Position numbers and translations under genes: made by a program. 64,000 nucleotides of DNA from a virus, in the IMG/VR virus record IMGVR_UViG_3300046542_000168, positions 32,001 through 96,000 of that record. One strand, written 5' to 3'. This document shows positions 1 to 64,000 of the stretch, piece after piece. Positions within the stretch are counted from its first letter, which is position 1, and each line of letters begins with the position of its first letter. Below the pieces are notes generated by a model. It worked only from the letters and a program-made list of their open reading frames with translations. It did no database searches and was not told the DNA's origin.

Positions 1-522
1 AGCGAAGTCCAACAACATCGCCTTGTACTCACCAGCGATAGTCGCGTTGGTCATGCTCTTCCACGTCAGGTCGCTGAGCGTAGTTTCGAGGAAGTTCACG
101 AGCCAGTAAGCGTGCGGCACAGTGTTGCGGATCGTCAGGACCGGGATACCCATCGGGACTTTGCGGCCCTCTTCGATGGTCTTAATCTCCAGCGGGAGAT
201 AACCCAGGTCGTGAAGTTTCGACAAGCCGTCAGTACTTACAGAATCTGAGCCCAGGTAGAAGTCGCAGAGCAACTTGAATCGGGCAATTGCCAGGCCCTT
301 ATCCATATCGAAGAACTTTTGCCAGTTCTCGACAATCTCCATAATGGCGCCCTGCATACCGATAACAACAAGTTTGCCGTCGTAGTAGCGGGTTGCCTTC
401 TGGCGATAGATGCGATCAGAGCGGGGAGTTAGGTTGCTGTAGACAGTTTCAGTGCCATCAGCGTACATCGCAGCATGGCCAAGTTTATAGCCGTCGCTGT
501 TGAAGGGTGCAAAGATATTCAA
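1..522 (-). CDS. NAMPT-family protein (likely Namat of NARP1), N-terminal part; runs off the window edge
   Basis: Not in the ORF track. TTG start at 522 after AGGAAG; translates MNIFAPFNSDGYKLGHAAMY..VYSNLTPRS..YWLVNFLETTLSDLTWKSMTNAT, matching NAMPT motifs D-x-Y-K-x-x-H and W-L-x-N-x-x-E-T. Confidence 0.9.
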   Translation of the reverse strand, partial: MNIFAPFNSDGYKLGHAAMYADGTETVYSNLTPRSDRIYRQKATRYYDGKLVVIGMQGAIMEIVENWQKFFDMDKGLAIARFKLLCDFYLGSDSVSTDGLSKLHDLGYLPLEIKTIEEGRKVPMGIPVLTIRNTVPHAYWLVNFLETTLSDLTWKSMTNATIAGEYKAMLLDFA

Positions 523-557
523 TTGTGTCTTCCTGACTTACGAACTTACTGACTTAC

Positions 558-1412
558 TTAAACAACATAGATCCACTCAACCTTTTCGTTGACGACACCG
601 AGATGGTCAACATTGCCCTTAGCTGTGCCGTGGTATGAGTTGGTGGTATAAATTTTATCGTACATGCCGGGAGCGGTTAGTAGTTCAAGGCCCTTAGTGA
701 AGAGGCCGTGTGTAACTACAAGCTTCAAGGCTGCACACTTCTGGCTACGCAGTACAGTCGCCAGTTCTGTAAATGTCTTACCGCCGTCGCAAATGTCATC
801 GGCTACTAGGAGGTTAAGACCTTTTACATCAGCTAGGACTTGGACGCCTTCAATTCTTCCTGTTGCTACATCCCGTACTTTGTTCGCACAGATAACACCT
901 TTAGCGCCAATAGTTGTTGCCAGATTGTGGGCCTTTTTATATGCCCCTGCGTCCGGTGCAACTATATAGTAGTCATTAAAGTTGTCAACGATATTATTGA
1001 ATATCTTTGATTGTGGCATGTTTTCGCAATTCTTAATAACAGCGGACGCCACGTCACTATGAGCATCAAGAAGAACTACAGTGTTGAATCCACAAGAATT
1101 AATCAAAGATCCCATAACCGCAACACTAAGAGCTTCGCCATTTACGCACGGGCGGTCCTGGCGAGCATATGGCATGTACGGCATCCACAAATCCATTTCA
1201 GCTCGTGGATAGTGACGGCGAAGTGCATCTACCGTGAGCAGTAGAGCAATAATGTCGTCGCTAGTTTGAAGTGAAGCGTCAATACGCAGCCAGTCTACTT
1301 TGTTAGATGGGCTTTCGCTACCTACATTGATATCTACTTTAACCTCCCCACCTGGGAACTTACTTACAGATACAGCAGTAGTGTTAAAGCCGAAACGGTA
1401 CTTAATCATCAA
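558..1412 (-). CDS. Ribose-phosphate pyrophosphokinase-like protein (likely Adps of NARP1)
   Basis: Motifs FPGGEVKV, PYMPYARQDR, DAHS, VAPDAGA, VADDICDGGKTF. Confidence 0.92.
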   Translation of the reverse strand: MMIKYRFGFNTTAVSVSKFPGGEVKVDINVGSESPSNKVDWLRIDASLQTSDDIIALLLTVDALRRHYPRAEMDLWMPYMPYARQDRPCVNGEALSVAVMGSLINSCGFNTVVLLDAHSDVASAVIKNCENMPQSKIFNNIVDNFNDYYIVAPDAGAYKKAHNLATTIGAKGVICANKVRDVATGRIEGVQVLADVKGLNLLVADDICDGGKTFTELATVLRSQKCAALKLVVTHGLFTKGLELLTAPGMYDKIYTTNSYHGTAKGNVDHLGVVNEKVEWIYVV

Positions 1413-1740
1413 GAATATCCCAGTTTGAAGAATCGCTAAATGCGTGATCGTGGTCCGACCGTGAAGAGTTTTTGCGAGTCGTAACTACGTCTGCAATATC
1501 TTCAACTGCGGATAAAATCTCATCGAGTACGTCACTTCTCCGTTCATCGCGGGAAGTTGAGCGAGCAAGTCGCCCCTGACTGTACGGAATAGATTGCCGT
1601 GCCGGTGCTGGTGGTCGTACTGGAGGCATCGCCGGACGCTTCACAGTTACAGGCTCAGGCTTCTTCCTGAGTTTAAGTAGGGTGGATAGGGACCAGACAA
1701 CAAGTACCACACCGATGATTACTAACGAACATTCGATCAT
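1402..1740 (-). CDS. Hypothetical membrane-anchored protein
   Basis: N-terminal TM helix; overlaps neighbouring genes in the operon. Confidence 0.7.
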   Translation of the reverse strand: MIECSLVIIGVVLVVWSLSTLLKLRKKPEPVTVKRPAMPPVRPPAPARQSIPYSQGRLARSTSRDERRSDVLDEILSAVEDIADVVTTRKNSSRSDHDHAFSDSSNWDILDD

Positions 1741-2171
1741 ACGACTTCCACTATTGTGCAGATTCCTTCTTTACCATCTTTGATGCGTTGCTCAAGTACT
1801 GACAACTTCTTCTCGGTTTTACTATCCAACATTTTGCGAATTTTTGAGCTGTACTTTGTGAAGAGCACACCTCCGACTACGACAAGTAGCCACACCCAGC
1901 CGACAAGACAAGGGACGATAGCGCTCTTCAGTATGGTGAAGCCGAAGATTGCTGCAATCGGTACGTGGAGCATGCAGAAAGCGAAGTAGATGGCGAATAC
2001 AAGTACAAGCAATCCCAGGGCGATGTATAACAGTGTCTGGATTACGCTACGCAGTGTAGTGCGGATGTAGGTGCAAGTTGTGAACTTACGGCCTCGTGCT
2101 CGATCACGGAACGAGCTGCCCTGAAGTTGCGAGTTGAATCGGTAATGCCAGGAACGTTTGGAGATTTGCAT
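1737..2171 (-). CDS. Hypothetical membrane protein (2 TM)
   Basis: Two hydrophobic segments; GAAGG SD; ATGA overlap with next gene. Confidence 0.75.
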   Translation of the reverse strand: MQISKRSWHYRFNSQLQGSSFRDRARGRKFTTCTYIRTTLRSVIQTLLYIALGLLVLVFAIYFAFCMLHVPIAAIFGFTILKSAIVPCLVGWVWLLVVVGGVLFTKYSSKIRKMLDSKTEKKLSVLEQRIKDGKEGICTIVEVV

Positions 2172-2662
2172 GTTTCACCTTCTCGGTCGTATACATGGAC
2201 TTGAAAGCCACGGGTAATAAGTTGACGCTCAATCATCGGCAGTACTTCGTCTTGCCAGGAAGCCCCGCCCAGTCCGCAACCCAGTCGCGGGAGGCAAATA
2301 GCTAGGCCGAGTTCACCGCCCAGGAAGAAGTGGCGAGCGAATGCAGACATTGCTGTTTCTAGTTCAGCAGGGAGTGTGTACTTTCTCCCGTCCCGTCCAT
2401 ATGTGTATTGCCCATACAGGTTAACTATGTACCCATATAACTTGTCGATCCCGACGTAGCTATATGTACCCAGCTTGTCTGGATCACCCTTCTGTGTCTT
2501 GCAGTCTACTGCGTATGCTTCGGGGAATTCCTCTCGGATGGCTTTCGCCACCCCAGAGTTCATCGTGTTGAAACAGTTTGCTTGGTGCAGCAGGGCGAAG
2601 TATTGGCCAGTCTTAAATGCTTCAACTACACAGCCGGTGCGGTACTCAATCATCCTGCTCAA
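2042..2662 (-). CDS. Macro-domain (Appr-1-p processing / ADP-ribose-binding) protein
   Basis: HQANCFNTMNSGVAKAI, IVNLYGQY, PRLGCGLGGASW motifs. Confidence 0.88.
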   Translation of the reverse strand: MSRMIEYRTGCVVEAFKTGQYFALLHQANCFNTMNSGVAKAIREEFPEAYAVDCKTQKGDPDKLGTYSYVGIDKLYGYIVNLYGQYTYGRDGRKYTLPAELETAMSAFARHFFLGGELGLAICLPRLGCGLGGASWQDEVLPMIERQLITRGFQVHVYDREGETCKSPNVPGITDSTRNFRAARSVIEHEAVSSQLAPTSALHCVA

Positions 2663-3734
2663 CCCCGATCAGTTTCCACACGTTACCGTCTTTCTCGAAG
2701 TTCCAGTACTGCTTGATGCGAATAGCACCAGTACCATCGTCCAACTTAGCCTCAAACAATACGGAACCACGCAACTTGCCTTGTTCTACTACAACGTCGA
2801 TTGTTCGGTGCTCAAACATCAAGACCTTCGACGGAGCGGACAAACACTCTTCTACCGGCAAGTACTTGGTGTTAGCTTCTACCCAGGTAGCGTCATCGCT
2901 GTGCTTCTGGAATTCGTAGAAGATTGCCATCGCTCTTGAATCGAGGTCATCAAACTCTGATGGACCTTTAGGCGACAGGTCGAACTTTTCCTTGATCTTC
3001 CCTTCTACTCGGTCACGTACTTCTTTTTTACGACCAAGAGTTACCAACTTGTAAATCCCATAACCGATTGCACCAACAACGCTCAAGAAGAAAGCCAGCT
3101 TGATGACGAACCACAGGGCACCCCACAGAGCGCCGAAGAACGAGAATCCCGATTCCTGAGGTTGCTGTTGCTGCACGATCACTACTGGCTGTTGCTGCTG
3201 TTGCGATTGTGGCTGGTAGTATTGCTGTGGTGCCGCCTGGGGAGCCTGCTGTACGGGTGCTGCTACCGGTTGGCCCTGCTGGTTGAAGTACTGCCCAGGG
3301 TATTGCGGGTGGGTAAACATGCCAGCATGACCGGGGCTGCTAATCAGTGCGGTAATTGCACTTGCGGCCAAGATCCCGCCACCAACGCCTGCGGCAGTTA
3401 CACCGATGTCCCGCATGGTGGAGCTTTGGCGCGGCTGGTTGTACGAGTTGCTACGGTAGTTGTTATCGCTGTAACCGCTGTTGTAGTTGCTCTTGTAGCC
3501 ACTGTTGTTACTGCTGCCAGAGCTGTAGCTTGAGCTTGAGCTACTAGACGAGTACGAAGGCGTCTTGTAAGTGGTAGCCGGTTTACTATACGAAGTAGTA
3601 GCTGGCCGACTGTAAGAGCGGGAAACACCGCTAGAACCACGCGAACCACCAAACGCCGCAAAAGTGACATCAGTAAAAACGACCATACCCATCGCAAGCA
3701 GCGGTACAAACAACTTCCTCATTTTCATATCCAT
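2646..3734 (-). CDS. Membrane protein with signal peptide, low-complexity linker and Tim44-like C-terminal domain
   Basis: Signal peptide, GGSRG/S/Q-rich region, TM helix, C-terminal QYWNFEKDGNVWKLIGVEQ typical of bacterial Tim44-like proteins. Confidence 0.7.
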   Translation of the reverse strand: MDMKMRKLFVPLLAMGMVVFTDVTFAAFGGSRGSSGVSRSYSRPATTSYSKPATTYKTPSYSSSSSSSSYSSGSSNNSGYKSNYNSGYSDNNYRSNSYNQPRQSSTMRDIGVTAAGVGGGILAASAITALISSPGHAGMFTHPQYPGQYFNQQGQPVAAPVQQAPQAAPQQYYQPQSQQQQQPVVIVQQQQPQESGFSFFGALWGALWFVIKLAFFLSVVGAIGYGIYKLVTLGRKKEVRDRVEGKIKEKFDLSPKGPSEFDDLDSRAMAIFYEFQKHSDDATWVEANTKYLPVEECLSAPSKVLMFEHRTIDVVVEQGKLRGSVLFEAKLDDGTGAIRIKQYWNFEKDGNVWKLIGVEQDD

Positions 3735-4279
3735 TAGTGATGCGTGATAATTTCTTTAGTATCGAGAAGAGCTTTAATCTCATCCCAGTTCCAGGGAGAC
3801 ATATCCGCTTCAGGGCGGTTGTCGATCCCCACGTTCAAGCTACGGCCCCGGACATTTCCGTAAGTGGCATGTACATGCCCGAACAAATGGAAGGCGCCTC
3901 GATGACACTGGTTCCACTCGTGAATCGGATAATGGAACATGCAAACCCGCTGAGTTCCGATCTTGATTTCCTTGTAATCCTGGCGAGAGTTGAAGTACTG
4001 GGCAAACTTAGCCGCTCTCAGTGCTTCGTCGTGATTGCCATAGATCAGATGGATATCGCCTTTCAGTCGTTTCAGTAGTTGCTCAGTCTGTTCAATGCTG
4101 CCGAACGATACGTCTCCAAGGTGATAGATCCGGTCCCCTGGGCGAACACACTGATTCCAGTTGTAAATCATCAGTTCGTTGTGTTCTTCCAGGGAAACCT
4201 GGGGCCTTGTATCGGGACAGAACTGCTGTACTCGGTTGTGGTGCCAATGTGTGTCAGATGTGAACCAGATGTTCGTCAT
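3734..4279 (-). CDS. Calcineurin-like metallophosphoesterase
   Basis: SDTH, HLGD, GNHD, FHYP, GHVH motifs. Confidence 0.92.
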   Translation of the reverse strand: MTNIWFTSDTHWHHNRVQQFCPDTRPQVSLEEHNELMIYNWNQCVRPGDRIYHLGDVSFGSIEQTEQLLKRLKGDIHLIYGNHDEALRAAKFAQYFNSRQDYKEIKIGTQRVCMFHYPIHEWNQCHRGAFHLFGHVHATYGNVRGRSLNVGIDNRPEADMSPWNWDEIKALLDTKEIITHH

Positions 4280-4542
4280 TCAAGCCACACATAGCCCTCA
4301 GCGAACAGCTCAGGCACAGCAGCCTCGAAGGCTAGTTCAACTTCACGCTCAAATTCACGGGCCTCATCAGCGGTTGTGAATTCATCCTCTAGTACAGTAG
4401 CGAGGATCATTGTGATTACCTCATCTTCCACCATGTCGATATCGCGAATGAAAGCTTTAACTGCCTCCTTGGGATCAGTGGCACGCTCGATGGCATTATT
4501 CAGGCTACGGGTGGTTTCAATTGCAAGTGCAACAACGGTCAT
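4276..4542 (-). CDS. Hypothetical acidic protein
   Basis: ATGA overlaps with both neighbours. Confidence 0.7.
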   Translation of the reverse strand: MTVVALAIETTRSLNNAIERATDPKEAVKAFIRDIDMVEDEVITMILATVLEDEFTTADEAREFEREVELAFEAAVPELFAEGYVWLE

Positions 4543-5132
4543 GGTGTATCCCTATAAAATTTATGTTTGCCGACTGTGGCGACGTATTGCATCTTGTTCG
4601 TCCACTTCGGCCTAACTTTTAAAGTGTGGTAGTGGTCAGACTTCCCGATGGGATTCTCAACCTCTCCGTGAAGTACCTGATAACTCGTGATGTACGCTCG
4701 TTCCCAGTCCTCTGGCTTAGGCTTAACCTTCTGCCGTTTCGTGACATATGAGAACTGAGCCTTCTGGTTAACAACCCCTCTAACTGTCTTTGGCCAGCGA
4801 GCAGGGTTCTTAGTACGTTCAACAATGACGTAGCCGACAGCTACAGCCCCCATCATGGATTCGCCTCTGGCTTCATATACCAGGGCCTCAGCCATCTTTG
4901 AGCATTCACTACTCCGCTTACAACGTTGCTGCCGATCTGTATCAGTTAACTCTCTGGGGTACTGCTTTTTAGCAACAGCGGCGTAGTTCAAACTCACCGG
5001 GACAACTTCTTTTCGGCTGTACTGCTCAGCCCAGGAAGCGAATGTCTGATCCACTGCCCAGTCACAAGTGTGCAACACAATCGCAAGACACAAGGCCATT
5101 GCGTAGAACTGGAAATCAGCCCGGTGAAACAT
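4539..5132 (-). CDS. SleB-like cell wall hydrolase (Hydrolase_2) with N-terminal hydrophobic segment
   Basis: ALVYEARGE, WPKTVRGVVNQKAQFS, HYH, VGKHKFY. Confidence 0.88.
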   Translation of the reverse strand: MFHRADFQFYAMALCLAIVLHTCDWAVDQTFASWAEQYSRKEVVPVSLNYAAVAKKQYPRELTDTDRQQRCKRSSECSKMAEALVYEARGESMMGAVAVGYVIVERTKNPARWPKTVRGVVNQKAQFSYVTKRQKVKPKPEDWERAYITSYQVLHGEVENPIGKSDHYHTLKVRPKWTNKMQYVATVGKHKFYRDTP

Positions 5133-5142
5133 GCCCTACTCC

Positions 5143-5493
5143 TTACAACAGCGCGACCTTGTGTTGCCGAACGGTCACGTTTCTACGGAGATTACGACCA
5201 GCGAGCCATACTTTCTTAATAAAGCCCTGCCCTTTAAGGGGCTCTCCCATCGCCGCCATGGTGTTGTTGTAAAGTGCAACCATGTTATCCAAGGTCATGA
5301 CACGGCTTGCAGGATTGTCGATCACAAATAGCCCTTGCTGGACCTGATAACCCTGGAAGTTCGCAAACTTCTCCAGGCACATCAATTGCAACTGGCTGGT
5401 GTCGTAAATCTGCGTGTTATCCTCGGGGAGCGACTTCAGGTTCTCCATGATCGTAAAAATGTATTTATCTAGGTGATGCTCGATACGCTGCAT
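5143..5493 (-). CDS. Hypothetical protein
   Basis: TAATG coupling within the operon. Confidence 0.7.
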   Translation of the reverse strand: MQRIEHHLDKYIFTIMENLKSLPEDNTQIYDTSQLQLMCLEKFANFQGYQVQQGLFVIDNPASRVMTLDNMVALYNNTMAAMGEPLKGQGFIKKVWLAGRNLRRNVTVRQHKVALL

Positions 5494-5960
5494 TAATTGT
5501 CCATTTGCGTAATAAAGTTTAAATCGTCCATGCTCAACTCTGTGTACTCGTCCCCGTGTTGTAGCAGAACTCGCACACCGGCATTCAGGAAGTGGGCCAG
5601 CCCTTCTGTTGTTCGGTAGAACTCCTTAAAGACAAACTCCTTAATCCCCGCGTCCACAATATCTACCGCACACAGATAACAACTCGAATGCGTACAGAAC
5701 ATCGTGGCACCAACGGCGCTCTCAGAAGACCTTACAAGACCCATAAGAGCGTTCTTCTCGCTATGCCGTACCTCTGGCTTAGTTTTGTCGTTGCTGTCCT
5801 CCAGCGGCCCGTGTAGGTGCTCAGGAAGAGCGTTATACCCACACGAGATGATACGGTTGCCTTTAACAATCACCGTACCTACTTTCAGACGTTCTCCAAC
5901 ACTGCAACCAGCGAAAGCGTGAGCACATGACATATAAGCGTGCATGTGTTTGAGCTTCAT
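5493..5960 (-). CDS. dCMP deaminase
   Basis: KVGTVIV..GYN, HSEKNA, CYLC zinc motif. Confidence 0.9.
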   Translation of the reverse strand: MKLKHMHAYMSCAHAFAGCSVGERLKVGTVIVKGNRIISCGYNALPEHLHGPLEDSNDKTKPEVRHSEKNALMGLVRSSESAVGATMFCTHSSCYLCAVDIVDAGIKEFVFKEFYRTTEGLAHFLNAGVRVLLQHGDEYTELSMDDLNFITQMDN

Positions 5961-6235
5961 GGGTAAATGATGAACACCTTATGCACCTGCTGACTCTCTT
6001 CGTTTACATCAACCTCTAACAACGTGTCGTAAGTGGTCTGAAGATCCTCTGTAATAAAACAGAAGTCAGTGCCTCGGGCGTAGTCATAACTGTTGCCCTC
6101 ACTGTCACCCTGGACAACGATAGGGTTATCACCAAACCTTTCGATATCAAGCTTAAGCTGTCGAACCAGTTCACTCGCTAGTAGCACAAGCCAACTCCGA
6201 TTCAATTTGCAGATACGCTCGCATCGCACCAACAC
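5957..6235 (-). CDS. Hypothetical protein (true start probably downstream of the track start)
   Basis: Operon position; ATGA overlap at 3' end. Confidence 0.55.
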   Translation of the reverse strand: MLVRCERICKLNRSWLVLLASELVRQLKLDIERFGDNPIVVQGDSEGNSYDYARGTDFCFITEDLQTTYDTLLEVDVNEESQQVHKVFIIYP

Positions 6236-6548
6236 GGAAATCCACCAAGTTCTTATTCATGCGGAACTCTGCCGGGTAGAACTGCCGTTCAAGTTGCTCT
6301 GGTGATACGGTAATGTAGTTGCCGAAGTCCGTGAGAATGCAATACCAAGTGAAGGGGACTTCTTCAATTGTTTCCTCAATTACCTCGACAACGATCCCGT
6401 TGCCAGTGCGGCGACCATCTCTGGTCGATAGCTGAGCATACAGTTCCACTTCGCCGTGCAAGTTCTTGTCGGCCCAGTGCGGTAAGCGGTATTCGTACTT
6501 CAGCCCAGGGTGTGGCCCACGAGTCGTACCAGTTTCAATTGCACTCAT
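6171..6548 (-). CDS. Hypothetical protein
   Basis: TAATG coupling. Confidence 0.7.
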   Translation of the reverse strand: MSAIETGTTRGPHPGLKYEYRLPHWADKNLHGEVELYAQLSTRDGRRTGNGIVVEVIEETIEEVPFTWYCILTDFGNYITVSPEQLERQFYPAEFRMNKNLVDFRVGAMRAYLQIESELACATSE

Positions 6549-6817
6549 TACACATCCTTCGGCAGTCCGGCGTTAACCATGCCGAGTACTGCGGTTTTAA
6601 TCAGACTGAAGAAGTTTTTCACAATCCGGCATGGCAGCAGGATAGGACCAATGAACGCTTCGCCCAGGACTTCATAGAAGTCAGATTCAGTTACACGGCG
6701 ACCTTGAGCTTGACGCTCGAAGCGGAGTGCGAACAAGGCGTAGATCACATACACGGCGTAGATAACGCCGTAAGCAATTGCAATGGCCAACCACTTGGCC
6801 AGGATAAAATCAATCAT
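6548..6817 (-). CDS. Hypothetical membrane protein
   Basis: TM helix; operon position. Confidence 0.7.
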   Translation of the reverse strand: MIDFILAKWLAIAIAYGVIYAVYVIYALFALRFERQAQGRRVTESDFYEVLGEAFIGPILLPCRIVKNFFSLIKTAVLGMVNAGLPKDV

Positions 6818-7005
6818 TTAATTCTCTCGAAGTATTCGTCAAACAGGATCACTTCCCCAATGGACTCGATATCTACAAAGAAGAGGTCTTCGTCCTCATC
6901 TAGGTCAACGATCAGACCTTCTAGTCCTAGTAGTTGGTGTTTGCCGTTTTTGTTTCCCCAGCTAAATTCTTTAACTATTCGAACTTTGTCGTTGATCTGA
7001 AACAT
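6814..7005 (-). CDS. Small hypothetical protein (SH3/KOW-like pattern)
   Basis: FQINDKVRI...G.IV pattern; GAGGGA SD. Confidence 0.6.
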   Translation of the reverse strand: MFQINDKVRIVKEFSWGNKNGKHQLLGLEGLIVDLDEDEDLFFVDIESIGEVILFDEYFERIK

Positions 7006-7153
7006 CTCGTCCCTCTAGTTTCCGCCAAGCGGCATCAGTTTCTTTCAGAAGTGTGTCCAGCTCTTTCCACTTCTTCTCCTTGTAAAGCTCCAGGGCTTTA
7101 CTACCAGGGGCAAGGTAATGCCCTGGCCTGTATTCAACGGCATCGCGGTACAT
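6971..7153 (-). CDS. Small hypothetical protein
   Basis: GAAGG SD; LAPGSKALELY. Confidence 0.6.
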   Translation of the reverse strand: MYRDAVEYRPGHYLAPGSKALELYKEKKWKELDTLLKETDAAWRKLEGRDVSDQRQSSNS

Positions 7154-7198
7154 ATTGAGCCTTCGGAGATTGGCGCCCGCATAACAGGCGCCATATAA

Positions 7199-7873
7199 TT
7201 ACTCGTCGTCTTGTGCTTCGAAGTACTGCTTCATCTCGGCCATCTCTTGCTCTTCTTTCTCTGCCCGGTACGCAGCGTACTTAGGCAAGCGATCACGCAA
7301 ATCATCTGCGTGGAAGTACAAGTCCCGGCCATAGTCGAGAATCTGCACGAACTCTTCATCTGTGAGGAAGCCAGCGTATGTACGCTCTACCCACTCACGG
7401 TTGATTCGCTCCGTATAGGCGACGCTCAATCGAACATCCGACTCTTTGCCGTAGCCTGGAGAGTAGGAGCAGGCATGAATCATCATGGTGCTGCTGTCGT
7501 AAACGACCCACTCATCAGCGTGCAAAGCAATCGCGGAACATGCACTAGCACAGGTCAAGCCAATTTCAGCAATGATCTTCGCACGGCATTCATCCATTCG
7601 ACGGCAGAGGTAGTCACAAGTCTCCATACTTCCGCCTGGGGAAGAGAGTTGGAAATAAACCTCGTCGTCTTCAGTGGCGTGAGCAAGAATCTCTACTTCC
7701 TCACCGAACTCATCAATCTCGCCAATCGGTACAGTGATCGGAATTACAAACTCCGTGAACACTTTCTGACGGGCAATGATGTTCTTCGGTCGCTGGCCAG
7801 AGATAGGCATCAATGCCATACCATCTGGGTAAACACCGTCATTCACCTTCTTGTTCTTATCAGTCATCACCAT
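7199..7873 (-). CDS. ClpP-like protease
   Basis: LSSPGGS, CASACSAI (catalytic Ser), MMIH. Confidence 0.85.
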   Translation of the reverse strand: MVMTDKNKKVNDGVYPDGMALMPISGQRPKNIIARQKVFTEFVIPITVPIGEIDEFGEEVEILAHATEDDEVYFQLSSPGGSMETCDYLCRRMDECRAKIIAEIGLTCASACSAIALHADEWVVYDSSTMMIHACSYSPGYGKESDVRLSVAYTERINREWVERTYAGFLTDEEFVQILDYGRDLYFHADDLRDRLPKYAAYRAEKEEQEMAEMKQYFEAQDDE

Positions 7874-8655
7874 GCCCCCTGACTTTCGAAGATGCTGGCC
7901 AAGTGGCCAGAGATTCCCGAACGGCAGTTGTGCTCAGGTGAAAACTTGATAACTACAGCGTCCTCGTGCGGGTGAGCTGCCAGAGCCTCTTCCAACTTCT
8001 TCAAACCGTTTTCAGCAGGCTTGAGGGCCGACTGAGTGATGTCCCCTGCACAGATGAGTTGGCAACCCTCTTCCATGCGTGTAACCAGGGCCTTGATTTG
8101 AGCCGGGTAAGCGTTCTGAAGCTCGTCTGCAAGGATGATCGTGCGAGGGCCGAACGACAGCCCCTGAATCTTCTCGATAGGCACGATCTGGATGCCGGAT
8201 GCTTCTTGAAAGAGCCCTTCCTGTACTTCATACCGGAAGTTGTTCTGCAAGATGCCGATGCCCAGGTACTTCTTAAACTTGGTCAACATGCTCATACAGA
8301 ACGGCAAGAGCTTCTGAGTGTCGTTGCCCGTTACAGCGCCGTAGTCATTCCCCAGGGACTGGTGCGGACGGCAGATTACGATGTTGTCAATCTTACCTTC
8401 CAGCCACAACTTACTGGCCCACCAAGCCATCAGTTCTGTTTTACCAGTACCAGCAGAGCCCGACAGAACAATCATCTGCTTCTCAACGAATGCAGCGAGA
8501 GCCAACTTCTGGGGGGCACTTTTAGCGGAGAGCGCTACAACACGGGCCGCTCGTTCTTCCTGAAAGCTCTCCTTCTTCGGAGGGCGTCCACCTTGCTCTT
8601 GCTTATTAACTTCACGGGCTTGTTTTACAGCCTGTTGCGTTCTCTTACTTCCCAA
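7867..8655 (-). CDS. phoH: PhoH-like ATPase
   Basis: GSAGTGKT, ILADELQN, AGDITQS. Confidence 0.93.
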   Translation of the reverse strand: MGSKRTQQAVKQAREVNKQEQGGRPPKKESFQEERAARVVALSAKSAPQKLALAAFVEKQMIVLSGSAGTGKTELMAWWASKLWLEGKIDNIVICRPHQSLGNDYGAVTGNDTQKLLPFCMSMLTKFKKYLGIGILQNNFRYEVQEGLFQEASGIQIVPIEKIQGLSFGPRTIILADELQNAYPAQIKALVTRMEEGCQLICAGDITQSALKPAENGLKKLEEALAAHPHEDAVVIKFSPEHNCRSGISGHLASIFESQGAW

Positions 8656-8744
8656 TCTACAGCTCCATCTGTTTCTTGAATAACGAGCATCATTTCTCGC
8701 CTGTATCTTCGCCGGACATCTTCACTAATGAACGGCGATGAATC

Positions 8745-9134
8745 TCACTTCTTAAGCGGAACTCCTTTCACCTTAGATACACGCTTGTGCATACGGATCA
8801 ATGCAGTAGATGCAGTGCCCATATCCAGTGGATACTTAGGGTTCTCGAAAATGCTCTTGAAGTTGTTTGCCATGCGACTGATAGCCATGACGTTACCAGG
8901 GACGTAGCCCTTGGTATTGTCGATGCGGTCGATGGTGATGTCTGTGGGCCTCGGTGTGCTCAGGCTGGGCTTAGTCATAAGCACTCCTGTGTAAGGGCAC
9001 ACCGTGCAACGCATCATGTTTCGGAAGCTAACTAGGCTGATTGCCCAGTTAATGTTTCGCTCGCTAGCGGAGCGGGACTTGCCTATGTAGTATTCAGCGA
9101 CAAAGCGCTCAAACTCGGCGGAAATGAATTTCAT
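8745..9134 (-). CDS. Conserved phage protein, HNH/His-Me-finger-like
   Basis: CPYTG...TIDRIDNTKGYVPGNV motif. Confidence 0.65.
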   Translation of the reverse strand: MKFISAEFERFVAEYYIGKSRSASERNINWAISLVSFRNMMRCTVCPYTGVLMTKPSLSTPRPTDITIDRIDNTKGYVPGNVMAISRMANNFKSIFENPKYPLDMGTASTALIRMHKRVSKVKGVPLKK

Positions 9135-9168
9135 GGTCTTACTGACTTCCTGACTTACTTACTTACAG

Positions 9169-9447
9169 TTAACGAGTGAATCGGCCTGTCTCAGAGTCAC
9201 GCTGACGCACACCAACTAACCCGAATGGGGTGTCTTGCCATACTTCAGCTACAAGCTTGTGGACGTACCGAGTCTTACCACCCAGGCATACGCGGTGATA
9301 CCGAAGCTCAGGTTTGTCCGGTTGCGGAGTGATGCTGGAGGCAGTGAGGAACCGTCCGGTCCTCGTGCTCCACACCCGGCCATCCTCAGTCACATAGTGG
9401 TGAGGGAAGCCCTTGCATTTCCGTACCTCTACATCCGGCAAGATCAT
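9169..9447 (-). CDS. NUMOD4-like DNA-binding domain protein lacking the HNH nuclease part
   Basis: GFPHHYVTEDGRVWS...YHRVCL...YVHKLVAEVW, then ends. Confidence 0.65.
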   Translation of the reverse strand: MILPDVEVRKCKGFPHHYVTEDGRVWSTRTGRFLTASSITPQPDKPELRYHRVCLGGKTRYVHKLVAEVWQDTPFGLVGVRQRDSETGRFTR

Positions 9448-9749
9448 CGCTGTTGGCCCCGTCGTGTGTGGGTTCCAGTGCAGGTTGGGGTCTTCCGGCT
9501 CTTCGAAATCTCCGAGCTGTTGACCGTATAGCGACCCTTGCCGAATAGCTCGTCACACGCCTCCTGAGCCTTCGCCCTGGCACGAGTGTGGTAGTAGTAG
9601 TACTGACCCATGGCAGACCGTGTAAAGAAGGTTGCCGGGGCTTCGAATTCGTAGTCTGCGAACTGCTCAAACTCTACGACGCTGTACTGTACACCGGCAG
9701 AAACCTGCTCGGCAGGGGTGAAATCGTTTTCTTGCGCACTTACGTTCAT
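9444..9749 (-). CDS. Hypothetical protein
   Basis: First gene of the leftward operon; GTAAGGAAG leader. Confidence 0.7.
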   Translation of the reverse strand: MNVSAQENDFTPAEQVSAGVQYSVVEFEQFADYEFEAPATFFTRSAMGQYYYYHTRARAKAQEACDELFGKGRYTVNSSEISKSRKTPTCTGTHTRRGQQR

Positions 9750-9785
9750 TACTGTCTTACTTCCTTACCATGTTGCTAGGCCGCC

Positions 9786-9813
9786 ATCGTAGCAGCAGGA
9801 AAACAGCCGTCAA
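9786..9813 (-). promoter_or_regulatory. sigma70-like promoter for the leftward operon
   Basis: TTGACG-16 bp-TACGAT with extended TG, on the minus strand. Confidence 0.55.
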
Positions 9814-9950
9814 CAGGGCAAAAACAAAAAAGTGGCACACTAACCATTTAACATGAGTATTTTTACGAAACAGCGAAATGGTGGCACCGTGACCACTTGA
9901 CAGGTAGGAATTTCATGTTAAGGTCGCCAGACCTTGTATAATACTTCTTA

Positions 9951-10092
9951 ACTCTATTAAGGATTCTATTACTTCTCTACTCTATTACTTATCTACTTTA
10001 AGTATTAACTCTAAGATATATAACTCTATTATATATTCTATTCTTTTACTCTATTATGTACTCTATTAAGAATTCTATTAAGAGTTCTATAA
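9951..10092. repeat. AT-rich array of AYTCTATTA repeats, mostly 12-bp spaced
   Basis: Copies at 9951, 9963, 9979, 10023, 10035, 10048, 10060, 10072, and a variant at 10084. Confidence 0.85.
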
Positions 10093-10180
10093 GTCAGAGC
10101 AGGCGCCGGTCCTCGGCCCCCATCTATAGAGTCCTCCCTGGCTGCTTAGCCACCCCACCCCCTTACCCCTGGAGTCCACT

Positions 10181-10381
10181 ATGGAAGCCTCCCCACCCGT
10201 GTGTCCTGTCCACGGCCTCACAGACGTAATGCCCACCAGTGGCCGCTGCCGCGTCTGTATCGAAGAAAGCAACAATGAAGCCCGCCCCTACCTCGAAACC
10301 GCCCATACCGTGGCGGAATTGTGTCGAACTGTTAACAGATACTTGCGAGACAACCAGAAATCTGATACATCTATCGCGTAG
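10181..10381 (+). CDS. Small zinc-finger-like protein
   Basis: GGAG SD; CPVH...CRVC. Confidence 0.55.
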   Translation: MEASPPVCPVHGLTDVMPTSGRCRVCIEESNNEARPYLETAHTVAELCRTVNRYLRDNQKSDTSIA

Positions 10382-10501
10382 CATCGGTCCAATAGACTGC
10401 CTCTATTTGTGAAAAGTCCCACACTTCGGTACACTCGTCTCCAGCACTTAATGACGCGGTGGTATGCTGGCCGCTTAGTTAGTGAAACTTGATTAACGAG
10501 G

Positions 10502-10957
10502 TTGACGACCATGACGAACACAGCACATAACATCATAGCAAAGCCCCTAATTAGAATGGCAAGTAAGAAACTCGGACTTAGGATATGTTATCTGTCGAGT
10601 CGCGCAGTAAGTACTATTCAGAAAATGCCCGATGGTAAGTATGTTGTTGTAAACGTCTACGAAAAGAAGATTTCCGAATACACTAAATATTCACAGGCTA
10701 GAAAAGCAGCGGAAAGAGCCTCCATGGTCCCCTTCCGTCGCAAGAGCCCGAAGGAGGTTCCAGATACAGTGCTTCAGGTCTGCCACAAGGCGGGTAGAGC
10801 CATTAGCACAATCCAGAAGATGCCAGATGGAAAGTGGATGGTTGTGAAGCTGTATGAAGAGCGCGTCAATGAGTACGACGAATACTCAGTGGCAGAAGAA
10901 GTCGCAACAAGAGCTGCAATGCAACACGCACCTCGCACCACTAAGGACGCCGCGTAA
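10502..10957 (+). CDS. Hypothetical protein with a tandem duplicated ~42-aa domain
   Basis: RA(V/I)STIQKMPDGK..VV..YE...EY..YS.A...A.RA.M occurs twice. Confidence 0.7.
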   Translation: MTTMTNTAHNIIAKPLIRMASKKLGLRICYLSSRAVSTIQKMPDGKYVVVNVYEKKISEYTKYSQARKAAERASMVPFRRKSPKEVPDTVLQVCHKAGRAISTIQKMPDGKWMVVKLYEERVNEYDEYSVAEEVATRAAMQHAPRTTKDAA

Positions 10958-11019
10958 TAAAGGAAGTCTGTAAGGACGTGCCGAGCATCGAACAACAGTG
11001 AAGTGGTTTGGGGAGATGT

Positions 11020-11319
11020 ATGCCGTCGGCACAACATAGAGAGGCAGTAAGGGATTTCTCTACAGCGAACAAAGATACCAGAATGGATATCGGCGGTCAG
11101 GTAGCAGAACGGAGAGAAGCACTAGGGCTCACCTCAACGCAACTGGCAGAAGACGCACAGATCACGGAGATGAGCTTGCACATGCTAGAGCGTGGGGGTG
11201 GATTTGATGGAGGGCATACTGTGGCTTGTGCCGTCCTTAAAGCGCTAGCTAGGCTTGAAAGCGCGAACGAGGGACGGCCTGACTTCCAGTTGGCCCGGAT
11301 CAGATTCATGAGAAATTAG
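11020..11319 (+). CDS. XRE-family HTH transcriptional regulator
   Basis: GGGGAG SD before ATG 11020; IGGQVAERREALGLTSTQLAEDAQITEMSLHMLERG. Confidence 0.8.
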   Translation: MPSAQHREAVRDFSTANKDTRMDIGGQVAERREALGLTSTQLAEDAQITEMSLHMLERGGGFDGGHTVACAVLKALARLESANEGRPDFQLARIRFMRN

Positions 11320-11329
11320 CTGAAACAGC

Positions 11330-11358
11330 TTGACAAATCGGAGAAGCCATGGTATAAA
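11330..11358 (+). promoter_or_regulatory. Strong sigma70 promoter
   Basis: TTGACA-17 bp-TATAAA with extended TG. Confidence 0.75.
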
Positions 11359-11428
11359 CCCCGACTTCTTCGATTTGTTTTCTCTTACACTAAGCCGATT
11401 TTCTTCCACACTTTCTCAACTTTCCCTG

Positions 11429-11456
11429 TTGACAGGAGTTGAAAGTCGTGTAGTAT
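11429..11456 (+). promoter_or_regulatory. Second sigma70 promoter; its -35 lies within an imperfect inverted repeat
   Basis: TTGACA-16 bp-TAGTAT; flanked by CTTTCTCAACT...AGTTGAAAG. Confidence 0.6.
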
Positions 11457-11537
11457 GGCGTCTCCAGTTTGCTCAAGGGCAGACTGACGTAAGAACAGAA
11501 TTTATTTCAGTAAGTCAGTAAGACAGGAAGAACTAAA

Positions 11538-12152
11538 GTGACCCAGATTTCCGTAACTCGTGCTCTCGCCCAGGTTAAGAGCCTGAATGACCGCATTCAA
11601 CGTGGCACCGTAGCACAGTTCATCGCAATTGCCGTAGGTGGTAAGGTTTCCGGTAAGTCCTCTGTTCAAGAGGCAGAGCAAACCGTTACTAGCAACCTAC
11701 AGTCCGTCCAGGGCCTAATTGCCCAGCGGAACACCCTCAAATCAGCCATCGTCAAGAGCAACGCGACCACTACGGTGTCGATCGCCGGTAAAGTCATGAC
11801 TGTGGCTGAGGCCATCGAGCGTAAGTCCTCGATCATCCTCGAACACAACCTACTCCAGCAGATCCGTGGCCAGCAGAATCAAGCCATTGCTGCTGTAGAT
11901 CGCCACAACGTCGATGTACGTCAACGCTGTGACAATCTCCTGGCCCAGGCTTATGGCCGTGACGTGAAGATCAGCGAGGCCGACAGTCAGGCTATCACCG
12001 GCCCATACGAAGAGAAGCACAAAGCTGCTCTGGTAGATGCGAACAAGCTGGACACTGTTATCGAAAAGATGCAGGCCGAGTTGGACGCTTTTACCCTGGA
12101 AGTAGACTTCGCCCTGAGTGAAGTAAACGCTAAGACTCTGATCGAAGCGTAA
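11538..12152 (+). CDS. Coiled-coil protein, DIP1984/DUF6847-like
   Basis: ISVTRAL..., AIVKSNATTTVSIAG..MTVAEAIERK, EVDFALSEVNAKTLIE; CDS is clear, family assignment is from recollection. Confidence 0.7.
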   Translation: MTQISVTRALAQVKSLNDRIQRGTVAQFIAIAVGGKVSGKSSVQEAEQTVTSNLQSVQGLIAQRNTLKSAIVKSNATTTVSIAGKVMTVAEAIERKSSIILEHNLLQQIRGQQNQAIAAVDRHNVDVRQRCDNLLAQAYGRDVKISEADSQAITGPYEEKHKAALVDANKLDTVIEKMQAELDAFTLEVDFALSEVNAKTLIEA

Positions 12153-12166
12153 CACAGTTCAAACAA

Positions 12167-12480
12167 GTTTTCTCTTGTGACAGCGAGTTGTCTTAACTTA
12201 GCTGGGCTTCTAGGGGTGAGCCTATCACCTCTAACAATTACTGGCATGTAATCATAAACGACCAGTCCCGCCATTTCTGGGACATATCCTTCGTAGGGAT
12301 TTTAAGCAGTGACTAAGTTCATCGCTCAACGTTTAACCAGTAAAGATGCAACGCTCAACGAAGAAACTTTTAAACAGGTAACTTCTAAAGGCCAAAGCTT
12401 CTAAAATCCCAGAACAAGGTTGAGTAGTGGTTAGCTATCGACTCTGACGACGCCCTGGGCTGCTGTTCACAAGAAACCCA
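12167..12480 (+). ncRNA. Putative ~310-nt structured RNA with a 7-nt-periodic internal loop
   Basis: Terminal stem TCTTGTGACAGC(12173-84)/GCTG-T-TCACAAGA(12462-74); inner stem GGGATTTTA(12296-304)/TAAAATCCC(12402-10) enclosing ~13 YAA-core units. Confidence 0.65.
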
Positions 12481-12484
12481 TTAT

Positions 12485-12560
12485 AGAGGATTGGCGAAGT
12501 GGGAACGCTACGGGCTTTGATCCCGTCATTGACTAGGTTCGATCCCTAGATCCTCTTCCA
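12485..12560 (+). tRNA. tRNA-Gln(TTG)
   Basis: Cloverleaf, ACGGG-CTTTGAT-CCCGT, encoded CCA. Confidence 0.9.
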
Positions 12561-12722
12561 CATTCGAAGTATCGTTGAAAACTACGGTTGTCTACGCGCA
12601 AACGCCGGACTTCGAACTCTACATACCTGGGAACTCAAGCGCCTTGGTTTGTACAATCCACTCGACCAACCGGATGGATTCAGACGCATGGGATCGTCTC
12701 TAACTTATCCCTACCTATTTCT

Positions 12723-12798
12723 ACCCAGGTAGCTCAACTGGCAGAGCAGCGGCCTCCAAAGCCGTTGGTTGTAGGTTCGACTCCTACCCTCGGTGCCA
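12723..12798 (+). tRNA. tRNA-Trp(CCA)
   Basis: Cloverleaf, GCGGC-CTCCAAA-GCCGT, CCA. Confidence 0.92.
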
Positions 12799-12802
12799 CT
12801 TC

Positions 12803-12878
12803 GCAGATATAGATTAAACGGATAAATCACGCGGCTTTCAACCGCACGTTCCGAGTTCGATGCTCGGTATCTGCACCA
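12803..12878 (+). tRNA. tRNA-Glu(TTC)
   Basis: Cloverleaf, CTTTCAA loop, CCA. Confidence 0.9.
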
Positions 12879-12900
12879 TTATTCAAGTTAAGGAAGACTC

Positions 12901-13044
12901 ATGGCTCAGAAGCCTTACGATGCAACTAAAGAACACACCCCGTTCGACCGTACCCGTAAAACAGATGGGAAAGGTCGTCACCCTAATAAGGGGTTGAGTT
13001 CGAAGCACCCGGTGTCGGGCAAGAAGAACCGATACTTCGAATGA
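12901..13044 (+). CDS. 47-aa basic microprotein
   Basis: Not in the track; AAGGAAG SD; MAQKPYDATKEHTPFDRTRKTDGKGRHPNKGLSSKHPVSGKKNRYFE. Confidence 0.6.
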   Translation: MAQKPYDATKEHTPFDRTRKTDGKGRHPNKGLSSKHPVSGKKNRYFE

Positions 13045-13180
13045 TTCCACCAGGGAGGCTATAGGGGTCTTATGACCGCTCCCCGCTGCTGAGGCTACTC
13101 AGTTGTCCCGATGACAGGCAACAGCGTCCTACCCGCTCCCTGGAGCGCTGAGGCACTAGAGAATAGTGCCGTTTATATTC

Positions 13181-13256
13181 GCATTCTAAGCTAACCCGGT
13201 GAAAGCGACGGATTGAAAATCCGTAGAGACTGGTTCGACTCCAGTAGATTGCACCA
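13181..13256 (+). tRNA. tRNA-Phe(GAA)
   Basis: ACGGA-TTGAAAA-TCCGT, T arm, CCA. Confidence 0.9.
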
Positions 13257-13398
13257 TAACAATGAGAACCAGGGTACTGGTTGAGTAGCAGCCCATGGAG
13301 CCGCCAAAGGCGCTGGGCCCGGTTCATTGTTGTACTGTACGCACTGGCCAGCGTACTTCGCGTTTACGGTAGAGGTCGCAAACCGCTTTATTTTCCCT

Positions 13399-13475
13399 AC
13401 TGGTATAGTTCAACTGGAAAGAGCATCCGCCTTCTAAGTGGTTAGTTGGGGGTTCGAATCCCTCTACCAGTGCCA
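13399..13475 (+). tRNA. tRNA-Arg(TCT)
   Basis: Cloverleaf, CTTCTAA loop, CCA. Confidence 0.92.
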
Positions 13476-13523
13476 GATATGCAAGAAAGTTGTAGAAAGT
13501 TCGAACTATTTTCATATTGCCTA

Positions 13524-13552
13524 TTGACAAAATAGAAAAGTGTGAGAATATT
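13524..13552 (+). promoter_or_regulatory. Internal sigma70-like promoter in the tRNA cluster
   Basis: TTGACA-17 bp-AATATT in an AT-rich gap. Confidence 0.5.
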
Positions 13553-13610
13553 CACGGACTCGAAGTTACCTTCGACTGAATTACCCCTCTTGTATGTAGT
13601 TCCCCTCTTA

Positions 13611-13686
13611 GCCTAATGATTCCTCTGGGAAGGAAGACGCACTGTCGATGCGTTCGCTGCGGTTTCGAATACCGTATTAGGCGCCA
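13611..13686 (+). tRNA. tRNA-Asp(GTC)
   Basis: ACGCA-CTGTCGA-TGCGT, CCA. Confidence 0.85.
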
Positions 13687-13691
13687 TATTT

Positions 13692-13769
13692 GCCCTTGTA
13701 GCTCTTAACTGGCAGAGCAGCCGCCTTGTAAGCGGACGGTTGGGAGTTCGAATCTCTCCTGGGGCACCA
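13692..13769 (+). tRNA. tRNA-Thr(TGT)
   Basis: Cloverleaf, CTTGTAA loop, CCA. Confidence 0.92.
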
Positions 13770-13776
13770 TATTCTT

Positions 13777-13852
13777 TCCGGTATAGCTCAGTTGGTAGAG
13801 CAGCGGCCCGATAAGCCGTTTGTCACTAGTTCAAGTCTAGTTACCGGGACCA
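13777..13852 (+). tRNA. tRNA-Ile(GAT)
   Basis: GCGGC-CCGATAA-GCCGT (C33), CCA. Confidence 0.88.
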
Positions 13853-13857
13853 TCTAT

Positions 13858-13931
13858 GGGCTGTAAGAATTACGACAGTTCGCCTGCCTTGCACGCAGGA
13901 AGCCAGGGTTTGACTCCCTGACGGTCCACCA
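13858..13931 (+). tRNA. tRNA-Ala(TGC)
   Basis: CCTGC-CTTGCAC-GCAGG, G3:U70, CCA. Confidence 0.88.
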
Positions 13932-13999
13932 TTACAAATGCAGAGACTTACGGCTTATGTCGTTACAAGTCAAACCGGGGATATGCACCCCTTTACAAT

Positions 14000-14081
14000 A
14001 GCGAGAGAGTTAAGACTGTCTGGTGATGTCGCCCGGCTCATAACCGGCTGCTTTGTGGTTCGATTCCACCTCTCGCCACCA
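14000..14081 (+). tRNA. tRNA-Met(CAT), initiator-like
   Basis: CTCATAA loop, 1:72 A-C mismatch, CCA; enlarged D region. Confidence 0.8.
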
Positions 14082-14085
14082 TATT

Positions 14086-14174
14086 TGAAGAGAGAACCTG
14101 GGTTCAAGTCCCTTGTCTCGGAAGGCCCGCCTGTATAACAGGGCTGATAGCTTAGTGGATTAAAGCGCTCTTCA
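14086..14174 (+). ncRNA. Circularly permuted tRNA-like RNA (T arm before D arm; YrlA-like topology)
   Basis: TGAAGAG/CTCTTCA closing stem; GGG-TTCAAGT-CCC first, TA-GCTT-AGTGGATTA-AAGC last. Confidence 0.65.
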
Positions 14175-14245
14175 TCTCACACACTGGGTTGCTCCCCATG
14201 TGAACACTCGCCACAGAGTGTATAAATAAGTGTGGCACGATCAAT

Positions 14246-14322
14246 TGGACATAAGCTAACTAGGCGGAAGCGGGTGGCTGTTAACCACCAGATGCTAGGT
14301 TCGAATCCTAGATGTCCAGCCA
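14246..14322 (+). tRNA. tRNA-Asn(GTT)
   Basis: GGTGG-CTGTTAA-CCACC, CCA. Confidence 0.92.
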
Positions 14323-14438
14323 ACTTTGCGACGTGAGGTTTTATGCCCACGATCCTTCCAGGGCTTACCTGGGAGAGATGAGAGTCGCGCATTAAGCTGT
14401 CTGCTAGGCCCGGACGTTAAATGGGCGACAAGATCAAT

Positions 14439-14514
14439 ACCCCGATGGCTGATCGTCTTAGGCAATCGCCTGCAAAGCGATATCAGGCTGGTTAGATTCC
14501 AGCTCGGGGTTCCA
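14439..14514 (+). tRNA. tRNA-Cys(GCA)
   Basis: ATCGC-CTGCAAA-GCGAT, U73, CCA. Confidence 0.9.
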
Positions 14515-14522
14515 GTTATAAA

Positions 14523-14608
14523 GGTCGTTGTAGAGTCAGATGGCTACTGACAGGGCGCTGTAAACGCCCCGCTTCTGCTAGAGGTTCAATTCCATCCTTC
14601 GACCACCA
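14523..14608 (+). tRNA. tRNA-Tyr(GTA)
   Basis: GGGCG-CTGTAAA-CGCCC, variable arm, CCA; imperfect acceptor stem. Confidence 0.78.
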
Positions 14609-14694
14609 ATTTGCCGTATAGGTGCCATACCCGAAAGCATTCGTGCAGTGAGGGCAGGTTATCGTCCCCTTCCCAGGGCGGCAGACGCGAGAAT

Positions 14695-14771
14695 GAGACG
14701 TTGGCCGACCGGCGCTAGGCAACAGGCTTTTAACCTGTATTAATCTGGTTCGATTCCAGAGCGTTTCACCA
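14695..14771 (+). tRNA. tRNA-Lys(TTT)
   Basis: ACAGG-CTTTTAA-CCTGT, CCA. Confidence 0.9.
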
Positions 14772-14776
14772 ACAAT

Positions 14777-14844
14777 GGAGGGTCCGCTGGGACGGGACTA
14801 CTGAAGAAGTAGAGAGTGTGGTTAGAATCCACTACCCTTCGCCT
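14777..14844 (+). ncRNA. tRNA-like element/pseudo-tRNA with a 5-nt anticodon loop and no CCA
   Basis: GGAGGGT/ACCCTTC acceptor, CTACT-GAAGA-AGTAG, GTGG-TTAGAAT-CCAC. Confidence 0.6.
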
Positions 14845-14849
14845 TATAT

Positions 14850-14937
14850 AGTAGATTGACCGAGAGGCCGATGGTAGGGGATTGCTAATCCCTACGGTGT
14901 AACAGCCGCACAGGTTCGAATCCTGTATCTACTGCCA
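14850..14937 (+). tRNA. tRNA-Ser(GCT)
   Basis: TTGCTAA loop, long variable arm, CCA. Confidence 0.92.
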
Positions 14938-15042
14938 TATTCCAGGCAAACAAAAGCCGCCTTAGTAGGGCGGCTCTTGACAACGAACTCTACCGTTCAT
15001 TGTAGGTGGGATGCACTGGCGTACTCCGAGGGGAATCCTATC

Positions 15043-15348
15043 ATGTGGACGAATGGCCGACAAGGCACCGGGTACGCGAAACTAACGCTCCTAGCCACCT
15101 CCAGGCTCGACTGTCACGTTTTACGATATATGCCTGGGGATAGCATTCCATCTCACACAGATAAGCTTGTGGACGGCAGGAAGCACTTCAGGATGAACAT
15201 CCGGCTAGCCGGTGAAGACACTTTCAAGTGCTGCAAGGTATTGTTTAGATTCTGGCGGGTTACGATCTTCCGACCGGACCTCTATGAGCACTCAGTACCG
15301 GCAGTAAAGAGAAAACGATACATGCTCAGCATCGGCTGGGTAATATGA
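15043..15348 (+). CDS. 2OG-Fe(II) oxygenase superfamily protein
   Basis: GAGGGG SD before ATG 15043; HTD...EHSV...RYMLS (HxD..H..R motif). Confidence 0.78.
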   Translation: MWTNGRQGTGYAKLTLLATSRLDCHVLRYMPGDSIPSHTDKLVDGRKHFRMNIRLAGEDTFKCCKVLFRFWRVTIFRPDLYEHSVPAVKRKRYMLSIGWVI

Positions 15349-15353
15349 TACAA

Positions 15354-15438
<85 letters not shown>

Positions 15439-15490
15439 TTTACAACGATTGAAGGTTGAGCCTATCGCTCCCTCTCGTTACAACGAATAC

Positions 15491-15578
15491 GGCGTGTAGG
15501 CTCCATGGGGAGATGCGGTCTTGAAAACCGTCCCATTGCAGAGATGTGGTGAGGGTTCGATTCCTTTATGCGCCTCCA
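15491..15578 (+). tRNA. tRNA-Ser(TGA)
   Basis: GCGGT-CTTGAAA-ACCGT, long variable arm, CCA. Confidence 0.88.
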
Positions 15579-15680
15579 ACTTAACGCACGAGACTGGAGG
15601 CTGAAATGCCCGTGCGATCCGGCCGATACGGCTCCCAGCCTTGAGCGGGTATGAAAGGATAATGCCTGTAACGCACAAAC

Positions 15681-15703
15681 AAAAACACCGCCTTTCGGCG
15701 GTG
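15681..15703 (-). terminator. Intrinsic terminator of the mvaT-like gene
   Basis: CACCGCC-GAAA-GGCGGTG-TTTTT on the minus strand. Confidence 0.75.
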
Positions 15704-15723
15704 CTCAGGAACGCAAGTGAAGA

Positions 15724-16113
15724 TCAGCCCAGGATAGTTACCCAGCTCTCTACGGACTCATTACCCCACTTCGCTTTCCACTCTTTCAGAGTCTTGTGGT
15801 TGCCACCTTTCGTCTCGATGACTTCGCCGTTGTGCGGGTTTTTGTACTGCTTAACGTGACGCTGACGACGAGTAACGGAAGAGGATTTATCAGAAGCCTG
15901 CTTCGAAGACTTACCGCCGTGGCGACCGTCTGGGTCCATAATACCCAGGATGTCTTTCAACGACTTGCTATATTCGCCCATCAAGCTACGCAGCTTACCT
16001 TCGAATTCCAGTTCTTCTTGCAATTTACCGTCCGACTGGAGGGTAGCCATGCGGGCCTGGAGTTCTTTAATTGCGGCTTCTGTAGCGCGGTATTCAGCAA
16101 TAACTGACGACAT
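15724..16113 (-). CDS. mvaT: MvaT/TurA-family H-NS-like xenogeneic silencer
   Basis: EYRATEAAIKELQAR..ELEFEGKLRSLMGEYSKSL; YKNPHNGEVIETKGGNHKTLKEWKAKWG. Confidence 0.93.
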   Translation of the reverse strand: MSSVIAEYRATEAAIKELQARMATLQSDGKLQEELEFEGKLRSLMGEYSKSLKDILGIMDPDGRHGGKSSKQASDKSSSVTRRQRHVKQYKNPHNGEVIETKGGNHKTLKEWKAKWGNESVESWVTILG

Positions 16114-16207
16114 ATTTGCGTTCCCCATGGGATGTCTGTGTGATGTGTCAGAGGATATACACGGCTTATTATTATGTAAAGCCCTTAGTGTAAAAGTTTT
16201 TTAAAAT

Positions 16208-16284
16208 CTCGCTGTAGCTCAGATCGGTAGAGCGCCTGCTTTGGGAGCAGGAGGCCGGGGGTTCGATGCCCTCCAGCGTGACCA
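16208..16284 (+). tRNA. tRNA-Pro(TGG)
   Basis: CCTGC-TTTGGGA-GCAGG, CCA. Confidence 0.92.
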
Positions 16285-16299
16285 TATTAAGATGTAGTC

Positions 16300-16374
16300 G
16301 TGGGGCCGTGCTGCCTGGATGTAGCCATCAGGTTGTGACCCTGTTGTCGGAGTTCGAATCTCCACCTCACCCCA
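16300..16374 (+). tRNA. tRNA-His(GTG)
   Basis: TTGTGAC loop, C73, CCA; no encoded G-1. Confidence 0.8.
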
Positions 16375-16379
16375 ATTTA

Positions 16380-16456
16380 GCGTGCTTCGTATAGCCAGGT
16401 TATTACCTCCGGCTTCCACCCGGATGACAACAGTTCGAATCTGTTAGCCCGCACCA
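16380..16456 (+). tRNA. tRNA-Gly(TCC)
   Basis: TCCGG-CTTCCAC-CCGGA, CCA. Confidence 0.88.
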
Positions 16457-16460
16457 ATTC

Positions 16461-16534
16461 GCTCGATTAGCTCAATGGGAGAGCAGAGCCCTTACAAGGC
16501 TTTTACGGTGGTTCGATTCCATCATTGAGCACCA
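16461..16534 (+). tRNA. tRNA-Val(TAC)
   Basis: GAGCC-CTTACAA-GGCTT, CCA. Confidence 0.92.
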
Positions 16535-16594
16535 TATTACGGATGAATGAGGTACATGCCCTCAGCCCTTACGGGTGCCGTAACCCCACCTCTG

Positions 16595-16620
16595 AAACCC
16601 AGCCCTCTGCTGGGTTTTTT
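16595..16620 (+). terminator. Intrinsic terminator ending the tRNA cluster
   Basis: AAACCCAGC-CCTCT-GCTGGGTTT followed by a T run. Confidence 0.8.
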
Positions 16621-16637
16621 CGTTCCTGAGAAAAGAT

Positions 16638-17048
16638 ATGGCCGGAAACCCGAACCTACAAAAAGGTGGTGCCTCGCTGAATCCAGCAGGACGCCCGAAA
16701 GAAACCCCCGAACAGAAAGCCGCGAAGCTGAAGCAAAGTAAGCTGCGGAAGACTGAGAAAGCCCTACTTAACCTCAATGCGGCTGCCCTGGAGAACATCC
16801 GGCGAAGTGTAGAGGGTGAAGACATCGATAAAGAAGTGGTTAACACCAGTAAGTGGGTTGTAACGACAACTGTAACCGTTTCTAAGGCCGCAATGACCGA
16901 AGAGATGGAGTTGAACGGCCTGAAGGACAAAGCGGGCAGAGAGGCCCTAACAGAGGCCCAGGCAGATGAAGATGACGCCAGTGATGCTATCGCTGAGTTC
17001 TCGCTTCACATGCTCCCTACCCCAGCCCAGTTGAAAGGCGTTAAGTAA
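16638..17048 (+). CDS. Putative terminase small subunit
   Basis: N-terminal KGGASLNPAGRPK motif; first gene of the packaging module. Confidence 0.65.
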   Translation: MAGNPNLQKGGASLNPAGRPKETPEQKAAKLKQSKLRKTEKALLNLNAAALENIRRSVEGEDIDKEVVNTSKWVVTTTVTVSKAAMTEEMELNGLKDKAGREALTEAQADEDDASDAIAEFSLHMLPTPAQLKGVK

Positions 17049-17338
17049 TGCCAGCAGGTTTACAAACCTGGGATGAATACGGACGCCTCCGATTAGATAC
17101 CAGTGTGCGTATGGCAAACATCGTTGGCCTAGTTTATACAAACGGGACAAACGGTAGTATTGCTACTGACACATCTAAGGGCACACCGTTCTTCTATGTA
17201 ACCCTTCCCTTCGACCCCTCCATTAGTACGCTTCTCCCGACTGTATATTTCAGTGGTAACACACTTATCTGGCAGTACATAGGCGGTACTGGGTATACCG
17301 CCCCAGTCGGTGTCTACATAACATATGGATTCTTTTAA
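17048..17338 (+). CDS. Tail-tip/fibre accessory protein (post-gpJ type)
   Basis: MPAGLQTWDEYGRLRLDT...ITYGFF pattern of small genes that follow gpJ. Confidence 0.6.
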   Translation: MPAGLQTWDEYGRLRLDTSVRMANIVGLVYTNGTNGSIATDTSKGTPFFYVTLPFDPSISTLLPTVYFSGNTLIWQYIGGTGYTAPVGVYITYGFF

Positions 17339-17340
17339 CC

Positions 17341-18018
17341 ATGCCAGCAGGGTTTCAATCTATCAACGATAGCGGTACGGTCCAGATTGATGAAAACTAC
17401 TCGACTCTGACCCTTATCGCTGCACCGACGATCACAATCAATGGTGCAGGCCCAGGGTCAGCGTATCCTGGCACAATGTGGGCAAGTTACACGGTTAACA
17501 GCCCCAACCCCCAACTTTTTATCGGCAACACCTCCGGCGTATATGTAGCGGTTGTTAGCCGAACAAACCCCAGTGCTGGAGTCTGGACCTACACGTTCGC
17601 AGCAGGCGCTGCGGTTTCTGTACGGTTATTTATTTATTCACAAGCAGTAATGACTGCCGGTAACTGCGGAATGCAGGTATTTAATTCCGGTGGTGGACTC
17701 GTCTTCGATAGTTCTGCTCCATTCCTCCGTATGTCTGCGGTATATCAGATTGGTGGTGCAGCGGGCAGTAGCTCCTTCGGTATTCCGCAAGACGGTCGGG
17801 CCTACGCTGCCGCTCTCTCATATAGTCGGTGCTCGATCACTGGCCCAGGTGCTGGTTATTACTACTGGATGGCTGAGTGGATTAACGTCAGCGGGACCAC
17901 GATTACAACATCTACTCAGGGACCAATCTACCGGTTTCCTGCAAACAACCCGTATGCCTATCCCCCTCTTGCTAACGCACCCCCGCAAGTGTTGATGGTC
18001 GATGTGACATATATTTAA
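17341..18018 (+). CDS. Tail-tip/receptor-binding accessory protein (post-gpJ type)
   Basis: GFQSINDSGTVQIDENY and GMQVFNSGGGLVFDS repeats; ends MVDVTYI. Confidence 0.6.
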   Translation: MPAGFQSINDSGTVQIDENYSTLTLIAAPTITINGAGPGSAYPGTMWASYTVNSPNPQLFIGNTSGVYVAVVSRTNPSAGVWTYTFAAGAAVSVRLFIYSQAVMTAGNCGMQVFNSGGGLVFDSSAPFLRMSAVYQIGGAAGSSSFGIPQDGRAYAAALSYSRCSITGPGAGYYYWMAEWINVSGTTITTSTQGPIYRFPANNPYAYPPLANAPPQVLMVDVTYI

Positions 18019-18025
18019 AGGATTA

Positions 18026-18460
18026 ATGATGACCGAACAAGCAATCGCTGAAGTGGTGACTACCTCTGTAGTCAAGCCAACTAAAGCCACAAAGAAAGTA
18101 AAACTAGTCAAGCAGAAGATTACATTGTTCTCTGCTGACCCGATGACCCTTATCGCTAAGCTTGAGGAATACATCCTCGCAGGCGCTAAGGTAGACCCAA
18201 CGGAATTCTCCTACCTCAAGACACTGCCGATGCGAATTGGCCTGTACGTCGAAGGTCCGGCAGATAAAGACGACTGGTTGTGGAAGAGCGATGCCCACCT
18301 TAATTGCTTCGGCATTGATGTAGCAGAGTTCACATATGATGCAAAGGCTCTTGATGCCCTGGAGTGGAACGACTTCCGTAAAGTCTGTGCTGCTGTGGAC
18401 GTTAAAGGCCGGGACCGCGCCAAGATGACTAAAGAGTATCTGGCCGCGATTGCTGAATAA
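18026..18460 (+). CDS. Hypothetical protein
   Basis: SD and operon position. Confidence 0.75.
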   Translation: MMTEQAIAEVVTTSVVKPTKATKKVKLVKQKITLFSADPMTLIAKLEEYILAGAKVDPTEFSYLKTLPMRIGLYVEGPADKDDWLWKSDAHLNCFGIDVAEFTYDAKALDALEWNDFRKVCAAVDVKGRDRAKMTKEYLAAIAE

Positions 18461-18469
18461 GGTTGACCT

Positions 18470-19975
18470 ATGGCCAATCCTCCATTTCAGCAGAAGAAGG
18501 AGCTGATTGGCCCCGCCTCAGCAAAGCAAGTAATGATGTTACAAGCCGCTGCATCTACCGCCGTTATCGGTGGAGCTGCTGGCTCTGGTAAAAGTCACAT
18601 TGCCCTTCTATTCCCTCTCAAGTACAAAGATGACCCCTACTTCCGTGGCGTTATCTTCCGTAAGACTACAGGCGAACTTCAAGACCTGTGGGACCGTGCT
18701 TGCGAGATGTATCCGAAGCTCTACCCGAAAGATGATCGCGGTAGAAGCCCCGTCAAGATCCACCAGCAGAAGATGCGTATTACCTTCCCTTCTGGTGCGA
18801 CTGTTTTATTCTCTTACCTCGATCACGAGAAAGATAAATACAAGCATCAGGGTAAGGAATACACCTTCATTCTTTTCGATGAAGCAACGCACTTCTCGCA
18901 AACTCAAATTGAATACCTACGTGGTCGTCTGCGTAGTTCCCGCTCTGAAAATCCAATTCAGATGATCCTCACGGCAAACCCGGACCCCGACTCAATTTTA
19001 TTTAACTGGGTTGAATGGTACTTGCACGAAGACGGGCTGCCTAATCTTGATAAAGATGGCGTTGTTCGTTACTACGTGATGGAAGGCGGTGAATACATCT
19101 GGGCAGACACTCGTGAGGAACTAGAGGCCATTCACGGCACCGGTCATGAAAGTGGTATCCAGTCGTTCACGTTCATCTCTGCAACGTGTTATGACAATCC
19201 CGTGTTGCTCTCCAACGACCCTTCATATCCGAGTCGGCTTAAAGCGAACAACGAAGTGGACGTGCAGCGGTTGCTATATGGTAACTGGAAAGTACGCCCT
19301 TCTGCTGCCGGGATTATGAAGCGTGAATGGTTCCACGAACTAGAGCAAGAGCCCGCCTGGACAGAGATTATCAAGTCGGTACGTGCGTTTGATTTCGCAG
19401 GTACGTTAAAGAGTGATTCAAACCCCAGCCCCGATTACACCGCTTGCGTGAAGATGTCACGACTCAAGAGCAGTACTTACCACATTCATGAAGTTCGCCG
19501 TACACGTATTCGTTACGGAGACTGGGTGAAGTGGATTCTACACTGCTGTGTCGATGATGGCCCGAAAGTCGATGTAATTATCCCTATCGACCCTAACCCT
19601 GCTGCCGCTGCTGCATCAATGATGCTGGCACGAACTCTCAGCGAACATGGGTTGTATGTTCGAAGGTTTAAAGCCTCCGGCAAAAAGATTGATCGTGCAA
19701 GGCCATTCGCCTCGATGCTGCTTAATGGTGGCGTCAGTATCTCTAAAGACTGTGCAGTCGATGAAGAGAACAAAATCAATTACGACAACACTTTCTATTT
19801 CAAAGAGTGCGAAGCATTCGATGGTGAAAAGAGGAAAGGCGAGAACGGTCACGACGATATGGTCGATGCCACTTCCGATGCCTTTATGGCCCTCGCTCAG
19901 AAAGCTGTTATCCCCAACGTTTCTCACGGATTGAAGCAATTCAATACCTCTTTCAGTAACCCATTCTCACGATAG
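18470..19975 (+). CDS. terL: Terminase large subunit
   Basis: GGAAGSGKS Walker A, FDEATH Walker B, TANP, HDDMVDATSDA nuclease motif. Confidence 0.95.
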   Translation: MANPPFQQKKELIGPASAKQVMMLQAAASTAVIGGAAGSGKSHIALLFPLKYKDDPYFRGVIFRKTTGELQDLWDRACEMYPKLYPKDDRGRSPVKIHQQKMRITFPSGATVLFSYLDHEKDKYKHQGKEYTFILFDEATHFSQTQIEYLRGRLRSSRSENPIQMILTANPDPDSILFNWVEWYLHEDGLPNLDKDGVVRYYVMEGGEYIWADTREELEAIHGTGHESGIQSFTFISATCYDNPVLLSNDPSYPSRLKANNEVDVQRLLYGNWKVRPSAAGIMKREWFHELEQEPAWTEIIKSVRAFDFAGTLKSDSNPSPDYTACVKMSRLKSSTYHIHEVRRTRIRYGDWVKWILHCCVDDGPKVDVIIPIDPNPAAAAASMMLARTLSEHGLYVRRFKASGKKIDRARPFASMLLNGGVSISKDCAVDEENKINYDNTFYFKECEAFDGEKRKGENGHDDMVDATSDAFMALAQKAVIPNVSHGLKQFNTSFSNPFSR

Positions 19976-19987
19976 TAGGGAACATGA

Positions 19988-21484
19988 ATGGACGAAGATA
20001 ATATCTCCCTGGAAACTGGGAGTAACGATACTCCTACGCTTACTATGGGTGAGATTGGCCGTTCTGGCTTGATCGTACTAGGTGGGAACATCTTCGAAGA
20101 GTGTCAGGATGAACTTCGGTGGCCACAAGCCGCTGAAACATATAAAGAGATGTCTAAAGACGCCTCTATTGCTGCCGCTCTCGATTATGTAGATAACAAA
20201 GTAGCCACAGCCGAGTGGGAAGTAAAGATCCCAGAAGGCTATGACGAAAAGCTCAAGACTCATGCAATCTTCCTGAAGCAATGCATGAACGATATGGAAC
20301 ACACATGGACCGACTTCATTAAGCAAGCTGCTTCTTTCGGTCGATATGGCTTCGCTCCTATCGAGAAGGTTTACCGCTACAGAGACAAGACAAAGGGAAG
20401 CAAGTACGGCGATATGCTGATTGCCCCCCGTAAGCTCGTTCTACGCTCCCAGGACTCTATTGATAGATGGAGATGGGGCACAAGCGGCAAAGACCTTCAG
20501 GGGTTCTACCAGAACGTCTGGAGCATGACATCCAACCCGATCAACAGTGAAGGTTGGGGCTACATTGATGGCCCACGCGAATTAGCACAGAAGTTTATCC
20601 CGCGTAAAAAGTTTCTCCTGTTCCGCCATAACCCACAGAAGGATAGCCCTACCGGCACATCCCCTCTGGCAAGTGTATGGCAAGCCTGGAAAATGAAGCA
20701 GGCATATCAAGAGGCTGAGGCCCTAGGTGCTGCTCAAGACGCAAACGCATTTAAGATCCTCTTCCTTCCGCCAGAGTATCTGGTATCGGACGCGGATGAA
20801 GATAAGAAAGAAGCCCTTAAGATTTTCCAGAAGGCTCTTTCAAACTCTCACAGAGCCCTGGAATCAGGAATCATCCTGCCTTACGTCACTGACGAACAAG
20901 GCAAGAAGATGTTCGACTTTGAAATTAAGAACATCGCCGGTACTTCCCGATATGACACTGACACCATTATTAATCGCTACAACCAAGAGATTCTTGTCGG
21001 CCTATTTGCCGACGTACTTGCTCTAGGAAGTGGTGGCGGTGGCGGTAGTTATTCACTCTCTGAATCGAAACTATCAGTTATCGACCTCGCTGTCCGGGCC
21101 CGCCTGGACGAGATTCGTAATCAGATCAACCACGACCTAGTTCGACAAATCTTCGAACTTAACGGATGGGACACTGAGGTAATGCCGTACTTCGAATACA
21201 GGCTACCAGAAGCAGTCAACTTAGAAGAACTAGGTAAGTTCATCCAGCGTGTTAAAGCGGTTGGTATGTTGCCTATTACTCCGAAAGTTGTGAACTGGGT
21301 ACTTAAGCTCGCTGAGATTCCTTATCAAGTTGATGAAGACGCCACTACAGAAGAACTTCTGAAGATGATGGGCGCCGATGAATCAGCATCTGGTGAGGGA
21401 ATGAAGGAAGGGTTGAGTTCGGGAACTGGCAAATCGTCGGGAGGAAGCGGTGACGCCTCTACCGGCAATAAAGAAAATGCCTAG
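19988..21484 (+). CDS. Portal protein
   Basis: Follows terL; YGFAPIEKVY, P.GTSPL motifs. Confidence 0.9.
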   Translation: MDEDNISLETGSNDTPTLTMGEIGRSGLIVLGGNIFEECQDELRWPQAAETYKEMSKDASIAAALDYVDNKVATAEWEVKIPEGYDEKLKTHAIFLKQCMNDMEHTWTDFIKQAASFGRYGFAPIEKVYRYRDKTKGSKYGDMLIAPRKLVLRSQDSIDRWRWGTSGKDLQGFYQNVWSMTSNPINSEGWGYIDGPRELAQKFIPRKKFLLFRHNPQKDSPTGTSPLASVWQAWKMKQAYQEAEALGAAQDANAFKILFLPPEYLVSDADEDKKEALKIFQKALSNSHRALESGIILPYVTDEQGKKMFDFEIKNIAGTSRYDTDTIINRYNQEILVGLFADVLALGSGGGGGSYSLSESKLSVIDLAVRARLDEIRNQINHDLVRQIFELNGWDTEVMPYFEYRLPEAVNLEELGKFIQRVKAVGMLPITPKVVNWVLKLAEIPYQVDEDATTEELLKMMGADESASGEGMKEGLSSGTGKSSGGSGDASTGNKENA

Positions 21485-21492
21485 GAGTAGAG

Positions 21493-22887
21493 ATGGCTCA
21501 CACCCTTATTAGACTCAGGGAGAAGTATTACAACACTCCCCTGTTGGTAGACACAGAGACATTTAACTCTGTGATGTCCTACCTAGATACACGCAACGAC
21601 GGCAATGTAGAAATTAACGCTCGAAGCGGAGAGGACGAAAGCGGGCATTCCCGCATCCTCTACAACGAAGATACACAGACCGCTGTTATGCACATTGAAG
21701 GTCCACTGACATATCGTCCAGTTACTTTCATGGGCTTCGACTGCGGCGGAACTAACTACACCGATCTAAAGCAAGATGTTGAAACGGCCATTGATATGGG
21801 CGCCAAGACAATTGCCTGGATGGTAGATAGTGGTGGTGGTGAAGCACATCAGATGTCGGACTCTGCGAAGTACATTCGCAAGCTACTTGATGAAAGTGGT
21901 GTTCGACTCCTGGCGTATGTAGATGGCCGGTCGGCCTCTGCTGCTTACGGCCTTACAGCTATCGCTGATGAAATCATTGCCTCACGAGATTCCGAACTAG
22001 GAAGCATCGGGGTACTTGTTCAACTCATCAACGATTCCCAGGCCATGAAGAAAGAAGGCTATGAACGCACGTTCATTACTGCCGGTGACGACAAGATCCC
22101 GTTTGCCGAAGATGGAAGTTGGCGTGAAGGATTCTTAGCTGATCTTCAGAAAAAAGTAGACATCACCTACAAAGACTTTACCGAGCATGTTGCTGACCAC
22201 AGAGGCATCTCAGTAGAAACAGTTAAGTCCACTCAAGCACGAATGTTCTTTGCAACAGATGCTATCGGGTTGGGCCTCGCTGACAAAGTAATGACTCCTG
22301 AAGAGTTCTATACATATCTGGCTGATGAAGCCCAATCAAACATGAGTGGAAACGCTGTGTTCAAACCACGCATTTTTAAATCTATGTCCGCACAGGATGA
22401 CCCTATGAAACTAGCTGAACTGGAAGCTCAACTTACCGAGCTGACAACTAAACTAGCCGACGCCGAAGCAACTATCGCTGCAAGCGTAGAAGCTAACACA
22501 TCAGCCGCTCAGGCTGTTGTCGAGGCTCTGGCAACTAATGAAACTCTGGCTTCGCAACTACTGGCTGCTCAAGACGAACTAACTTCGCTTAAAGCAGAGA
22601 AAGCAGAAGCTGCTCTAGCCTCTCGTAAAGCTTCCCTACTTGCTGCTGCTGTTCCGGCTGATCGTGTTGAAGGAATGATGACAAGTCTGTCGTCGCTTGA
22701 TGACGCAACCTTCCAGACTGTAGTTGATGGCTTCGCTGCCACTAAAGCAACTGTAGAACAATCTGCACTTATGACCGAACTAGGTCAAGACGCAGAAGTT
22801 GAAGCTCCTGCAAAAGCAACTGCTGATGCTGACGCAGCAGACGCTGCAACTCGTGCCGCTATCGCTCGTCGCGCTAACCGCAAGTAA
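21493..22887 (+). CDS. S49-family prohead protease fused to a scaffold
   Basis: VDSGGGE, SASAAYGL, GSIGV; C-terminal Ala-rich coiled coil. Confidence 0.9.
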   Translation: MAHTLIRLREKYYNTPLLVDTETFNSVMSYLDTRNDGNVEINARSGEDESGHSRILYNEDTQTAVMHIEGPLTYRPVTFMGFDCGGTNYTDLKQDVETAIDMGAKTIAWMVDSGGGEAHQMSDSAKYIRKLLDESGVRLLAYVDGRSASAAYGLTAIADEIIASRDSELGSIGVLVQLINDSQAMKKEGYERTFITAGDDKIPFAEDGSWREGFLADLQKKVDITYKDFTEHVADHRGISVETVKSTQARMFFATDAIGLGLADKVMTPEEFYTYLADEAQSNMSGNAVFKPRIFKSMSAQDDPMKLAELEAQLTELTTKLADAEATIAASVEANTSAAQAVVEALATNETLASQLLAAQDELTSLKAEKAEAALASRKASLLAAAVPADRVEGMMTSLSSLDDATFQTVVDGFAATKATVEQSALMTELGQDAEVEAPAKATADADAADAATRAAIARRANRK

Positions 22888-22914
22888 TTACCCCCCGAAC
22901 TTTAAGGAATAAAA

Positions 22915-23367
22915 ATGCCATTCCAAGCTATGCCTGTGCGTGAAAAACGCCTATCTGACCTAGTTGTTTTCGAAGGTTTCGAACCAACAGTTGGTTATAA
23001 CCGTCGTGACATTAACGTCACCCCTCCTGCCGCTAGTGCTCCAGTAAAACTAGGGACCATCGTGTTCCGTGCTAAATCGACTGACGAAGCTGCTCCATTC
23101 GCAGTAGTTGCGGCTGTTGGTGACATTGCTCTGACTAACGAGTACGCAGTCGTTATTGGCGACCACTACGGCTACAAGCCTTCATTTGTTCCTGCCGCTA
23201 TTGCTGCTGGCAAGTTCAACTCGATTGGTTACACAAGTGGTCCGATGAAAATCAAAGACTACCTGCCTAAACAAATCCACTCCGCCCTCAACCCTACTCA
23301 GTTTGCTGCCCTGGCACAAGCACTAGAGAAGCAGGGCATCGTCGTAGTTGACCACGTAATCGTTTGA
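22915..23367 (+). CDS. Head decoration protein
   Basis: Size and position between protease and capsid genes. Confidence 0.75.
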   Translation: MPFQAMPVREKRLSDLVVFEGFEPTVGYNRRDINVTPPAASAPVKLGTIVFRAKSTDEAAPFAVVAAVGDIALTNEYAVVIGDHYGYKPSFVPAAIAAGKFNSIGYTSGPMKIKDYLPKQIHSALNPTQFAALAQALEKQGIVVVDHVIV

Positions 23368-23417
23368 TTACGTGTTTCACCACAACTAACTAATATCATA
23401 GGACATAGAGACTTATT

Positions 23418-24503
23418 ATGGGTATCACTCTTAACCGTAACAACCTTGGTAAGGTTGTTGACCGTACCGACGTACTGGTAGATGTACCGTACACAGCGGA
23501 CATCACCGAAGCACTGGGTCTGTTTACTGACCACTACAGCACACAGAAGACTGTTGAAATTGTTCGTAAGAGCAGCAACCAACAAATTCTGACCGACAGC
23601 AACTGGGATAGTGGCCGTGGGCAAACACTGACTGTAGAACCAACTCGTGAATTCGTTCACGCTAGCATCCCGCACATCAGTGCATCGGACGCTATCTACC
23701 CGCACGACCTAGACGGCGTAGTGCAGATCGACGACAGCGTTGAAATCATGAATCTCGCTCAGGTAGCGGACATTCGTGCAGAGAAGATGCTGACTCTGAA
23801 AGATGCTCACAACCTGACTCAGGTTGCAGCTCGTTTCCAACTTCTGCGTGACGGTACTGTTTACGCACCGAACAAAACCCTGCGTACAAGCTACGGCGAC
23901 ACCATCAACTTCTACACAGAGTTCGGTGTTACACGTCAGTCTATCGCAATGGACTTCGGCAACACAGTAGACCCGCGTGCTCAGTCCCGCGAAGTACTGG
24001 CCAACCTGCGTAAAGACCTGCGTGGAACAACTGGCGCCCTTCGTGGTGTAGTTGCACTAGTAGGTAGCGAGTTCTTCACCAAGGTGATTATGAACCCGTA
24101 TGTAACAGAAATGCTTAAGAGCCTGCCGACTTCCCAGTCCCTGGCAACTCTTCTGGGTGTTAATGCTGATGACCCGCGCTTCGCTGGTCTGAATGAGCGT
24201 TTCCCTAGCATCAGCCTGTTCGGTATCACCTATGTAGACGTAGGTGTTTCGGGTTACGACGTAGGGAACTCTTTCGTTCCGTTCGTTGCTGATGACGAAG
24301 GTATTCTGCTGCCAGTAGGTCTGACCAACTTGGCGAAGACTTACTACGCTCCAGCTAACCGCTTCAGCTCGGTTAACAAGAAGTCGCAAGGTAGCTACTG
24401 GTTCGAATCCGCTTCTGACCAGAAGATCACCATCGACACAGAACAGAACTTCATGAACGCCCTGCTATGGCCAGCGGCTGTGAAGACTCTGACCCTGGCG
24501 TAA
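23418..24503 (+). CDS. Major capsid protein (lambda gpE-like)
   Basis: Size, position, NFYTEFGVT and TYYAPA motifs; followed by a terminator. Confidence 0.9.
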   Translation: MGITLNRNNLGKVVDRTDVLVDVPYTADITEALGLFTDHYSTQKTVEIVRKSSNQQILTDSNWDSGRGQTLTVEPTREFVHASIPHISASDAIYPHDLDGVVQIDDSVEIMNLAQVADIRAEKMLTLKDAHNLTQVAARFQLLRDGTVYAPNKTLRTSYGDTINFYTEFGVTRQSIAMDFGNTVDPRAQSREVLANLRKDLRGTTGALRGVVALVGSEFFTKVIMNPYVTEMLKSLPTSQSLATLLGVNADDPRFAGLNERFPSISLFGITYVDVGVSGYDVGNSFVPFVADDEGILLPVGLTNLAKTYYAPANRFSSVNKKSQGSYWFESASDQKITIDTEQNFMNALLWPAAVKTLTLA

Positions 24504-24510
24504 TTGAACT

Positions 24511-24535
24511 GGGGCGGTCTTGTGCCGCCCCATTC
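24511..24535 (+). terminator. Terminator after the capsid gene
   Basis: GGGGCGG/CCGCCCC hairpin. Confidence 0.6.
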
Positions 24536-24554
24536 TGCCTTCTAGGAGAAGTAT

Positions 24555-24761
24555 ATGAAACTTGATGACTTGTTCATCCAGGCTGGCTGGATTGCTACTT
24601 GCCGCCAACTTGCCGCTACGCTGCCGAATAAGGCTGGTATTACCGCTCTTACTCCAGTGTCAGTTGCAAACGCTACAGACGCTACAACTGCTGCAACCCT
24701 GGCTAACGCTAATAAGGTTGCTATCAACGCAATCATTGCTGCACTAAAGAACGTGGCGTAA
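24555..24761 (+). CDS. Small head-associated (fibre/decoration-like) protein
   Basis: AGGAG SD; A/T-rich helix LANANKVAINAIIAALK. Confidence 0.65.
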   Translation: MKLDDLFIQAGWIATCRQLAATLPNKAGITALTPVSVANATDATTAATLANANKVAINAIIAALKNVA

Positions 24762-24767
24762 ATAAAG

Positions 24768-25406
24768 ATGGCGTATCAACTCCCTAACGGATCTACTTTT
24801 GAATTTGCTAGCGGGTATACGCCGTTTTTAACAATCACGGCGATTTCTCGTGCTGCAAACGCTGTATGTACCGTATCAAGTCACACCCTAACAATCAACC
24901 AGATCGTAATGATTAAGTCTGGCTGGTGGGACATTGACGGACGCGCATTTAGAGTTTCAGCAGTTACGGCTACAACATTCACGTTGGCCGGTGCTGATAC
25001 TACAGATACAAAGAGGAACGTTGGAACTAACTACGGCACAGCCCGTGGAGTTACCGCATGGGTACAAGTACCCCAGATCCTCAATCTCACTCTCTCCGGT
25101 GGAGAGCAGCAATACACAACATTTAGCCCCTCACGTTCCGGCAAGGAAGTCAGTCGCCCCACTATAAAGAGTGCAGCGGTCATGACACTTGAGGTAGCTG
25201 ATGACAAATCCCTCCCCCTGTTTTCCACAATTGAACTTGCATCGGAAACAGAAGAGATTCAGGTGCAACGCCTGACACTTATTAACTCCGATTACATCTT
25301 GTACGCAAGCTTAGCCTCGATGACTAAGACGCCTAAGATGCAACGCGATCAGTTAATGACAAGAACAATTTCCCTGGCTCTCCAGGGAGACAACACCCGA
25401 TATTAA
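24768..25406 (+). CDS. Tail tube protein paralogue
   Basis: Full-length similarity to 27085-27726 (MAY.LPNGSTF..., SGGEQQ, VADD.SLP, RD.LMTR.I.L.LQ). Confidence 0.8.
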   Translation: MAYQLPNGSTFEFASGYTPFLTITAISRAANAVCTVSSHTLTINQIVMIKSGWWDIDGRAFRVSAVTATTFTLAGADTTDTKRNVGTNYGTARGVTAWVQVPQILNLTLSGGEQQYTTFSPSRSGKEVSRPTIKSAAVMTLEVADDKSLPLFSTIELASETEEIQVQRLTLINSDYILYASLASMTKTPKMQRDQLMTRTISLALQGDNTRY

Positions 25407-25415
25407 GGAAGCAAG

Positions 25416-25850
25416 ATGGCTGCAACAACTGAAGAAAAGATTGCTTTTATCAAGCTCCGTATCGGTGATGTAACTAGTAACCCTATCTTCCCTATGTTTA
25501 CCGATGAAGAGTACACAGTTGTACTTGATGGGAACAGTGGGAACATTGAACGAACTACCCGCATGATGGCTATCAGTGCCACGATGATTGTTGGCTCTGT
25601 TAGCACTAGGGAAATGGTTGGTGACATCGAAGTACAGAACGTCTTCGCTACGAACTACCTGAAAGCCCTGGACTACCTGATTAACGATCCGATGACCCGC
25701 ATTCCAGCGAACCTAATGCCGTGGGTAGCAGGTATGGATAGCCAACCAACTAAGTTGGAACAGGCTTCCGACCTATCTTGTGGATGCCGCAACGGCCTAA
25801 CATTCGGCGGATATCAGTCAAGTTATCACCTCTGCACTTGCGGAGGTTGA
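25416..25850 (+). CDS. Head-tail adaptor
   Basis: IKLRIGD...FTDEEY motif; position. Confidence 0.7.
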   Translation: MAATTEEKIAFIKLRIGDVTSNPIFPMFTDEEYTVVLDGNSGNIERTTRMMAISATMIVGSVSTREMVGDIEVQNVFATNYLKALDYLINDPMTRIPANLMPWVAGMDSQPTKLEQASDLSCGCRNGLTFGGYQSSYHLCTCGG

Positions 25851-25851
25851 T

Positions 25852-26241
25852 ATGGCCGATCTATTCGACCGACTGAGGAAGACAGTTGTTAAGCAACTGG
25901 CTCCCCGCTCTGTTGGTGGTAAGGGTATGGCTGGACTCCTTATTCGTAAGGAACGCACTTACAACCCCGATACTGACATGAACGAAGTGGTTGATACCAC
26001 TTACGACATCTCCGGCCTCAAGGCTACTTACAAGCTCCACTACGTCGATGGCTCGCTTATCCGTATGAGCGATGTGAAGTTCGATCTTAGTCCGTCGCTG
26101 TTAGATGGCACCGTATGCCCTACCCCAACTACTTCCGATCAGATTCAACTTGATGGAAAGGTTTACACCGTCGTCACAGTTGCTAACTGGAATGGTGCTG
26201 GTGATGACCTGGGCTGGGTCTTGCAACTGAGGACAGCCTAA
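25852..26241 (+). CDS. Head closure protein
   Basis: YNPDT, VDGSLI...D.K motifs; position. Confidence 0.7.
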   Translation: MADLFDRLRKTVVKQLAPRSVGGKGMAGLLIRKERTYNPDTDMNEVVDTTYDISGLKATYKLHYVDGSLIRMSDVKFDLSPSLLDGTVCPTPTTSDQIQLDGKVYTVVTVANWNGAGDDLGWVLQLRTA

Positions 26242-26660
26242 TGGCTAATGGATTCGACTCTTTCACAAAAGACCTCGAAGGCTTTGTTAAGCGTACAGAG
26301 AAGGCTCTGACAGATTCATTCAGAGAGTTGGTAGTAGAGATTGGTGCAACAGTAATCAAGTTCTCTCCAGTCCTTACAGGCCGCTTTAAAGGCAACTGGC
26401 AGATGACTGTCGGTTCACCTTCGACCCACAGTGTACCTAACTACGATCCTGAAGGGGCAGCAACACTCGCTCAACTCAAGATCATGGCTTCAACACTTAC
26501 TCCAGGCGAGATTGCTTACATCGTCAATAACCTCTCCTACGCCTATAAGGTCGAAGTTGAAGGTTGGAAAGTTACACCCGCCTATCAGCCAGTGCTACGC
26601 ACATACGCAGAGTTTGATGCTCTTGCGAATGAGGCAGTACTAAGGAACAGGGTGGGCTAA
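26241..26660 (+). CDS. Neck/tail completion protein (HK97 gp10-like)
   Basis: SPVLTGRFKGNW, NNLSYA..VE.G. Confidence 0.8.
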   Translation: MANGFDSFTKDLEGFVKRTEKALTDSFRELVVEIGATVIKFSPVLTGRFKGNWQMTVGSPSTHSVPNYDPEGAATLAQLKIMASTLTPGEIAYIVNNLSYAYKVEVEGWKVTPAYQPVLRTYAEFDALANEAVLRNRVG

Positions 26661-27070
26661 TGAGCGATAGTAAAATTCGCAAAGCTTTTAACGACATCGT
26701 TCGAGGATATGGAACTTCGAAAGGTTGGGTAGTTGTTATTGAGAACTCAGTAGCCACGCCGCCGCCTAATCAACCATATCTGAAAACAACACTTGGCCCA
26801 TCTACACCTAGGGCCAGTACTTTAGCAGGTGATGGCAAGACTTACCGTGGAGCATTCCAGGTGATGGTTGTTGTTCCTGCTGGAGAAGGAACAGGACGTG
26901 TCACGACCATCATTGATGAGTTGCAGGAACTCTTCCCGCTCTATGGGCGAGTAAGTTACGGCACTAATGAAGCCGTGATTATGACGCCGATTCAAACATT
27001 AATGGGCATTACAGATGGTGGAAATTACTCCACCCCAGTCTCTTTTACCTACCGCTCTGATACAAACTAA
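26660..27070 (+). CDS. Tail terminator protein
   Basis: YRGAFQV.VVVPAGEG motif; position. Confidence 0.78.
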   Translation: MSDSKIRKAFNDIVRGYGTSKGWVVVIENSVATPPPNQPYLKTTLGPSTPRASTLAGDGKTYRGAFQVMVVVPAGEGTGRVTTIIDELQELFPLYGRVSYGTNEAVIMTPIQTLMGITDGGNYSTPVSFTYRSDTN

Positions 27071-27084
27071 CGAGGAAACTCAAT

Positions 27085-27726
27085 ATGGCATATGCATTGC
27101 CGAACGGCAGCACCTTCGACGTGGCAAGTGTCCTTGCTGCTGCGAAACCAATTACAACCATCACTAACGCTACTACCCCGCTAGTTACATCGACAGCTCA
27201 CGGTCTTCTGACTGGTGATTATGTTGTCGTTACATCGGGCTGGTCGAAGCTAAACAACCGCGTTTTCCGTATCACAATCGGTACTGCAAACGACTTCACA
27301 CTTCAGGGTGTAGATACTACTTCTACTGCCAACTTCCCTGCTGGCCAGGGTGTAGGTACATACCAGAAAGTGACTACCTGGGTAAACATCCCACAGATCA
27401 CTGAAGTATCGTTCTCTGGTGGTGAGCAACAATTCATTAACTTCGCCTTCCTTGAAGATGTTGATGAGAAGCAGATGCCAACAAGTAAGTCGGCTATCTC
27501 GATGTCACTGACTGTAGCGGATGACCCATCCCTTCCATACGTGACTATTGTTGAAGCTGCGGACGTTGACCTGAAACCTCGCCCAGTTCGCCTTAACCTA
27601 GTCTCTGGCTCGGTAATGGCTTACAACGCGATTGTCAGCATCACTGCAACTCCGACTGTTACCCGCGATGAACTGATGACCCGTGTTATCACCCTCTCGC
27701 TGCAAGCACGTCCAACACGTCTGTAA
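27085..27726 (+). CDS. Major tail tube protein
   Basis: T1/lambdoid tail tube pattern; precedes terminator and chaperone genes. Confidence 0.88.
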   Translation: MAYALPNGSTFDVASVLAAAKPITTITNATTPLVTSTAHGLLTGDYVVVTSGWSKLNNRVFRITIGTANDFTLQGVDTTSTANFPAGQGVGTYQKVTTWVNIPQITEVSFSGGEQQFINFAFLEDVDEKQMPTSKSAISMSLTVADDPSLPYVTIVEAADVDLKPRPVRLNLVSGSVMAYNAIVSITATPTVTRDELMTRVITLSLQARPTRL

Positions 27727-27733
27727 GGACATA

Positions 27734-27756
27734 GCCGCCCTTCGGGGCGGCATTTT
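27734..27756 (+). terminator. Terminator after the tail tube gene
   Basis: GCCGCCC-TTCG-GGGCGGC-ATTTT. Confidence 0.75.
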
Positions 27757-27776
27757 ATAACAAGGAAAAAGTTATA

Positions 27777-28154
27777 ATGGCTAAATTTAAGATTGCCCAG
27801 AATCCAACATTCACTACTACCGTATCTATTCCACGGGTTGGTGGTGATCCGATTGATGTACCGTTCACATTTCGCAACCTAGGCCGTACCCAGCTCGCTG
27901 CTGTTTACGACAAGTGGAGCGATGCAGCTAGCCAATTCTCGCTAGATGACGATGACATTACATTTACATCGCTGGCTGATGCCGACAAGACCGTCCAGGC
28001 ACAGCAAATTAAAGATATCGTGCTGAGCTGGGGATTCGAAGATGACTTCAATGAAGAAAACATCCTCGCCCTTTGCGACACATGCACCCTTGCTGCACAG
28101 GCTATTGTTGAAGCGTACCGTAAAGAGTATGCCGAGGCCCGCCTAAAAAACTAA
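27777..28154 (+). CDS. Tail assembly chaperone (gpG-like)
   Basis: AQNPTF...V.IPRVGG; ends EARLKN at the slippery site. Confidence 0.88.
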   Translation: MAKFKIAQNPTFTTTVSIPRVGGDPIDVPFTFRNLGRTQLAAVYDKWSDAASQFSLDDDDITFTSLADADKTVQAQQIKDIVLSWGFEDDFNEENILALCDTCTLAAQAIVEAYRKEYAEARLKN

Positions 28155-28471
28155 GAAGCGCCGCCCGTGCGCTATACGACAGAGCCCCAGACGCTAACAA
28201 GATGGCGGCCTGGGGCTTTTCTATGGGCGACTTGCTAGAAGAAGAGATTGAACTATGGCCAGACTGTTGGCCTGCATTCCTTATCTTCGAAGCAATGTCC
28301 ACTCAATGGAGAGTCGGTATGGGCGGTGCTATCGGTCTTGACTATCAGGCCCTTCCCGTCGTTGTGAAGTACCTCGAAGTCGATGAACAAGATATGCCCC
28401 TGGCGTTTAATGACATTCGCGTAATGGAAGCGGAAGCTCTGAAGAAGATGGCCGAGGGGAGAGATAAGTAA
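28145..28471 (+). CDS. gpGT-like -1 frameshift extension of the chaperone
   Basis: A AAA AAC at 28145-28151; the -1 frame is open into 28202-28471 (STQWRVGMGG..GLDY). Confidence 0.85.
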   Translation, partial: KKLRSAARALYDRAPDANKMAAWGFSMGDLLEEEIELWPDCWPAFLIFEAMSTQWRVGMGGAIGLDYQALPVVVKYLEVDEQDMPLAFNDIRVMEAEALKKMAEGRDK

Positions 28472-28485
28472 GACTTGGAGACACA

Positions 28486-31400
28486 ATGACATATATTGCT
28501 AATTTGCAAATCAAGGTTGACTCCACGGAAGTTGAATCAGCCACAGATAAACTTCATGAACTGATCCAGGCTTCTAAGGGCCTGGGCAACAGTCCTCTCT
28601 CGAAACCACTTCCCCCTGTTAAGCCGCCTCCACAGCCGAAGCAACCTAAGAGTAGTCCAGATGATAAGTCTGCTGATAAGCTCCTGGCTCAGATTGATAA
28701 ACAGACCGGTAGCCTACAGAAACTGACTAAGCAGCAGTCCATGCTTAATCAGGCCCGTGATGCTGGTACTGTATCTGATGATAGCTTTGCTAAATACAAT
28801 CAGATTATCGAGACAAACAAGAAGGCAGTACTCGACCGGGGTAATGTTGTAGAGCAAGCCAGCAAGAAGGAAATCGCTGCTGAGCAAGCCCGCCTCGATG
28901 CGTGGTACAAAAGTGCTGATGGACGTAAAACGGTTGACTCAGAGTATCTAGACTCACTTGCAAAAGGCTCCCAGGCTCGCCAGAAGAGAGTTGCGGAAGA
29001 AGATGCCAGCGAGCGTCAGCGCCTTGATAGCTGGTTCGCTAACGCGGACAAACAAAAGAAGGCCGAAGCTAAGGATATTGAAGACCGGCATTCAGCTCTT
29101 GCAACAGCTTCGAAAGATCGAATTAAACAAGAAGCGGCTGCTCAAAAAGCCCGTGATGCTATTGACAAAGCGAAAAAGGATAGTACACTTGCGGCATCTA
29201 AAGCAGATGATGATGCAGCCGCAAAAGCTGAACTAGCCTCGAAGAAACGTCAGAAGGCGTTGGACGATGAGGCTAAAGGTTTACAGAACCTTCTAGCAGC
29301 AATTGACCCTGTTACAAAAGAGCGTCAACGCCTCGCTAAGCTAGAAGCTGAGTTAGAGAAAAATTACAGTAGCGGTAAAATCACTGAGCAACAACGCGGC
29401 CAATACCAGTCGGTAATTGACGAAGCTCGGCAGAAGACTGACCGCTATAAAAACTCCCTAGGCCGAACTGCCCTGACTGCTAAGCAGCTTCAGATGGCAC
29501 AAGCTGGCCTCCCCGCTCAGTTTACTGACATTGCTGTTTCCCTTCAGGGTGGACAAGCGCCGCTAACTGTCTTCCTGCAACAGGGCGGGCAGATTAAGGA
29601 CATGTTCGGTGGAACAGTCCCTGCAATTAAGGGTGTTACATCGGCATTTGTCGGTCTGATTAATCCTATTACTATCCTCGGCGCCACGGTCCTAGCACTT
29701 GGCGGTATCTGGTATGACGCTGAGCGCCGGATGTCTGCTCTCAATGCGGCCATCTATAAAGGCAATGAATTGGTCGGAACTTCTAAGTTCGGGCTTGAGG
29801 TAATTGCTGAAGGTGCAACTGTTGCTGGCAACTCTGTTGCTGAAGCTCAAGAGGCCATCACGGCCCTGGCTGCAACTGGTGAAGTATCCTCTAGCCGTCT
29901 CGCTAACTTCGGTAAGGCCGCTCAGGCTATCGCTGTAACGTCTGGTAAAGACATTAGTGCAGTAGCTGAAGAGATGGCAACCCTGGGCGACACGGCCACA
30001 GAGAAGGCTGAGAAGCTTAGTGAGAAGTACGCGATTGTAACTGCTGAACAGTATGAAACAATCCGTGCCCTGGAGAAGAAAGGCGAAACTGAAGAGGCAA
30101 TGGACGTACTTAGTTCAAGCCTCGCAGGAAACGCTCAGGAACGCTTGCAGCGCTACCGTGACTCCCTCTCCGACCTCGAAAGAGATTGGATGGATGTTAA
30201 GACCGCGATCAGCAATGCCTATGGCGCAGTTCGTGCGGAACTCTTCCCCGACCTCAACGATGAGATTACCCAACTTCAGCGTATTATCAAGACGCGGAAA
30301 GAAGGTGGTGTAACTGGCACTATCTCTAGCTTCCTCGGCTTCGGTGATAATTCAGACGAAGCTCTGAGCCAGCAACTACAGTCGCTAATTAATCGCAGAG
30401 ACTTTAAGAACAAGTATGATGCGGAAGTTGCTCGCCGCAATCAGGCCAACAAAGAAGTAGTTGAGTCTGAGAAAAAGCTATTCAAGGATCTTGAGAAAGC
30501 TGGCAAGACCGTCAAGAAGAACGAATACCTTGAAGACCTCAATAAGGAATTCGATTCTCTTGTTGAGAATGCTAAGACTCTTAAAACTATCCCTAAACTG
30601 CTGGAAGGCGTCACATGGACGACAGAAGGTGGATACAAGGGTGGTGCCTACGATACCCTGAAAGCTGAAGCTGAGCGTAAGTTTAAAGAGAAACAGCCTA
30701 AAACTCCTAAGTCCGCTATCCTAGATAACACTGACGCTAACGAGTTCCAGAATCAAGTTAACGAAGTTAAAGCCCGCTATAAGTCGATGAATGAGGACAT
30801 CATTCAGGCACAGAACGCTGGCACAATTTCAATGGCTGCTGGTGTAACTAAGCGTAAAGCTCTACTGGAGCAAGAAGCTACCCAGGTTAAAGATGCCTAT
30901 GAGAAGCAGATTGCTTCCCTTGAGGCATTGAAGGGCAGTAAGAACATCTCTGCCAATCAGGTTATCTCGATTGATCGTCAGATTGCTGATGCTCGCTCGA
31001 AGATGGTTGTTGCCCAGGAAGAGTCTGAGAAGCAACTGAAGAAGCTTGCCGGTGATGAAGAGACTCGCCTTAAAAAGCAGAGTCAAGCAATCTCCGCATA
31101 CGCTGAAAACCTCAATCAGATGGTGAAGAACCTCGAAGTTGCTGGCCAGCGTCAACGTGCTGCTCTATCAATGAGCAGTGGGCAGGCCGGACTTCAGGAC
31201 CAACTTAGCTCGGAAGATGACCGTTACAACGAAGAGCAACGTACTCTTACCCTGCAACTGGGTGAGGCTGGACGCGACCAGACTGAAGTAATTGCTAACT
31301 TGCGGGCTTCTGCTGCCGCTCACACTGCTATGAAAAAGCAGATCGTTACCAACTACGAAGAGATGAAAGCCGCCCAGGCTGATTGGGGAGCCGGTGTTAG

Positions 31401-32097
31401 TAGCGCCTTCCACCAATATATCGAAGACGGTCAGAACTACGCTCAGATGACGAATCAGGCGTTCACAAGTGCCTTTACAGGTATGGAAGACGCACTGGTT
31501 AACTTCGTTACAACTGGCAAGCTCTCCTTCGCTGACCTAACTAAATCCATCCTCGCTGATATGGCACGTATTGCTGTCCGCATTGCTGCGTCTAGAGCGC
31601 TTATGGCGATCTTCCAGGTATGGGGTGGACCTAAGACTGCTGATACGGCTTCGATGAACAGTGCTACAGCTTATGGCGACGGCATCGCAGCGGCGAAAGG
31701 TGCGGCCTTCGACGGCGGTACTCAGTACTTCGCTAAAGGCGGATCGTTCACCAACTCAATCGTAAGTAAGCCTACATCGTTCGCTACCAACAAGAGCAAC
31801 AACAATGTAATGGGTGAAGCTGGGCCAGAGGCGATTATGCCGCTGACTCGCTCTGCCGATGGTTCGTTGGGTGTTCGTGCTTCGGTCGATGTATCTGGCC
31901 TACAGCAAGGTGGAGGAAGTGGTGTACAGGTTTACATCACTGTTGACGGTCAAGGGAATACGAAAAGCTCAGCTACTGATTCTGGCTACTCGTCGTTCGG
32001 TAATGATGTTGGTCAGTTTGTTGACCAGCGTTATAAGCAACTCATCAGCAAAGACCTACAACCCGGTGGCGACATCTGGAAGTCAATGCAATCTTAA
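28486..32097 (+). CDS. Tape measure protein
   Basis: 1203-aa helical protein; LPAQFTDIAVSLQGGQ, lambda-type C-terminus, MGEAGPEAIMPL. Confidence 0.95.
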   Translation: MTYIANLQIKVDSTEVESATDKLHELIQASKGLGNSPLSKPLPPVKPPPQPKQPKSSPDDKSADKLLAQIDKQTGSLQKLTKQQSMLNQARDAGTVSDDSFAKYNQIIETNKKAVLDRGNVVEQASKKEIAAEQARLDAWYKSADGRKTVDSEYLDSLAKGSQARQKRVAEEDASERQRLDSWFANADKQKKAEAKDIEDRHSALATASKDRIKQEAAAQKARDAIDKAKKDSTLAASKADDDAAAKAELASKKRQKALDDEAKGLQNLLAAIDPVTKERQRLAKLEAELEKNYSSGKITEQQRGQYQSVIDEARQKTDRYKNSLGRTALTAKQLQMAQAGLPAQFTDIAVSLQGGQAPLTVFLQQGGQIKDMFGGTVPAIKGVTSAFVGLINPITILGATVLALGGIWYDAERRMSALNAAIYKGNELVGTSKFGLEVIAEGATVAGNSVAEAQEAITALAATGEVSSSRLANFGKAAQAIAVTSGKDISAVAEEMATLGDTATEKAEKLSEKYAIVTAEQYETIRALEKKGETEEAMDVLSSSLAGNAQERLQRYRDSLSDLERDWMDVKTAISNAYGAVRAELFPDLNDEITQLQRIIKTRKEGGVTGTISSFLGFGDNSDEALSQQLQSLINRRDFKNKYDAEVARRNQANKEVVESEKKLFKDLEKAGKTVKKNEYLEDLNKEFDSLVENAKTLKTIPKLLEGVTWTTEGGYKGGAYDTLKAEAERKFKEKQPKTPKSAILDNTDANEFQNQVNEVKARYKSMNEDIIQAQNAGTISMAAGVTKRKALLEQEATQVKDAYEKQIASLEALKGSKNISANQVISIDRQIADARSKMVVAQEESEKQLKKLAGDEETRLKKQSQAISAYAENLNQMVKNLEVAGQRQRAALSMSSGQAGLQDQLSSEDDRYNEEQRTLTLQLGEAGRDQTEVIANLRASAAAHTAMKKQIVTNYEEMKAAQADWGAGVSSAFHQYIEDGQNYAQMTNQAFTSAFTGMEDALVNFVTTGKLSFADLTKSILADMARIAVRIAASRALMAIFQVWGGPKTADTASMNSATAYGDGIAAAKGAAFDGGTQYFAKGGSFTNSIVSKPTSFATNKSNNNVMGEAGPEAIMPLTRSADGSLGVRASVDVSGLQQGGGSGVQVYITVDGQGNTKSSATDSGYSSFGNDVGQFVDQRYKQLISKDLQPGGDIWKSMQS

Positions 32098-32138
32098 AAT
32101 AGGGGGCTCTCGGGCCCCTTATTCTTTCAAGGGTAGTT

Positions 32139-32477
32139 ATGGCAACTTCAACATTCACTTGGGTAGTAAGTACCCAGGCCACATCAACTATGGGCTACAC
32201 CATCCGTTCTGCACAGTTCGGTGATGGGTATAGTCAAGATGTTGGTGAAGGCGTAAACAATAAAACTGAATCCTGGGAAGTCTCGTTTACCGGCAGTGAC
32301 ACTGAAGTGCTTGCCATTATGAGCTTCCTCGATTCCATGGCTGGATACAAGTCCTTCTTCTGGACAAATCCACTCGGCCAACTCGGCCTGTATAAGTGTA
32401 AAGACCCTAAGCCTACAGAACTAGGTGGGAATACTTTCAGCTTCTCAGGCACATTCACTAAAGCATACGCAGCTTAA
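32139..32477 (+). CDS. Minor tail protein M (distal tail)
   Basis: QFGDGYSQ, FLD..AG.KSF.WT.P. Confidence 0.9.
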   Translation: MATSTFTWVVSTQATSTMGYTIRSAQFGDGYSQDVGEGVNNKTESWEVSFTGSDTEVLAIMSFLDSMAGYKSFFWTNPLGQLGLYKCKDPKPTELGGNTFSFSGTFTKAYAA

Positions 32478-32489
32478 CTAGGAGGGCCA

Positions 32490-33221
32490 ATGCCGATCAA
32501 GTTAGACGTGCAGAAGCTCGAACCGGGGCAACGTGTCCGGCTAGTCGAAGTTGACTGTACAGAATTTAATGGTCCTGTGATGCACTTCCATAACTACAAT
32601 GTGGAGTACACTCAGGCAGAACTTCTAGCGGCTCAAACTGCTGGAACAGAACTAACCCCAAAGAAAATTACGTGGAAGGGTCAAGCATATGATTGCTGGC
32701 CTTACGATATTGACGGGATCGAACTAGATGGTACTGGTTCAACCGCATCTCCTAACCTGACAGTCGCTAACGTTGATTCAACTATTAGCTCGCTCTGTCT
32801 GGCTCTCAATGACCTTGCACAAGCCAAGGTAACAATTCACATCACCTTCCAGCATTATCTAGATGGTGAGCCTGGGGCAGACCCGACACAAGAGTTTACT
32901 CAAGTCTGGTATATCGACCGCAAGACTAATGAAGATAACGTTTCCATCTCTTGGAGCCTATCTAACCCAGCGGACACTACAGGCAAACTTATCCCTGCTC
33001 GCCAGATCCACGGTATCTGCTATTGGATGTTGCAGGGACAATACCGTGGTGCTGATTGCGGATATACCGGCACAGCATACTTCGATGCTGACGGGAACTC
33101 AGTAGCTAACCCAGCCCTGGACAGACCATCTGGTCTTCTATCCACATGCTGCAAGGTACGCTTCGGTGCAAGTAACCCCCTCCCCTTCGGTGGTTTTCCT
33201 GCATCAGCACTTATGAACTAA
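32490..33221 (+). CDS. Minor tail protein L
   Basis: P.LTVAN, C.W...QYRGADCGYTG, FGGFP. Confidence 0.92.
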   Translation: MPIKLDVQKLEPGQRVRLVEVDCTEFNGPVMHFHNYNVEYTQAELLAAQTAGTELTPKKITWKGQAYDCWPYDIDGIELDGTGSTASPNLTVANVDSTISSLCLALNDLAQAKVTIHITFQHYLDGEPGADPTQEFTQVWYIDRKTNEDNVSISWSLSNPADTTGKLIPARQIHGICYWMLQGQYRGADCGYTGTAYFDADGNSVANPALDRPSGLLSTCCKVRFGASNPLPFGGFPASALMN

Positions 33222-33229
33222 GGAAATAC

Positions 33230-34051
33230 ATGGAAGTATTTGATAACGAGAATTTGCGTGAGGATATTCGTCGTCACGCAGCCAGGGAATATCCACGGGA
33301 AAGCTGTGGCGTCATCGTGAGTATTCAAGGCGTACCTCAGTACTTCCCTTGCAAGAATATCTCTGAAGATCCTACGCAAGAGTTCCAGATGTGCCCAGAG
33401 GATATGACTGATGCTATGGACCTGGGAGAACTGGAGGCCATTGTGCATTCACACCCAGACGCCACAAGCCAGCCTAGCACTTTCGACCTGGCCTTCATGG
33501 AGCGCTATTACGCTCTTGAGCGCCTTCTAGACCCTGACGCACTACCTACTCCATGGATCATCGTATCGTGGCCTGACGGAGACTTCAGGCAGGTTGTAGC
33601 CCAGGGCGGCGTACCTCTCACCGGAAGAGAGTTTGTTCATGGCCTACATGACTGCTGGCAATGCTGTGCAGATTATTACCATCGGACATCCGGCCTCACC
33701 TTCCCCAACTTCGAACGTGAAGATAATTGGTGGGAGAATAAAGAGGGAGTGTCGCACTATGAAGACAACTTCCTTTCTTGCGGATTCTATAAAGTACCGC
33801 TAGACGAAATTAAAGTAGGTGATCTAATAGTAATGCAAATAGGGCGAACTTATCACCCTAACCACGCAGCTATCTACCTCGGCAATACACCAAAGCTTCC
33901 TGATGAAGAGTTGGATGTATTCGGTCAAGGGCCATTCATCCTACACCATATGTATGCACGAAAATCTGCCGTTGAAATCTACGGCGGACAGTGGCTACAC
34001 CGTACATCATTTGTTTTAAGGCACAAAGATTATGTCGGAGAGACTAGTTAA
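33230..34051 (+). CDS. Tail assembly protein K (JAB + NlpC/P60)
   Basis: YPRESCG, HSHPD, DCW, NHAAIY. Confidence 0.92.
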   Translation: MEVFDNENLREDIRRHAAREYPRESCGVIVSIQGVPQYFPCKNISEDPTQEFQMCPEDMTDAMDLGELEAIVHSHPDATSQPSTFDLAFMERYYALERLLDPDALPTPWIIVSWPDGDFRQVVAQGGVPLTGREFVHGLHDCWQCCADYYHRTSGLTFPNFEREDNWWENKEGVSHYEDNFLSCGFYKVPLDEIKVGDLIVMQIGRTYHPNHAAIYLGNTPKLPDEELDVFGQGPFILHHMYARKSAVEIYGGQWLHRTSFVLRHKDYVGETS

Positions 34052-34667
34052 AGTAAAACTCTACGGCCACTTGCGAAAGTTCGGGCGAGAGTTCGAAGTA
34101 TCTGTTAAGAGCCCAGCGGAAGCTGTACACGCACTTAGTGTGATGCTTCCAGGCTTCAAGCACTTCATTGAAACATCAGAACATCGTGGAATGGCCTTTG
34201 CTATTTTCAATGGCAAAAGGAATATCACTGAGGAAGAACTTACGCTAGGTGCGAAAGACGAGATTCGTATTGCCCCTGTGTATGGTGGCCGTAAGAACAG
34301 TGGTGGCTTCGCCGTAGTTGTTGGTATCGCTCTGATGGCCATTGCCACAGTTATGACTGGTGGTATTGCTGGCCTTGCTTCAGCGGGTGCTTGGGGTGCT
34401 GCCCTGGGTGGTACTGGTGGAGCCTTCGCGGGTGCTATCGCTATGACAGGCTTCGCGATGGCAGTTGGTGGAGTCATTCAAATGCTCACCCCTACAGCTA
34501 ACACTGGCTTGAAGACAAGTAGCGATAGCGAGAACACATCGGCCTACGCATTCGGCGGGCCAGTTAACACCACAGCACAAGGCACACCAGTCGGCCTCCT
34601 ATATGGAGAGCGAGAAATTGGTGGGGCAGTGATTTCAGCCGGAATCTTCGCAGAGGACCGGACGTAA
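34032..34667 (+). CDS. Tail assembly protein I
   Basis: VKLYG.L..FGR, FGGPVNTTAQG.PV.LLYGE. Confidence 0.92.
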   Translation: MSERLVKVKLYGHLRKFGREFEVSVKSPAEAVHALSVMLPGFKHFIETSEHRGMAFAIFNGKRNITEEELTLGAKDEIRIAPVYGGRKNSGGFAVVVGIALMAIATVMTGGIAGLASAGAWGAALGGTGGAFAGAIAMTGFAMAVGGVIQMLTPTANTGLKTSSDSENTSAYAFGGPVNTTAQGTPVGLLYGEREIGGAVISAGIFAEDRT

Positions 34668-34677
34668 GAGGAATATA

Positions 34678-37600
34678 ATGGAACAAGTTATCCTACAAGG
34701 CCACAAGGGCGGCGATAGTAAAGCTCACACGCCTGTCGAGGAAAAGAATACCCTGCTATCGAAGTCTTACGCTAAATTGCTTCTGGCAATTGGTGAAGGT
34801 GAGTTCGCAGGAACCCCAACCGCTGAAAACATCTTCCTCGATGGCACCCCTCTTAAAAGTGCTGGTGGTCTAGATAACTTCGGTGGAGTTAAGTGGGACT
34901 ACCGTTCTGGTCGTTCTGACCAGACATACATCACTGGCTTACCAGACATCTCTAATGAGTTCGCCGTCAATCTAGCATTGACTGATGCAACTCCCTGGAC
35001 ACGCCTGATTAGCACGCAGCAGATCGATGCCGTTCGTATTACCCTGGCATGGCCAGCAGTGTATGAGCAGAAAGACAACGGCGATGTCGTTGGATATAAC
35101 ATTGAGTATGCTATCGATGTTTCCACTAATGGTGGAGCATATGCCGAGCAAGGTAAGTGGAGCACCAACAGCCAGAAGACTACTGTTGAGTACAACCGTA
35201 CACACCGTATTAATCTACCTAAGCCTGGAACTTCATGGACAGTACGTGTCCGTCGTCTTACCCCGAACAAAAATAACGGTAAGTTCGGTGACATAATGTC
35301 CGTCAAGTCGGTTGCAGAAGTAATCGACGCCAAGCTTCGCTACCCTAACACAGCCCTTCTGTTCCTTGAGTTTGACGCAGAGGCTTTTGGTGGATCTTCA
35401 ATCCCGAAAGTGTCTATCAAGACTAAGGGCCGATTGATTCAAGTACCATCTAACTATGACCCAGACACTAGAGTTTACTCTGGCGTGTGGAACGGTACTT
35501 TCAAATGGGCCTGGACTAACAACCCTGCCTGGGTTTTCTACGACCTAGTTATTAACGAACGCTTCGGCCTCGGTGCTCGCATTAAGCCAGACATGGTTGA
35601 TAAGTGGACCTTGTACCAAGTATCGCAATACTGCGACGTTATGGTATCGAACGGTAAAGGTGGCCAAGAGCCCCGTTACACTTGCAACATCTACATCCAG
35701 TCACGTAAAGAAGCGTGGCAAGTATTGCGTGACATTGTTTCCATCTTCAACGGTATGTTGCACTGGAGCGGTACACAGATTGTTGCAACGGCGGATATGC
35801 CTGTTGCAGTCAATACTCTGCGTACCTACAGCCGTAGCAACGTTGTCGAAGGTAAATTCATTTACGGATCTACATCAGAGAAAACAATCGCTACAACAGC
35901 CCTTGTCTCGTTTGACGATCCAGACAACCACTTCGAAACCGCTGTAGAGGCCGTTAACGACCTCAATCTAGTCCAGCGGTACAAGACGTGGAATCAGGCT
36001 GAAATCGCAGCCATGGGTGTTACAAGCCGTGGTCAGGCACAGCGTAAAGGTAAGTACACGATGCTTACCAACTCGTTGAACCGCATGGTTACATTCAAGC
36101 TCGGCCTGGAAGGTTATCTGCCACGCCCTGGTGAAGTAGTCGGAGTTGCTGACCAAGTGTTGGCAGGTTCTAACTTCTCCGGTCGTATCAGTGCTGCCAC
36201 CATTAAGACTGTGACCTGTGACCGTGTACCGAACGTAGTTGCCGGGGATATCCTGTACGTTAACAAACCTGATGGAACTACCGGCGAAGGTCGCACAGTC
36301 CAGAGTGTTAGCGGCAAGGTAATCACTGTTACAGCAAACTACTCTGCGATTCCTACTGTTGAACTCGGCTGGTATGTCGAGAAGACAACACTGAAGTCTC
36401 AGCTCTATCGCATCACAAAAGTTACTTGGTCCGATAACGACGCTAAGTTCGAAGTTACCGGCGTGCAATACGAAGACAGCAAATATGCTGCCGTAGATAG
36501 TGGTGCTCGACTGGAGAGCCGCCCTATCACAACTATCCCGGCTGGTGGTCAGGCTGCTCCAACTGGTCTAACAATTTCAAGCTTTACTTACATTGAACAG
36601 ACAATGGCTGTTACAACCCTTTCGGTTAAGTGGACTCCAGCAGTTGGGGCCATGAACTATGAAGGGCAATGGCGTAAGGATGGTGGTGACTGGAACAACG
36701 TTGGACTGACAGCAAGTACTGGGTTCGATGTTAAAGGTATTTATTCAGGAGCCTATCAGGCTCGTGTTCGAGCTATCAACGCCCTGGGCACTAAGTCTGT
36801 CTGGGTAGAGTCTACAAACACCCAGTTAACGGGTAAAGTTGGTGCTCCACCAACACTAACCGCCTTTACTACCCTACCGGAAATCTTCGGTATCCGCATC
36901 AACTGGGCATTCCAGGCTGGATCGGACGACGGCGCATTCATCCAGATTCAACAAGCAGACACCATCGCTGGTGGTAACACTACTGAGTTAACTCTAGTCG
37001 CCTACCCTGCTCAGACTTACGTTAAGTCCAACATGCTTGGTGGTGTAGTTAAGTTCTTTCGTGGCCGCTTGATTGACCGTACAGGAAACCAAGGCGCATG
37101 GACAGCCTGGACTTACGGTATCTCGGAATATGGTACAGATAAGATCCTTGAAGCGATTGTCGGTGAAATCAAAGAGACGCATCTAGGGCAAGAGTTGCTA
37201 ACTGAGATTGATAAGATCGAAGTAATCGAGCGCTCTAATGAACTGCTTGAAGCTCAACTTGGTGCAGCGGAAGCAAGTGTTGCGGAAGTTAAAGCTGCCG
37301 CTGATGCCGCTGTAGCTGACTTGAATAATAGTGTAACTCTGCTGAATGGCGACTTGTCGGCATTGCATACACAAGTAAACAACATCAAGGATGCCGCACT
37401 CTACGACCCTACAAAGACATATGCGAAAGGAACTAGTGCCCGCGTTGGTGATCGCCTGTATCAAGCTAAGCAGGCTGTTCCGATTAACACTTCCCCACCT
37501 AACACCACTTACTGGCTTGATGTCGGTCAAGTTATTGAAGAGGCAGGGGCTGTCGCTACACAGGTTGGATTGAACACCGTAGCAATTACGAATCAAGGTG

Positions 37601-40600
37601 GCACCCTTACTGCACAAGGCCAGAAACTTGACGCCTTCGATGTACGTCTCGTAGATGCTGAGGGCGATATTATCACTCAAGGTGATGCACTCACCAATCT
37701 TCAAACAACAGTTACAACTCAAGGCAACACCATTACCTCTCAGGGTAATAACATCACTTCCTTGAACAACAACCTAACCACAACCAACAGTAACGTCACA
37801 GCCGCTCAGAATGCCGCTAACGCAGCAAACACTCTGGCTGGTGGTAAAGGTAAGGTACTTGTCCAATCGACTACTCCAGTCACTGCTGACCAGCTTGCAC
37901 AGAACTTGTGGATCGATACAACAGGTGGTGCTAACACACCTAAGCGTTGGTCCGGTAGTGCATGGCTCGCTGTAACTGACAAGGTTGCTACGGACGCAGC
38001 AGCAGCAGCTTCAAGTGCATTGACGCAGGTAGCAACTAAAGCTGATTCCTCTGTTGTGTCTGCATTGACTGGCCGTGTTACAACAGCCGAAGGTTTGATT
38101 ACTTCACAGGGCAGCAGCATCACGTCATTGAACAACAGTTTAAGTGTACTTGGTGCATCTGGCGTAAACATTTTACCTGCTGAATATACAGTGTTTTCGG
38201 CAACACCACCAGTAACAAACCTTGCAGCAGCGGTGACAACTGAGGTTGATACAGCGACATTACGTGGTTATGCATTGAAGATGGCAACAACCAATGGCAC
38301 GTCTCAGACTGCAACATTTGGTGCTGCACTTACAGCAGATTCATGTAACATTCCGTTCAAAGCACAGAAATACATCTTGTCGTATTGGGCAAAGGCTAAC
38401 GTTGTTGGTCATCAGATTGCAAGTTATTTGCGTGTACTTCTTAGTGATGGTGTTACTTTCACAACAGGGCCAGCAACGCTTGTAACATTGACTGATACAT
38501 GGGCACGTTATTCGGTGGTCATGGATGTATCGAACGCGACAACTTACAGCGGTATTAAAGCTCAATTGAGCTTCCAGTTTAACCGTTCTGCTGTTGCTGG
38601 TCGTATGGTGTGGTTTGATGGTATTATGCTTGAGGCTGCATTGAATAATGTGTCTACACCATCAAACTTTGTGATTGGACAAAGCTTTGACCAGAACTCA
38701 GCTACAAGCAATGCCGTATCAGCATTGACTTCAACTGTGACACAACAAGGTGACACACTAACCAGTCAAGGCAACAGTATTGTATCGCTGAATAACACGA
38801 TTGGTAGTTTGGGTGGTGAAAACCTCCTGTACAACCCTTCGTTCGATAAGCCTAGTACCACTACCGGATTAGCCGATGGTTGGACATCAGGCGGAACAGC
38901 AGTTGTTGTACCTACACTCGTAGCCTCTACCTTAGACCCTGCCGGGTTCGCACAACGAGTTGATGCAACTAGCCTGAGTGCATCAGTCTATGCAGATGTG
39001 ATCACCGCTGTAACTAAACGTCCAGCAGCAGTGACAGGACAGATTCATACCGTGTCGGCTTATGTTCGGGCAACGGCAGGGTGTAGTGTACGTCTTTATG
39101 TGCAGTGTGTTAACTCTGCTGGATCTGCAATTGGTACAACCACTGGGACACTAGTTACTACTGATGGAACTTGGCAGCGGATAGTTGTTACATCTAACGC
39201 AGCCCCAGCAGGTGTTGCTAAAATCTCCATTATTGCTCGTTTCTACGGAACAGCAGCAATCAATGCAGGGTTTGCGGAATGGGATCGGGCACAGCTTGAG
39301 ATTTCTCCTGTAGTAACTGGCTGGAGAGATAGTGGACTTGCATTGTCGTCGGCTCAATCAGCAACTTCGACAGCAGTAGACGCTTTAACTAACCGTGTTA
39401 CTGCCACTGAAACCGCGATCACGGCATCGGCTCAAGATATCACGAGTCTAACAACAGAAGTTCACTTCCGTGAGTTGGAAGAGTTGTATGCCGGTGATGA
39501 AACAGATGCTCAGATTGATGATACTTTGCGTATCGCAAGTGGGGCAGCAAATGCTACAACAGCCCTTACTTCAACTGTGACGCAAGTTGATGGGAAAGTT
39601 ACCGCACAAGCACAGCAAATCACTGACTTGACCGCAAGCCTTAGTACCACCAACGGCACTGTGGCAGGACAAGCACAAGCTGTATCTGATTTAACAGCGA
39701 CGGTTACGGCTCAAGGTAATACGCTGACTACACAAGCAGGCAGTCTCACTCAACTGCAAAGTACAGTTGGTGGTATTGCTGGTAACGGTTCTAACCTCCT
39801 ACCGGACACTTATAGCTGGATCACTTCGACAACTCTACCAGCAACGGTTATGGGAACATCGATGACCCGTGTTGGTGTAGCTGTAGCAGGCTCGGTATCA
39901 GGGTTCGGCTACAAGATGACAACAGCCAGCACATCTACTGCTCAGTACATGATGCTGTCACCCACAAACGACGCCGCAGGCCGTAACGTATCACTTGAAC
40001 CGGGTACTTACCTAGTTTCCATGTTTGTGCAAGGTTCTGTCGCTGGCACTGCAAGAGTTTCACTGTTCGATGGAACGCACCGTAACTCACCAGTTCTGGA
40101 TTTCACTACAACAAGACAACGATTGACATTCATTTGTACAGTGACGAGTTCTACTCAAGCGAGTGTAATCATTTACTCGAACTTGTCTGGGCTGGCTGCT
40201 GGAGTTGATATCACAGTTGACAGTGTGATGGTTGAAAAGCAGATCGGTACTTCCGTAGTTCCATCTCCGTTCGTAGCTGGTAGTTCGGCAGCAACATCGT
40301 CTGGACAAGCAACTGCTATTGACGCACTCAATACTTCAGTAACTCAGGTGAATGGGAAGATCGAATCAGTTGCACAGAGCGTTCAATCACTTACAGCTAC
40401 GGCTCGACAAGATGATGGCTCAGGTGATCTAGCTGACGCCCTAAACCTGTGGCAGAACACTGCTTCAATCCAGACCGAAAGTATTGCTCGTGCTGACCAA
40501 GACGGAGCAATGGCGGCTAAGGTTGAAACAATCATCGCCCAGGTGAACGACAACACTGCGTTGATTCAACAAGAGTCAGTAGCAAGGGCCACAGCAGACT

Positions 40601-41145
40601 CAGTAAATGCTACGTACACTACGTCTGTACAGGCTAGTTTGAACAATACTAACGCAATGGTTCAAACTCAAGCAAGTGCAATCGCCACAACCGATGGCAA
40701 CCTGAATACTCTAAACACCAAGGTAGCTGCCGCGTACAGTATCAAGTTGGGAGTTGCTTCTAACGGGCAATACTATGCTGCTGGGATGGGTATCGGGATT
40801 GAAAATACCCCGGCTGGTATGCAGTCGCAAGTGATCTTCACTGCGGATCGCTTTGCGATCATGAACCAGACCAATAACGTAACTACATCTCCTTTCGTAG
40901 TTCAAGGCGGTCAGACAATCATCAACAGTGCAGTCATCGGTGATGCAACTATCGGCTTCGCTAAGATTGCGGACAACTTGCAATCCACCAACTTCGTTTC
41001 TAACTCTACTGGGTGGGCACTAACTAAAGGTGGCTATCTGGAGCTAAACGGAAGTGGCGGACAGGGAAGAATCTCCATTACTAACAACGTCATCATGGTG
41101 TTTGATGCTGGTGGTGTTCTCCGTGTACGGCTAGGGCTTTGGTAA
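34678..41145 (+). CDS. Central tail fibre/tip protein J with inserted carbohydrate-binding-like modules
   Basis: GHKGG start, YPNTAL, NNPAW, FN3-like region, coiled coils, C-terminal ADRFAI...RVRLGLW. Confidence 0.95.
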   Translation: MEQVILQGHKGGDSKAHTPVEEKNTLLSKSYAKLLLAIGEGEFAGTPTAENIFLDGTPLKSAGGLDNFGGVKWDYRSGRSDQTYITGLPDISNEFAVNLALTDATPWTRLISTQQIDAVRITLAWPAVYEQKDNGDVVGYNIEYAIDVSTNGGAYAEQGKWSTNSQKTTVEYNRTHRINLPKPGTSWTVRVRRLTPNKNNGKFGDIMSVKSVAEVIDAKLRYPNTALLFLEFDAEAFGGSSIPKVSIKTKGRLIQVPSNYDPDTRVYSGVWNGTFKWAWTNNPAWVFYDLVINERFGLGARIKPDMVDKWTLYQVSQYCDVMVSNGKGGQEPRYTCNIYIQSRKEAWQVLRDIVSIFNGMLHWSGTQIVATADMPVAVNTLRTYSRSNVVEGKFIYGSTSEKTIATTALVSFDDPDNHFETAVEAVNDLNLVQRYKTWNQAEIAAMGVTSRGQAQRKGKYTMLTNSLNRMVTFKLGLEGYLPRPGEVVGVADQVLAGSNFSGRISAATIKTVTCDRVPNVVAGDILYVNKPDGTTGEGRTVQSVSGKVITVTANYSAIPTVELGWYVEKTTLKSQLYRITKVTWSDNDAKFEVTGVQYEDSKYAAVDSGARLESRPITTIPAGGQAAPTGLTISSFTYIEQTMAVTTLSVKWTPAVGAMNYEGQWRKDGGDWNNVGLTASTGFDVKGIYSGAYQARVRAINALGTKSVWVESTNTQLTGKVGAPPTLTAFTTLPEIFGIRINWAFQAGSDDGAFIQIQQADTIAGGNTTELTLVAYPAQTYVKSNMLGGVVKFFRGRLIDRTGNQGAWTAWTYGISEYGTDKILEAIVGEIKETHLGQELLTEIDKIEVIERSNELLEAQLGAAEASVAEVKAAADAAVADLNNSVTLLNGDLSALHTQVNNIKDAALYDPTKTYAKGTSARVGDRLYQAKQAVPINTSPPNTTYWLDVGQVIEEAGAVATQVGLNTVAITNQGGTLTAQGQKLDAFDVRLVDAEGDIITQGDALTNLQTTVTTQGNTITSQGNNITSLNNNLTTTNSNVTAAQNAANAANTLAGGKGKVLVQSTTPVTADQLAQNLWIDTTGGANTPKRWSGSAWLAVTDKVATDAAAAASSALTQVATKADSSVVSALTGRVTTAEGLITSQGSSITSLNNSLSVLGASGVNILPAEYTVFSATPPVTNLAAAVTTEVDTATLRGYALKMATTNGTSQTATFGAALTADSCNIPFKAQKYILSYWAKANVVGHQIASYLRVLLSDGVTFTTGPATLVTLTDTWARYSVVMDVSNATTYSGIKAQLSFQFNRSAVAGRMVWFDGIMLEAALNNVSTPSNFVIGQSFDQNSATSNAVSALTSTVTQQGDTLTSQGNSIVSLNNTIGSLGGENLLYNPSFDKPSTTTGLADGWTSGGTAVVVPTLVASTLDPAGFAQRVDATSLSASVYADVITAVTKRPAAVTGQIHTVSAYVRATAGCSVRLYVQCVNSAGSAIGTTTGTLVTTDGTWQRIVVTSNAAPAGVAKISIIARFYGTAAINAGFAEWDRAQLEISPVVTGWRDSGLALSSAQSATSTAVDALTNRVTATETAITASAQDITSLTTEVHFRELEELYAGDETDAQIDDTLRIASGAANATTALTSTVTQVDGKVTAQAQQITDLTASLSTTNGTVAGQAQAVSDLTATVTAQGNTLTTQAGSLTQLQSTVGGIAGNGSNLLPDTYSWITSTTLPATVMGTSMTRVGVAVAGSVSGFGYKMTTASTSTAQYMMLSPTNDAAGRNVSLEPGTYLVSMFVQGSVAGTARVSLFDGTHRNSPVLDFTTTRQRLTFICTVTSSTQASVIIYSNLSGLAAGVDITVDSVMVEKQIGTSVVPSPFVAGSSAATSSGQATAIDALNTSVTQVNGKIESVAQSVQSLTATARQDDGSGDLADALNLWQNTASIQTESIARADQDGAMAAKVETIIAQVNDNTALIQQESVARATADSVNATYTTSVQASLNNTNAMVQTQASAIATTDGNLNTLNTKVAAAYSIKLGVASNGQYYAAGMGIGIENTPAGMQSQVIFTADRFAIMNQTNNVTTSPFVVQGGQTIINSAVIGDATIGFAKIADNLQSTNFVSNSTGWALTKGGYLELNGSGGQGRISITNNVIMVFDAGGVLRVRLGLW

Positions 41146-41149
41146 TAAA

Positions 41150-41175
41150 GAGGGGCTACGGCCCCTCATTCTTTT
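41150..41175 (+). terminator. Terminator after gpJ
   Basis: GAGGGGC-TACG-GCCCCTC-ATTCTTTT. Confidence 0.65.
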
Positions 41176-41186
41176 AAGGAATTCAC

Positions 41187-42029
41187 ATGGCTTGGTACTC
41201 TACCGGGACAATCACTGCCACTAACAATAGTGGCGCCATTACGGGTGTTGGTACACTCTTTATGGCAAACGTGAAGATTGGAGATGGTGTTACCATTGCT
41301 GGTAGCACGTCGATTCACGAAGTTATTAACGTAACAAGCGATACGCAACTAACTGTATCGCCAGTTTATGCAGGAACTACCGGAAGTGGCAAGACTTTCG
41401 GAGTTGTTCCGGTCCAGGGGTATGTAAAGGACTTGGCTAATCAGGCTAAGTCACTACTCCTAACTTTCAGTACTGTTGGGGCAAGTGTAAGTGTAAATGC
41501 TTTAGCGGGTATTACCGGCGCGGCCAATCAGATTCCTTACTTTACATCTGGCTCCACGATGTGGACAACCCCACTGACAGCCGCTGCCAGGACGCTACTG
41601 GATGACGCAGATGTCCCAGCGATGCGTACAACTCTTGGGTTGAAGGCAGCCGCACTAGCAGACATCAAGGGTACTGTTTCTCAATCTGGGGGTGTACCTA
41701 CGGGTGCGATTATTGAGACTGGAAATAATGCAAACGGTTACTACACAAAATTCGCAGATGGCACACTCATTTGCACCAACGCAGCAGGTGTTGCATCCCC
41801 GACGATTGTAGCCAATGGTTCAACTCAGTTCAACGTTAACCTTCCCTCTGCATTCGTTGCTGGAACAATCTCCGGCTGGGCTTGTGGCTACCCTATGGGA
41901 TCTTGGGAGTATTACGGCACGCTCGTGGTAGTGGGTAGCGGCACTAGTGCCATGACCGTTTTCATGAGAAACGGCCCATACCCACAACAGTTCTTCGTCT
42001 ATTACAACGCCATAGGGAGATGGTACTGA
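41187..42029 (+). CDS. Tail fibre protein 1
   Basis: MAWYSTGTI; GTVSQSGGVPTGAIIE.G.NANG.Y.KFADGT.IC; AIGRWY. Confidence 0.85.
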   Translation: MAWYSTGTITATNNSGAITGVGTLFMANVKIGDGVTIAGSTSIHEVINVTSDTQLTVSPVYAGTTGSGKTFGVVPVQGYVKDLANQAKSLLLTFSTVGASVSVNALAGITGAANQIPYFTSGSTMWTTPLTAAARTLLDDADVPAMRTTLGLKAAALADIKGTVSQSGGVPTGAIIETGNNANGYYTKFADGTLICTNAAGVASPTIVANGSTQFNVNLPSAFVAGTISGWACGYPMGSWEYYGTLVVVGSGTSAMTVFMRNGPYPQQFFVYYNAIGRWY

Positions 42030-42865
42030 TGGGCTGGTACAACGGCGGAACTGTCACCGCAACAAATAACAGCGGAACACTAACTGGAGTTAGTACAGCC
42101 TTCATTGCGAATGTTCGGGTTGGTGATGGCGTTACTATCACTGGAAGCACTTCCATTCATGAAGTTACAAACATCACCAGCGAAACACAACTAACTTTCT
42201 CACCAGTTTATGCTGGAACTACTGGGAGCGGTAAAGCTTACGCTATCGTTCCCGTTCAAGGGTATCCACAGGCCCTGGCCGATCAAGCAAAGTCGCTCAT
42301 CCTTAGCTTCGGTAACGTAGCTGCTAACGCTTCAGTTAACGCTCTCATGGGCGTAACTGGTGCAGCAGATAGACTGCCGTATTACACCTCGGCTTCAGCA
42401 ATGGCAGTAACTACGTTTACGGCTGCTGCAAGAACTCTGTTGGACGATACGACTGTTGCAGCAATGCGTACAACACTAGGTCTTAAAACATCCGCTACAG
42501 CAGACCTCATCGGTACTGTTTCTCAATCTGCCGGGGTTCCAACTGGGGCAGTAATCGAGCGTGGGTATAATGCGAATGGCCACTACACTAAGTGGGCGGA
42601 TGGAACGATGATATGTCGCCAATGGATGACATATACCAGTGTTGGTGCAGGAGCTGTTGCCACTGGAACGTGGACCTTCCCTGTAGGGTTCTCTGCCACG
42701 CCGAACGTCAATATCACAGCCGGTGGATCGGGTTGGGGGTATCTAACAACTGTAGGGTTTGAGGGCTTGCCCGGTACTACTGGAGTTGGCTACTCGTACC
42801 AAAACACATTCAGTTCGGCAAAGACGGTCTATCTCAGTTGTCAAGCGACTGGATTGTGGTTCTAA
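42029..42865 (+). CDS. Tail fibre protein 2 (paralogue)
   Basis: TGATG coupling at 42027-31; same architecture. Confidence 0.85.
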   Translation: MGWYNGGTVTATNNSGTLTGVSTAFIANVRVGDGVTITGSTSIHEVTNITSETQLTFSPVYAGTTGSGKAYAIVPVQGYPQALADQAKSLILSFGNVAANASVNALMGVTGAADRLPYYTSASAMAVTTFTAAARTLLDDTTVAAMRTTLGLKTSATADLIGTVSQSAGVPTGAVIERGYNANGHYTKWADGTMICRQWMTYTSVGAGAVATGTWTFPVGFSATPNVNITAGGSGWGYLTTVGFEGLPGTTGVGYSYQNTFSSAKTVYLSCQATGLWF

Positions 42866-42880
42866 CACAAGGATTAATAC

Positions 42881-43732
42881 ATGGCGTGGTATAACGCTGG
42901 CACATTAACTGCCACAAACAACAGTGCAACTATTACAGGGGCTGGAACGCTGTTTCTTGCTAATGTGAGTGTTGGGGACGGTGTAACTATCGCGGGTAGC
43001 ACGACTATTCATGAAGTTACTAACGTTGCCTCTAACACACAACTTAGCATCTCCCCTGTTTACACCGGCACAACGGGATCGAGCAAGACTTATTCTATTA
43101 TCCCTGTCCAGGGATATGTAAGAGACTTAGCCAATCAAGCTAAACAACTCATCCTCACCTTCTCTACCGTAGGCTCTAGTGTCAGTGTTGGTGCATTAGC
43201 TGGCATTACGGGGGCTGCTGACATGATCCCCTACTTTACTTCCGGCTCGACAATGTGGACTACTCCACTCACATCTCAGGCACGTAGTCTATTAGCCAAT
43301 ACAACAGCAGCTAATATGCGTACAACTCTCGGATTAAAGGCTGCCGCTCTGGCAGACATCACTGGAACTGTCTCTCAATCTGGGGGCGTTCCAACTGGTG
43401 CGGTAATTGAGTCTGGCACCAATGCCAACGGCTTTTATATCAAGTGGGCAGACGGGACGATGATCTGTCGTCAAATTAGTGGCTCGACAGTAACAAACAA
43501 CGCTGGAGCAGGTGGCATCTACTATTCCAACGGAGTTGGATTCACCTATCCGGTAACATTCGCCGGTAACGTTCCGTGTGTGTCATTGAGCGCTCTAACC
43601 GCAAATGGTTACTTCTGCTCGACTGCTGTAGAGGGACCGACCACTACAAGCGGAATTGTCTCACGACTTACCTCGTATATTCCTACAGCCACAGGGTACG
43701 TGTGTTACATCGCCGTTGGTCGCTGGTATTAA
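42881..43732 (+). CDS. Tail fibre protein 3 (paralogue)
   Basis: Same architecture; AVGRWY end. Confidence 0.85.
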   Translation: MAWYNAGTLTATNNSATITGAGTLFLANVSVGDGVTIAGSTTIHEVTNVASNTQLSISPVYTGTTGSSKTYSIIPVQGYVRDLANQAKQLILTFSTVGSSVSVGALAGITGAADMIPYFTSGSTMWTTPLTSQARSLLANTTAANMRTTLGLKAAALADITGTVSQSGGVPTGAVIESGTNANGFYIKWADGTMICRQISGSTVTNNAGAGGIYYSNGVGFTYPVTFAGNVPCVSLSALTANGYFCSTAVEGPTTTSGIVSRLTSYIPTATGYVCYIAVGRWY

Positions 43733-43749
43733 TAATTAAGGAACAAACA

Positions 43750-44040
43750 ATGAAACTAACATTTAGCCCGCAACGTCGGGACGATACACTCGCACTCATT
43801 AAAGCGAACGATACGCTAATCATCAATGGCGAAGTTCTTGACTTCAGCCCACTACCAGAAGGTGCCACTCTACCAAGTAGCGCTGTTGGCAATGACTGGA
43901 TTATCGGTGACATCACCCGCAAAGATGGACAGATTGAATTAACTCTAATTCTCCCGCACGGACCAGACGCCTCTGAAGCAGCTCGCTTCCCAGTGCCACT
44001 AATCCTAACTGAGAATGGTGCAGTGGAGCTGCCAGTATGA
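43750..44040 (+). CDS. Tail-fibre-associated protein
   Basis: AAGGAA SD; MKLTFSPQRRDDTL..INGE.LDFS.LP.GATLP. Confidence 0.75.
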   Translation: MKLTFSPQRRDDTLALIKANDTLIINGEVLDFSPLPEGATLPSSAVGNDWIIGDITRKDGQIELTLILPHGPDASEAARFPVPLILTENGAVELPV

Positions 44041-44435
44041 CTAGTATGATCGACTGGGGAAAACTGGTAACAGTTGAAGACAAGGCTGTAGAAGCCCTGG
44101 CTGCCCTAAAGAAACAAGTAGCGACAGTTCGTTACAATAATGAAGTAAAAGGAATCACCGTCTCTGGAATGTTGGTTGATACAGGACGTGACAGCCAGGG
44201 GCTCATTGCTGGAGCCTGTCTTGCAGCCGTAATTGATCCTGAATACTTGGTGAACTGGAAGTGTGTGAGCGGAGAATTCCTACCTCTTAACGCACAGCAA
44301 ATCATTGGACTTGCTACGGCTGTCCGTGCTCATGTTCAAGCCTGCTTCAACAGAGAGAATGAATTGCTAACCGCCATCGAGGACAACACTTTCACAGAAA
44401 GTATGTTGACAGAAGGATGGCCGTCTAATGAGTAA
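44037..44435 (+). CDS. DUF4376-like tail fibre assembly protein
   Basis: RY..E..GI, DT.RDSQ, WK, HVQACF.RE. Confidence 0.75.
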   Translation: MTSMIDWGKLVTVEDKAVEALAALKKQVATVRYNNEVKGITVSGMLVDTGRDSQGLIAGACLAAVIDPEYLVNWKCVSGEFLPLNAQQIIGLATAVRAHVQACFNRENELLTAIEDNTFTESMLTEGWPSNE

Positions 44436-44790
44436 CGGCTTTCCTCTTCCGCTTAACGTTCAATACATGAATACCGCTAAGAACTGGAAACTTCTTCAGC
44501 CTTTTATCTTCGTTGATGAAGTTGAAGGACCGATAGACATCCCAGCTCGTTTTACCACCAATGGTCTTACCCTCCCCCGCATTCCTCTAGTGCTCGCCTT
44601 GTTCGATAACTACGGCTTCCCAGCAGCGGTTGTACACGATTATCTGTACGACGCCTCTGGGGTAGGCCGTAAAGAATCCGATCAAGTCTTCTACCGGGCT
44701 CTCAGAGCCTCTGGTGTAGCAAGATGGCGGGCTAGCCTGATGTATGCAGGTGTAAGGGTCTTTGGCCGCTTTTACTACAAGGGGCTGTGA
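44428..44790 (+). CDS. DUF1353-like protein
   Basis: AAVVHDYLY, AGVRVFG. Confidence 0.8.
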   Translation: MSNGFPLPLNVQYMNTAKNWKLLQPFIFVDEVEGPIDIPARFTTNGLTLPRIPLVLALFDNYGFPAAVVHDYLYDASGVGRKESDQVFYRALRASGVARWRASLMYAGVRVFGRFYYKGL

Positions 44791-45368
44791 TGGCTAAGGC
44801 AACTTATATCAACGCCACTACTGGCGGCAACTGGGTTGATATCGTAGCGGGTGAATGCACCATTGCATCGCTCGTTATGAACGCAACCTCTCAAGATACA
44901 ATCGTCGCATTGCGGATTCTTAAGGGAGGTACAACACCGTCTCTGGTTATCCCGTGCAACCTGTTAAAGTATAACGCTCCGCACAGACCAGCAGTAGGTG
45001 GGATCGCTCTTAAGCCAACAGATAAGCTGCAATGCTTGTCTGAGTATCCTGTCGATTGGATTACCACGACCATTACTGGTACTGCTTACAACACCCTGGT
45101 TGCAATCTCCCCCGCTGGTAAGGCATGGACAACTCTTGTTAGCGGACCTATTACCGTCCGGGCAATATTTGCGTGCGTACCGAATGGCGGGGTTGTAGGA
45201 ATTCGACTCCACAAGACAGCTTCTGATGCAGCAGTTGTCCTGGCAGAGGATGTTGCAGCAGCAGGCTCTAAACGGCTAGTTACCCCCATCGTCCTAGCTA
45301 CAGGGGATTCAATTCAAGTTCAAAGTACAGAAAGCGCCCAGTGGATTGCGACCGGCGTGGGCACATAA
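44787..45368 (+). CDS. Hypothetical virion-associated beta protein with an internal two-fold repeat
   Basis: Two halves W..(I/L)V.G..T...V.(L/I)R..K...L...D..Q..S.....WI.T. Confidence 0.65.
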   Translation: MMAKATYINATTGGNWVDIVAGECTIASLVMNATSQDTIVALRILKGGTTPSLVIPCNLLKYNAPHRPAVGGIALKPTDKLQCLSEYPVDWITTTITGTAYNTLVAISPAGKAWTTLVSGPITVRAIFACVPNGGVVGIRLHKTASDAAVVLAEDVAAAGSKRLVTPIVLATGDSIQVQSTESAQWIATGVGT

Positions 45369-45383
45369 ACAAGGAATAATAAC

Positions 45384-48068
45384 ATGAGTGCAATGGGTCT
45401 TGTGACCACACTTCCGGGTGTAGACAACACTGCTAACTTGAACCTAGACTTCATTAACCAGAAGTATTCGGTTAACGGGGTTAGCAAAAACTTTAACGAA
45501 GTTATTACGTTCTCCCGTAATAGCACTGCAACTTACTTCGGCAGCGACGGCCTACTTAAAACTGCTGGAGTTAACACGCCAAGGTTTGAGTTCGATCCTG
45601 TCACTAAAGCTAATAATGGCTTTCTGGCCGAAGAGGCACGGACTAACTTCCTGACATACAGCGAACAGTTTGATAACGCTGCATGGGCCAAGGCAGGCAG
45701 CATCCTAGTGACACCCAACGCAACAGTTGCTCCAGACGGAACTGTATCTGCTGACAAGATAATCACACTAACAGGCGTGGCCACAGCATCATCCAGCGTG
45801 GTTCAAACAGTTGCTAAAGCTGCAACACCTAATACCTATACCGCCAGTGTTTACGCAAAAGCTGGTGAGATGGATATTATTAGATTGTTCATGTATGGAG
45901 CAAACACAACTACAGCCCGGTGCTTGGCCAACTACAACCTATCTACGGGTGTAACCAGCGCCTTGAACCAAGGAAGTGATGGCTTTAATAACGCCACTGT
46001 ATCAATGACTGCCGTTGGTGGTGGTTGGTACAGATGCACGATGACCGCCACTACTGACAGCGCTACTACTGTGGGTGTCCGATTCTATTCCATGCACACC
46101 ACGATTGTGACTGGGGATAGCGTATCGGGTATGTATGTATGGGGTGCCCAACTAGAGGCTGGCCTATTTGCAACATCGTATATCCCATCTCAAGTAGGGT
46201 TTACGGGACGGACTAGTACTGCTACTTACTTAGATAGCACTGGGGTATTGAGAACGGCTGCTGCCGGTGTTGCCCGCAATGGTTACAGCTTGAATGGTAG
46301 TACATGGACTCCACAAGGACTGGTACTAGAAGCTGCTGCAACTAATATCACAACATACTCCGCCCTGAATCATGCTTCGTGGACAAGAGGGACAGGCGCT
46401 ACATGGACCGACGGGCAGGTATTTGTTGATGGCACTAATACAGCAATACTAGCTACAGGGCTTACAGGGAGTACCATCACAGGTACAGGTACAGCCATGT
46501 ATCGTACACTTATTCCTGTGACTGCTGCTTCGACCTACACATTCAGTGTGTTTGCTAAGTTGAAGACTGCGAGCACTACAGGGATTAGACTGCGAGTACA
46601 GTCGAACCCATCTGCCACTAACTTCAACGTTGATGTCCCGCTGATAACAACTGATTGGACCCGAGCCTCTATCACCGTGACGATTCCGGCTGGAGACACG
46701 AGTGTTGTACTCCTGATGGGTACTGCTACATCACCTATCGATGTCTACCTTGGCGGTGTTCAACTGGAGCTAGGAACATACCCAACATCCTATATTCCGA
46801 CACCAGCAACTTTTACATCCCGCTCTAGTGTTGCCACCTACCAAGACTCCGCTGGAGTATTGCAGACAGCAGCAACTAACGTGGCTCGCAGTGATGCTTA
46901 CAGCTACGACTCGGCAGGCACTCTGCGTCCAATCGGACTGCTGCTGGAGACTGCTGCTGCAACCAATCTTCAAATATACAGCGAGCAGTTCGATAACGCT
47001 GCATACTCGAAGAGCGCTGCTACGATTGTTGCAAACTCTACAGCCGCCCCAAACTCGGCAACGACTGCTGATAAAATGGTTGAAACCGTGGCGACAGGTG
47101 TTCATTACCTTGACTATGTATATAACGGTACATTTGCAACAGGGGATACATATACATACTCGGTATTTGTGAAGCCTGCTGGTCGTACTTTTGTTCGGCT
47201 TAACTTCTACTATGCAATCGGCTCGTCTGGCGGTGGTAACGCACTCTTTGATCTTACGAACAAGGCCATTACGTTTTCTGGTGGTGTTACAACTACACAG
47301 GGTATGGTCACTATGGCTAATGGCTGGGTTCGTTGCTGGATTTCTGGCGTGGTTGACACCCCGGCTGAAACGCGCCTTCTAACAAGGGTTCTGATTAGTG
47401 ATGGTACTTCTGGCAGTTCATATACTGGAGATGGTACATCTGGTCTTTATCTGTGGGGTAGTCAACTTGAGACTGGTAGGAACTTCACTAGTTACATCCC
47501 AACAGTAGCAACAAGTGTAACTCGCTCGGCGGATGTTGCTACCAGCGTAGCTGCCACAAGAGCTGCTGATGTATCCACTAGTTCTACTGCAACCCGTGCG
47601 AAAGACGCTGTATCTATCGAGACACTAACTCCTTGGTACAACCCATCGGCTGGGACTATCTCACTAAACTATACACCCCTTGGACCTAGAACTGGATCGG
47701 GCTTCACTGCTTCGTTTTCGAGCGGCACTAACGACTACCTAGGGTTCTGTTATCAGAATACTAGTGCTACCGGCGCTGTTGGTAACACTTATTGGAGGAA
47801 TGGAGGTAGCGGTATTATTTCCACTTTCATCAACGGGAACTTCGGTGCTCGACATAAAGTGGTCAACGCTTGGTCAGGAACTACGCTATCAACTTCTGCT
47901 GATGGGGCAACAACTGTTACAGGCACATCTGTTACAGCAATCCCTACCGCAACGAAGTTCGAACTTGGCGACAGATTGGGTGCCTACCCAACTTCGAACT
48001 ACTTCAGTAGCGTTCAATTCTATGCTCGTAGATTGACGGACAGCATGATTCAAATACTGAGTTCTTAA
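45384..48068 (+). CDS. Spike/fibre-like protein with three CBM-like modules
   Basis: Three R.S.ATY...G.L.TA / G...E...TN...YS / QLE.G....SYIP repeats. Confidence 0.75.
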   Translation: MSAMGLVTTLPGVDNTANLNLDFINQKYSVNGVSKNFNEVITFSRNSTATYFGSDGLLKTAGVNTPRFEFDPVTKANNGFLAEEARTNFLTYSEQFDNAAWAKAGSILVTPNATVAPDGTVSADKIITLTGVATASSSVVQTVAKAATPNTYTASVYAKAGEMDIIRLFMYGANTTTARCLANYNLSTGVTSALNQGSDGFNNATVSMTAVGGGWYRCTMTATTDSATTVGVRFYSMHTTIVTGDSVSGMYVWGAQLEAGLFATSYIPSQVGFTGRTSTATYLDSTGVLRTAAAGVARNGYSLNGSTWTPQGLVLEAAATNITTYSALNHASWTRGTGATWTDGQVFVDGTNTAILATGLTGSTITGTGTAMYRTLIPVTAASTYTFSVFAKLKTASTTGIRLRVQSNPSATNFNVDVPLITTDWTRASITVTIPAGDTSVVLLMGTATSPIDVYLGGVQLELGTYPTSYIPTPATFTSRSSVATYQDSAGVLQTAATNVARSDAYSYDSAGTLRPIGLLLETAAATNLQIYSEQFDNAAYSKSAATIVANSTAAPNSATTADKMVETVATGVHYLDYVYNGTFATGDTYTYSVFVKPAGRTFVRLNFYYAIGSSGGGNALFDLTNKAITFSGGVTTTQGMVTMANGWVRCWISGVVDTPAETRLLTRVLISDGTSGSSYTGDGTSGLYLWGSQLETGRNFTSYIPTVATSVTRSADVATSVAATRAADVSTSSTATRAKDAVSIETLTPWYNPSAGTISLNYTPLGPRTGSGFTASFSSGTNDYLGFCYQNTSATGAVGNTYWRNGGSGIISTFINGNFGARHKVVNAWSGTTLSTSADGATTVTGTSVTAIPTATKFELGDRLGAYPTSNYFSSVQFYARRLTDSMIQILSS

Positions 48069-48106
48069 CAAACCGGGGCTTCGGCCCCATTCTATTGGAA
48101 AATAAA

Positions 48107-48529
48107 ATGACTAATGAAAAAGACTTAGACGTACTCGCCCGAACACTATGGGGGGAGGCACGCGGGGAAGGATTCAACGGCATGGTCGCTGTAGGCTGGA
48201 CGATCCGCAATCGGGTATTCGACGGTAAGTCGAACTCGTGGTGGGGAGAAGGCTATGCGGGGGTTTGCCAGAAAGCCTGGCAATTCTCTTGCTGGAACAA
48301 GAGTGACCCTAACTCTGCGTACTTGCGTGGAGAGAAGGCTATCCCGTTTGCTCAATTCGATATGGCTAAAGAAGCTGCAAAGGCTGTGTTGGAAACACTC
48401 ATCCCAGATCCTACTGGTGGAGCGACACACTACTACAGCACATCAATGAAGAAAGCGCCTGCCTGGGCTGCTGTAGGCACTCAGACGGTACAACTCGGAA
48501 GACACTTGTTCTACAAGGATGTCAAATAA
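48107..48529 (+). CDS. Endolysin, SleB-like cell wall hydrolase
   Basis: LARTLWGEARGE, QFSCWN, DPTGGATHYY; first gene of the lysis cassette. Confidence 0.88.
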   Translation: MTNEKDLDVLARTLWGEARGEGFNGMVAVGWTIRNRVFDGKSNSWWGEGYAGVCQKAWQFSCWNKSDPNSAYLRGEKAIPFAQFDMAKEAAKAVLETLIPDPTGGATHYYSTSMKKAPAWAAVGTQTVQLGRHLFYKDVK

Positions 48530-48538
48530 GGAGGCCGC

Positions 48539-48796
48539 ATGGCCATTCTATCCCCTGATAGTAAAAGACTACACAAGAGCAGCACAGTCGTCCTTAGTGT
48601 CCTGCTCTTCGTGATTACATTGCTGGAAATCCTCCAGCCCCAGGTAGAGATACTGGCGCCTCTTGTGCTGCCTCCAGGGACTTACCCTTATGTCTCTGCT
48701 GGACTGAGTATTGCAATCGGAGTAGGCCGCTATGTAAGCCAAGAGTGCCTACGCATTAAAAAGGAAGAGGACGCTTCAGATGACGGCGCTGTTTAA
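48539..48796 (+). CDS. Putative holin
   Basis: Two TM segments, charged C-terminus, between endolysin and spanins. Confidence 0.7.
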   Translation: MAILSPDSKRLHKSSTVVLSVLLFVITLLEILQPQVEILAPLVLPPGTYPYVSAGLSIAIGVGRYVSQECLRIKKEEDASDDGAV

Positions 48797-49295
48797 TTTG
48801 TTTAGTTCCCTGCCGCTTACAACGGTATGGGGCAAAGTTAAAGTCGGCCTATTGGCCGGTGCTGTTGCCTTCATGGTATGGCAAGGATGGCAAATGACCG
48901 TCCTCCAGAAGGATGTAACTAAACTAGAGACGGTACAGAGTAGCCTCCAGGCCCAGGTTCAACAGATGTCTGTTGACTATTCAGTCCTCCGAGATAACTA
49001 CAAGAATAACGCTAAGACTAGCGAACAGTATGTGCTGTCCCTTAACCAGCTAAATGGTAAGTCAACAGAGCTGGAGAAAACCTTTACAGCCCTGGACAAG
49101 AAGGGCGTTGAGACGCAGCCAACGCAAACAGGTACTACCCCGAGGGTCTACCATGAAACAAGCTCTACACAAGCTCACACGAGCCCTGTCCGGGGTAATG
49201 GTGGTGGGGTTAGTAGCTCTGATGCTGAGTGGCGCCAGTTGCTCGACTCTACCTTCTGCTCCACCTTCCCCACCGACAACAAATGTTCTAAGTGA
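48780..49295 (+). CDS. Inner-membrane spanin (Rz-like)
   Basis: N-terminal TM, coiled coil, C-terminal cysteines. Confidence 0.72.
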   Translation: MTALFNLFSSLPLTTVWGKVKVGLLAGAVAFMVWQGWQMTVLQKDVTKLETVQSSLQAQVQQMSVDYSVLRDNYKNNAKTSEQYVLSLNQLNGKSTELEKTFTALDKKGVETQPTQTGTTPRVYHETSSTQAHTSPVRGNGGGVSSSDAEWRQLLDSTFCSTFPTDNKCSK

Positions 49296-49482
49296 CATTC
49301 AAGTCCCACACTATCTTCTAGTGCCTTGCCAATATGAAATGGTCAACTGGGACGAAGAACGCGGCCTAGAGAAAGCATACACAAGAAACTTGCTTATCGG
49401 CAAAGGATGTAACGATAAGATCGAGGCGTTTAGAGACTGGGTAGACGGTACGTTCCCTGTCGCGAAAGAAAAGAGTAAATAA
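49153..49482 (+). CDS. Outer-membrane spanin lipoprotein (Rz1-like)
   Basis: GAGGG SD, signal peptide with LSGASC lipobox-like motif, Pro-rich; overlaps the i-spanin. Confidence 0.75.
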   Translation: MKQALHKLTRALSGVMVVGLVALMLSGASCSTLPSAPPSPPTTNVLSDIQVPHYLLVPCQYEMVNWDEERGLEKAYTRNLLIGKGCNDKIEAFRDWVDGTFPVAKEKSK

Positions 49483-49483
49483 G

Positions 49484-49777
49484 ATGGCCGAAAATGGAGA
49501 GATGAGTACAGTAGGTAAAGCCCTGCTGGACTTCAGTAGTAAGTGGATGCTCCCTTTTGTCCTGGCCTTTGTATCCTGGCAATACACCGAGATATCGAAG
49601 CTAGAAGATCGGGTGGGTGCCCTTCAACGTGAAGCAGTTACGCATTCGGAACTGCAACTTACAGAAAGCAGGATGGTCGGCCTGCTGGACCTTAGAATTA
49701 AAAACCTCGCAGATCAACAGAAGGTTACTAACGAGTATCTTCGTATTCTGATCGACCAAAAAGCAAGCCGCCCGTAA
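49484..49777 (+). CDS. Single-TM coiled-coil protein (holin/antiholin-like)
   Basis: TM helix then coiled coil; last gene of the late operon. Confidence 0.6.
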   Translation: MAENGEMSTVGKALLDFSSKWMLPFVLAFVSWQYTEISKLEDRVGALQREAVTHSELQLTESRMVGLLDLRIKNLADQQKVTNEYLRILIDQKASRP

Positions 49778-49793
49778 GGGCGGCTTTTTATTT
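49765..49793. terminator. Terminator between convergent operons
   Basis: AAGCCGCCC-GTAA-GGGCGGCTT-TTTATTT. Confidence 0.8.
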
Positions 49794-49806
49794 GTCTGGA
49801 GAAAAG

Positions 49807-50031
49807 TTACATCCACGTCTCAACAAGTTGTGGCACGTCTGATTCGTCCCGTAGGAAGCATATCAACCCTGGAGGTACATCCTTACGAATATCTTCTAAC
49901 GTCTTAGCAAACTTCGTGACTGGTGTGATGATTAGCCTGCCGTTCACAACGAGCCACAGCCTCATTACATAGTGCTCAGGGTAGTCTTGAGGCCGCTCAT
50001 AGATCACCCAGTTCTTCATATGCTCGCTCAT
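49807..50031 (-). CDS. Hypothetical protein
   Basis: IYERPQDYPEHYVMR...VETWM; ATGA overlap. Confidence 0.7.
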   Translation of the reverse strand: MSEHMKNWVIYERPQDYPEHYVMRLWLVVNGRLIITPVTKFAKTLEDIRKDVPPGLICFLRDESDVPQLVETWM

Positions 50032-50279
50032 GATGGTTGCCTGAGTTGCTTATCTTCAGCTTCTCGCAATGCCCGCTTCAACTTCGCCCTAGTGTTCATG
50101 TACGCCCGGTGATCGCTTGGCGTCATCGATGACGAAACTAGTGGAGTATTAGGGCGACGAAACCTTATGTGGGAACCCCTGGTCCGCTCGCATTCAAATC
50201 CTAATTCCTTTGCCCATTCAACTAAGTCGCGCAATTCAGTACCAGCACGAACTACCTTACCAGTGTTACCCTTGTGCAT
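50028..50279 (-). CDS. HicA-like toxin-family protein
   Basis: LVEWAKELGF..ERTRGSHIRF..TPSD.RA motif. Confidence 0.7.
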   Translation of the reverse strand: MHKGNTGKVVRAGTELRDLVEWAKELGFECERTRGSHIRFRRPNTPLVSSSMTPSDHRAYMNTRAKLKRALREAEDKQLRQPS

Positions 50280-50577
50280 TGGAGTCCTCCCGGTTGTAAG
50301 CCAGCATTTCCTGATATTGGGCGTTCATATTGCTATACAAGCGAACATGCCGATATAACTTGTACATCATGTAGACAACAAATACTGCGTATGCACCGAA
50401 CAGTCCGCTGGATGGCCACTGCTCGTCTAAGTAATTGGTGACTGCTAGATAAGCGAACACTACTAGCCCCACCACCATTGCGTACATCAGCCGCTTACCC
50501 CGGCGAGTCCACTGCAACGGAATACGCTTCTCGATATATGCCCCTGTCAAGGGACTTACGATCTTCATGCGGCTCAT
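50266..50577 (-). CDS. Membrane protein (2 TM)
   Basis: Hydrophobic segments; coupled. Confidence 0.7.
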   Translation of the reverse strand: MSRMKIVSPLTGAYIEKRIPLQWTRRGKRLMYAMVVGLVVFAYLAVTNYLDEQWPSSGLFGAYAVFVVYMMYKLYRHVRLYSNMNAQYQEMLAYNREDSNAQG

Positions 50578-51005
50578 TTTCGCTCCAGTTTGATATCTTC
50601 GTCCTGGCCTTCAGGGAAGTGCTCAGCAAAGAAGGCAGCTAGCTTCGTGTCAAGCTCAACCGCTTCCTTGAACGTTTTCCGCTGCCTGTAGACAAGCCAG
50701 ACGTTCAAGACCGCCAATGCTAGCCAGTATAGCATAGTTAAGTGCTTGCCCTGACCATAGTATTCATATGTAAGAACTGCGCCTACTACCACTATAGCCG
50801 TATTAGCACAACTTGCTAACTGGATTGCTTTGTACTTACCACCATGAATACGCACTGCACGAATGAGGTCGAAGACAGCGAAACCCGCCATGAATCCCCA
50901 TATAACGGCAAAGGGGGTTTCGCCTGTGCAAACGAAGTAGCCCAGGAACAGAACCGATATGCATAACCACGCTGACAAGAATACAACTGATCTAATTACT
51001 TTCAT
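50574..51005 (-). CDS. Membrane protein (4 TM)
   Basis: Hydrophobic segments; ATGA coupling. Confidence 0.75.
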   Translation of the reverse strand: MKVIRSVVFLSAWLCISVLFLGYFVCTGETPFAVIWGFMAGFAVFDLIRAVRIHGGKYKAIQLASCANTAIVVVGAVLTYEYYGQGKHLTMLYWLALAVLNVWLVYRQRKTFKEAVELDTKLAAFFAEHFPEGQDEDIKLERK

Positions 51006-51352
51006 TTCTGTTCTGCCTTAAGGAGCAATCTAGTCTTGTTCGCATACTTGGTAGCAACTAGCCAGACCACACAGACCACAGTTTGCCCCATAGCATTTAT
51101 CCACTGCTCATCGAAAACGTATTCGATAGCACTGGCACAATGTACGCCTGAAATCAGGAAGAACGTCGGGACAACCCGCCACGGCTGCAAACCAATCTTT
51201 ATTAACATCACGGCAAGGTGGAAGAAAAGGAAGCTCGATGCTCCATTAAAAGCAACCTGGGAGTAGTTGTCAGTAGCAACAGATACTATCGTAGTTAATC
51301 CATTGCCAACGGCGACCAACAGTAATGCCAGGGTAATGATTGTCTTGCTCAT
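51002..51352 (-). CDS. Membrane protein (4 TM)
   Basis: Start at the ATGA overlap (MSKTII). Confidence 0.72.
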   Translation of the reverse strand: MSKTIITLALLLVAVGNGLTTIVSVATDNYSQVAFNGASSFLFFHLAVMLIKIGLQPWRVVPTFFLISGVHCASAIEYVFDEQWINAMGQTVVCVVWLVATKYANKTRLLLKAEQK

Positions 51353-51666
51353 CTCTTGTTCACCCACAGAGCGACACCCAGGGATGCTATAAACGCCCCG
51401 CCATTAGTTGCAGCGAATAAATACTGTCCGTCAAGTGCGAAGTCTACGACGTTCATAAAATAAACAGCAGCGAGGGCTAGAAACAGCTTTACAATTGATT
51501 TCAATGATGCCTCATTTTTCTTGAGCTTCTGAGCGACTAGAATCCACAGTACCACAAGGGCTGCTGCGTATGATGCACGGGAGTAGTCCCCTCCCCCGAC
51601 GAAGATGCCGGAAGTGAGAGCCGCCCAGGCACCCAGGGCGTAGCAGCTAATGACAACGCCGTTCAT
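51349..51666 (-). CDS. Membrane protein (4 TM)
   Basis: Start MNGVVISC at ATGA overlap 51663-66. Confidence 0.72.
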   Translation of the reverse strand: MNGVVISCYALGAWAALTSGIFVGGGDYSRASYAAALVVLWILVAQKLKKNEASLKSIVKLFLALAAVYFMNVVDFALDGQYLFAATNGGAFIASLGVALWVNKR

Positions 51667-51821
51667 TCTGGCTTCACAGGCTTCACGCTCGTCTTGTAGC
51701 AAGCCGTGTTGTATAGAGCCAGCAGGGCCCAGAACGCGCACCACATCTCCCTACCTACCCCCAGGGTCCACAGAGACATACCCGCACAGAACACAGCCGC
51801 CCCTACGCAATACCACCTCAC
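51663..51821 (-). CDS. 52-aa membrane microprotein
   Basis: Not in the track; MRWYCVGAAVFCAGMSLWTLGVGREMWCAFWALLALYNTACYKTSVKPVKPE; GTGA/ATGA coupling at both ends. Confidence 0.62.
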   Translation of the reverse strand: MRWYCVGAAVFCAGMSLWTLGVGREMWCAFWALLALYNTACYKTSVKPVKPE

Positions 51822-51991
51822 CCTCTCACCTGCTTAGAAGTGGTATACGCAAGCACGAACTCCAGGGCAGCAACAACAGCCATGAGAAGACCCACCCAGT
51901 AATTACCCCTTGAACAGTGGATAGCAGCAGTGATACCGAGGGCCACACCGACCCCGAAGAAAACCTTACCTGATGCACTTAACTGTCCCAC
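51818..51991 (-). CDS. 57-aa membrane microprotein
   Basis: Not in the track; AGGAAGG SD, GTG start; MGQLSASGKVFFGVGVALGITAAIHCSRGNYWVGLLMAVVAALEFVLAYTTSKQVRG. Confidence 0.65.
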   Translation of the reverse strand: MGQLSASGKVFFGVGVALGITAAIHCSRGNYWVGLLMAVVAALEFVLAYTTSKQVRG

Positions 51992-52157
51992 TTGCTGCCT
52001 TCCTGATCCATTTTTTAGTGTCAGAGATTCTACCTTACCCGGCCACTGGTCACCAGCAAGATCAGCCTTCAGGCGATGAACCGTGAGCCTCCAAGGCGCC
52101 AGGGCTGGACCTCCACTACAGGGGGGTAAAGTGTCGAAGAAAATTTCTCACGCACTA

Positions 52158-52185
52158 TTGACATAGGATTTCAGATCGATAGAAT
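52158..52185 (+). promoter_or_regulatory. sigma70 promoter
   Basis: TTGACA-16 bp-TAGAAT. Confidence 0.7.
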
Positions 52186-52300
52186 GCGGCCCATCGAGAG
52201 GAAAACACCACGCTCGATACACAGATTCGCTACACAAGATCCCCGCCAGGGAGCTACCACCAAGAGCAACCGGCCCTGGGATCACACAATACGATTTTCT

Positions 52301-52335
52301 AGCCTGATGGAGGTACTAACCATCAGGCTTTGTTG
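52301..52335 (+). terminator. Leader terminator/attenuator-like hairpin
   Basis: AGCCTGATGG/CCATCAGGCT followed by TTGTT. Confidence 0.6.
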
Positions 52336-52657
52336 CGTCCAGAGTTTTTCAACCCAGTTTTAACCCGATAGCCGAGGTCCGCTTGCAGTGGGAACTTGAG
52401 TGGATAAGTACGCACATGCATTTGTATACCTCTCCTGAGCATGCAGAGGCTGTTAAACGGAACATCGAAAAGCGGTATCTGATTCTCTGCCTGCAAGCAC
52501 GCATAAAGGAACTAGATCCTGGCCAAGAAGAAGAAGGGCAAGAAAAAGAAGTCCCTGCCCCGTAATTTCGTTGCAAAGAATTTGCCACTACAACATAAAT
52601 CCGTCCCGTTTCGGGACAAGACAAAATATTCACGGAAAGACAGTAAGGAAGTAAGTC

Positions 52658-53233
52658 ATGATTTTGCCACAGCCGATTAACGAGTTTGCCCAGAAGTACT
52701 TTGCCGCTGAGTCCCGTGCCTCTTATAGCCACGATGGCCGTCGTCTCTCATTCCGTACAGTGGACAAGAAAGCCCTGGCCCGCGAATGTAAGGTTCTGTT
52801 GGAATCTGGTGCTGTAGAACATCTTCATCAGCTATCCACCGATTTGACCAGCTACAACCCAACAAACCCGCCTGAAACTCACACTTATCGGCTGAATGCT
52901 TTCGCTGAAGTAGTGGGCATCAAGTACCCACGCTACAAGCGTCCGTCTGCGTCTAAAGCAGAACCGAAAGCTTCCTCCCTGGCAACCCCTGCCCAGGTTG
53001 TACATCGTGCCCCCGCTCACGGCTTTGATATCCGCGAAGAACTGGGTGCCAGCTTCTCGAAGGCCCTGGTTAACGGCATGACCCTGAGCACTATCCAGGC
53101 TCACGCAAAAGAAGTATTGGTTGACTGCCACTACAAAGTGCAAGTGGGTAAGGCAACTACCGGCCTACAAGAGTTGATGCGCAACACTGGCATGACTGCA
53201 TCGCAGATTGCACAGATCGCACATCGCCTGTAA
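52658..53233 (+). CDS. Hypothetical protein
   Basis: GTAAGGAAGTAAGTC leader. Confidence 0.75.
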   Translation: MILPQPINEFAQKYFAAESRASYSHDGRRLSFRTVDKKALARECKVLLESGAVEHLHQLSTDLTSYNPTNPPETHTYRLNAFAEVVGIKYPRYKRPSASKAEPKASSLATPAQVVHRAPAHGFDIREELGASFSKALVNGMTLSTIQAHAKEVLVDCHYKVQVGKATTGLQELMRNTGMTASQIAQIAHRL

Positions 53234-53304
53234 TTCCAGGGCATCTCTTGAACCTATTTAACTTGAAGTCCGGGGGTATTCCCCTGGGCGAGATGTGGAT
53301 AATT

Positions 53305-53727
53305 ATGACTACTACTTCGCGTGACAAGATCGAGCAGCACCTCATTCAACAGAAAGCCCGTGCTGTACAGCCTGGGGAACTGATTGACGATCAAACAGCC
53401 GACCGTTGCCAGTATCGGACAGCCTCTGGCCTGATGTGTGCTGCTGGCTGCCTGATTCCTGATGAAAAGTACATCCCAGAAATGGAAGGTCTTACTGCTC
53501 ACGGAGTGAAGAATAACTTCGGTGATATCTTCCCCCAGGATATCAGTGACCGGGAACTGAATCACTGGCAAGACTACCACGATAACTACTCGCTTATTGG
53601 TCACTCTTACTACTCCTACAAGAACTGGATTAATGGTGACGAAACTAATCACCCTAGCGAGTTCAAGAAGATCCTGGCCGAGACTCTTAAGCCAGTTGAA
53701 CCATCTATCGTGGTCTGCGAACCGTGA
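53305..53727 (+). CDS. Hypothetical phage protein
   Basis: CQYR..SGLMCAAGCLIPDE.Y, Q.YHD pattern. Confidence 0.72.
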   Translation: MTTTSRDKIEQHLIQQKARAVQPGELIDDQTADRCQYRTASGLMCAAGCLIPDEKYIPEMEGLTAHGVKNNFGDIFPQDISDRELNHWQDYHDNYSLIGHSYYSYKNWINGDETNHPSEFKKILAETLKPVEPSIVVCEP

Positions 53728-54149
53728 GCTTCGTTAGCCAGCAAGGCCGGGTAGCCCTGGAGAAGGTGGCAGACTGGCTGGAGGCCGGGGCCCCACATAC
53801 GACCCTGGACAATGGCCTGGCACTCGATGCGTTCGATATGTCTGTCGCGCTTGAGGTTGACCCTGACTGTGGTACGAGTTGTTGCATTGCAGGGGCTGTG
53901 TGCCAGTTTGAGGGGCTTGGGCTCAATAGCCGTGCAACAGACGGCAGTATGGGCTGGGTGCTCCCAGGCGGCGCCCTGGACCTCGCAGGGGCCTACCTGG
54001 GCATGGAGATGATGGATCAGATCAAGCTGTTCGAGCCCTGGCATCACTTCGAAGGCGGCGCCAGTTCGTTCAATAACCCGGCACGCGGTGCAGCGGTGAT
54101 TCGCCACTTCCTGGCAACAGGCAAGGTGGACTGGGACAACTTCGAATAG
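53724..54149 (+). CDS. Hypothetical phage protein
   Basis: CGTSCCIAG; GTGA overlap. Confidence 0.72.
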   Translation: MSFVSQQGRVALEKVADWLEAGAPHTTLDNGLALDAFDMSVALEVDPDCGTSCCIAGAVCQFEGLGLNSRATDGSMGWVLPGGALDLAGAYLGMEMMDQIKLFEPWHHFEGGASSFNNPARGAAVIRHFLATGKVDWDNFE

Positions 54150-54160
54150 AGGCAGAGTAA

Positions 54161-54313
54161 GTGACGTGGATTTATATCATCCCGATCTTCTTCCTCACTG
54201 ATGCACTGTTATACATGAAGTACTGGCAGCAGTTTGCTAAGCGTTACTACTTCGTGGACTATGGCATCGGCATGGGTTGGATGATTGCTTACAAGTTAAG
54301 GAACAAGAAATAG
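54161..54313 (+). CDS. 50-aa hydrophobic microprotein
   Basis: Not in the track; MTWIYIIPIFFLTDALLYMKYWQQFAKRYYFVDYGIGMGWMIAYKLRNKK. Confidence 0.5.
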   Translation: MTWIYIIPIFFLTDALLYMKYWQQFAKRYYFVDYGIGMGWMIAYKLRNKK

Positions 54314-54432
54314 TGGCGACAGTATTAACTGTAGTTGGTGGTGTGGTAGTTACCTACTTAATTATAAGCGGGCTTTATTACCACTTCAGTAAGAAAGTAG
54401 GGGTGAAAGATGACAGTTCGATATCGGGTTGA
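54313..54432 (+). CDS. 39-aa single-TM microprotein
   Basis: Not in the track; TAGTG coupling; MATVLTVVGGVVVTYLIISGLYYHFSKKVGVKDDSSISG. Confidence 0.5.
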   Translation: MATVLTVVGGVVVTYLIISGLYYHFSKKVGVKDDSSISG

Positions 54433-54604
54433 TTTTATCGAGTCGGAGCGAGGCTGGGGGCAGAAGATCGATGATACTCGGTACTTCGATACTGCTGAAG
54501 AAGCCCGCCAGTTCGTCAAGGAATACAACGACAAGCACAACCCACCTGGGCCTGTGCCTGACTGGTACTACATGGCGAGCTATCGCGGCGCTGTACCAGC
54601 GTAA
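54410..54604 (+). CDS. Small hypothetical protein
   Basis: ESERGWGQKIDD..YFDT.EEA..VPDWY. Confidence 0.72.
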   Translation: MTVRYRVDFIESERGWGQKIDDTRYFDTAEEARQFVKEYNDKHNPPGPVPDWYYMASYRGAVPA

Positions 54605-54641
54605 TCTCACAAACACAGTAAGTAAGTAAGACAGGAAGACA

Positions 54642-55946
54642 ATGAACTTTATTAAGAAAGCAGGTATCGGTATTGCAGCCGGTGCCTTGGTACTGATCGG
54701 CACATTCAATAGTGTATTCGTATACAACGAAGCCGGTTATCAAACTCACATTCGTACAATCACGGGTGAAGAGAAAGTAGTTACCGAAGTTGGTTATGCC
54801 ACTAAGTGGTTCGGTAAGGCCACGCCCTGGAAGCAGGCACAAACCCTCCAGTTCTCCATCGTTAAAGAAGGTGAAACAAGCCGTGAGGTTGATGACGGCG
54901 TAGGGATCGACAACTACCGCGTTACCTTCCTGGGCAACGTTGATGGTGTTGTGGAAGCTTCCACACGATTCCGTATGCCCCAGGGCGAACAGTTCCTGAA
55001 GATTGCTCGTGAGTATCGCACTCCAGACAACTTCATGCAGACTGCTGTATTGCCAGCAGTGAAAGAGACTCTGCAAACTACAGCGTCCCTGATGACTGCC
55101 GATGAATACTTCGCTGGTAGCCGCTCTGAGTTTAGTTCGAACTTCGATGACCAACTTCGAAATGGCCAGTTCGCAGTTAAACGTAAGGAAGTTCAACAAG
55201 TAATTGAAACCAATCGTAGCGAAGGTGACAAGCTTGTTTCCGGTGCTGGTATTGACGGTGAACAGAAACGTACAGCGTTCGTAACTGAGAAAGAAACTGA
55301 CGACAAGGGCCGTGAAGTTCGCAAGTCCCAGGTCTTCGTTGGTATGGGTGTAGACGTTGTAGAGGCTCGTGTCCCTAACATCCTGCCGAACCCTCAGTTC
55401 CTGGCTCGCATGGTCAAGGTGCAATCGGCCCAGGCGGATCTGGTAGTCGCTCGTGCGGATCGTCTGAAAGAGGAAGAGGCGAAGCTGCTGGCCATCGCTC
55501 GTGGTCAACGCAACGTCGAAGAGAAGCGCCAAGAAACCTTGCGTAATCAGGTCGAGCAGACCACCAACGCAGAAACCACCAAGCTCCTGGCGATCACCGC
55601 TGCTAAGCAGGCTGAAGAGTCGGCAGCCATCTCTAAGCGTACCTCCGTCGAGCTGCTGGCAAAGGCTGAGATTGACGCCAAGGCGACCAAGACCACTGCT
55701 GATGCTGAGGCGTATGCGAAAAAGGCTCTGATCCTCGCTGACGGCGCTCTGACGCAGAAACTGGCTACCCTGGAGAACATCAACAGCGTGTGGGCCCAGG
55801 CTGCTGCTAACGCCCCTGTACCGAGCGTGATGATGGGTAATGGTGGTGGTCAAGGTTCTAGCCGTCAGAGTGAGATTGGTGAACTAATGTCGATCATGGC
55901 TGCAAAGGCTGCGAAAGACTTGTCGGTTGATCTTTCCACTAAGTAA
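54642..55946 (+). CDS. SPFH/band-7 (flotillin-like) membrane protein
   Basis: N-terminal TM, band-7-like region, long EA/AK coiled coil. Confidence 0.85.
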   Translation: MNFIKKAGIGIAAGALVLIGTFNSVFVYNEAGYQTHIRTITGEEKVVTEVGYATKWFGKATPWKQAQTLQFSIVKEGETSREVDDGVGIDNYRVTFLGNVDGVVEASTRFRMPQGEQFLKIAREYRTPDNFMQTAVLPAVKETLQTTASLMTADEYFAGSRSEFSSNFDDQLRNGQFAVKRKEVQQVIETNRSEGDKLVSGAGIDGEQKRTAFVTEKETDDKGREVRKSQVFVGMGVDVVEARVPNILPNPQFLARMVKVQSAQADLVVARADRLKEEEAKLLAIARGQRNVEEKRQETLRNQVEQTTNAETTKLLAITAAKQAEESAAISKRTSVELLAKAEIDAKATKTTADAEAYAKKALILADGALTQKLATLENINSVWAQAAANAPVPSVMMGNGGGQGSSRQSEIGELMSIMAAKAAKDLSVDLSTK

Positions 55947-55949
55947 CTA

Positions 55950-56041
55950 ACTGCGGAAGATTCCGTTCCGTGGTAATTACTTACTGCGGAACATTTCTAA
56001 AACTAGTGCGGAGTATTCCTAAAATTACTGCGGAAGATTCC
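55950..56041 (+). repeat. Four 15-bp direct repeats (ACTGCGGAAGATTCC type), iteron-like
   Basis: Copies at 55950, 55983, 56005, 56027 (spacing 33/22/22). Confidence 0.8.
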
Positions 56042-56069
56042 AGTACGTCAAAAGCGAGTAATCAGTACA

Positions 56070-56480
56070 GTGGGTAATTCAGAAATGTCGAAAGTCAGTA
56101 ACACCGAGTTGACTGGAGAAGTTCGATATAAACATCTCCGACTGCAAGTCTGGGATCAGAACATGCAGGAACAAACTTACAACAAGGGCGGGATCACTAT
56201 CGCGTATCGCTACTTGACCGGCGATGAGGCCGAACGAGTCACTGGCCTGGATATTCAGCCAGCAATCTTGGTGGGGTTCGCGGGGTGTTCCTGGGCAGAC
56301 AACTTCGACCGGAAGGTTGGTCGTTCGATTGCCGAACAGCGATTGGCGAAAAGTCAGGTAGTCATCACCGGGGAGCGAACTATCAAGCGCCTGATGACGG
56401 CGACTGATCCGATGCACGTTGCCGATATCCTGGGAGAACCGATGGCGACTCAAGGTCTTCGGATCGGACTCTGCGCCTGA
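56070..56480 (+). CDS. Hypothetical phage protein
   Basis: GFAGCSWADNFDRKVGRSIAEQRL pattern. Confidence 0.7.
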   Translation: MGNSEMSKVSNTELTGEVRYKHLRLQVWDQNMQEQTYNKGGITIAYRYLTGDEAERVTGLDIQPAILVGFAGCSWADNFDRKVGRSIAEQRLAKSQVVITGERTIKRLMTATDPMHVADILGEPMATQGLRIGLCA

Positions 56481-56635
56481 AACGGGCAGAGCTAAGTTAC
56501 TGTTTTCGCTGATGAAATAATTCATCTAGTTTCCCTTCGACAACCCACCGAACAGGCGGATTGATCCCGTAAAAAGTTGTATCGAAGGGGGGCGAATCAG
56601 TAGACATCCTAGGCTGGTAAGACCTATAATAGGGT

Positions 56636-56748
56636 CTGCTGAGTCGAGAATCCCAGGCGGCTAAACCAGGTATTCCCCTCGACTCCAGAACAGGTGGGTT
56701 GGTATCCCAGCCGGTTCACTTCAAGGCCCCTCTTCGTGAGGGGCTTTG
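56636..56748 (+). ncRNA. Putative sRNA with its own promoter and terminator
   Basis: TAGACA-18 bp-TATAAT (56601-30); GAGTCGAG/CTCGACTC stem; GCCCCTC/GAGGGGC-TTT terminator. Confidence 0.5.
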
Positions 56749-57177
56749 TCGTTTCTGGGGCAGAGGTTAGTCCCGTTCGGAACACTTCGCAATACCCCAT
56801 CGTAAATAACCTTTTTCTTGACAATCAGCTCTGACTGGCGTAGAGAGCTGCGGCACGACGGATTGGCCACCCCAGCGAAGCGCCAGGGTGGACGATGCGT
56901 TGGGACGTAGCCGACAAGCGAAGCGCGTCAGTGTCCCAGGCACCGCGTTCCACCCCGCTAAAACACCCCCTATAAGATAAGAGCTTTTCCGAACTCCCGG
57001 TTTTATTACCTTTCCCCGATTTTTCATACCGTTAAAGCGTATGAACACTTCCTTTTAAAATTATGACTTGTACCTCTTAAAGGTATAAAAGATAATGGCA
57101 AACGGAGGGTGAAAATAAGCATCCTCTAGTACCTTGATTTAGAAGATTTTATCGATCACTAGGGGAAGGCGAACGCC

Positions 57178-57675
57178 ATGGCTAGCGGCAAGAAAACGGT
57201 TAAAAATCGTACAGAAATGACCGTCACCGATCACACGACTGGGGAGGCTCTATCGAGTGAAAAAACCGTCACGTACAGAGTCCCGAGAGAGCCGGACTTT
57301 GTAAAGGTGTACACCGGGGCCTTTAAGGAGGTAGTCACAAAGAAGGGTTGCCATCTGGCGATGTTTATGCTTCTGGTTGACAAGATGGGGTATGAGAATG
57401 AAATCGGCCTGACCCCGGCCGGTCGTGTCAGGATCTGCGAAGCCCTGGGTATCCAGGCACAGACCTTCCGAAACCATTTGAATGACTTGCTGGAGCGCGA
57501 TGTTCTCCGTCGAACTAGTCACGGAGAGTTCATAGTAAACCCGACGTATATTGCCAGGGGTGAGTTCGAGAAAATTCTGCCCAGGATAGAGGCGTACAAT
57601 AAGATCGGGAGGGTGAAAACTAAGAAGGGTCGGGCCCCGAAGCCTAAAGAATCCCTGGAAGAGTCAACTAATTGA
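57178..57675 (+). CDS. RepL-like plasmid replication/maintenance protein (wHTH)
   Basis: EPDFVKVY, M.YENEI, HTH segment, FIVNPTYIARG. Confidence 0.72.
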   Translation: MASGKKTVKNRTEMTVTDHTTGEALSSEKTVTYRVPREPDFVKVYTGAFKEVVTKKGCHLAMFMLLVDKMGYENEIGLTPAGRVRICEALGIQAQTFRNHLNDLLERDVLRRTSHGEFIVNPTYIARGEFEKILPRIEAYNKIGRVKTKKGRAPKPKESLEESTN

Positions 57676-57681
57676 TACAAG

Positions 57682-57708
57682 AAAAGGGCCGAAAGGCCCT
57701 TTTTATTT
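57682..57708. terminator. Bidirectional terminator
   Basis: AAAAGGGCC-GAAA-GGCCCTTTTT. Confidence 0.8.
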
Positions 57709-57778
57709 GCCCGAAATAAGGGGCTAAAACAACTAAAGGGGCCATATGGCCCCTTGCTATATACGACTTTTTACTGCC

Positions 57779-58372
57779 CTACTGGGGTGGCTGGATAAAT
57801 CCATGACTAGTCAGCCACATATCCAGGGCCTCGGTCATAATGGCTTTCTGTGACTTCTTAGTAAACATCCCAGCCAGTTTCAACAACTGGGCGCGACGGG
57901 GATCTAATGGGGTGCTGACGTTACACTCCTTTAGAAACTCCGGGTTGAGTCCCCCTGTTTCCATCATTCCAGTTAGCATAGCAGCCATAGCCGCCATTGG
58001 ATTCTGAGGTGCATCGCTCACTGGTGCAGCTTCCTGTACTGGTTGCGGTTGAGTGGGTGCAGGCTCTACTACCTGGGCAACTGGTGCAGGTTCCGCTACT
58101 TGCTGCGGTTGAACTGGCGTTGGCTGTGGTGCTGCAACTGGTGCAGGGACAACTTCTTCAGCCTGGGCGATTTCAGTCTGTGCAACTAACACAGGCTGCG
58201 GGGCTGGCTCTTCTGTTACCTGGGGCTGAGCAACTACCGGCTCTTGTACCTGGGCTGCACCTACCGCCGAGATGTTATTCACCGGGGTCGGGTTCGTAAG
58301 CATATCTTGAAGAGATAGGCGATCAGCGGCACGGTCGGCGGCGCGATCTGTTCGAGTTTTCTTGGCGCTCAT
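57779..58372 (-). CDS. ParA partner (ParG-like): Pro/Gln-rich linker plus C-terminal ribbon-helix-helix
   Basis: C-terminus NVSTPLDPRRAQLLKLAGMFTKKSQKAIMTEALDMWL; lies downstream of parA. Confidence 0.65.
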   Translation of the reverse strand: MSAKKTRTDRAADRAADRLSLQDMLTNPTPVNNISAVGAAQVQEPVVAQPQVTEEPAPQPVLVAQTEIAQAEEVVPAPVAAPQPTPVQPQQVAEPAPVAQVVEPAPTQPQPVQEAAPVSDAPQNPMAAMAAMLTGMMETGGLNPEFLKECNVSTPLDPRRAQLLKLAGMFTKKSQKAIMTEALDMWLTSHGFIQPPQ

Positions 58373-58409
58373 AATTGCATACCTGCTTAATTATTCAACC
58401 ACTTCTTTA

Positions 58410-58760
58410 AGTGGCCGCGTGATGACGTGGTTGAGCCCTCACGTCACTGATGCAGCGCTTACCTGGGCAAGCGGTCACTATAGCAACCACTCCCCTGCGT
58501 AACCCCTCACGCGATTAGATGCCTAACTGACTGATTCGTCAAGCGATCAACCACGCAAGTGACCATTCAAGTAAGCGGACACTCGGTCAATTAGCCGAGT
58601 CATCACGCGGGTGATGAATCAATCGTTCAAGCAATTGATGGATCAATGGACCGATTGAACGATGGATCAATGAAGCCATTGATCCATCGGATGTATATAC
58701 AACCCATGGGTCAATGGATCACTCGTTCAAGCAATTGATTGATCACTCGTTTGCTTGGTC
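58410..58760. repeat. Centromere-like low-complexity tract between parA and the RHH gene
   Basis: Tetramer mosaic; repeated GGATCAATG, CGTTCAAGCAATTGAT, GATCACTCGTT. Confidence 0.6.
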
Positions 58761-58762
58761 AG

Positions 58763-59542
58763 TCACTTCGCCGCCTGCTTGCCTGACTGGTCATCCAGTT
58801 TGATGCTTGCGTGCTTGCTCGGCTTCTTCACCACCTTTGCCTTGCCCACTTCTTCATTAGTAAGTGGGTCGATGATTACTGGGTTTTCGACATGAATGCC
58901 CAGCTCCATCAGGATGCAGTCGGTTAGGGCGGCAATCTCCCTGGCACCCTTATTACGCTTATCAATCTCGGCCAGGGTGCTACCAGTTCTCAGACAGTTC
59001 ACGAAACCTGCCTTGTAGTGGATGGTAGGGCCAAGCTTCCCGGCAGACGCCAGGGCAATCACTGCATCAGTTGCAATGTTGGTGGTCGGATGTACTTCGT
59101 TCAGTACGAACAGCCGGGGAGTAGTGATTTCTTTCGAAGTGAGGTCGCTCAACGACTTGACCATCGACCACAGGTCGAAGTAGCTAGCCTTCGAAGGCAT
59201 AACCAACAGGTCAGCAAGTTTGAGCACGTTGAAGATATCGCTGTGGCCGAAACCTGGGGTGTCGATCACCAGGAAATCCAGGCCCCCCGCTTCCAGCTTC
59301 GGGATTACTGCTTCTAGCTGATCGATGCCGATAGCCAGCAACTCTGGGTCGCCCAACTCGCGCTTGTCCAACCATGTAGTGGTGTTCGCAGTGGGGTCGA
59401 TGTCCATCATGCCAACGTGGTAGCCCTTCGATGCCAGGGTGCCGCCGAGTTGAACGCTGATGGTGGACTTACCACAGCCGCCCTTCTGGTTGGTGACACA
59501 GATGATCTTGAGCTTACGCTTGAACTGACTAGGGAGTTGCAT
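58763..59542 (-). CDS. parA: ParA-family partition ATPase (short, type Ib-like)
   Basis: NQKGGCGKST deviant Walker A, DIDP, IDTPG. Confidence 0.93.
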   Translation of the reverse strand: MQLPSQFKRKLKIICVTNQKGGCGKSTISVQLGGTLASKGYHVGMMDIDPTANTTTWLDKRELGDPELLAIGIDQLEAVIPKLEAGGLDFLVIDTPGFGHSDIFNVLKLADLLVMPSKASYFDLWSMVKSLSDLTSKEITTPRLFVLNEVHPTTNIATDAVIALASAGKLGPTIHYKAGFVNCLRTGSTLAEIDKRNKGAREIAALTDCILMELGIHVENPVIIDPLTNEEVGKAKVVKKPSKHASIKLDDQSGKQAAK

Positions 59543-59559
59543 GGGTGCTTCCTCTATAT

Positions 59560-60390
59560 ATAGGTGCTCACTGAGTGAGCTATTCCTTGCTAGGTTGACC
59601 GCTTACGCGGCTGAGTGCGTCCGTGCGTGGGCAAGCTATCGATGGGGCAGTCGGTCACTCGCGTAACCCATCACTGCATCAATCGCCTGGGTAATCCCCT
59701 AAGTGCGCAATTCATCGAGCCATTCATTGGCCGATCATTTCACTGCTTGAGTCATCCATCGCTCGATTGGTCGGTAGCGTGCTTCTTCACTTAATCAATG
59801 CGTCAATCAAGTGCTTCCGCACGCAACCCATCAAGCAAGCCATTAGTCCATCCATCGCTTCCGTAAGCACTCACTGGCGCGATTCACCACTTACTTGGTC
59901 GTTCGCTTGCGTGAGTGACTGGTTACGCGGTGAAGCAACTACTGGCTTGCTCAACCACTCCCTCGCTCGACTATCTGATTGCCCGACCGATTAAGGCAGG
60001 AATCAATCAATGAGTCAGTCAACGAAGCAGTTGCTCGATCAACCGAGTCATCACTCGGTCAGGAACTCAATCACTTGCGCCCTTGAGGAACCATTTAAAC
60101 ACCCGCTCGATCCCTTGTCAAACTAATTGATAGCTTAAAGCCTTCATGAATTGATCGTGCGACTGACCGATAGATCGATAGGCTGATGAATTGAGTGACC
60201 AACCGATGGAGCGATGATTGACTGAAGTAATTGATATCTCCATTCCTGAAGCAAGCAATGCCGCACTGATGTGTGTGAGGCAATGATGACAGGACCGAAT
60301 GAACAAGCGTCCAATGGGTCAAGCAATTGATGGATCAATGGGTCGAGCGTTCAATGGGTCAATGGAACCATGGGATGTATATACAAGTAA
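59560..60390. repeat. Second centromere-like tract upstream of parA
   Basis: Tetramer mosaic; shares 23-bp and 14-bp identical blocks with 58627-58702. Confidence 0.6.
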
Positions 60391-60579
60391 CGGTCCTACG
60401 CCGATTCTGACCAGTTCACAGGAGCTAAGCCCCTGCCAGGGCACCCAGGGTCGGCATACCGCTATCCAGGCCAATACCAGGGCAGATACGCAACGTCGCT
60501 ACAGGGGGCTCATAGGGGCTTCAGGCGGTAAATTCGCAGGAGGGTTGCAAGGATGGGAGGAAGTGGATAGAGTGCCGTC

Positions 60580-60697
60580 CGTCGAACGTTGCTGACCCTC
60601 ATAATCTCCCCGGAATATGTTGGTCCGTTGCTTCCTTGCTCTGATCCGTGATTGGTGGCGTTCGATACTAAGCCGCTCCCTCGTGAGCGGCTTTTTC
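60580..60697 (+). ncRNA. Putative sRNA 1
   Basis: TTGCAA-17-TAGAGT promoter (60545-73); GTCGAACG/CGTTCGAT stem; AGCCGCTC/GAGCGGCT-TTTT terminator. Confidence 0.55.
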
Positions 60698-60822
60698 ATG
60701 CCCGCAATAATTGCCTCACAGGGGCTCTATCCCGCAAGGCCCATCGGTCAGATTGTCCTACACCTCAGATGAACGGTGCCATCACTCATTGCGTCAGGTG
60801 CCATCATTGGGTAAAATCCCTG

Positions 60823-60892
60823 GGTTGGTTGTACAGTTCGCCTACTCAGCAACAACATCGAGAAGCCGCCCACACCGGGGCGGCTTTTCTTT
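60823..60892 (+). ncRNA. Putative sRNA 2
   Basis: TTGCGT-17-TAAAAT promoter (60789-817); AAGCCGCCC/GGGCGGCTT-TTCTTT terminator. Confidence 0.45.
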
Positions 60893-60906
60893 ATCTGATG
60901 GAATGG

Positions 60907-60940
60907 CTGGACAGGCGAACAGTACTGTATATAATTACAG
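60907..60940 (+). promoter_or_regulatory. Tandem LexA (SOS) boxes overlapping a sigma70 promoter
   Basis: CTG-GACAGGCGAA-CAG (60907-22) and CTG-TATATAATTA-CAG (60925-40); TGGACA-16-TATAAT. Confidence 0.75.
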
Positions 60941-60941
60941 C

Positions 60942-61033
60942 GTTAACCTCGGTAGGGACTCGTCATCCCTTCACCAGTCTTAGGGTGGATTCGTCGTCCA
61001 CACTTTAGCCGCCTACCAGGGCGGCTTTTCTTT
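60942..61033 (+). ncRNA. Putative SOS-inducible sRNA 3
   Basis: Twin hairpins AGGGA-CTCGTCA-TCCCT and GTGGA-TTCGTCG-TCCAC, then AGCCGCC/GGCGGCT-TTTC terminator; no ORF start inside. Confidence 0.6.
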
Positions 61034-61111
61034 GCTCGATGGGGAAGGAGTAGAGGGAGGGGTAGAGCAGAAATGAAGAAGGGCCTCGATTGAGGCCCTT
61101 GCTTGTGTAGC

Positions 61112-61504
61112 TTATTCGTTGAGAGTGGCCCAACCTTTTACCGCTTCAACTCCCCACTTCTTCCTCCACTCATTGAGCACTGTGTGGTTGCCGTGAGAGC
61201 TAACAATTTTCTCGTTAGTGTGAGGATTTACCCAGGTCTTTGTGGGCCTTCCTCCCTCTGTTGTAGCTGCTGCCTTAGCTACCTTAGCTGCACCTGTAGC
61301 TTGAGCTTTCGGAGCCTTATAGTTCTCATCAAGGATCTGATTCACATCTACCAGGGAGCGAGAGTGCTTAGCTAGGAGAGCACGTAGCTCACTCTCGAAT
61401 ACCTGTAGCGACTTAAGCTCAGGGTCATCCTGAAGAGCATCCAGTTGAGCTTTAGCCGCAGCTAGGGCAGCTCGTGCGAGACGGAGTTGAACGATCTTGG
61501 ACAT
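61112..61504 (-). CDS. Second, divergent MvaT-family H-NS-like protein
   Basis: FESELRALLAKHSRSL, WVNPHTNEKIVSSHGNHTVLNEWRKKWG.EAVKGW. Confidence 0.85.
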   Translation of the reverse strand: MSKIVQLRLARAALAAAKAQLDALQDDPELKSLQVFESELRALLAKHSRSLVDVNQILDENYKAPKAQATGAAKVAKAAATTEGGRPTKTWVNPHTNEKIVSSHGNHTVLNEWRKKWGVEAVKGWATLNE

Positions 61505-61616
61505 ATAGCTCTCTTGCGTGATTGGTGGAAAGTCTTACACTAGCAGTGCGTTAAGTCGCGCACTATAAGCTCAAGTAGCTCGCAACGGAAGAGAGTACTC
61601 AAGCTTAAGCTCAAAA

Positions 61617-61727
61617 ATTCCATCACAGGGGCCTCTCAAAAACTCCATTACAGGGGGTACAGATTTCCTCACAGTGGGGTACTGAATTTCCCTACAGGGG
61701 CTAGCTGAGTTTCCTCACACGGGGTAA
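61617..61727 (+). repeat. Five degenerate direct repeats TTCC..ACAGGGG spaced 21-25 bp
   Basis: ACAG/ACAC cores at 61625, 61650, 61671, 61694, 61717. Confidence 0.7.
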
Positions 61728-61959
61728 GCTCGATCTACCCTGGCTCGATGCTGCATTGTGAGCGTCCCCATTCATTCCTGTCTTAGATAGGTAGCTAACT
61801 ATCGATTTACTTGCATAGCTAGCTATCGATTTAGTTGATTAGCTAACTAAGCATTTAGATGCATAGCTAACTAACTACCTGAATAGCGCCCACACTCCCC
61901 CCTTGAAGTCCGGTATCCGGCCCAGGCTGGCAGTGGCTCTGCCTGGGCTTACGTTCCCG

Positions 61960-61988
61960 CTAATACAGCATAGTCTATGCTGTATTAG
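61960..61988. promoter_or_regulatory. Perfect 14-bp inverted repeat with 1-nt spacer (operator-like)
   Basis: CTAATACAGCATAG-T-CTATGCTGTATTAG. Confidence 0.65.
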
Positions 61989-62139
61989 AGTCAGGGGCAA
62001 GCCCTGGGAGCATTATTTTTTAACCTGGCGCCCCTAGCTTTTAACCTGGCTCGATTCGCCTCTATATAGTCGGAATGTCCAGGGGGCTAGCCTGGGGCCT
62101 GGGCCTACCTGGGGAATGAAAAGAAAATGAAAAAACAGC

Positions 62140-62169
62140 TTTACAGCATGGGCCATGCTGCAATAGGAT
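62140..62169 (+). promoter_or_regulatory. sigma70-like promoter with an operator-like palindrome in the spacer
   Basis: TTTACA-18-TAGGAT, A-rich UP element, CAGCATGG-G-CCATGCTG. Confidence 0.6.
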
Positions 62170-62214
62170 TAACCCCATCGGAAAGAAGCGGCCCAGTAGG
62201 GCAAAGGGGAGCAA

Positions 62215-62997
62215 ATGAAATACCGCATAGAAGTACAGCAAGTTTTCACGGCTCAAGGTTATGACCGTGGCGGGGAATGGTTGGCCCTGGGCGACAAGCC
62301 ACGCGGCAAGGCCGCTGCAATCGCCCTGATGGAAACTATCCAGGCCGCTAGTGGTTTGGAGCCTCCTTACCGCGTAGTCTCGGTTGACGCCCTGGGGGAT
62401 CGCGTGGAAGTGGCGAGGATCGAAAGCCCGCATAAACCGGCCCCTAAGTATGCAGTCGAAGTAACAGACGCCCAGGGCGAGAAACGCCAGGAATTCGAAT
62501 CGCTCCCCCTGGCTATGCAAATGTATACCGCTTGTGTTGACGGTGCCGAGAATGACCCACGCAAGGGCTATACCCGTCGTGTCGCCCTGGTCGGGATTGA
62601 GTCCGGCGATACTTACTATAAATGGGAGTATCTAGTCCCCCAGGCCCAGACCGGCGCTAATAAACGCCCTGAAGGGTTGACCGGCTCCCAGCTCGACTGG
62701 GCCTGTAAGCAGCCATGGTTCCACGCTTGCGAATACTTTAATGAGTTGTCGCGTAACTGGATTGTCTGGGCAAAGGAGGGGGATAAGGTTCACCCCTTTG
62801 CTGACTTTGCGGAGTTGCAAGCCTGGGCAAAGGCTAAAGAAGCCCAGGCGACTAAGCCGGTACTTTATCAAGTTTTCGAAAAGGCAACCGGGGAGGCAGT
62901 TGGCAAGAAGTATCATAATAGGAACGGCGCGGAGAATTATTGCGACGGGTTCCACCCCTACGCCCCCGGCTGTTATGAGGTAAGGCAAGTTCAATAA
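62215..62997 (+). CDS. Hypothetical early-type multidomain protein
   Basis: GGGGAG SD; follows the promoter. Confidence 0.75.
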   Translation: MKYRIEVQQVFTAQGYDRGGEWLALGDKPRGKAAAIALMETIQAASGLEPPYRVVSVDALGDRVEVARIESPHKPAPKYAVEVTDAQGEKRQEFESLPLAMQMYTACVDGAENDPRKGYTRRVALVGIESGDTYYKWEYLVPQAQTGANKRPEGLTGSQLDWACKQPWFHACEYFNELSRNWIVWAKEGDKVHPFADFAELQAWAKAKEAQATKPVLYQVFEKATGEAVGKKYHNRNGAENYCDGFHPYAPGCYEVRQVQ

Positions 62998-63072
62998 TTG
63001 ATTAACCGGGCTGGCCCCTACCTGGGGCCAGTCATTAAAGAATCGGCCTAGTAAGGCAAAGGAGTTATAAAG

Positions 63073-63348
63073 ATGTCGGACCAACAAAAGACCATAGCCC
63101 AGGTGGTTATGGCCCTGGTAAGCCAGGGGAAAGCCGCTGTAACGTTAGAAGGGGGCTATGCCGTCGATTATGCCGGAAAGCGTACTATGTTCGCCCCTGG
63201 TCACGTTGTATCTGAAAAGCGCAATAAAGCCGGACGTTGTACAGCCCTGGTCGTAAGCTATAAGGATAATTCTGTATTGTCCTTTACATGGTCGGAAAAT
63301 GCCGGGGCCCGTTATCAGGTTAAACCGTCGATTAAGGGGAGCAATTAA
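63073..63348 (+). CDS. Hypothetical protein
   Basis: AAGGAG SD. Confidence 0.75.
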   Translation: MSDQQKTIAQVVMALVSQGKAAVTLEGGYAVDYAGKRTMFAPGHVVSEKRNKAGRCTALVVSYKDNSVLSFTWSENAGARYQVKPSIKGSN

Positions 63349-63349
63349 A

Positions 63350-63619
63350 ATGCTAAAGGCCCATTTTATTCGCGACACTATAGACGCCGACAAAGGCGCC
63401 CCGCGTGTGGTCCGGGTTATCCTTTGCGATAATCATGGTTATCTAACGTATGCGGGGGAGTGTGGCTGCTCCCGCCAGCACGATTACCAACGCTTTGCAG
63501 TAGTCGGCACTTCCTACGGCTGGCTACATAATACCGCCGGTGATAAACGTTTCTGGCAATCTGAATCGGGCGCCCGCCATGCTCTTAAAAATTATCAGGG
63601 GGTTGACCATGCCAACTAA
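63350..63619 (+). CDS. Hypothetical protein
   Basis: GGGGAG SD before ATG 63350. Confidence 0.7.
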   Translation: MLKAHFIRDTIDADKGAPRVVRVILCDNHGYLTYAGECGCSRQHDYQRFAVVGTSYGWLHNTAGDKRFWQSESGARHALKNYQGVDHAN

Positions 63620-63950
63620 TAAACCTTTGCAGGCCGTCACCCTGTTACTTGATAGTAACCGTGGGGTTTATATCCCGCGTGACTTCCTGGCCCCTGGTAC
63701 TAACTTGCCAGACTGGGACCACTGCCAATCCTGGGGCCTTACTTCTGAAAATCAGGGGCAATGGATAGCAGCTTGTCACCCTGGGAACGATGCCTACTGG
63801 GACGCCTGGACCTGGATTCTGGACAATGCCGAGTTTAAAGACGCAGACGGCAACTTATACCGCTTGCATCATGACGGGGATTTGTTCGGCTTGTGTTATG
63901 AGCGTATGACGCCAGAAGAGCGTGCGAACTTCGGATTTGATGAGGATTAA
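63609..63950 (+). CDS. Hypothetical acidic protein
   Basis: AGGGGG SD; LLDSNRGVYIP..YWDAW..ILDNA..L.HDGDL. Confidence 0.72.
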   Translation: MPTNKPLQAVTLLLDSNRGVYIPRDFLAPGTNLPDWDHCQSWGLTSENQGQWIAACHPGNDAYWDAWTWILDNAEFKDADGNLYRLHHDGDLFGLCYERMTPEERANFGFDED

Positions 63951-64000
63951 AAAATGGCTAGTACTTCAGCCCCTGGGCAGGCTCGCAAGCCGGTAAACGT

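Follow-up and report, generated by a model that had tools for sequence, protein, structure and literature searches.

The window analysed here is a stretch of 64,000 nucleotides from a 107 kb IMG/VR virus record with terminal repeats, whose nearest named relatives are Pseudomonas phages of ~95–100 kb (ventosus, Bitten and the phiPsa374 group). Between a σ70-like promoter and an array of 18 tRNA genes, which ARAGORN places at 12485–16534, all on the + strand, lie a gene for a 204-amino-acid helical protein and, downstream of it, a structured non-coding RNA that occupies positions 12173–12474 of the + strand. The elements of the locus and the evidence on which each is drawn are as follows.

11429–11456, + strand: σ70-like promoter TTGACA-16-TAGTAT, upstream of the cassette (promoter scan)
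11538–12152, + strand: gene of the 204-aa helical protein, phrog_1491, with the invariant motif MTVAEAIERK (ORF call, PHROG profile)
12173–12474, + strand: whole structured RNA from the first to the last P1 pair, starting 20 nt past the stop codon (covariation, covariance model)
12173–12185, + strand: P1 5′ strand, partner 12461–12474 with T12467 bulged (13 pairs, 8 changed on both sides, 97% paired)
12187–12192, + strand: P2 5′ strand GTTGTC, partner GACGAC at 12446–12451 (core and distant alignments)
12199–12204, + strand: P3 5′ strand, long-range partner 12432–12437 (6 of 6 pairs changed on both sides)
12205–12208, + strand: S1, local H-type pseudoknot with the S2 loop 12219–12222 (core group, 3 of 4 pairs covarying; distant members, weak at 58% paired)
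12211–12233, + strand: S2 hairpin, 12211–12218 with 12226–12233 (7 of 8 pairs changed on both sides)
12234–12310, + strand: variable domain with lineage-specific hairpins (homologue comparison)
12313–12400, + strand: heptamer tract of about 10–11 UYAAAGN-type units, predicted to be unpaired (7-nt periodicity, alignment)
12408–12412, + strand: P5 5′ strand CCCAG, pseudoknot with CTGGG at 12455–12459 (99% paired in the core group)
12418–12443, + strand: P6, GGTTG 12418–12422 with CGACT 12439–12443, enclosing the P3 3′ strand (weak support)
12485–12560, + strand: tRNA-Gln(UUG), first of the 18 tRNAs (ARAGORN)

An earlier reading of the letters without database searches (the sequence-only reading) had placed two σ70 promoters before the gene. 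The strong site at 11429–11456 was recovered, whereas the second, TTGACA-N17-TATAAA at ~11331–11359, is discernible by eye only and was missed by the scanner. Since neither a promoter nor a terminator was found between the gene and the RNA in the window, the two are probably carried on one transcript. The tRNA-Gln gene does start right after the RNA, at 12485, as had been stated, and no terminator lies between them in the window, so that the RNA would owe its 3′ terminus to RNase P cutting at the 5′ end of this tRNA. In phages ventosus and Bitten, the interval that follows the gene is conserved in DNA while its flanks differ, and the RNA ends in an intrinsic terminator instead of adjoining a tRNA. 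Across the family, the RNA measures about 260–375 nt, and its 3′ end is either formed by an intrinsic terminator or directly adjoins a tRNA gene. In many homologues, the gene is closely preceded by a strong Shine-Dalgarno sequence and a promoter-like site.

The protein encoded upstream of the RNA

The gene, previously described as encoding a coiled-coil protein, is present as a 204-aa open reading frame, and its product matches the phrog_1491 profile over its full length (residues 1–203, E 2.2e-65). The PHROG label of this family, ‘tail fiber protein’, is unsupported, as the gene is located in early or tRNA regions (T5.085 in phage T5) and in bacterial chromosomes devoid of phage neighbours. 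The protein reached no threshold in Pfam, NCBIfam or PADLOC, and no PADLOC family matched it at E ≤1. Its resemblance to a DIP1984/DUF6847-like family, as proposed in the sequence-only reading, fell well short of the family cut-offs (PF20935, 11.5 bits vs 27, E 0.31; NF038048, 14.2 bits vs 70). The protein may be a remote relative of DIP1984/DUF6847: its profile comparison with 3kdq gives an E value of 0.21 and Foldseek a probability of 0.57, and DUF6847 members make up 16% of one ESM Atlas cluster.

The AF2 model of the protein, computed from a 35-sequence alignment (pLDDT 87.9), is a helical bundle of five long helices with a small β sheet, in which the invariant MTVAEAIERK motif of the alignment maps to a strand-to-helix junction. 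Foldseek found nothing in the PDB at E ≤0.001, and the weak matches, which include α-pore-forming toxins, are insignificant (E ≥0.2). The best PDB matches are generic helical bundles, and the best hit of a wide fold search with VIA (Z 9.2, syntaxin-type bundles) is at the noise level for helical proteins. No recognisable RNA-binding fold emerged from Foldseek or VIA searches of the PDB, and the median pI of the family is near neutral at 6.6. Matches in BFVD were limited to uncharacterised relatives of the protein and those in the ESM Atlas to hypothetical proteins. With three copies, a homo-oligomer prediction gave a score of 0.50, and an unrelated control gave 0.59.

Gene and RNA as a single conserved unit

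Relatives of the protein were gathered from IMG/VR, JGI metagenomes and GTDB genomes, and the DNA downstream of their genes was searched with iterated nhmmer profiles. Of 127 distinct phage and metagenome loci, 124 carry the RNA core on the strand of the gene, as do all 80 bacterial-genome loci. The proposal that the gene and its downstream RNA, with a terminal closing helix, are one conserved unit holds across more than 200 homologues; the outcome that would have spoken against it, homologous genes without the RNA, did not materialise.

The association was also recovered starting from the RNA. Early exact-pattern scans of IMG/VR returned mostly chance matches with a 14-mer and no match with a 30-mer containing Ns. 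A scan of IMG/VR for the heptamer pattern, blind to the protein, yielded 36 loci with profile matches, among them 28 assessable genuine RNAs, and the gene is located directly upstream in 27 of these 28. The 32-kb fragment that carries the RNA L382 is without a gene for the protein. In phage Bitten, the seeming lack of the gene is a mis-annotation caused by a spurious minus-strand ORF laid over it. The distance from the stop codon to the first P1 pair has a median of 10 nt and is ≤26 nt in 52 of 58 loci; a terminating ribosome would therefore reach P1.

Covariation points to a pseudoknotted fold

Covariation was evaluated for seven proposed helices in a core alignment of 18 sequences. Standard pairs account for 93.8% of the cells in this core group, compared to 73.7 ± 1.1% with shuffled partners and 36–47% with partners slid by 1–3 columns; both partners are changed in 31 of 47 pairs, with a covariation score of 0.62 vs 0.25 and ~0.1 in the controls. 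A covariance model built from the nested helices only, with P5 left out, produced full-length matches at 58 phage and metagenome loci and at 29 of 40 genome loci. In 32 distant members that were not part of the seed, pairing amounts to 96.5% for P1, 96% for P2, 94% for P3 and 89% for S2, and P5, although absent from the model, is 92% paired as opposed to 28–55% when slid. In the chromosomal copies, 91.7% of the cells are paired vs 51.7% upon shuffling and 32 of 33 pairs are changed on both sides, these values coming from a model-fitted alignment that is biased towards structure.

P5 was also examined with regular expressions, which located the motif in 164 of the 207 collected sequences and revealed many compensating pairs, such as CCTAG/CTAGG, CCATG/CATGG and CCAAG/CTTGG; more than 12 pair-type combinations occur family-wide. 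As P5 crosses P2 and P3, and P6 crosses P3, the 3′ domain forms a pseudoknotted core threaded by the 5′ strand. Invariant G-U pairs and plus-strand terminators identify the + strand as that of the RNA. For a possible alternative partner of the P2 5′ strand, GCAGU just before the heptamers, pairing is 93.5% vs 91.2% in shuffled controls, with only one pair changed on both sides, and we do not claim it as a switch.

The sequence-only reading had correctly joined the ends of the RNA, as P1 (12173–12185 with 12461–12474) covaries in the 18 core and the 32 distant homologues, and one of the helices that it had nested inside, TAGGGGTG(A)/(T)CACCTCTA, covaries and corresponds to S2. The remainder of its fold did not survive comparison. 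A perfect 9-bp stem (12296–304 with 12402–10), thought to close the heptamer loop, is broken in the closest relative (L036) and missing elsewhere; its 3′ arm contributes CCCAG 12408–12412 to P5. The helices AGCTGGGC/GCCC..GGCT and GAGT/ACTC are unconserved, and ACTGG/CCAGT is lost in L036. The element TTCTGGGA, suggested to act as a switch through alternative pairing, is part of a local hairpin in the variable domain, and the switch found no support. A T-arm-like hairpin occurs inside the variable domain of one clade.

The heptamer tract

The period of ~7 nt noticed in the window is borne out by Fourier analysis, in which the tract reaches a power of 5.2 vs 1.9 ± 0.4 in shuffled sequences (0 of 2000 as high). 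The peak lies at 7.5 nt in the window and at 7.0–7.75 nt in 121 of 123 homologues. In an alignment of 202 RNAs that span Pseudomonas phages to Bacilli, the tract consists of seven units with exact 7-nt spacing, a 12-nt break and three further units, followed by AAAUC and P5. Within the unit, U1 (0.82–0.99) and A3 (0.95–1.00) are near-invariant, position 2 is mostly a pyrimidine, A4 is conserved at 0.73–0.95, position 5 is A or C, G6 is conserved at 0.58–0.85 and any base may occupy position 7. In some lineages, a hairpin inserted in the middle of the tract is tolerated. The earlier description, ~13 heptamers in a loop closed by a 9-bp stem, was thus right as to a 7-nt periodic, mostly unpaired tract, but the units number about 10–11 and the tract sits inside the pseudoknotted core (P1–P3, P5) without such a stem.

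A 31-codon open frame runs through the tract in the window and the repeats are direct, features that one would expect if the tract encoded a small peptide or if the repeats were iterons acting at the DNA level. The power of the conservation profile is 3.21 at a period of 7 nt and 0.01 at a period of 3 nt, the three frames share the longest open frame at 74/73/53, stop positions and indels differ (L036 carries an indel), and all 7 changes between the window and L036 are non-synonymous. Because conservation follows a 7-nt and not a 3-nt register and the frames are evenly used, the 31-codon ORF is, as judged from the alignments, incidental. Iterons are contradicted by the flanking helices, which use G-U pairs that exist only in the + strand RNA. 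The coding and the iteron readings are both effectively excluded by these comparisons.

Conservation of U1 and A3 in RNA that is predicted to be unpaired implies a partner that reads the sequence. The phrog_1491 protein is the only constant candidate encoded nearby, which makes it the candidate reader of the heptamers. We therefore favor a reading in which the protein and the RNA form a ribonucleoprotein (RNP) and the array is a multivalent binding platform for the protein, and assign to it a probability of about one half.

Several observations point away from an RNP, namely the near-neutral charge of the protein, its lack of a recognisable RNA-binding fold, heptamer arrays without the protein, L382, and the 5′ UTR of the gene, in which heptamer-like sites are not enriched (0.26 vs 0.21 per 72 nt). 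Autoregulation through heptamer sites in the 5′ UTR was rejected on the same count.

The protein-less arrays are bare tandem (TCAAAGN)n repeats in three phage contigs (L437, L463 and L478), the first of which is rated complete and has no gene for the protein. They hint at another factor that would read the heptamer motif and bear on the main rival of the RNP reading, a sponge or decoy in which the array would titrate a widespread bacterial RNA-binding protein or ribonuclease while the adjacent protein folds, stabilises, processes or regulates the RNA. A universal target would suit a motif that is invariant across hosts from Pseudomonas to Bacillus, and the sponge would also accommodate the bare arrays and a protein without a known RNA-binding fold. 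It does not explain why the gene is nearly always there and tightly spaced, and syntenic chromosomal copies, as in the B. pumilus group, would titrate a factor of their own cell. We know of no candidate host factor with a 7-nt register. On balance, we regard a sponge as unlikely, though it is the alternative that we take most seriously.

Relation to tRNA genes

Same-strand tRNA genes are located within 3 kb of the cassette in 34 of 60 phage loci, often starting right after the RNA, and in two members a complete tRNA or tRNA-like sequence is found inside the variable domain. The tie to a tRNA array that had been read from the window is hence frequent but not obligatory, as the chromosomal copies of Bacillota have no tRNA neighbours. 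The neighbouring tRNA may be Gln, Cys, Asn, Lys, Met or Ile.

In principle, the heptamers (N-AA-A-G) could pair with the anticodon loops of tRNAs that read NAA and NAG codons (Gln, Lys, Glu), and the RNA would then scaffold or sequester tRNAs. The tRNA-Gln of the window, which lies 5 nt downstream, has an anticodon loop exactly complementary to AUCAAAG, and the frequency of nearby tRNA genes and the two RNAs with an internal tRNA are in keeping with this idea. However, position 5 is often C (CAACG, CAGCG), which does not pair with U33, and U33 of the U-turn is normally not free to pair in any case; furthermore, the identity of the neighbouring tRNA varies and chromosomal copies lack tRNA neighbours altogether. 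We consider a tRNA-directed RNA very improbable.

Distribution in phages and bacterial chromosomes

A tblastn search detected the protein in 745 phage records, which comprise T5-like phages of Salmonella and Escherichia, phages of Pseudomonas, Vibrio, Bacillus, Klebsiella, Aeromonas and Clostridioides, Erwinia jumbo phages and Lactococcus 949 phages; the gene and the RNA occur together in more than 200 examined loci. In phage T5, the gene is T5.085 and the RNA occupies the unannotated 363-nt gap that follows it (about AY543070.1 complement 43143–43493), where an 18-bp P1 (L202:3145–3162 with 3478–3495), the heptamers and P5 (CCUAG/CUAGG) were recognised by eye. Of 440 T5-like records, all except two share this stretch at ≥90% identity, and annotation of it is nearly always lacking. 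P1, the heptamers and P5 are the only parts placed in T5-like RNAs, for which the covariance model match is local only. Literature searches on T5.085, DUF6847, T5 stable RNAs and heptamer-repeat phage RNAs returned no account of the gene or the RNA.

Chromosomal carriers belong to the Bacillota and include the B. pumilus group, Lysinibacillus and Brevibacillus. Members of the B. pumilus group share the entire 5.6-kb locus in synteny, with 87–89% identity. In comparisons with B. paralicheniformis and B. haynesii, and in those of Lysinibacillus and Solibacillus species with one another, only the ~0.9 kb that comprises gene and RNA remains homologous. The chromosomal flanks are unrelated and encode an amino-acid permease, a subtilase, a two-component sensor, AbiEii, TOTE primase, SUKH and IS3. 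These alignments indicate that, in Bacillota, gene and RNA travel jointly as a self-contained cassette of ~0.9 kb.

An autonomous two-part cassette that is shared by phages and chromosomes and is found beside AbiEii, TOTE primase, SUKH and IS3 resembles a toxin-antitoxin pair, in which the RNA, in analogy to type III systems, would neutralise or sequester a harmful helical protein and the pair would act as a selfish or abortive-infection module. The repetitive nature of the RNA and the α-pore-forming toxins among the weak Foldseek matches agree with this, but those matches are insignificant, the fold is not that of an endoribonuclease, PADLOC returned no match, the gene order is opposite to that of type III systems and the repeats measure 7 nt, not about 36 nt. 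A toxin-antitoxin function is, in our estimate, quite doubtful.

A model of the proposed ribonucleoprotein

In the cassette as it emerges from the comparisons, a promoter drives the gene of the ~204 aa helical protein and the transcript probably runs on into the pseudoknotted RNA. This RNA presents 7 + 3 heptamers (U1-Y2-A3-A4-a5-g6-n7), predicted to be single-stranded and framed by stacked P1-P2-P3 and by P5. Under the RNP reading, which we prefer, the structured core would fix the geometry of the array and protect the ends. Several copies of the cognate protein would bind this multivalent platform in a 7-nt register. Given that the RNA is the 3′ part of the protein’s own mRNA, loading may occur in cis. 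That each subunit of a ring or filament takes up one heptamer, as the sequence-only reading envisaged, is purely conjectural.

The location of the RNA in the tail of the mRNA could also mean that it is a 3′ UTR element that acts purely in cis, stabilising the upstream mRNA or controlling the termination of its translation with no function in trans. Its probable co-transcription with the gene and the short distance between the stop codon and P1, at which a terminating ribosome would touch this helix, speak for such a role. On the other hand, known 3′ stabilisers need far less than ~300 nt, two or more pseudoknots and a near-invariant array, and the RNA has outlasted most of the protein sequence in evolution. 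We find an exclusively cis-acting element highly unlikely.

Returning to the RNP reading, the occurrence of the cassette in virulent phages, often in tRNA arrays, and in chromosomal islands next to conflict genes is fitted better by a conflict- or translation-related RNP than by a housekeeping one. We tentatively extend the model to a new class of RNPs, encoded in Bacillota chromosomes as well as in T5-like, Felix-like, Vibrio, Bacillus and jumbo phages, in which the helical protein would polymerise or form rings in a 7-nt register on a scaffolded array from its own mRNA tail and act in phage–host conflict or in tRNA and translation biology; we hold this extended reading to be somewhat less likely than not.

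Irrespective of function, the comparative data define a new and widespread family of pseudoknotted RNAs with a near-invariant array of 7-nt repeats and a near-constant partner protein family. Many named bacterial RNA classes are no more widespread than this RNA, yet there is no Rfam entry for the RNA and no Pfam family for the protein. The near-invariance of unpaired U1 and A3 in a 7-nt register from Pseudomonas phages to Bacilli implies a new mode of RNA recognition. The placement of the cassette in phage tRNA arrays, sometimes with a tRNA within the RNA, bears on the role of the non-tRNA stable RNAs of phage tRNA regions. Several annotations are corrected, including the ‘tail fiber protein’ label, spurious ORFs over the RNA and the false minus-strand gene in phage Bitten. 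As the cassette is found in tractable organisms, that is T5 and 440 close relatives, the B. pumilus group, Lysinibacillus and Brevibacillus, its function is directly testable.

Comparison with known systems

The statement that the RNA matches no known family was upheld, with no Rfam 15 match at E ≤1 over 12153–12484. Ten diverse members, T5 and Bacillus included, likewise gave no match at E ≤0.1 to Rfam 15, which contains tmRNA, ROOL, GOLLD, OLE, raiA and YrlA.

Phage tRNA regions contain structured or abundant RNAs of unknown function (PMC9241854). ROOL, GOLLD, the species 1 and 2 RNAs of T4, RNAX of T5 and lnc001 and lnc002 of phage K resemble the present RNA in being embedded in such regions, but they lack both a dedicated protein encoded upstream and a heptamer array. 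In phage K, neither lnc001 nor the adjacent gene gp233 shows any similarity, and both were dismissed as relatives.

The RNA shares with tmRNA a length of about 300–360 nt, closing helices formed by its ends, pseudoknots that surround an unpaired, ‘message-like’ tract in the middle and a dedicated small protein, which is SmpB in the case of tmRNA. Unlike tmRNA, it has no tRNA-like acceptor or T-arm at its ends, no conserved CCA and no conserved tag frame; neither ARAGORN nor Rfam identified a tmRNA, and the 3′ tails differ between homologues.

Sponges of the CsrB/RsmZ type also hold out many copies of a short motif for a protein. Their GGA motifs, however, are displayed in hairpin loops with irregular spacing, and the gene of their partner, CsrA, lies elsewhere.

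Type III toxin-antitoxin systems (ToxIN, CptIN, TenpIN) are, like the cassette described here, autonomous combinations of a protein and a repetitive RNA that are found in bacteria, plasmids and phages. In these systems the RNA comes first and its repeats of ~34–36 nt are processed by the endoribonuclease toxin, whereas here the RNA comes second, its 7-nt repeats are part of one large fold and PADLOC found no match of the ToxN, CptN or TenpN type.

A parallel in RNA recognition is offered by the TRAP–trp leader and HutP–hut mRNA complexes of Bacillus. TRAP reads 11 (G/U)AG repeats and HutP reads NAG-N4 with a 7-nt period, both as homo-oligomers on unpaired RNA. The likeness consists in evenly spaced short repeats in unpaired RNA, which in the present family amount to seven exact 7-nt units plus three. 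TRAP and HutP are small β-rich rings that are encoded elsewhere and act on regulatory mRNA leaders; in contrast, the putative binder of the heptamers is a helical-bundle protein according to AF2, and the repeats are part of a pseudoknotted, stand-alone RNA of ~300 nt that directly follows the gene of this protein.

tRNA-like elements within the RNA

In two of the homologous loci, the variable domain of the RNA, which lies between the S2 hairpin and the heptamer tract, accommodates an entire tRNA or tRNA-like sequence:

L178:3713-3787, whole tRNA or tRNA-like insert in the variable domain
L159:3738-3814, whole tRNA or tRNA-like insert in the variable domain

The L178 insert displays acceptor, D, anticodon and T arms, and that of L159 is a tRNA-Thr(UGU) with an encoded CCA. 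If RNase P and RNase Z excised these inserts, the RNA would become two pieces joined through the closing helices P1-P3. In one clade (L124, L126, L127, L129 and L230), the alignment shows a hairpin with a canonical T-arm sequence, either GGTTCGAATCC or GGTTCAAATCC, at this same site in the variable domain.

Heptamers and partial RNAs outside the cassette

The heptamer of the RNA tract also occurs as simple tandem arrays in the intergenic DNA of three unrelated phage contigs:

L437:~9108-9186, minus strand, GTCAAAG x10
L463:~5594-5686, TTCAAAG/GTTAAAG
L478:~1183-1264, CTCAAAG/TTCAAAG

These bare arrays are accompanied by neither the structured RNA nor the protein, a homologue of which is absent from the L437 contig, rated complete. 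A further locus has only part of the RNA:

L382:755-2420, RNA 3' half (heptamers and P5) adjoining a 471-aa ORF

This zinc-ribbon-rich ORF takes the place of the usual gene and the RNA 5' half, and the 32-kb L382 fragment contains no homologue of the cassette protein; the arrangement may represent an insertion or a decayed copy.

tRNA arrays and existing annotation

The tRNA array of the window contains a 47-aa ORF (12901-13044) matching phrog_11200 (E 2e-23), a small conserved protein with no known function. One array gap holds a weak match to the tRNA-Sec model (14003-14076, 28.7 bits, E 0.014), where ARAGORN called no tRNA; the match may mark a tRNA of degenerate or unusual form. Several further inter-tRNA gaps of 150-300 nt are present (e.g. 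12561-12722 and 13932-14245).

The record of phage T5 carries 'RNAX, stable RNA with unknown functions' (L202:5072-5624; AY543070.1 40848-41566), which lies downstream of the new heptamer RNA at a distance of about 1.6 kb. The T5 tRNA region therefore encodes at least two non-tRNA RNAs. Annotation of the cassette itself is erroneous in phage Bitten:

L002:1749-2849, misannotated cassette region, PV037721.1

Here, two annotated ORFs, one of 362 aa on the minus strand and one of 30 aa, cover the true plus-strand 204-aa gene and the RNA, and small 'hypothetical proteins' are likewise annotated across the RNA in many T5-like records.

Chromosomal neighbourhoods

Three chromosomal cassettes are adjoined by the following genes:

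L296:4037-5611, TOTE conflict-system primase
L287:4157-5053, AbiEii-like nucleotidyltransferase
L335:3528-4720, IS3 transposase

These surroundings resemble variable or defence-island neighbourhoods.

Follow-up and report, generated by a model that had tools for sequence, protein, structure and literature searches.

Phage P1, a myovirus without a DNA polymerase of its own, combines a RepL-family protein with a type Ia partition system (HTH ParB) and resolves dimers by means of a tyrosine recombinase that it encodes itself (Cre/lox). Its RepL serves lytic replication and not plasmid replication, the plasmid replicon being RepA/oriR. Phages N15, 186 and those of the Gifsy type have LexA-controlled antirepressor switches. 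The SSU5/pHCM2 group and the Acinetobacter AB group have genomes of about 100–110 kb, in which siphovirus virion genes and many DNA-metabolism genes occur alongside plasmid replication and partition genes, and phiSG1 is a suspected phage-plasmid (PMC7969092). Screens of phage-plasmids by Rep and Par genes also flag phages described as strictly virulent, e.g., the BigBertha/SPO1-like group (PMC7969092).

In the ParF-ParG system of TP228, a small ParA-type ATPase lacking an HTH is paired with a 76-aa protein whose N-terminal tail is basic and flexible and whose C-terminus forms an RHH-like domain. The parH/OF site of TP228 is built of about 20 degenerate boxes of 4 bp, which face either way and are separated by 4-bp spacers; it abuts the start of the ATPase gene, and is bound by ParG as operator and centromere alike (PMC3130281). 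MvaT homologues are known on Pseudomonas plasmids (PMC7074111, PMC7273181), including the full-length Pmr of pCAR1; a 2020 review lists phage-borne homologues of H-NS and Lsr2 and no phage MvaT (PMC7273181, PMC4138198, PMC7074111).

The element and its relatives

The window, a 64,000-nucleotide stretch, is part of a 107-kb soil phage genome (G000), and the region considered here occupies 56.6–61.9 kb of the window. The sequence-only reading placed a plasmid-type maintenance region inside a siphovirus with virulent-type accessory genes, and both parts are borne out. The siphovirus assignment follows from the major tail protein, tape measure and J-like central fibre; the genome encodes its own replisome (PolA, primase-helicase) and genes of nucleotide and NAD metabolism. 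The supposedly full tRNA set comprises 18 tRNAs for 17 amino acids, with Met, His and Tyr absent. The 127-bp overlap of the record ends denotes a circular assembly only.

Another complete genome, recovered from a different sample (G001, 106.9 kb), carries RepL, the ParA/RHH pair, the phased arrays, MvaT and the LexA-box promoter in the same order, although RepL is 61%, ParA 34–36% and MvaT 37% identical between the two. ParA relatives (n = 13, 43–94% identity) lie on contigs of at most 108.7 kb, including at least five further contigs of 101–109 kb, and the ORFs of the module are intact in every relative. Synteny in the diverged G001, together with this ParA lineage, indicates that the module is an old family trait; the earlier proposal that a virulent backbone had acquired it is therefore not upheld. 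Judged by terminase, the cultured phages closest to the element are the Pseudomonas phages phiPMW, vB_PpS_SYP and vB_PsaM_M1 (42% identity). These resemble the element in genome size and in carrying tRNAs, but a comparison of the kind the sequence-only reading had proposed found ParA, RepL, MvaT and a tyrosine recombinase absent from all three. Another of its proposals, a circular replicon in a bacterial assembly, met with no close match in PLSDB or among GTDB representative genomes, and no host cell with the element was seen.

Replication gene and candidate origin

56601..56756, + strand: promoter TAGACA-18-TATAAT (56601-56630), predicted structured sRNA of ~115 nt and intrinsic terminator (56722-56748); promoter/terminator scan
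56850..57177, + strand: conserved non-coding block, candidate origin/control region; G001 alignment, composition profile and sequence reading
57178..57675, + strand: repL, RepL-family replication initiator, 165 aa; PF05732
57736..57755, − strand: hairpin terminator where the repL and RHH genes converge; terminator scan

The suggested RepL-like initiator is confirmed by PF05732 (39.5 bits, cut-off 20.3; profile positions 4–146 of 164). Homologues at ~30% identity are annotated as Rep of 2.3–3.5 kb plasmids, and a search of 5.8 billion proteins yielded just four further clusters. A tblastn search detected a relative in phiSG1; P1 was not among its matches.

The sRNA unit lies directly upstream of repL and shows 71–83% nucleotide conservation with G001. 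Its ORF matches are spread over several frames and both strands, a pattern that points to non-coding conservation. The consensus fold, built from the G000 and G001 sequences only, has 28 pairs, five of them compensatory. The adjoining block contains the motif AGCGAAGCGC twice (56874-56883 and 56917-56926), a stretch of 32% GC at 57000-57099, and a conserved repL promoter (TTGTAM-17-GAYAAT) followed by a near-invariant 40-nt leader. The block is a candidate origin; no DnaA boxes were found.

Putative partition genes and phased tracts

57779..58372, − strand: candidate centromere-binding protein, RHH partner, 197 aa; profile, structure-model and homologue comparisons
58385..58800, strand not assigned: phased tract A, 416 bp, 104 tetramers, 79% RNNY in one register; period-4 and register scans
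58763..59542, − strand: parA, small type Ib-like partition ATPase without N-terminal HTH, 259 aa; phrog_164, NF041546
59560..60400, strand not assigned: phased tract B, 840 bp, 210 tetramers, 65% RNNY; period-4 and register scans

The identification of ParA stands: it matches phrog_164 at E 3e-33, ParA_partition is its best family, its PDB matches are MipZ, Soj and ParF, and its translation shows the deviant Walker A KGGCGKST together with the Walker A′ and B motifs of partition ATPases. Its NF041546 score of 119 bits is below the equivalog cut-off of 180. Like its TP228 counterpart, it is a small HTH-less ATPase (PMC3130281).

The proposed RHH partner, a protein with a disordered tail, is moderately supported. 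A basic N-terminus (TRTxR conserved) is followed by a P/Q/A/V-rich linker of ~110 aa and a C-terminal domain of ~45 aa, for which profile and model comparisons point to a probable ribbon-helix-helix fold at scores below family thresholds. The C-terminal 73 aa match Pfam Antitox_RHH at E 0.006, the best three PDB profiles are all RHH proteins (E 0.03–0.08), and the AF2 model (helices at pLDDT 84–92) gives Arc, CopG and PutA as best Foldseek matches, with TM about 0.8 and E above 1. The Pfam ParG model does not match the partner, its best E being 0.32 in a homologue only. Stand-alone homologues of the C-terminal domain have 76–78 aa (P0007, P0012). The tail-plus-RHH layout is shared with ParG, which is far shorter than the present protein with its P/Q-rich linker.

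The centromere-like tracts of the earlier description are strongly confirmed. Period-4 power in both is 10–19, compared with a genome median of 0.72, and 65–79% of tetramers conform to RNNY in a single unbroken register, compared with a median of 28%; such DNA occurs in the whole 107-kb genome only in these two tracts flanking parA. Tract A separates the RHH gene from parA, whose 3′ end it overlaps. In its core array (58614-58757), repeats of the 8-bp unit ATGGATCA surround the palindrome GTATATAC (58693-58700). Tract B begins 18 bp upstream of the parA start codon, and its distal core array (60306-60395) includes the same palindrome at 60377-60384. None of the ORFs within tract B is conserved in G001.

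As in parH/OF, the boxes of the putative binding DNA are degenerate, 4 bp long and spaced by 4 bp, and they occur in either orientation; one array directly adjoins the start of parA, which hints at a double role as operator and centromere. In contrast to TP228, the tracts comprise about 100 and 210 tetramers and lie on either side of parA, one of them between parA and the partner gene. The boxes also differ from those of TP228, and between the relatives: they are GATC-like in G000, whereas the G001 counterpart of tract A (L072:11074-11310) has GGGT/ACCC boxes with A-rich spacers around the same core; tract B corresponds to L072:12141-12900. Different boxes at the same two positions, beside a ParA/RHH pair of 34–35% identity, form the pattern expected of co-evolving partition specificity.

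MvaT-like silencer, predicted short RNAs and repeats

60545..61036, + strand: three tandem predicted promoter/short-RNA/terminator cassettes; promoter/terminator scan
61079..61100, − strand: mvaT terminator hairpin; terminator scan
61112..61504, − strand: mvaT-like xenogeneic silencer, full length, 130 aa; NF041859, PF22055, phrog_34034
61610..61873, strand not assigned: iteron-like repeats upstream of mvaT; repeat search, G001 comparison

The region holds 12 terminator-like sites (5.1 expected), among them those of the cassettes at 60670-60695, 60860-60889 and 61007-61026. The sRNAs of the sequence-only reading have consensus promoters, terminators and, in one case, a covarying fold, and remain predictions. 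Of its several LexA boxes one strong example stands, CTGTATATAATTACAG (60925-60940), which overlaps the strong, consensus-type promoter of the last cassette, TGGACA-16-TATAAT (60908-60935). Its positional counterpart in G001, CTGTACATCTACACAG (L072:13216-13231), likewise precedes the homologous terminator by about 85 nt. The promoter would drive a predicted ~90-nt RNA without an ORF; a search for the target of this RNA found none. A phage promoter overlapped by a host LexA box recalls N15, 186 and Gifsy, and the element, like them, has no self-cleaving CI-type repressor: the genome search for a CI-type repressor or S24 peptidase gave only a weak XRE-type HTH distant from the module. Since the transcript, unlike theirs, has no ORF, any antirepressor would be RNA.

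The MvaT call is confirmed (NF041859, 92.3 bits, cut-off 75; PF22055, 28.1 bits, cut-off 27; phrog_34034, E 3e-16), with oligomerisation and DNA-binding domains both present. As with Pmr, a full-length MvaT-family protein is found on a large, probably extrachromosomal element, but the predicted silencer is phage-encoded here (PMC7273181, PMC4138198, PMC7074111). Upstream lie five 23–25-nt units with YACAGGGG (61610-61726) and 3.4 AT-rich 24-nt units (61783-61873). Repeats with YACAGGGG are also present in G001 (L072:14727-14810 and 13325-13400).

Xer-like recombinase

The window indeed has no integrase, as had been noted, but the genome encodes a tyrosine recombinase about 20 kb downstream of the module (G000:C1:2144-3076). 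It is XerC/D-like (TIGR02224, 280 bits; PDB XerD, 1e-47), and beside it are a dif-like palindrome and a host-type parS; G001 has a parS and a dif-like site whose XerD arm is perfect. Multimer resolution fits these features better than integration. An integrase/att site with chromosomal flanks had been named as contrary evidence: a recombinase and dif-like site were found, a host junction was not.

Proposed mechanism and alternatives

In our opinion, the element is probably a temperate phage-plasmid of a Pseudomonas-type host, and the region its module for maintenance in the plasmid state, so that the phage-plasmid part of the sequence-only interpretation remains the best reading. On this model, the genome would circularise upon infection, and RepL would fire the nearby origin with host replication proteins, the phage replisome being reserved for lytic growth. 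The RHH protein would coat the phased boxes on either side of parA, as ParG does on parH/OF, at once repressing parA and building a large partition complex; its basic N-terminus would stimulate ParA, and nucleoid-bound ParA would separate sister copies. The recombinase and dif-like site, 20 kb away, would resolve dimers, and the host-type parS may bring in host ParB. The MvaT paralogue may help silence 50%-GC phage DNA in a GC-rich host or, alternatively, spare the host MvaT pool, as Pmr does for pCAR1. DNA damage would release LexA from its promoter, and the short RNA would contribute to the lytic switch.

An essentially virulent or pseudolysogenic phage, in which the module provides a transient carrier state (for instance in starved rhizosphere cells) or positions and segregates replicating phage genomes while a long lytic cycle proceeds, with no stable repressed prophage, is unlikely, though the likeliest of the alternatives. 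The virulent-style backbone (own replisome, RNR, ThyX, NAD salvage, 18 tRNAs), the search that met no recognisable immunity repressor, the lytic habit of the closest cultured relatives (PMC5587285), the absence from PLSDB and GTDB representatives, and the Rep/Par-positive phages that behave as virulent (PMC7969092) all favour it. Apart from the lytic habit of the relatives, these points also count against plasmid residence, as do the RHH scores below family thresholds and the metagenomic origin of all records, in which virion and plasmid DNA are indistinguishable. Against the virulent reading, the Xer-type recombinase with its dif-like site, host parS, LexA-box promoter and silencer point to residence over many host generations, and the module is kept across diverged relatives. 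We regard it as improbable that the phased tracts and the ParA/RHH pair serve regulation or anti-defence in place of partition, whether through an RHH repressor acting on a giant operator or by diverting a DNA-binding protein of the host, with RepL as a second, lytic-phase initiator. Repression is the primary role of RHH proteins, the tracts are 5–10 times longer than any type Ib centromere described (cf. about 160 bp, PMC3130281), and 390 bp of tract separate parA from the RHH gene, unlike in a canonical operon. However, ParA has the full Walker set and the tracts are confined to its surroundings; moreover, the dual use of ParG sites as operator and centromere is the norm (PMC3130281), so that this explanation overlaps with the phage-plasmid one. 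The lytic role of RepL in P1 weighs on its side and against a plasmid replicon.

Equally improbable is an integrative temperate phage whose recombinase targets host dif or a tRNA/tmRNA gene, ParA and RepL acting for a short time only, prior to integration or once the genome has been excised. The recombinase itself, dif-like sites that could, as in IMEX elements, take the part of attP, and a tRNA-Ala/tmRNA-like cloverleaf 530 nt downstream of it in G000 are consistent with this. Yet the enzyme is of XerC/D and not lambda-Int type, and none of 190 TerL and 13 ParA relatives lies on a contig longer than about 109 kb. Contigs from three metagenomes read through the regions flanking the recombinase and show no host junction; in the source contig and in a wastewater contig of 47 kb, both sides are phage DNA. 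The cloverleaf is missing at the G001 flank, a comparison of its 28-nt 3′ end with metagenome contigs gave no match, and an integrated prophage would not need a complete replication and partition module. A plasmid-phage assembly chimera, conceivable for a metagenome assembly, or a decaying functionless remnant has next to no probability. It is refuted by an independent 67.6-kb Logan contig from the same sample that spans the module, genome end and recombinase region, by the gene order of G001, and by the five further ParA-carrying contigs of genome size; intact ORFs in all relatives likewise speak against it.

Significance

Similar to P1, this tailed phage joins a RepL-family protein to a predicted active partition system and a tyrosine recombinase that probably resolves dimers, but it differs from P1 in the features of virion, polymerase, ParB and recombinase given above. 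Its size, siphovirus virion genes and gene content resemble those of the SSU5/pHCM2 and AB groups, to which no close kinship was detected (best PLSDB TerL match 33% identical); its replicase family and host clade are different, and MvaT, Xer/dif, host parS and 18 tRNAs set it apart. Because the parts for replicating, partitioning and silencing a plasmid are all present and conserved, this virulent-looking 107-kb soil phage is most likely kept in its Pseudomonas-type host as a free plasmid. Phage-plasmids are a kind of element already known; the present phage would represent a new lineage among them.

Genome context and the proposed phage-plasmid assignment

The virus record in IMG/VR is 107,407 bp long, with the window being its bases 32001–96000, and its two ends share an exact overlap of 127 bp. 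An overlap of this length is expected when a k=127 assembly graph contains a circular path; it reflects circular assembly and not a physical terminal repeat. In a rhizosphere metagenome that is probably the source run, a 67.6-kb Logan contig crosses genome position 1 and extends 28 kb beyond; it thus independently joins the plasmid maintenance module (approximately 56.6–61.9 kb of the window), the genome “end” and the adjoining 20 kb. The phage carries siphovirus-type virion genes (portal, protease, major head, major tail, a 1203-aa tape measure and a 2155-aa J-like central fibre), replication and metabolism genes (family-A polymerase, primase-helicase, RNR, ThyX and a NAPRTase and PRPP-synthetase pair) and 18 tRNAs covering 17 amino acids.

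Phage-plasmids are defined as replicons that combine virion and lysis functions with plasmid replication and partition (PMC7969092). In the present case, one 107-kb record, assembled as a circle, encodes virion proteins as well as RepL and ParA, and in our opinion the element is probably a phage-plasmid. Together with the Xer-like recombinase region outside the window, the module makes up the standard low-copy plasmid tool-kit, i.e., a predicted initiator, active partition with its site, multimer resolution and a nucleoid-protein “stealth” gene, to which a predicted SOS-controlled promoter of the kind used by temperate phages is added. A MvaT-type stealth gene is also carried by the Pseudomonas plasmid pCAR1 (PMC7273181, PMC7074111).

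The closest cultured phages by terminase are the Pseudomonas phages phiPMW, vB_PpS_SYP and vB_PsaM_M1, at merely 42% identity. The sequence-only reading had proposed comparing the nearest phages for the module; ParA, RepL, MvaT and tyrosine recombinases are all missing from phiPMW, SYP and M1. By Megablast, the 5-kb region matches nothing in the phage and plasmid collections. A RepL search in IMG/VR retrieved one relative, G001, a genome of 106,866 bp that is complete according to CheckV and also has end repeats. Its gene order is that of the window (SPFH, 136-aa protein, RepL, RHH protein, ParA, MvaT), with identities of 61% for RepL, 35% for the RHH protein, 34–36% for ParA and 37% for MvaT. 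The best conserved gene of the module neighbourhood (73% identity) encodes the SPFH/Band-7 protein of 434 aa, located just upstream of the module at 54642–55946 (phrog_11908, E 1e-64).

Principal features of the module (window positions)
57178–57675, + strand, RepL-family protein
57779–58372, − strand, RHH-like partner protein, 197 aa
58385–58800, phased tract A
58763–59542, − strand, ParA, 259 aa
59560–60400, phased tract B
60925–60940, candidate LexA box
61112–61504, − strand, MvaT/MvaU family protein

The predicted replication initiator

Residues 5–151 of the RepL protein align to positions 4–146 of the 164-position PF05732 model (39.5 bits; cut-off 20.3), which places it within this family. 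Relatives with approximately 30% identity are annotated replication genes of 2.3–3.5 kb plasmids from E. coli, Klebsiella, Aeromonas and Bacillus; others occur in the Sodalis phage phiSG1 and a few other phages, and a collection of 5.8 billion proteins adds four clusters with 53–61% identity. The RepL profile gave chance matches only in PDB and, in a GTDB scan, found only an unrelated 2.4-kb MAG contig. With a full replisome encoded by the phage itself, the simplest role for a host-dependent initiator of this kind would be as the replicon of the plasmid state.

The 590 non-coding bp upstream of repL are conserved as well as repL itself in the comparison with G001. Scanning predicts in this block a consensus promoter, a structured RNA of approximately 115 nt with five compensatory pairs relative to G001, and a terminator; the block also contains two AGCGAAGCGC motifs, a stretch of 32% GC, and a conserved repL promoter and leader. 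There are no DnaA boxes within the module, and Rfam searches covering 52–64 kb and the G001 loci gave no hit in the module beyond chance level.

Putative partition proteins and phased tracts

ParA has a deviant Walker A motif (KGGCGKST) at residues 20–27 and no N-terminal DNA-binding domain, as is characteristic of the small ParAs of type Ib partition, which lack an HTH. Residues 13–208 align to positions 1–202 of the 203-position NF041546 model with 119 bits, below the equivalog cut-off of 180. Relatives in the 5.8-billion-protein collection form 13 clusters with 43–94% identity, five of which are on contigs of 101.6–108.7 kb and none on a longer one. One homologue, P0145, was looked for in IMG/VR as a third complete genome and was absent.

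The partner protein consists of a basic N-terminus, a long linker rich in P, Q, A and V, and a C-terminal region of 45–50 aa in which a strand is followed by a helix, a T-x-x-S turn and a second helix. An exhaustive HMMER search, for which the C-terminal 73 aa served as query, retrieved an orthologue of 199 aa and two stand-alone proteins (76 and 78 aa). The match to Antitox_RHH (E 0.006) is below the cut-off; the top PDB matches of a profile of the partner and its homologues are all RHH proteins (E 0.03–0.08). The AF2 model contains a confident helix pair (pLDDT 84–92), which Foldseek superimposes, with TM of approximately 0.8 and non-significant E-values, on Arc, CopG, the DNA-binding domain of PutA, TacA and NikR; for Arc, CopG and PutA the rmsd is 1.2–1.4 Å and E is above 1. 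The C-terminal fold is probably, though not provably, RHH, every one of these scores being below significance. The partner has no match to the ParG family PF09274, for which the best score (E 0.32, 11.6 bits; cut-off 21.4) came from the 78-aa homologue P0012. ESM Atlas searches with the flanking 136-aa and 260-aa proteins gave no lead.

Over half of the 56.5–62.2 kb region is non-coding, and it includes the only two stretches of their kind in 107 kb of DNA. Period-4 Fourier power reaches 10–19 in tracts A and B against a genome median of 0.72, and RNNY tetramers in a single unbroken register make up 79% of tract A and 65% of tract B (genome median 28%). Each tract has a denser core array of the 8-bp unit ATGGATCA around the palindrome GTATATAC. 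The parA start is separated by 18 bp from tract B, which lies upstream. Tract A occupies the 390 bp between the parA stop (58763) and the partner start (58372), so that the two genes do not form a compact operon; they are likewise split by a phased tract in G001. The tracts flank parA, are unique in the genome and keep their position in G001, as expected of the repeated-box cis-sites of type Ib systems. Their length is the most unusual single feature of the module. As a separate observation, tracts A (58385) and B (59561) share a 4-nt register across the 780-bp parA, i.e., the separation of their register origins is divisible by 4, for which the chance is 1 in 4.

The geometry of the phased boxes matches that of the ParG sites of TP228, where 4-bp boxes of degenerate sequence, in either orientation and spaced by 4 bp, serve as both operator and centromere (PMC3130281). 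In G001, the two tracts on either side of parA are 81–85% RNNY and are built of GGGT/ACCC boxes with A-rich 4-bp spacers around an unchanged GTATATAC core. Thus, the boxes differ between the genomes, and divergence is far greater in the partition proteins than in the proteins encoded next to them. This pattern would be expected of co-evolution between a centromere and its binding protein.

The predicted SOS-controlled promoter, MvaT and the search for a repressor

Three promoter/short-RNA/terminator units are predicted between tract B and mvaT. A candidate LexA box, CTGTATATAATTACAG, at 60925–60940 overlaps the last of these promoters, TGGACA-16-TATAAT. The box covers the TATAAT of this promoter, which matches the consensus at 11 of 12 positions, an arrangement that would fit the SOS regulon. 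The sequence-only reading had spoken of LexA boxes in the plural; only a single box is present, and the bare pattern occurs twice in the window against 1.5 expected, which is no enrichment. In G001, the only perfect CTGT-N8-ACAG box in 20 kb is at the homologous spot, approximately 85 nt before a terminator homologous to that of the window. A target search for the short RNAs, by duplex energy against all translation-initiation regions, produced no outlier and was uninformative, and no RNA data are listed among the runs containing the sequence. G001 has an extra 123-aa ORF (L072:13759–14130) between the short-RNA cassettes and mvaT, with no counterpart in the present genome by tblastn.

The MvaT protein passes the NF041859 equivalog model at full length, residues 1–126 aligning to positions 1–119 of 120 with 92.3 bits (cut-off 75). 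Upstream of mvaT are five repeats of 23–25 nt with YACAGGGG, followed by 3.4 AT-rich repeats of 24 nt. Beyond these observations, a perfect palindrome with 14-nt arms (CTAATACAGCATAG-T-CTATGCTGTATTAG; 61960–61988) and a related imperfect one (62142–62166), with the half-site ACAGCATRG in common, bracket the predicted promoter of a rightward operon that starts at 62215 and is divergent from mvaT. These palindromes are candidate operators of a repressor. Motifs of the CCCAGGT/ACCTGG type have many intergenic copies in both genomes (L004:1900–2080, a locus of the present genome; window 61890–62110; L072:13575–13600 and L072:14690–14720 in G001) and may be a phage-specific promoter or regulator motif.

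The search for a CI-type repressor was negative, PF00717 being absent and PF01381 giving just 20 bits far from the module; ten ORFs of the early region match no regulatory family in Pfam or PHROGs. The sole XRE-type HTH candidate of the genome (11008–11319; PF01381, 20.4 bits, under the cut-off) is at a divergent junction adjoining the tRNA region and is a weak candidate for a Cro/CI-like regulator.

The Xer-like recombinase and possible integration

A tyrosine recombinase is encoded at genome positions 2144–3076, outside the window; counted through the assembly junction, it is approximately 20 kb downstream of repL. It matches PF00589 (151 bits) and SAM_1, and its best solved structure is E. 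coli XerD (1e-47); its scores against the XerC and XerD equivalogs, TIGR02224 (279.7 bits; cut-off 335) and TIGR02225 (254 bits; cut-off 330), are below the cut-offs. Judged by these profiles, it is a Xer-like enzyme and not an orthologue of the host enzymes. The genome has a parS, TGTTTCACGTGGAACA, at 1580–1595, where none is expected by chance, and a palindromic dif-like site at 1739–1766. G001 encodes a Xer-like recombinase (45% identical) and has a perfect palindromic parS, AGTTCCACGTGGAACT, with a dif-like site approximately 230 nt beyond it, whose XerD arm, TTATGTTAAAT, is canonical.

Such an enzyme might alternatively serve integration. A 47-kb wastewater contig (approximately 90% identical) and contigs of the source run cross the recombinase region and carry phage DNA on either side of it; no att site with host flanks, i.e., no host junction, was found in the examined metagenome and Logan contigs, and none of 190 terminase relatives is on a metagenome or Logan contig longer than approximately 106 kb. 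Nothing positive speaks for integration through the Xer-like enzyme.

Two features near the recombinase should be noted in their own right. A 79-nt tRNA-like cloverleaf (L004:3604–3682, outside the window), 530 nt downstream of the recombinase, has an acceptor stem of 7 bp that includes G3:U70, terminates in ACCA and has an “anticodon” loop of 5 nt. It scores 24.7 bits (E 5e-7) against the Rfam tmRNA model, of which only the two ends are aligned, and folds with −35.5 kcal/mol (z −2.6); ARAGORN makes no call, and the recombinase flank of G001 lacks it. As a candidate attP it was rejected: the exact 28-mer is absent from metagenome contigs, and every match of the 3′ 20-mer is the 3′ end of a tRNA-Ala gene on an unrelated contig. 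The other feature is a 433-nt stretch, mostly a 133-aa ORF, with 94% nucleotide identity between L004:3931–4363 and L073:2356–2780 of G001, in genomes that are otherwise approximately 70% identical and whose adjacent recombinases share 45% of protein residues. This looks like recent exchange or a very strongly constrained gene.

Lifestyle and significance

Phage-plasmid calls based on Rep and Par genes include phages that behave as virulent (PMC7969092), and no isolate carrying the element was found in PLSDB or the GTDB representative genomes. Runs labelled “Organism A” were considered as isolate carriage and rejected, since with millions of contigs and approximately 8x depth they look like metagenomes. 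The module itself, with its initiator, partition genes and tracts in conserved order in two complete genomes, argues for the plasmid state. A more radical proposal, which we consider improbable, is a phage family with no protein immunity repressor at all. Plasmid lysogeny would then be held by chromatin-like silencing, in which the MvaT paralogue and the RHH protein, polymerised on more than 1.2 kb of phased boxes, would shut the AT-richer genome, and the LexA-controlled RNA of approximately 90 nt would act as an SOS-triggered anti-silencer. If true, a phage otherwise equipped as a large virulent one would have its lysis-lysogeny switch made of an RNA antirepressor and a xenogeneic silencer.

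Returning to the phage-plasmid assignment, there are precedents for phage-plasmids, RepL, type Ib partition and plasmid-borne MvaT alike. What is new is the lineage of approximately 105-kb tRNA-rich siphophages, from rhizosphere, wastewater and wetland samples, the combination of these parts on one genome and the extreme length of the phased tracts. The best-known phage-plasmids are enterobacterial (P1, N15, SSU5), and few are established in Pseudomonas; we know of no established Pseudomonas phage-plasmid with a T5-style load of 18 tRNAs, its own replisome, RNR and NAD salvage. The great length of the 4-bp-phased tracts makes them a natural system in which to ask what extent of DNA a ParG-type protein is able to coat. 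Should the plasmid state be real, the RepL replicon, the partition cassette and the LexA-controlled RNA would be compact parts for Pseudomonas genetics, virulent-looking gene content would be a poor guide to the lifestyle of soil phages, and a family of approximately 105-kb rhizosphere phages would join the vertically inherited gene pool of Pseudomonas.

Follow-up and report, generated by a model that had tools for sequence, protein, structure and literature searches.

What could a pair of LexA-type operators be doing in front of a transcription unit that encodes no protein? The question is raised by a short unit in a stretch of viral DNA of 64,000 nt (the window), which spans bases 32001-96000 of a complete IMG/VR virus record of 107,407 bp with terminal repeats (G000). 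The earlier note on this DNA had proposed that the unit makes a non-coding RNA serving as an antirepressor or induction switch, either by titrating a dimeric protein with its twin hairpins or by pairing with a target.

Judged by the large terminase, the nearest named relatives of the phage are the Pseudomonas phages phiPMW and SYP (~100 kb), at just 42% identity. The phage appears to be of Pseudomonas type, and it looks temperate without a lambda-type self-cleaving repressor, because a tyrosine recombinase is present, a search of the phage genome found no Peptidase_S24 domain, and the HTH search of the genome returned a single weak HTH_3-type ORF. Since the recombinase, ParA and RepL are present but a Peptidase_S24 repressor is not, indirect LexA-dependent sensing of damage is plausible. 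In IMG/VR, the ParA protein has only distant matches (at most 31% identity). The genome encodes two MvaT-like xenogeneic-silencer paralogues, at 15724-16128 and next to the RNA unit, and the DNA-binding-domain match is far better for the first (E 9e-22) than for the second (E 2e-6). The features of the locus and of the genes discussed below are collected in the table.

Table. Coordinates of the RNA unit, its neighbours and related genes (window numbering unless stated otherwise).
Feature	Position	Strand	Remarks
RepL-like gene	57178-57675		
ParA gene	58763-59542		
Long repeat array, then ~700 bp with three plus-strand terminators	between ParA gene and MvaT-like gene		
LexA-type box 1, CTGGACAGGCGAACAG	60907-60922		over the -35 hexamer; weak in the window phage
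Sigma-70-type promoter, TGGACA-16-TATAAT	60908-60935	+	11 of 12 consensus positions
LexA-type box 2, CTGTATATAATTACAG	60925-60940		over the -10 hexamer and start site; near consensus
Non-coding RNA, ~93 nt	60941-61033	+	start placed within 60939-60942
Unpaired 5' tail, CGUUAACCUCG	60941-60951	+	candidate seed for the 148-aa gene
Hairpin 1, GGGA[CUCGUCA]UCCC	60955-60969	+	
Single-stranded linker, UUCACCAGUCUUAG	60970-60983	+	
Hairpin 2, GUGGA[UUCGUCG]UCCAC	60982-61005	+	variable between relatives
Intrinsic terminator (8-bp stem, 4-nt loop, U tract)	stem-loop 61007-61026, through 61033	+	
MvaT-like silencer gene	61112-61504		convergent to the RNA unit
SD (GAGG) and start (AUGACGAA) of 148-aa gene	10497-10518	+	
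148-aa gene	10511-10957	+	inside the window, ~50 kb from the RNA unit
Tyrosine recombinase gene, XerC/D- or Cre-like	G000:C1:2144-3076 (L076:2144-3076)		outside the window; SAM-like N-terminal domain; also in G001

Two relatives were compared with the window phage: a metagenome contig (L064), whose MvaT-like protein is 69% identical to that of the window phage, and an IMG/VR genome of 105,402 bp (L068/G001). The latter was found through the 92-aa protein discussed below, and the whole genome was then compared, which gave 88 pairs of reciprocal orthologues that average 70% identity. Several further contigs of ~100 kb also encode homologues of the adjacent MvaT-like protein. The arrangement is syntenic in all three phages: a promoter with tandem boxes is followed by a short RNA and its terminator, and the unit faces the MvaT-like gene.

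The earlier note had described two adjacent CTG-N10-CAG boxes over the -35 and -10 elements, the second near consensus, and we confirmed both at 60907-60940. The CTG-N10-CAG pattern has 57 matches in the 107,407-bp genome, and box 2 is the only one with a spacer made up entirely of A/T (10/10), the remaining matches genome-wide having at most 7 of 10 A/T positions. Box 1 taken alone is at chance level (spacer 4/10 A/T). Because both relatives carry a second box at the identical 2-bp gap (CTGTACATTCACACAG in L068, TTGTACAAAGATACAG in L064), the tandem operator arrangement is conserved. Box 2 is kept in both, and box 1 is canonical in L068 (CTGT...ACAG) and reads TTGT...ACAG in L064; the equivalent promoters are TGTACA-16-TATACT and TTGTAC-17-TAAAAT, respectively. 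In the 105-kb genome of G001, the sole CTGT-N8-ACAG sequence genome-wide is box 1 of this same promoter (CTGTACATTCACACAG). The unit thus has the hallmarks of a gammaproteobacterial SOS promoter, namely a CTGT-N8-ACAG palindrome with an A/T-rich centre (box 2; box 1 in G001) and operators overlapping the core promoter and start site, in the same layout in L064 and L068. The promoter lies under predicted LexA-type operators, and neither of the two complete genomes has a better site of this kind, if it has another at all. A long inverted repeat across the region (60831-60859 and 60897-60925) was taken as a chance occurrence and is not conserved in L064.

We found that the predicted transcript of ~93 nt carries the twin hairpins and terminator described before, and no ORF above 7 codons, the longest being conserved in neither L064 nor L068. 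The reading that the product is an RNA and not a protein is supported; the LexA-type operators over its promoter are conserved in three related phages. A U-rich stretch (ACACUUUAG) precedes the terminator. The fold has a z-score of -3.9 for the whole RNA and of -0.9 without the terminator; the two hairpins are thus thermodynamically modest. Their shared 13-nt motif, GGANTCGTCNTCC, has exactly two copies in the genome, both in these hairpins. With its own promoter, a terminator with a U tail, a U-rich stretch and conserved single-stranded seeds, the unit has the architecture of a trans-acting sRNA of the Hfq type. On the opposite strand no ORF was found across the RNA, which sets it apart from cis-antisense RNAs of the OOP or sar type; the convergent MvaT-like gene reaches only to 61112 and is set off by a terminator of its own. 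The locus contains no small hydrophobic toxin ORF of the kind found in type I toxin-antitoxin systems, and no protein-coding gene follows the LexA boxes, as it would for a LexA-controlled protein antirepressor.

Database searches gave no match for the RNA. An Rfam scan of 58000-64000 at E up to 10 found none on it, and L068 had none at gathering score; blastn of the locus against phage and plasmid collections found none either. Exact and degenerate DNA patterns for the twin hairpins, the seed of the neighbouring middle cassette and the LexA/promoter block had no match in IMG/VR, and the pattern for the middle cassette had none in the genome contig collection. An MvaT-like alignment search had no match in either of these two collections. 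Public contigs of an independent soil metagenome hold an identical copy of the locus, and a copy with 94% identity is found in runs of a coded organism (X3 and X4), which may be a cultured carrier of the phage. The sole change listed inside the RNA of the X3 copy is 60996 G>A, by which hairpin 2 gains a U-A pair in place of U.G. None of the public sequencing runs listed for the locus is an RNA run.

The conservation within the RNA is uneven. Between the window phage and G001, positions 5-12 (AACCUCGG), 16-27 (GGACUCGUCAUCC) and 29-42 (CUUCACCAGUCUUAG) are invariant, and the differences are found at position 4, in the outer stem of hairpin 1 and over most of hairpin 2. Accordingly, the linker is invariant in L068, and GGACUCGUCAUCC of hairpin 1 is unchanged both there and in the X3 variant. 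Hairpin 2 of L068 has the loop CUCGUCA and a U-A to C-G exchange in its stem. The RNA of L064 folds into a single hairpin with the loop CUGGUCC, its apical stem differing from that of hairpin 1 by a compensatory G-C to A-U exchange, and hairpin 2 is absent; it retains CCUUCACC and a U-rich stretch ahead of the terminator, and its seed reads CCUUCACCUUCUUUAA. The terminator is conserved in both relatives. This pattern fits an RNA that would act through exposed segments and not through paired, protein-binding hairpins. As a separate observation, the two hairpins of G001 share an identical 14-nt core, CGGACTCGTCATCC (L068:146-285), and are more alike than hairpin 2 is between the phages, a likeness that points to concerted evolution or to selection for having both anti-AUGACGA loops the same.

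The search for YGACGA targets that the earlier note had suggested led to a conserved early gene for a 92-aa protein. The longest complement of the RNA genome-wide is a 12-mer, AAGACUGGUGAA, which is followed by a 3x3 internal loop and then by AUGACGA. This site (G000:C1:102869-102890; L067:6869-6890) comprises the SD (GGUGA) and the start codon of a 92-aa ORF lying ~10 kb downstream. Twelve nucleotides of the linker are perfectly complementary to the SD region, and the loop and 3' arm of hairpin 1 (UCGUCAU) are complementary to AUGACGA at the start of the gene. In a blastn-short search, the site was the best non-self match genome-wide (19/22, E 0.11; runner-up E 1.5). Cofolding gave a ddG of -24.5 kcal/mol, which ranked first among 187 initiation regions (mean -6.5, sd 3.5), and the initiation region of the G001 orthologue, at -20.2, ranked second of 170. 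When the two genomes were combined by summed z-scores, the 92-aa pair came first of the 88 orthologue pairs (-8.2; next -5.6), an agreement that is not independent, as both partners are conserved in sequence.

The differences between the two genomes bear on this pairing. The upstream ORF of G001 stops earlier, so that the site is intergenic there, and 11 of the 12 bases of the 12-mer are retained; opposite the only altered base (C to U) the RNA has a G, so that a G.U pair is kept, and AUGACGA is unchanged. The segments of the RNA that are invariant coincide with those that would pair, and hairpin 2 and the outer stem are the parts that vary. Even the very different RNA of L064 aligns antisense to the SD site of the window phage's gene, a result reached by 46 of 2000 shuffles. 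Across the RNA-mRNA duplex, the comparison of the window phage with G001 yielded no clean case of a double compensatory change, and most sequence differences weaken the pairing and do not compensate. In the window phage, part of the site overlaps the coding end of the upstream gene, where ribosomes translating that gene could displace the RNA. Hairpin 2 was also considered as a partner of GACGGCGAA, upstream of the target, and this pairing was dropped because G001 does not conserve it.

The 92-aa gene is itself real, because its protein has nine homologues of 54-81% identity on contigs of similar size (~103-108 kb), and most of these proteins begin with MT.... The gene closes an early operon, and a strong terminator lies behind it. 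Searches of Pfam and PHROGs gave no match for it or its neighbours, ESM Atlas gave no lead for either the 92-aa or the 148-aa protein, and the AlphaFold2 model of the 92-aa protein (pLDDT 60) was too poor for a fold search. The operon promoter ahead of the gene carries the palindrome CAGCAT-N5-ATGCTG, which we found at six sites of the early region (G000:C1:93966, 94144, 96958, 99806, 103519 and 105315), most of them in promoter-like contexts.

A second candidate for pairing is the 148-aa gene. The 5' tail of the RNA is complementary to CGAGGUUGACG at 10497-10507, with 10 Watson-Crick pairs and one G.U, and may thus block the SD of this gene too. In G001, the tail (CGUCAACCUC) forms a perfect 10-mer with the SD of the orthologue, position 4 of the RNA being C and not U opposite the same G. 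The gene also starts with AUGACGA, the complement of both hairpin loops, and lies directly upstream of the only, weak HTH-type ORF; it ranks fourth of the 88 orthologue pairs, which is not significant alone. The 148-aa protein consists of an internal duplication of a ~50-aa unit, RA[VI]STIQKMPDGK[YW]xVV..., for which a family search found no family. Upstream of the gene, an A/T-rich array of CTCTATTA and TTCTATTA repeats (9940-10095) looks like iterons or a protein-binding array.

How specific is the 92-aa match? In the scans of RNAduplex type, which lack accessibility terms, shuffled sequences scored equally well. Shuffle tests for this best target gave p of ~0.02-0.07: the ungapped pairing score was reached by 17 of 1000 shuffles, and the cofold value by 2 of 28 shuffled RNAs, a control that is biased since shuffles lose their own structure. 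These values leave room for an SOS-induced sRNA whose real targets lie elsewhere, in host mRNAs or other phage messages, the 92-aa match being fortuitous. The 5' tail AACCUCGG reads as a generic anti-SD-like seed, several further initiation regions score moderately, and the targets searched were those of phage genomes. On the other hand, the top match is on the sense strand and coincides precisely with an SD and AUG; it is also the top combined match in two genomes and falls on the invariant segments of the RNA. We consider targets elsewhere to be unlikely, though they are the strongest of the alternatives. The 92-aa gene is the leading candidate target, and we keep it as a candidate only, because the shuffle p values are moderate, the two genomes are not independent and no clean compensatory change was found.

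A further alternative dispenses with pairing. LexA-controlled transcription might itself be what matters, either by reading through antisense into the MvaT-like gene or by a local effect on the adjoining partition and replication module. The promoter and operators are indeed the best conserved part of the unit. In each of the three phages the unit is directed at the 3' end of the MvaT-like gene, and the purine-rich stretch that separates the two terminators is partly conserved. However, each of the three phages has a strong intrinsic terminator at the end of the RNA, and the second terminator shields the MvaT-like gene. Moreover, transcription alone would not call for the invariance of particular internal segments of the RNA amid others that drift. 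We regard this explanation as improbable.

Protein titration, one of the two modes of action offered by the earlier note, fares worse still than transcription alone. The twin hairpins would here be a decoy for a dimeric RNA- or DNA-binding protein, and they do present near-identical motifs of 13-14 nt, ~31 nt apart; the L068 hairpins match each other along 14 nt, a hint of concerted evolution. Against this, L064 has one hairpin with another loop (CUGGUCC), the genome has no further copy of the motif as a DNA site, and no candidate partner protein was found. Titration is further disfavoured by the variability of hairpin 2 next to an unvarying hairpin 1 and linker. The loops also lack the GGA motifs of Csr/Rsm-type binding sites, in L064 as well, and a sponge of this type was dropped. 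We therefore think a decoy very improbable; of the two modes, pairing with a target is the one that gained a candidate, the 92-aa gene. Least probable of all is that the unit does nothing at present, being the relic of a gene for a LexA-controlled protein or assembled by chance, since, even though the hairpins alone are no more stable than shuffles, the promoter, operators, RNA segments and terminator are conserved amid strongly diverged intergenic DNA, and the locus recurs in an independent soil metagenome and, at 94% identity, in the runs of the coded organism.

Two further plus-strand cassettes precede the LexA-controlled unit. The first (60545-60698; promoter TTGCAA-17-TAGAGT, terminator at 60672) contains CGUGAUUGGUGG (60647-60658), a perfect complement of 61517-61528 in the 5' UTR of the MvaT-like mRNA, 13-24 nt upstream of its AUG. 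This cassette is absent from L064 and G001, and G001 has in its place an ORF that is XRE-type as judged by eye. A 187-nt contig over 60504-60688, with 8 differences, was found in a wastewater run labelled RNA-Seq cDNA; it is not evidence of expression, because the run is rated as probably DNA. The middle cassette (60775-60895) surpasses the LexA-controlled one in conservation. The promoter, TTGCGT-17-TAAAAT, has the invariant spacer GGTGCCATCATTGG, with a second copy of GGTGCCATCA 22 bp upstream, and is followed by an RNA of ~70 nt with a seed-like GUUCGCCUACUYAGCAACRACA and by a terminator. L064 shares the seed-like segment, L068 has kept it only in part, and a target search with this RNA gave no convincing target. 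Downstream of the LexA-controlled unit, the purine-rich block GGGGAAGGAGTAGAGGGAGGGG (61042-61062) lies between the terminators of the non-coding RNA and the MvaT-like gene. It is partly conserved in L064, where it is complementary to the hairpin loop and 3' arm of L064's own RNA (CUGGUCCUUC).

From the promoter, operators, terminator, conservation and complementarity seen in the sequence, we infer that the unit is the gene for a DNA-damage-inducible, trans-acting antisense sRNA of a temperate phage, a reading whose chances we put at about even. In undamaged cells, dimers of host LexA would bind the two abutting operators, which cover the -35, the -10 and the start site, and shut a strong, host-type promoter. 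Upon damage, LexA would be cleaved, and a burst of ~93-nt RNA ending at its own terminator would follow. The linker (UUCACCAGUCUU) and the loop of hairpin 1 (UCGUCAU) would then pair in vivo with the SD region and AUG of the 92-aa gene. Such pairing would be repressive, blocking ribosome binding and probably exposing the message to decay, and the result would be a discoordinate shut-off of the distal gene in the early operon; the 5' tail would perhaps do the same at the SD of the 148-aa gene. As to lysogeny, the outcome might be to promote induction, to prevent lysogeny in damaged cells or to serve plasmid maintenance.

The antirepressor or induction switch of the earlier note is a plausible role for such an RNA. 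A stricter version holds that the RNA would be the phage's only damage sensor, an RNA 'antirepressor' that decides induction by pairing: by silencing a maintenance or immunity function (the 92-aa gene, perhaps also the operon of the 148-aa gene and the HTH-type ORF), the sRNA would release the lytic programme. This version we find doubtful on present sequence evidence. If it were true, induction would be decided by RNA pairing and not by a protein antirepressor or by cleavage of a repressor. Temperate phages sense host DNA damage by self-cleavage of the repressor or through LexA-controlled protein antirepressors, and lambda OOP hints at a further route, through RNA, for which a decisive part has, to our knowledge, never been demonstrated. 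If the only unit wired to the SOS response in a large temperate phage made a trans-acting RNA under LexA control, such a route would be added to these. The case is directly testable, as the operators, the RNA and a predicted target with defined base pairs are known, and the related phages offer natural variants.

Preventing lysogeny in damaged cells is also the role that has been proposed for lambda OOP. Like the RNA proposed here, OOP is a short phage antisense RNA with its own promoter and terminator and a LexA site at the promoter: the pO promoter carries a LexA-binding sequence (PMC5869508), and OOP lowers cII expression, with a minor contribution after SOS induction (PMC2327240). However, OOP is encoded in cis, where it overlaps cII at the 3' end, and it works by way of RNase III, whereas no gene lies opposite our RNA, which would act in trans on an initiation region ~10 kb away. 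The two have no sequence or Rfam relation.

In phages with LexA-controlled protein antirepressors, a LexA box far from the immunity region senses damage where the repressor is not self-cleaving (PMC3121763). The window phage resembles those encoding 186 Tum, N15 AntC and Gifsy GfoA/GftA in having no Peptidase_S24 domain, but their LexA-controlled product is a protein, and here no ORF exceeds 7 codons. The comparison with N15 is an analogy only, the window phage being unrelated to it.

In the IstR-2/tisB system of E. coli, a LexA-controlled small RNA is made from an SOS promoter. The likeness lies in both being LexA-controlled small RNAs, LexA control being predicted in our case (for context, see PMC2577331). 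In contrast, IstR belongs to a type I toxin-antitoxin locus with an adjoining small hydrophobic toxin, and the candidate targets here, unlike tisB, encode soluble-looking proteins of 92 and 148 aa and are distant (10 and 50 kb).

The C4 RNA pairs with its target at two sites. C4 of P1/P7 (immI) and its N15 counterpart share with our RNA a small size and short exposed segments that pair, or in our case would pair, with the initiation region of a target (PMC8201110). In P1, C4 RNA holds the antirepressor down, and pairing of this type controls the lysis-lysogeny circuit (PMC8201110). C4 differs in being processed from the transcript of its own target, in being made in lysogens and in not being LexA-controlled. 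The Rfam scan at E up to 10, which had no match on our RNA, would have included the C4 model if Rfam has one (we take it to be RF01695). By sequence, model or architecture, the predicted RNA is thus a member of none of the three groups formed by OOP, the protein antirepressors and C4. As read from its sequence, it would combine the LexA gate of OOP and the protein antirepressors with the trans-pairing logic of C4.
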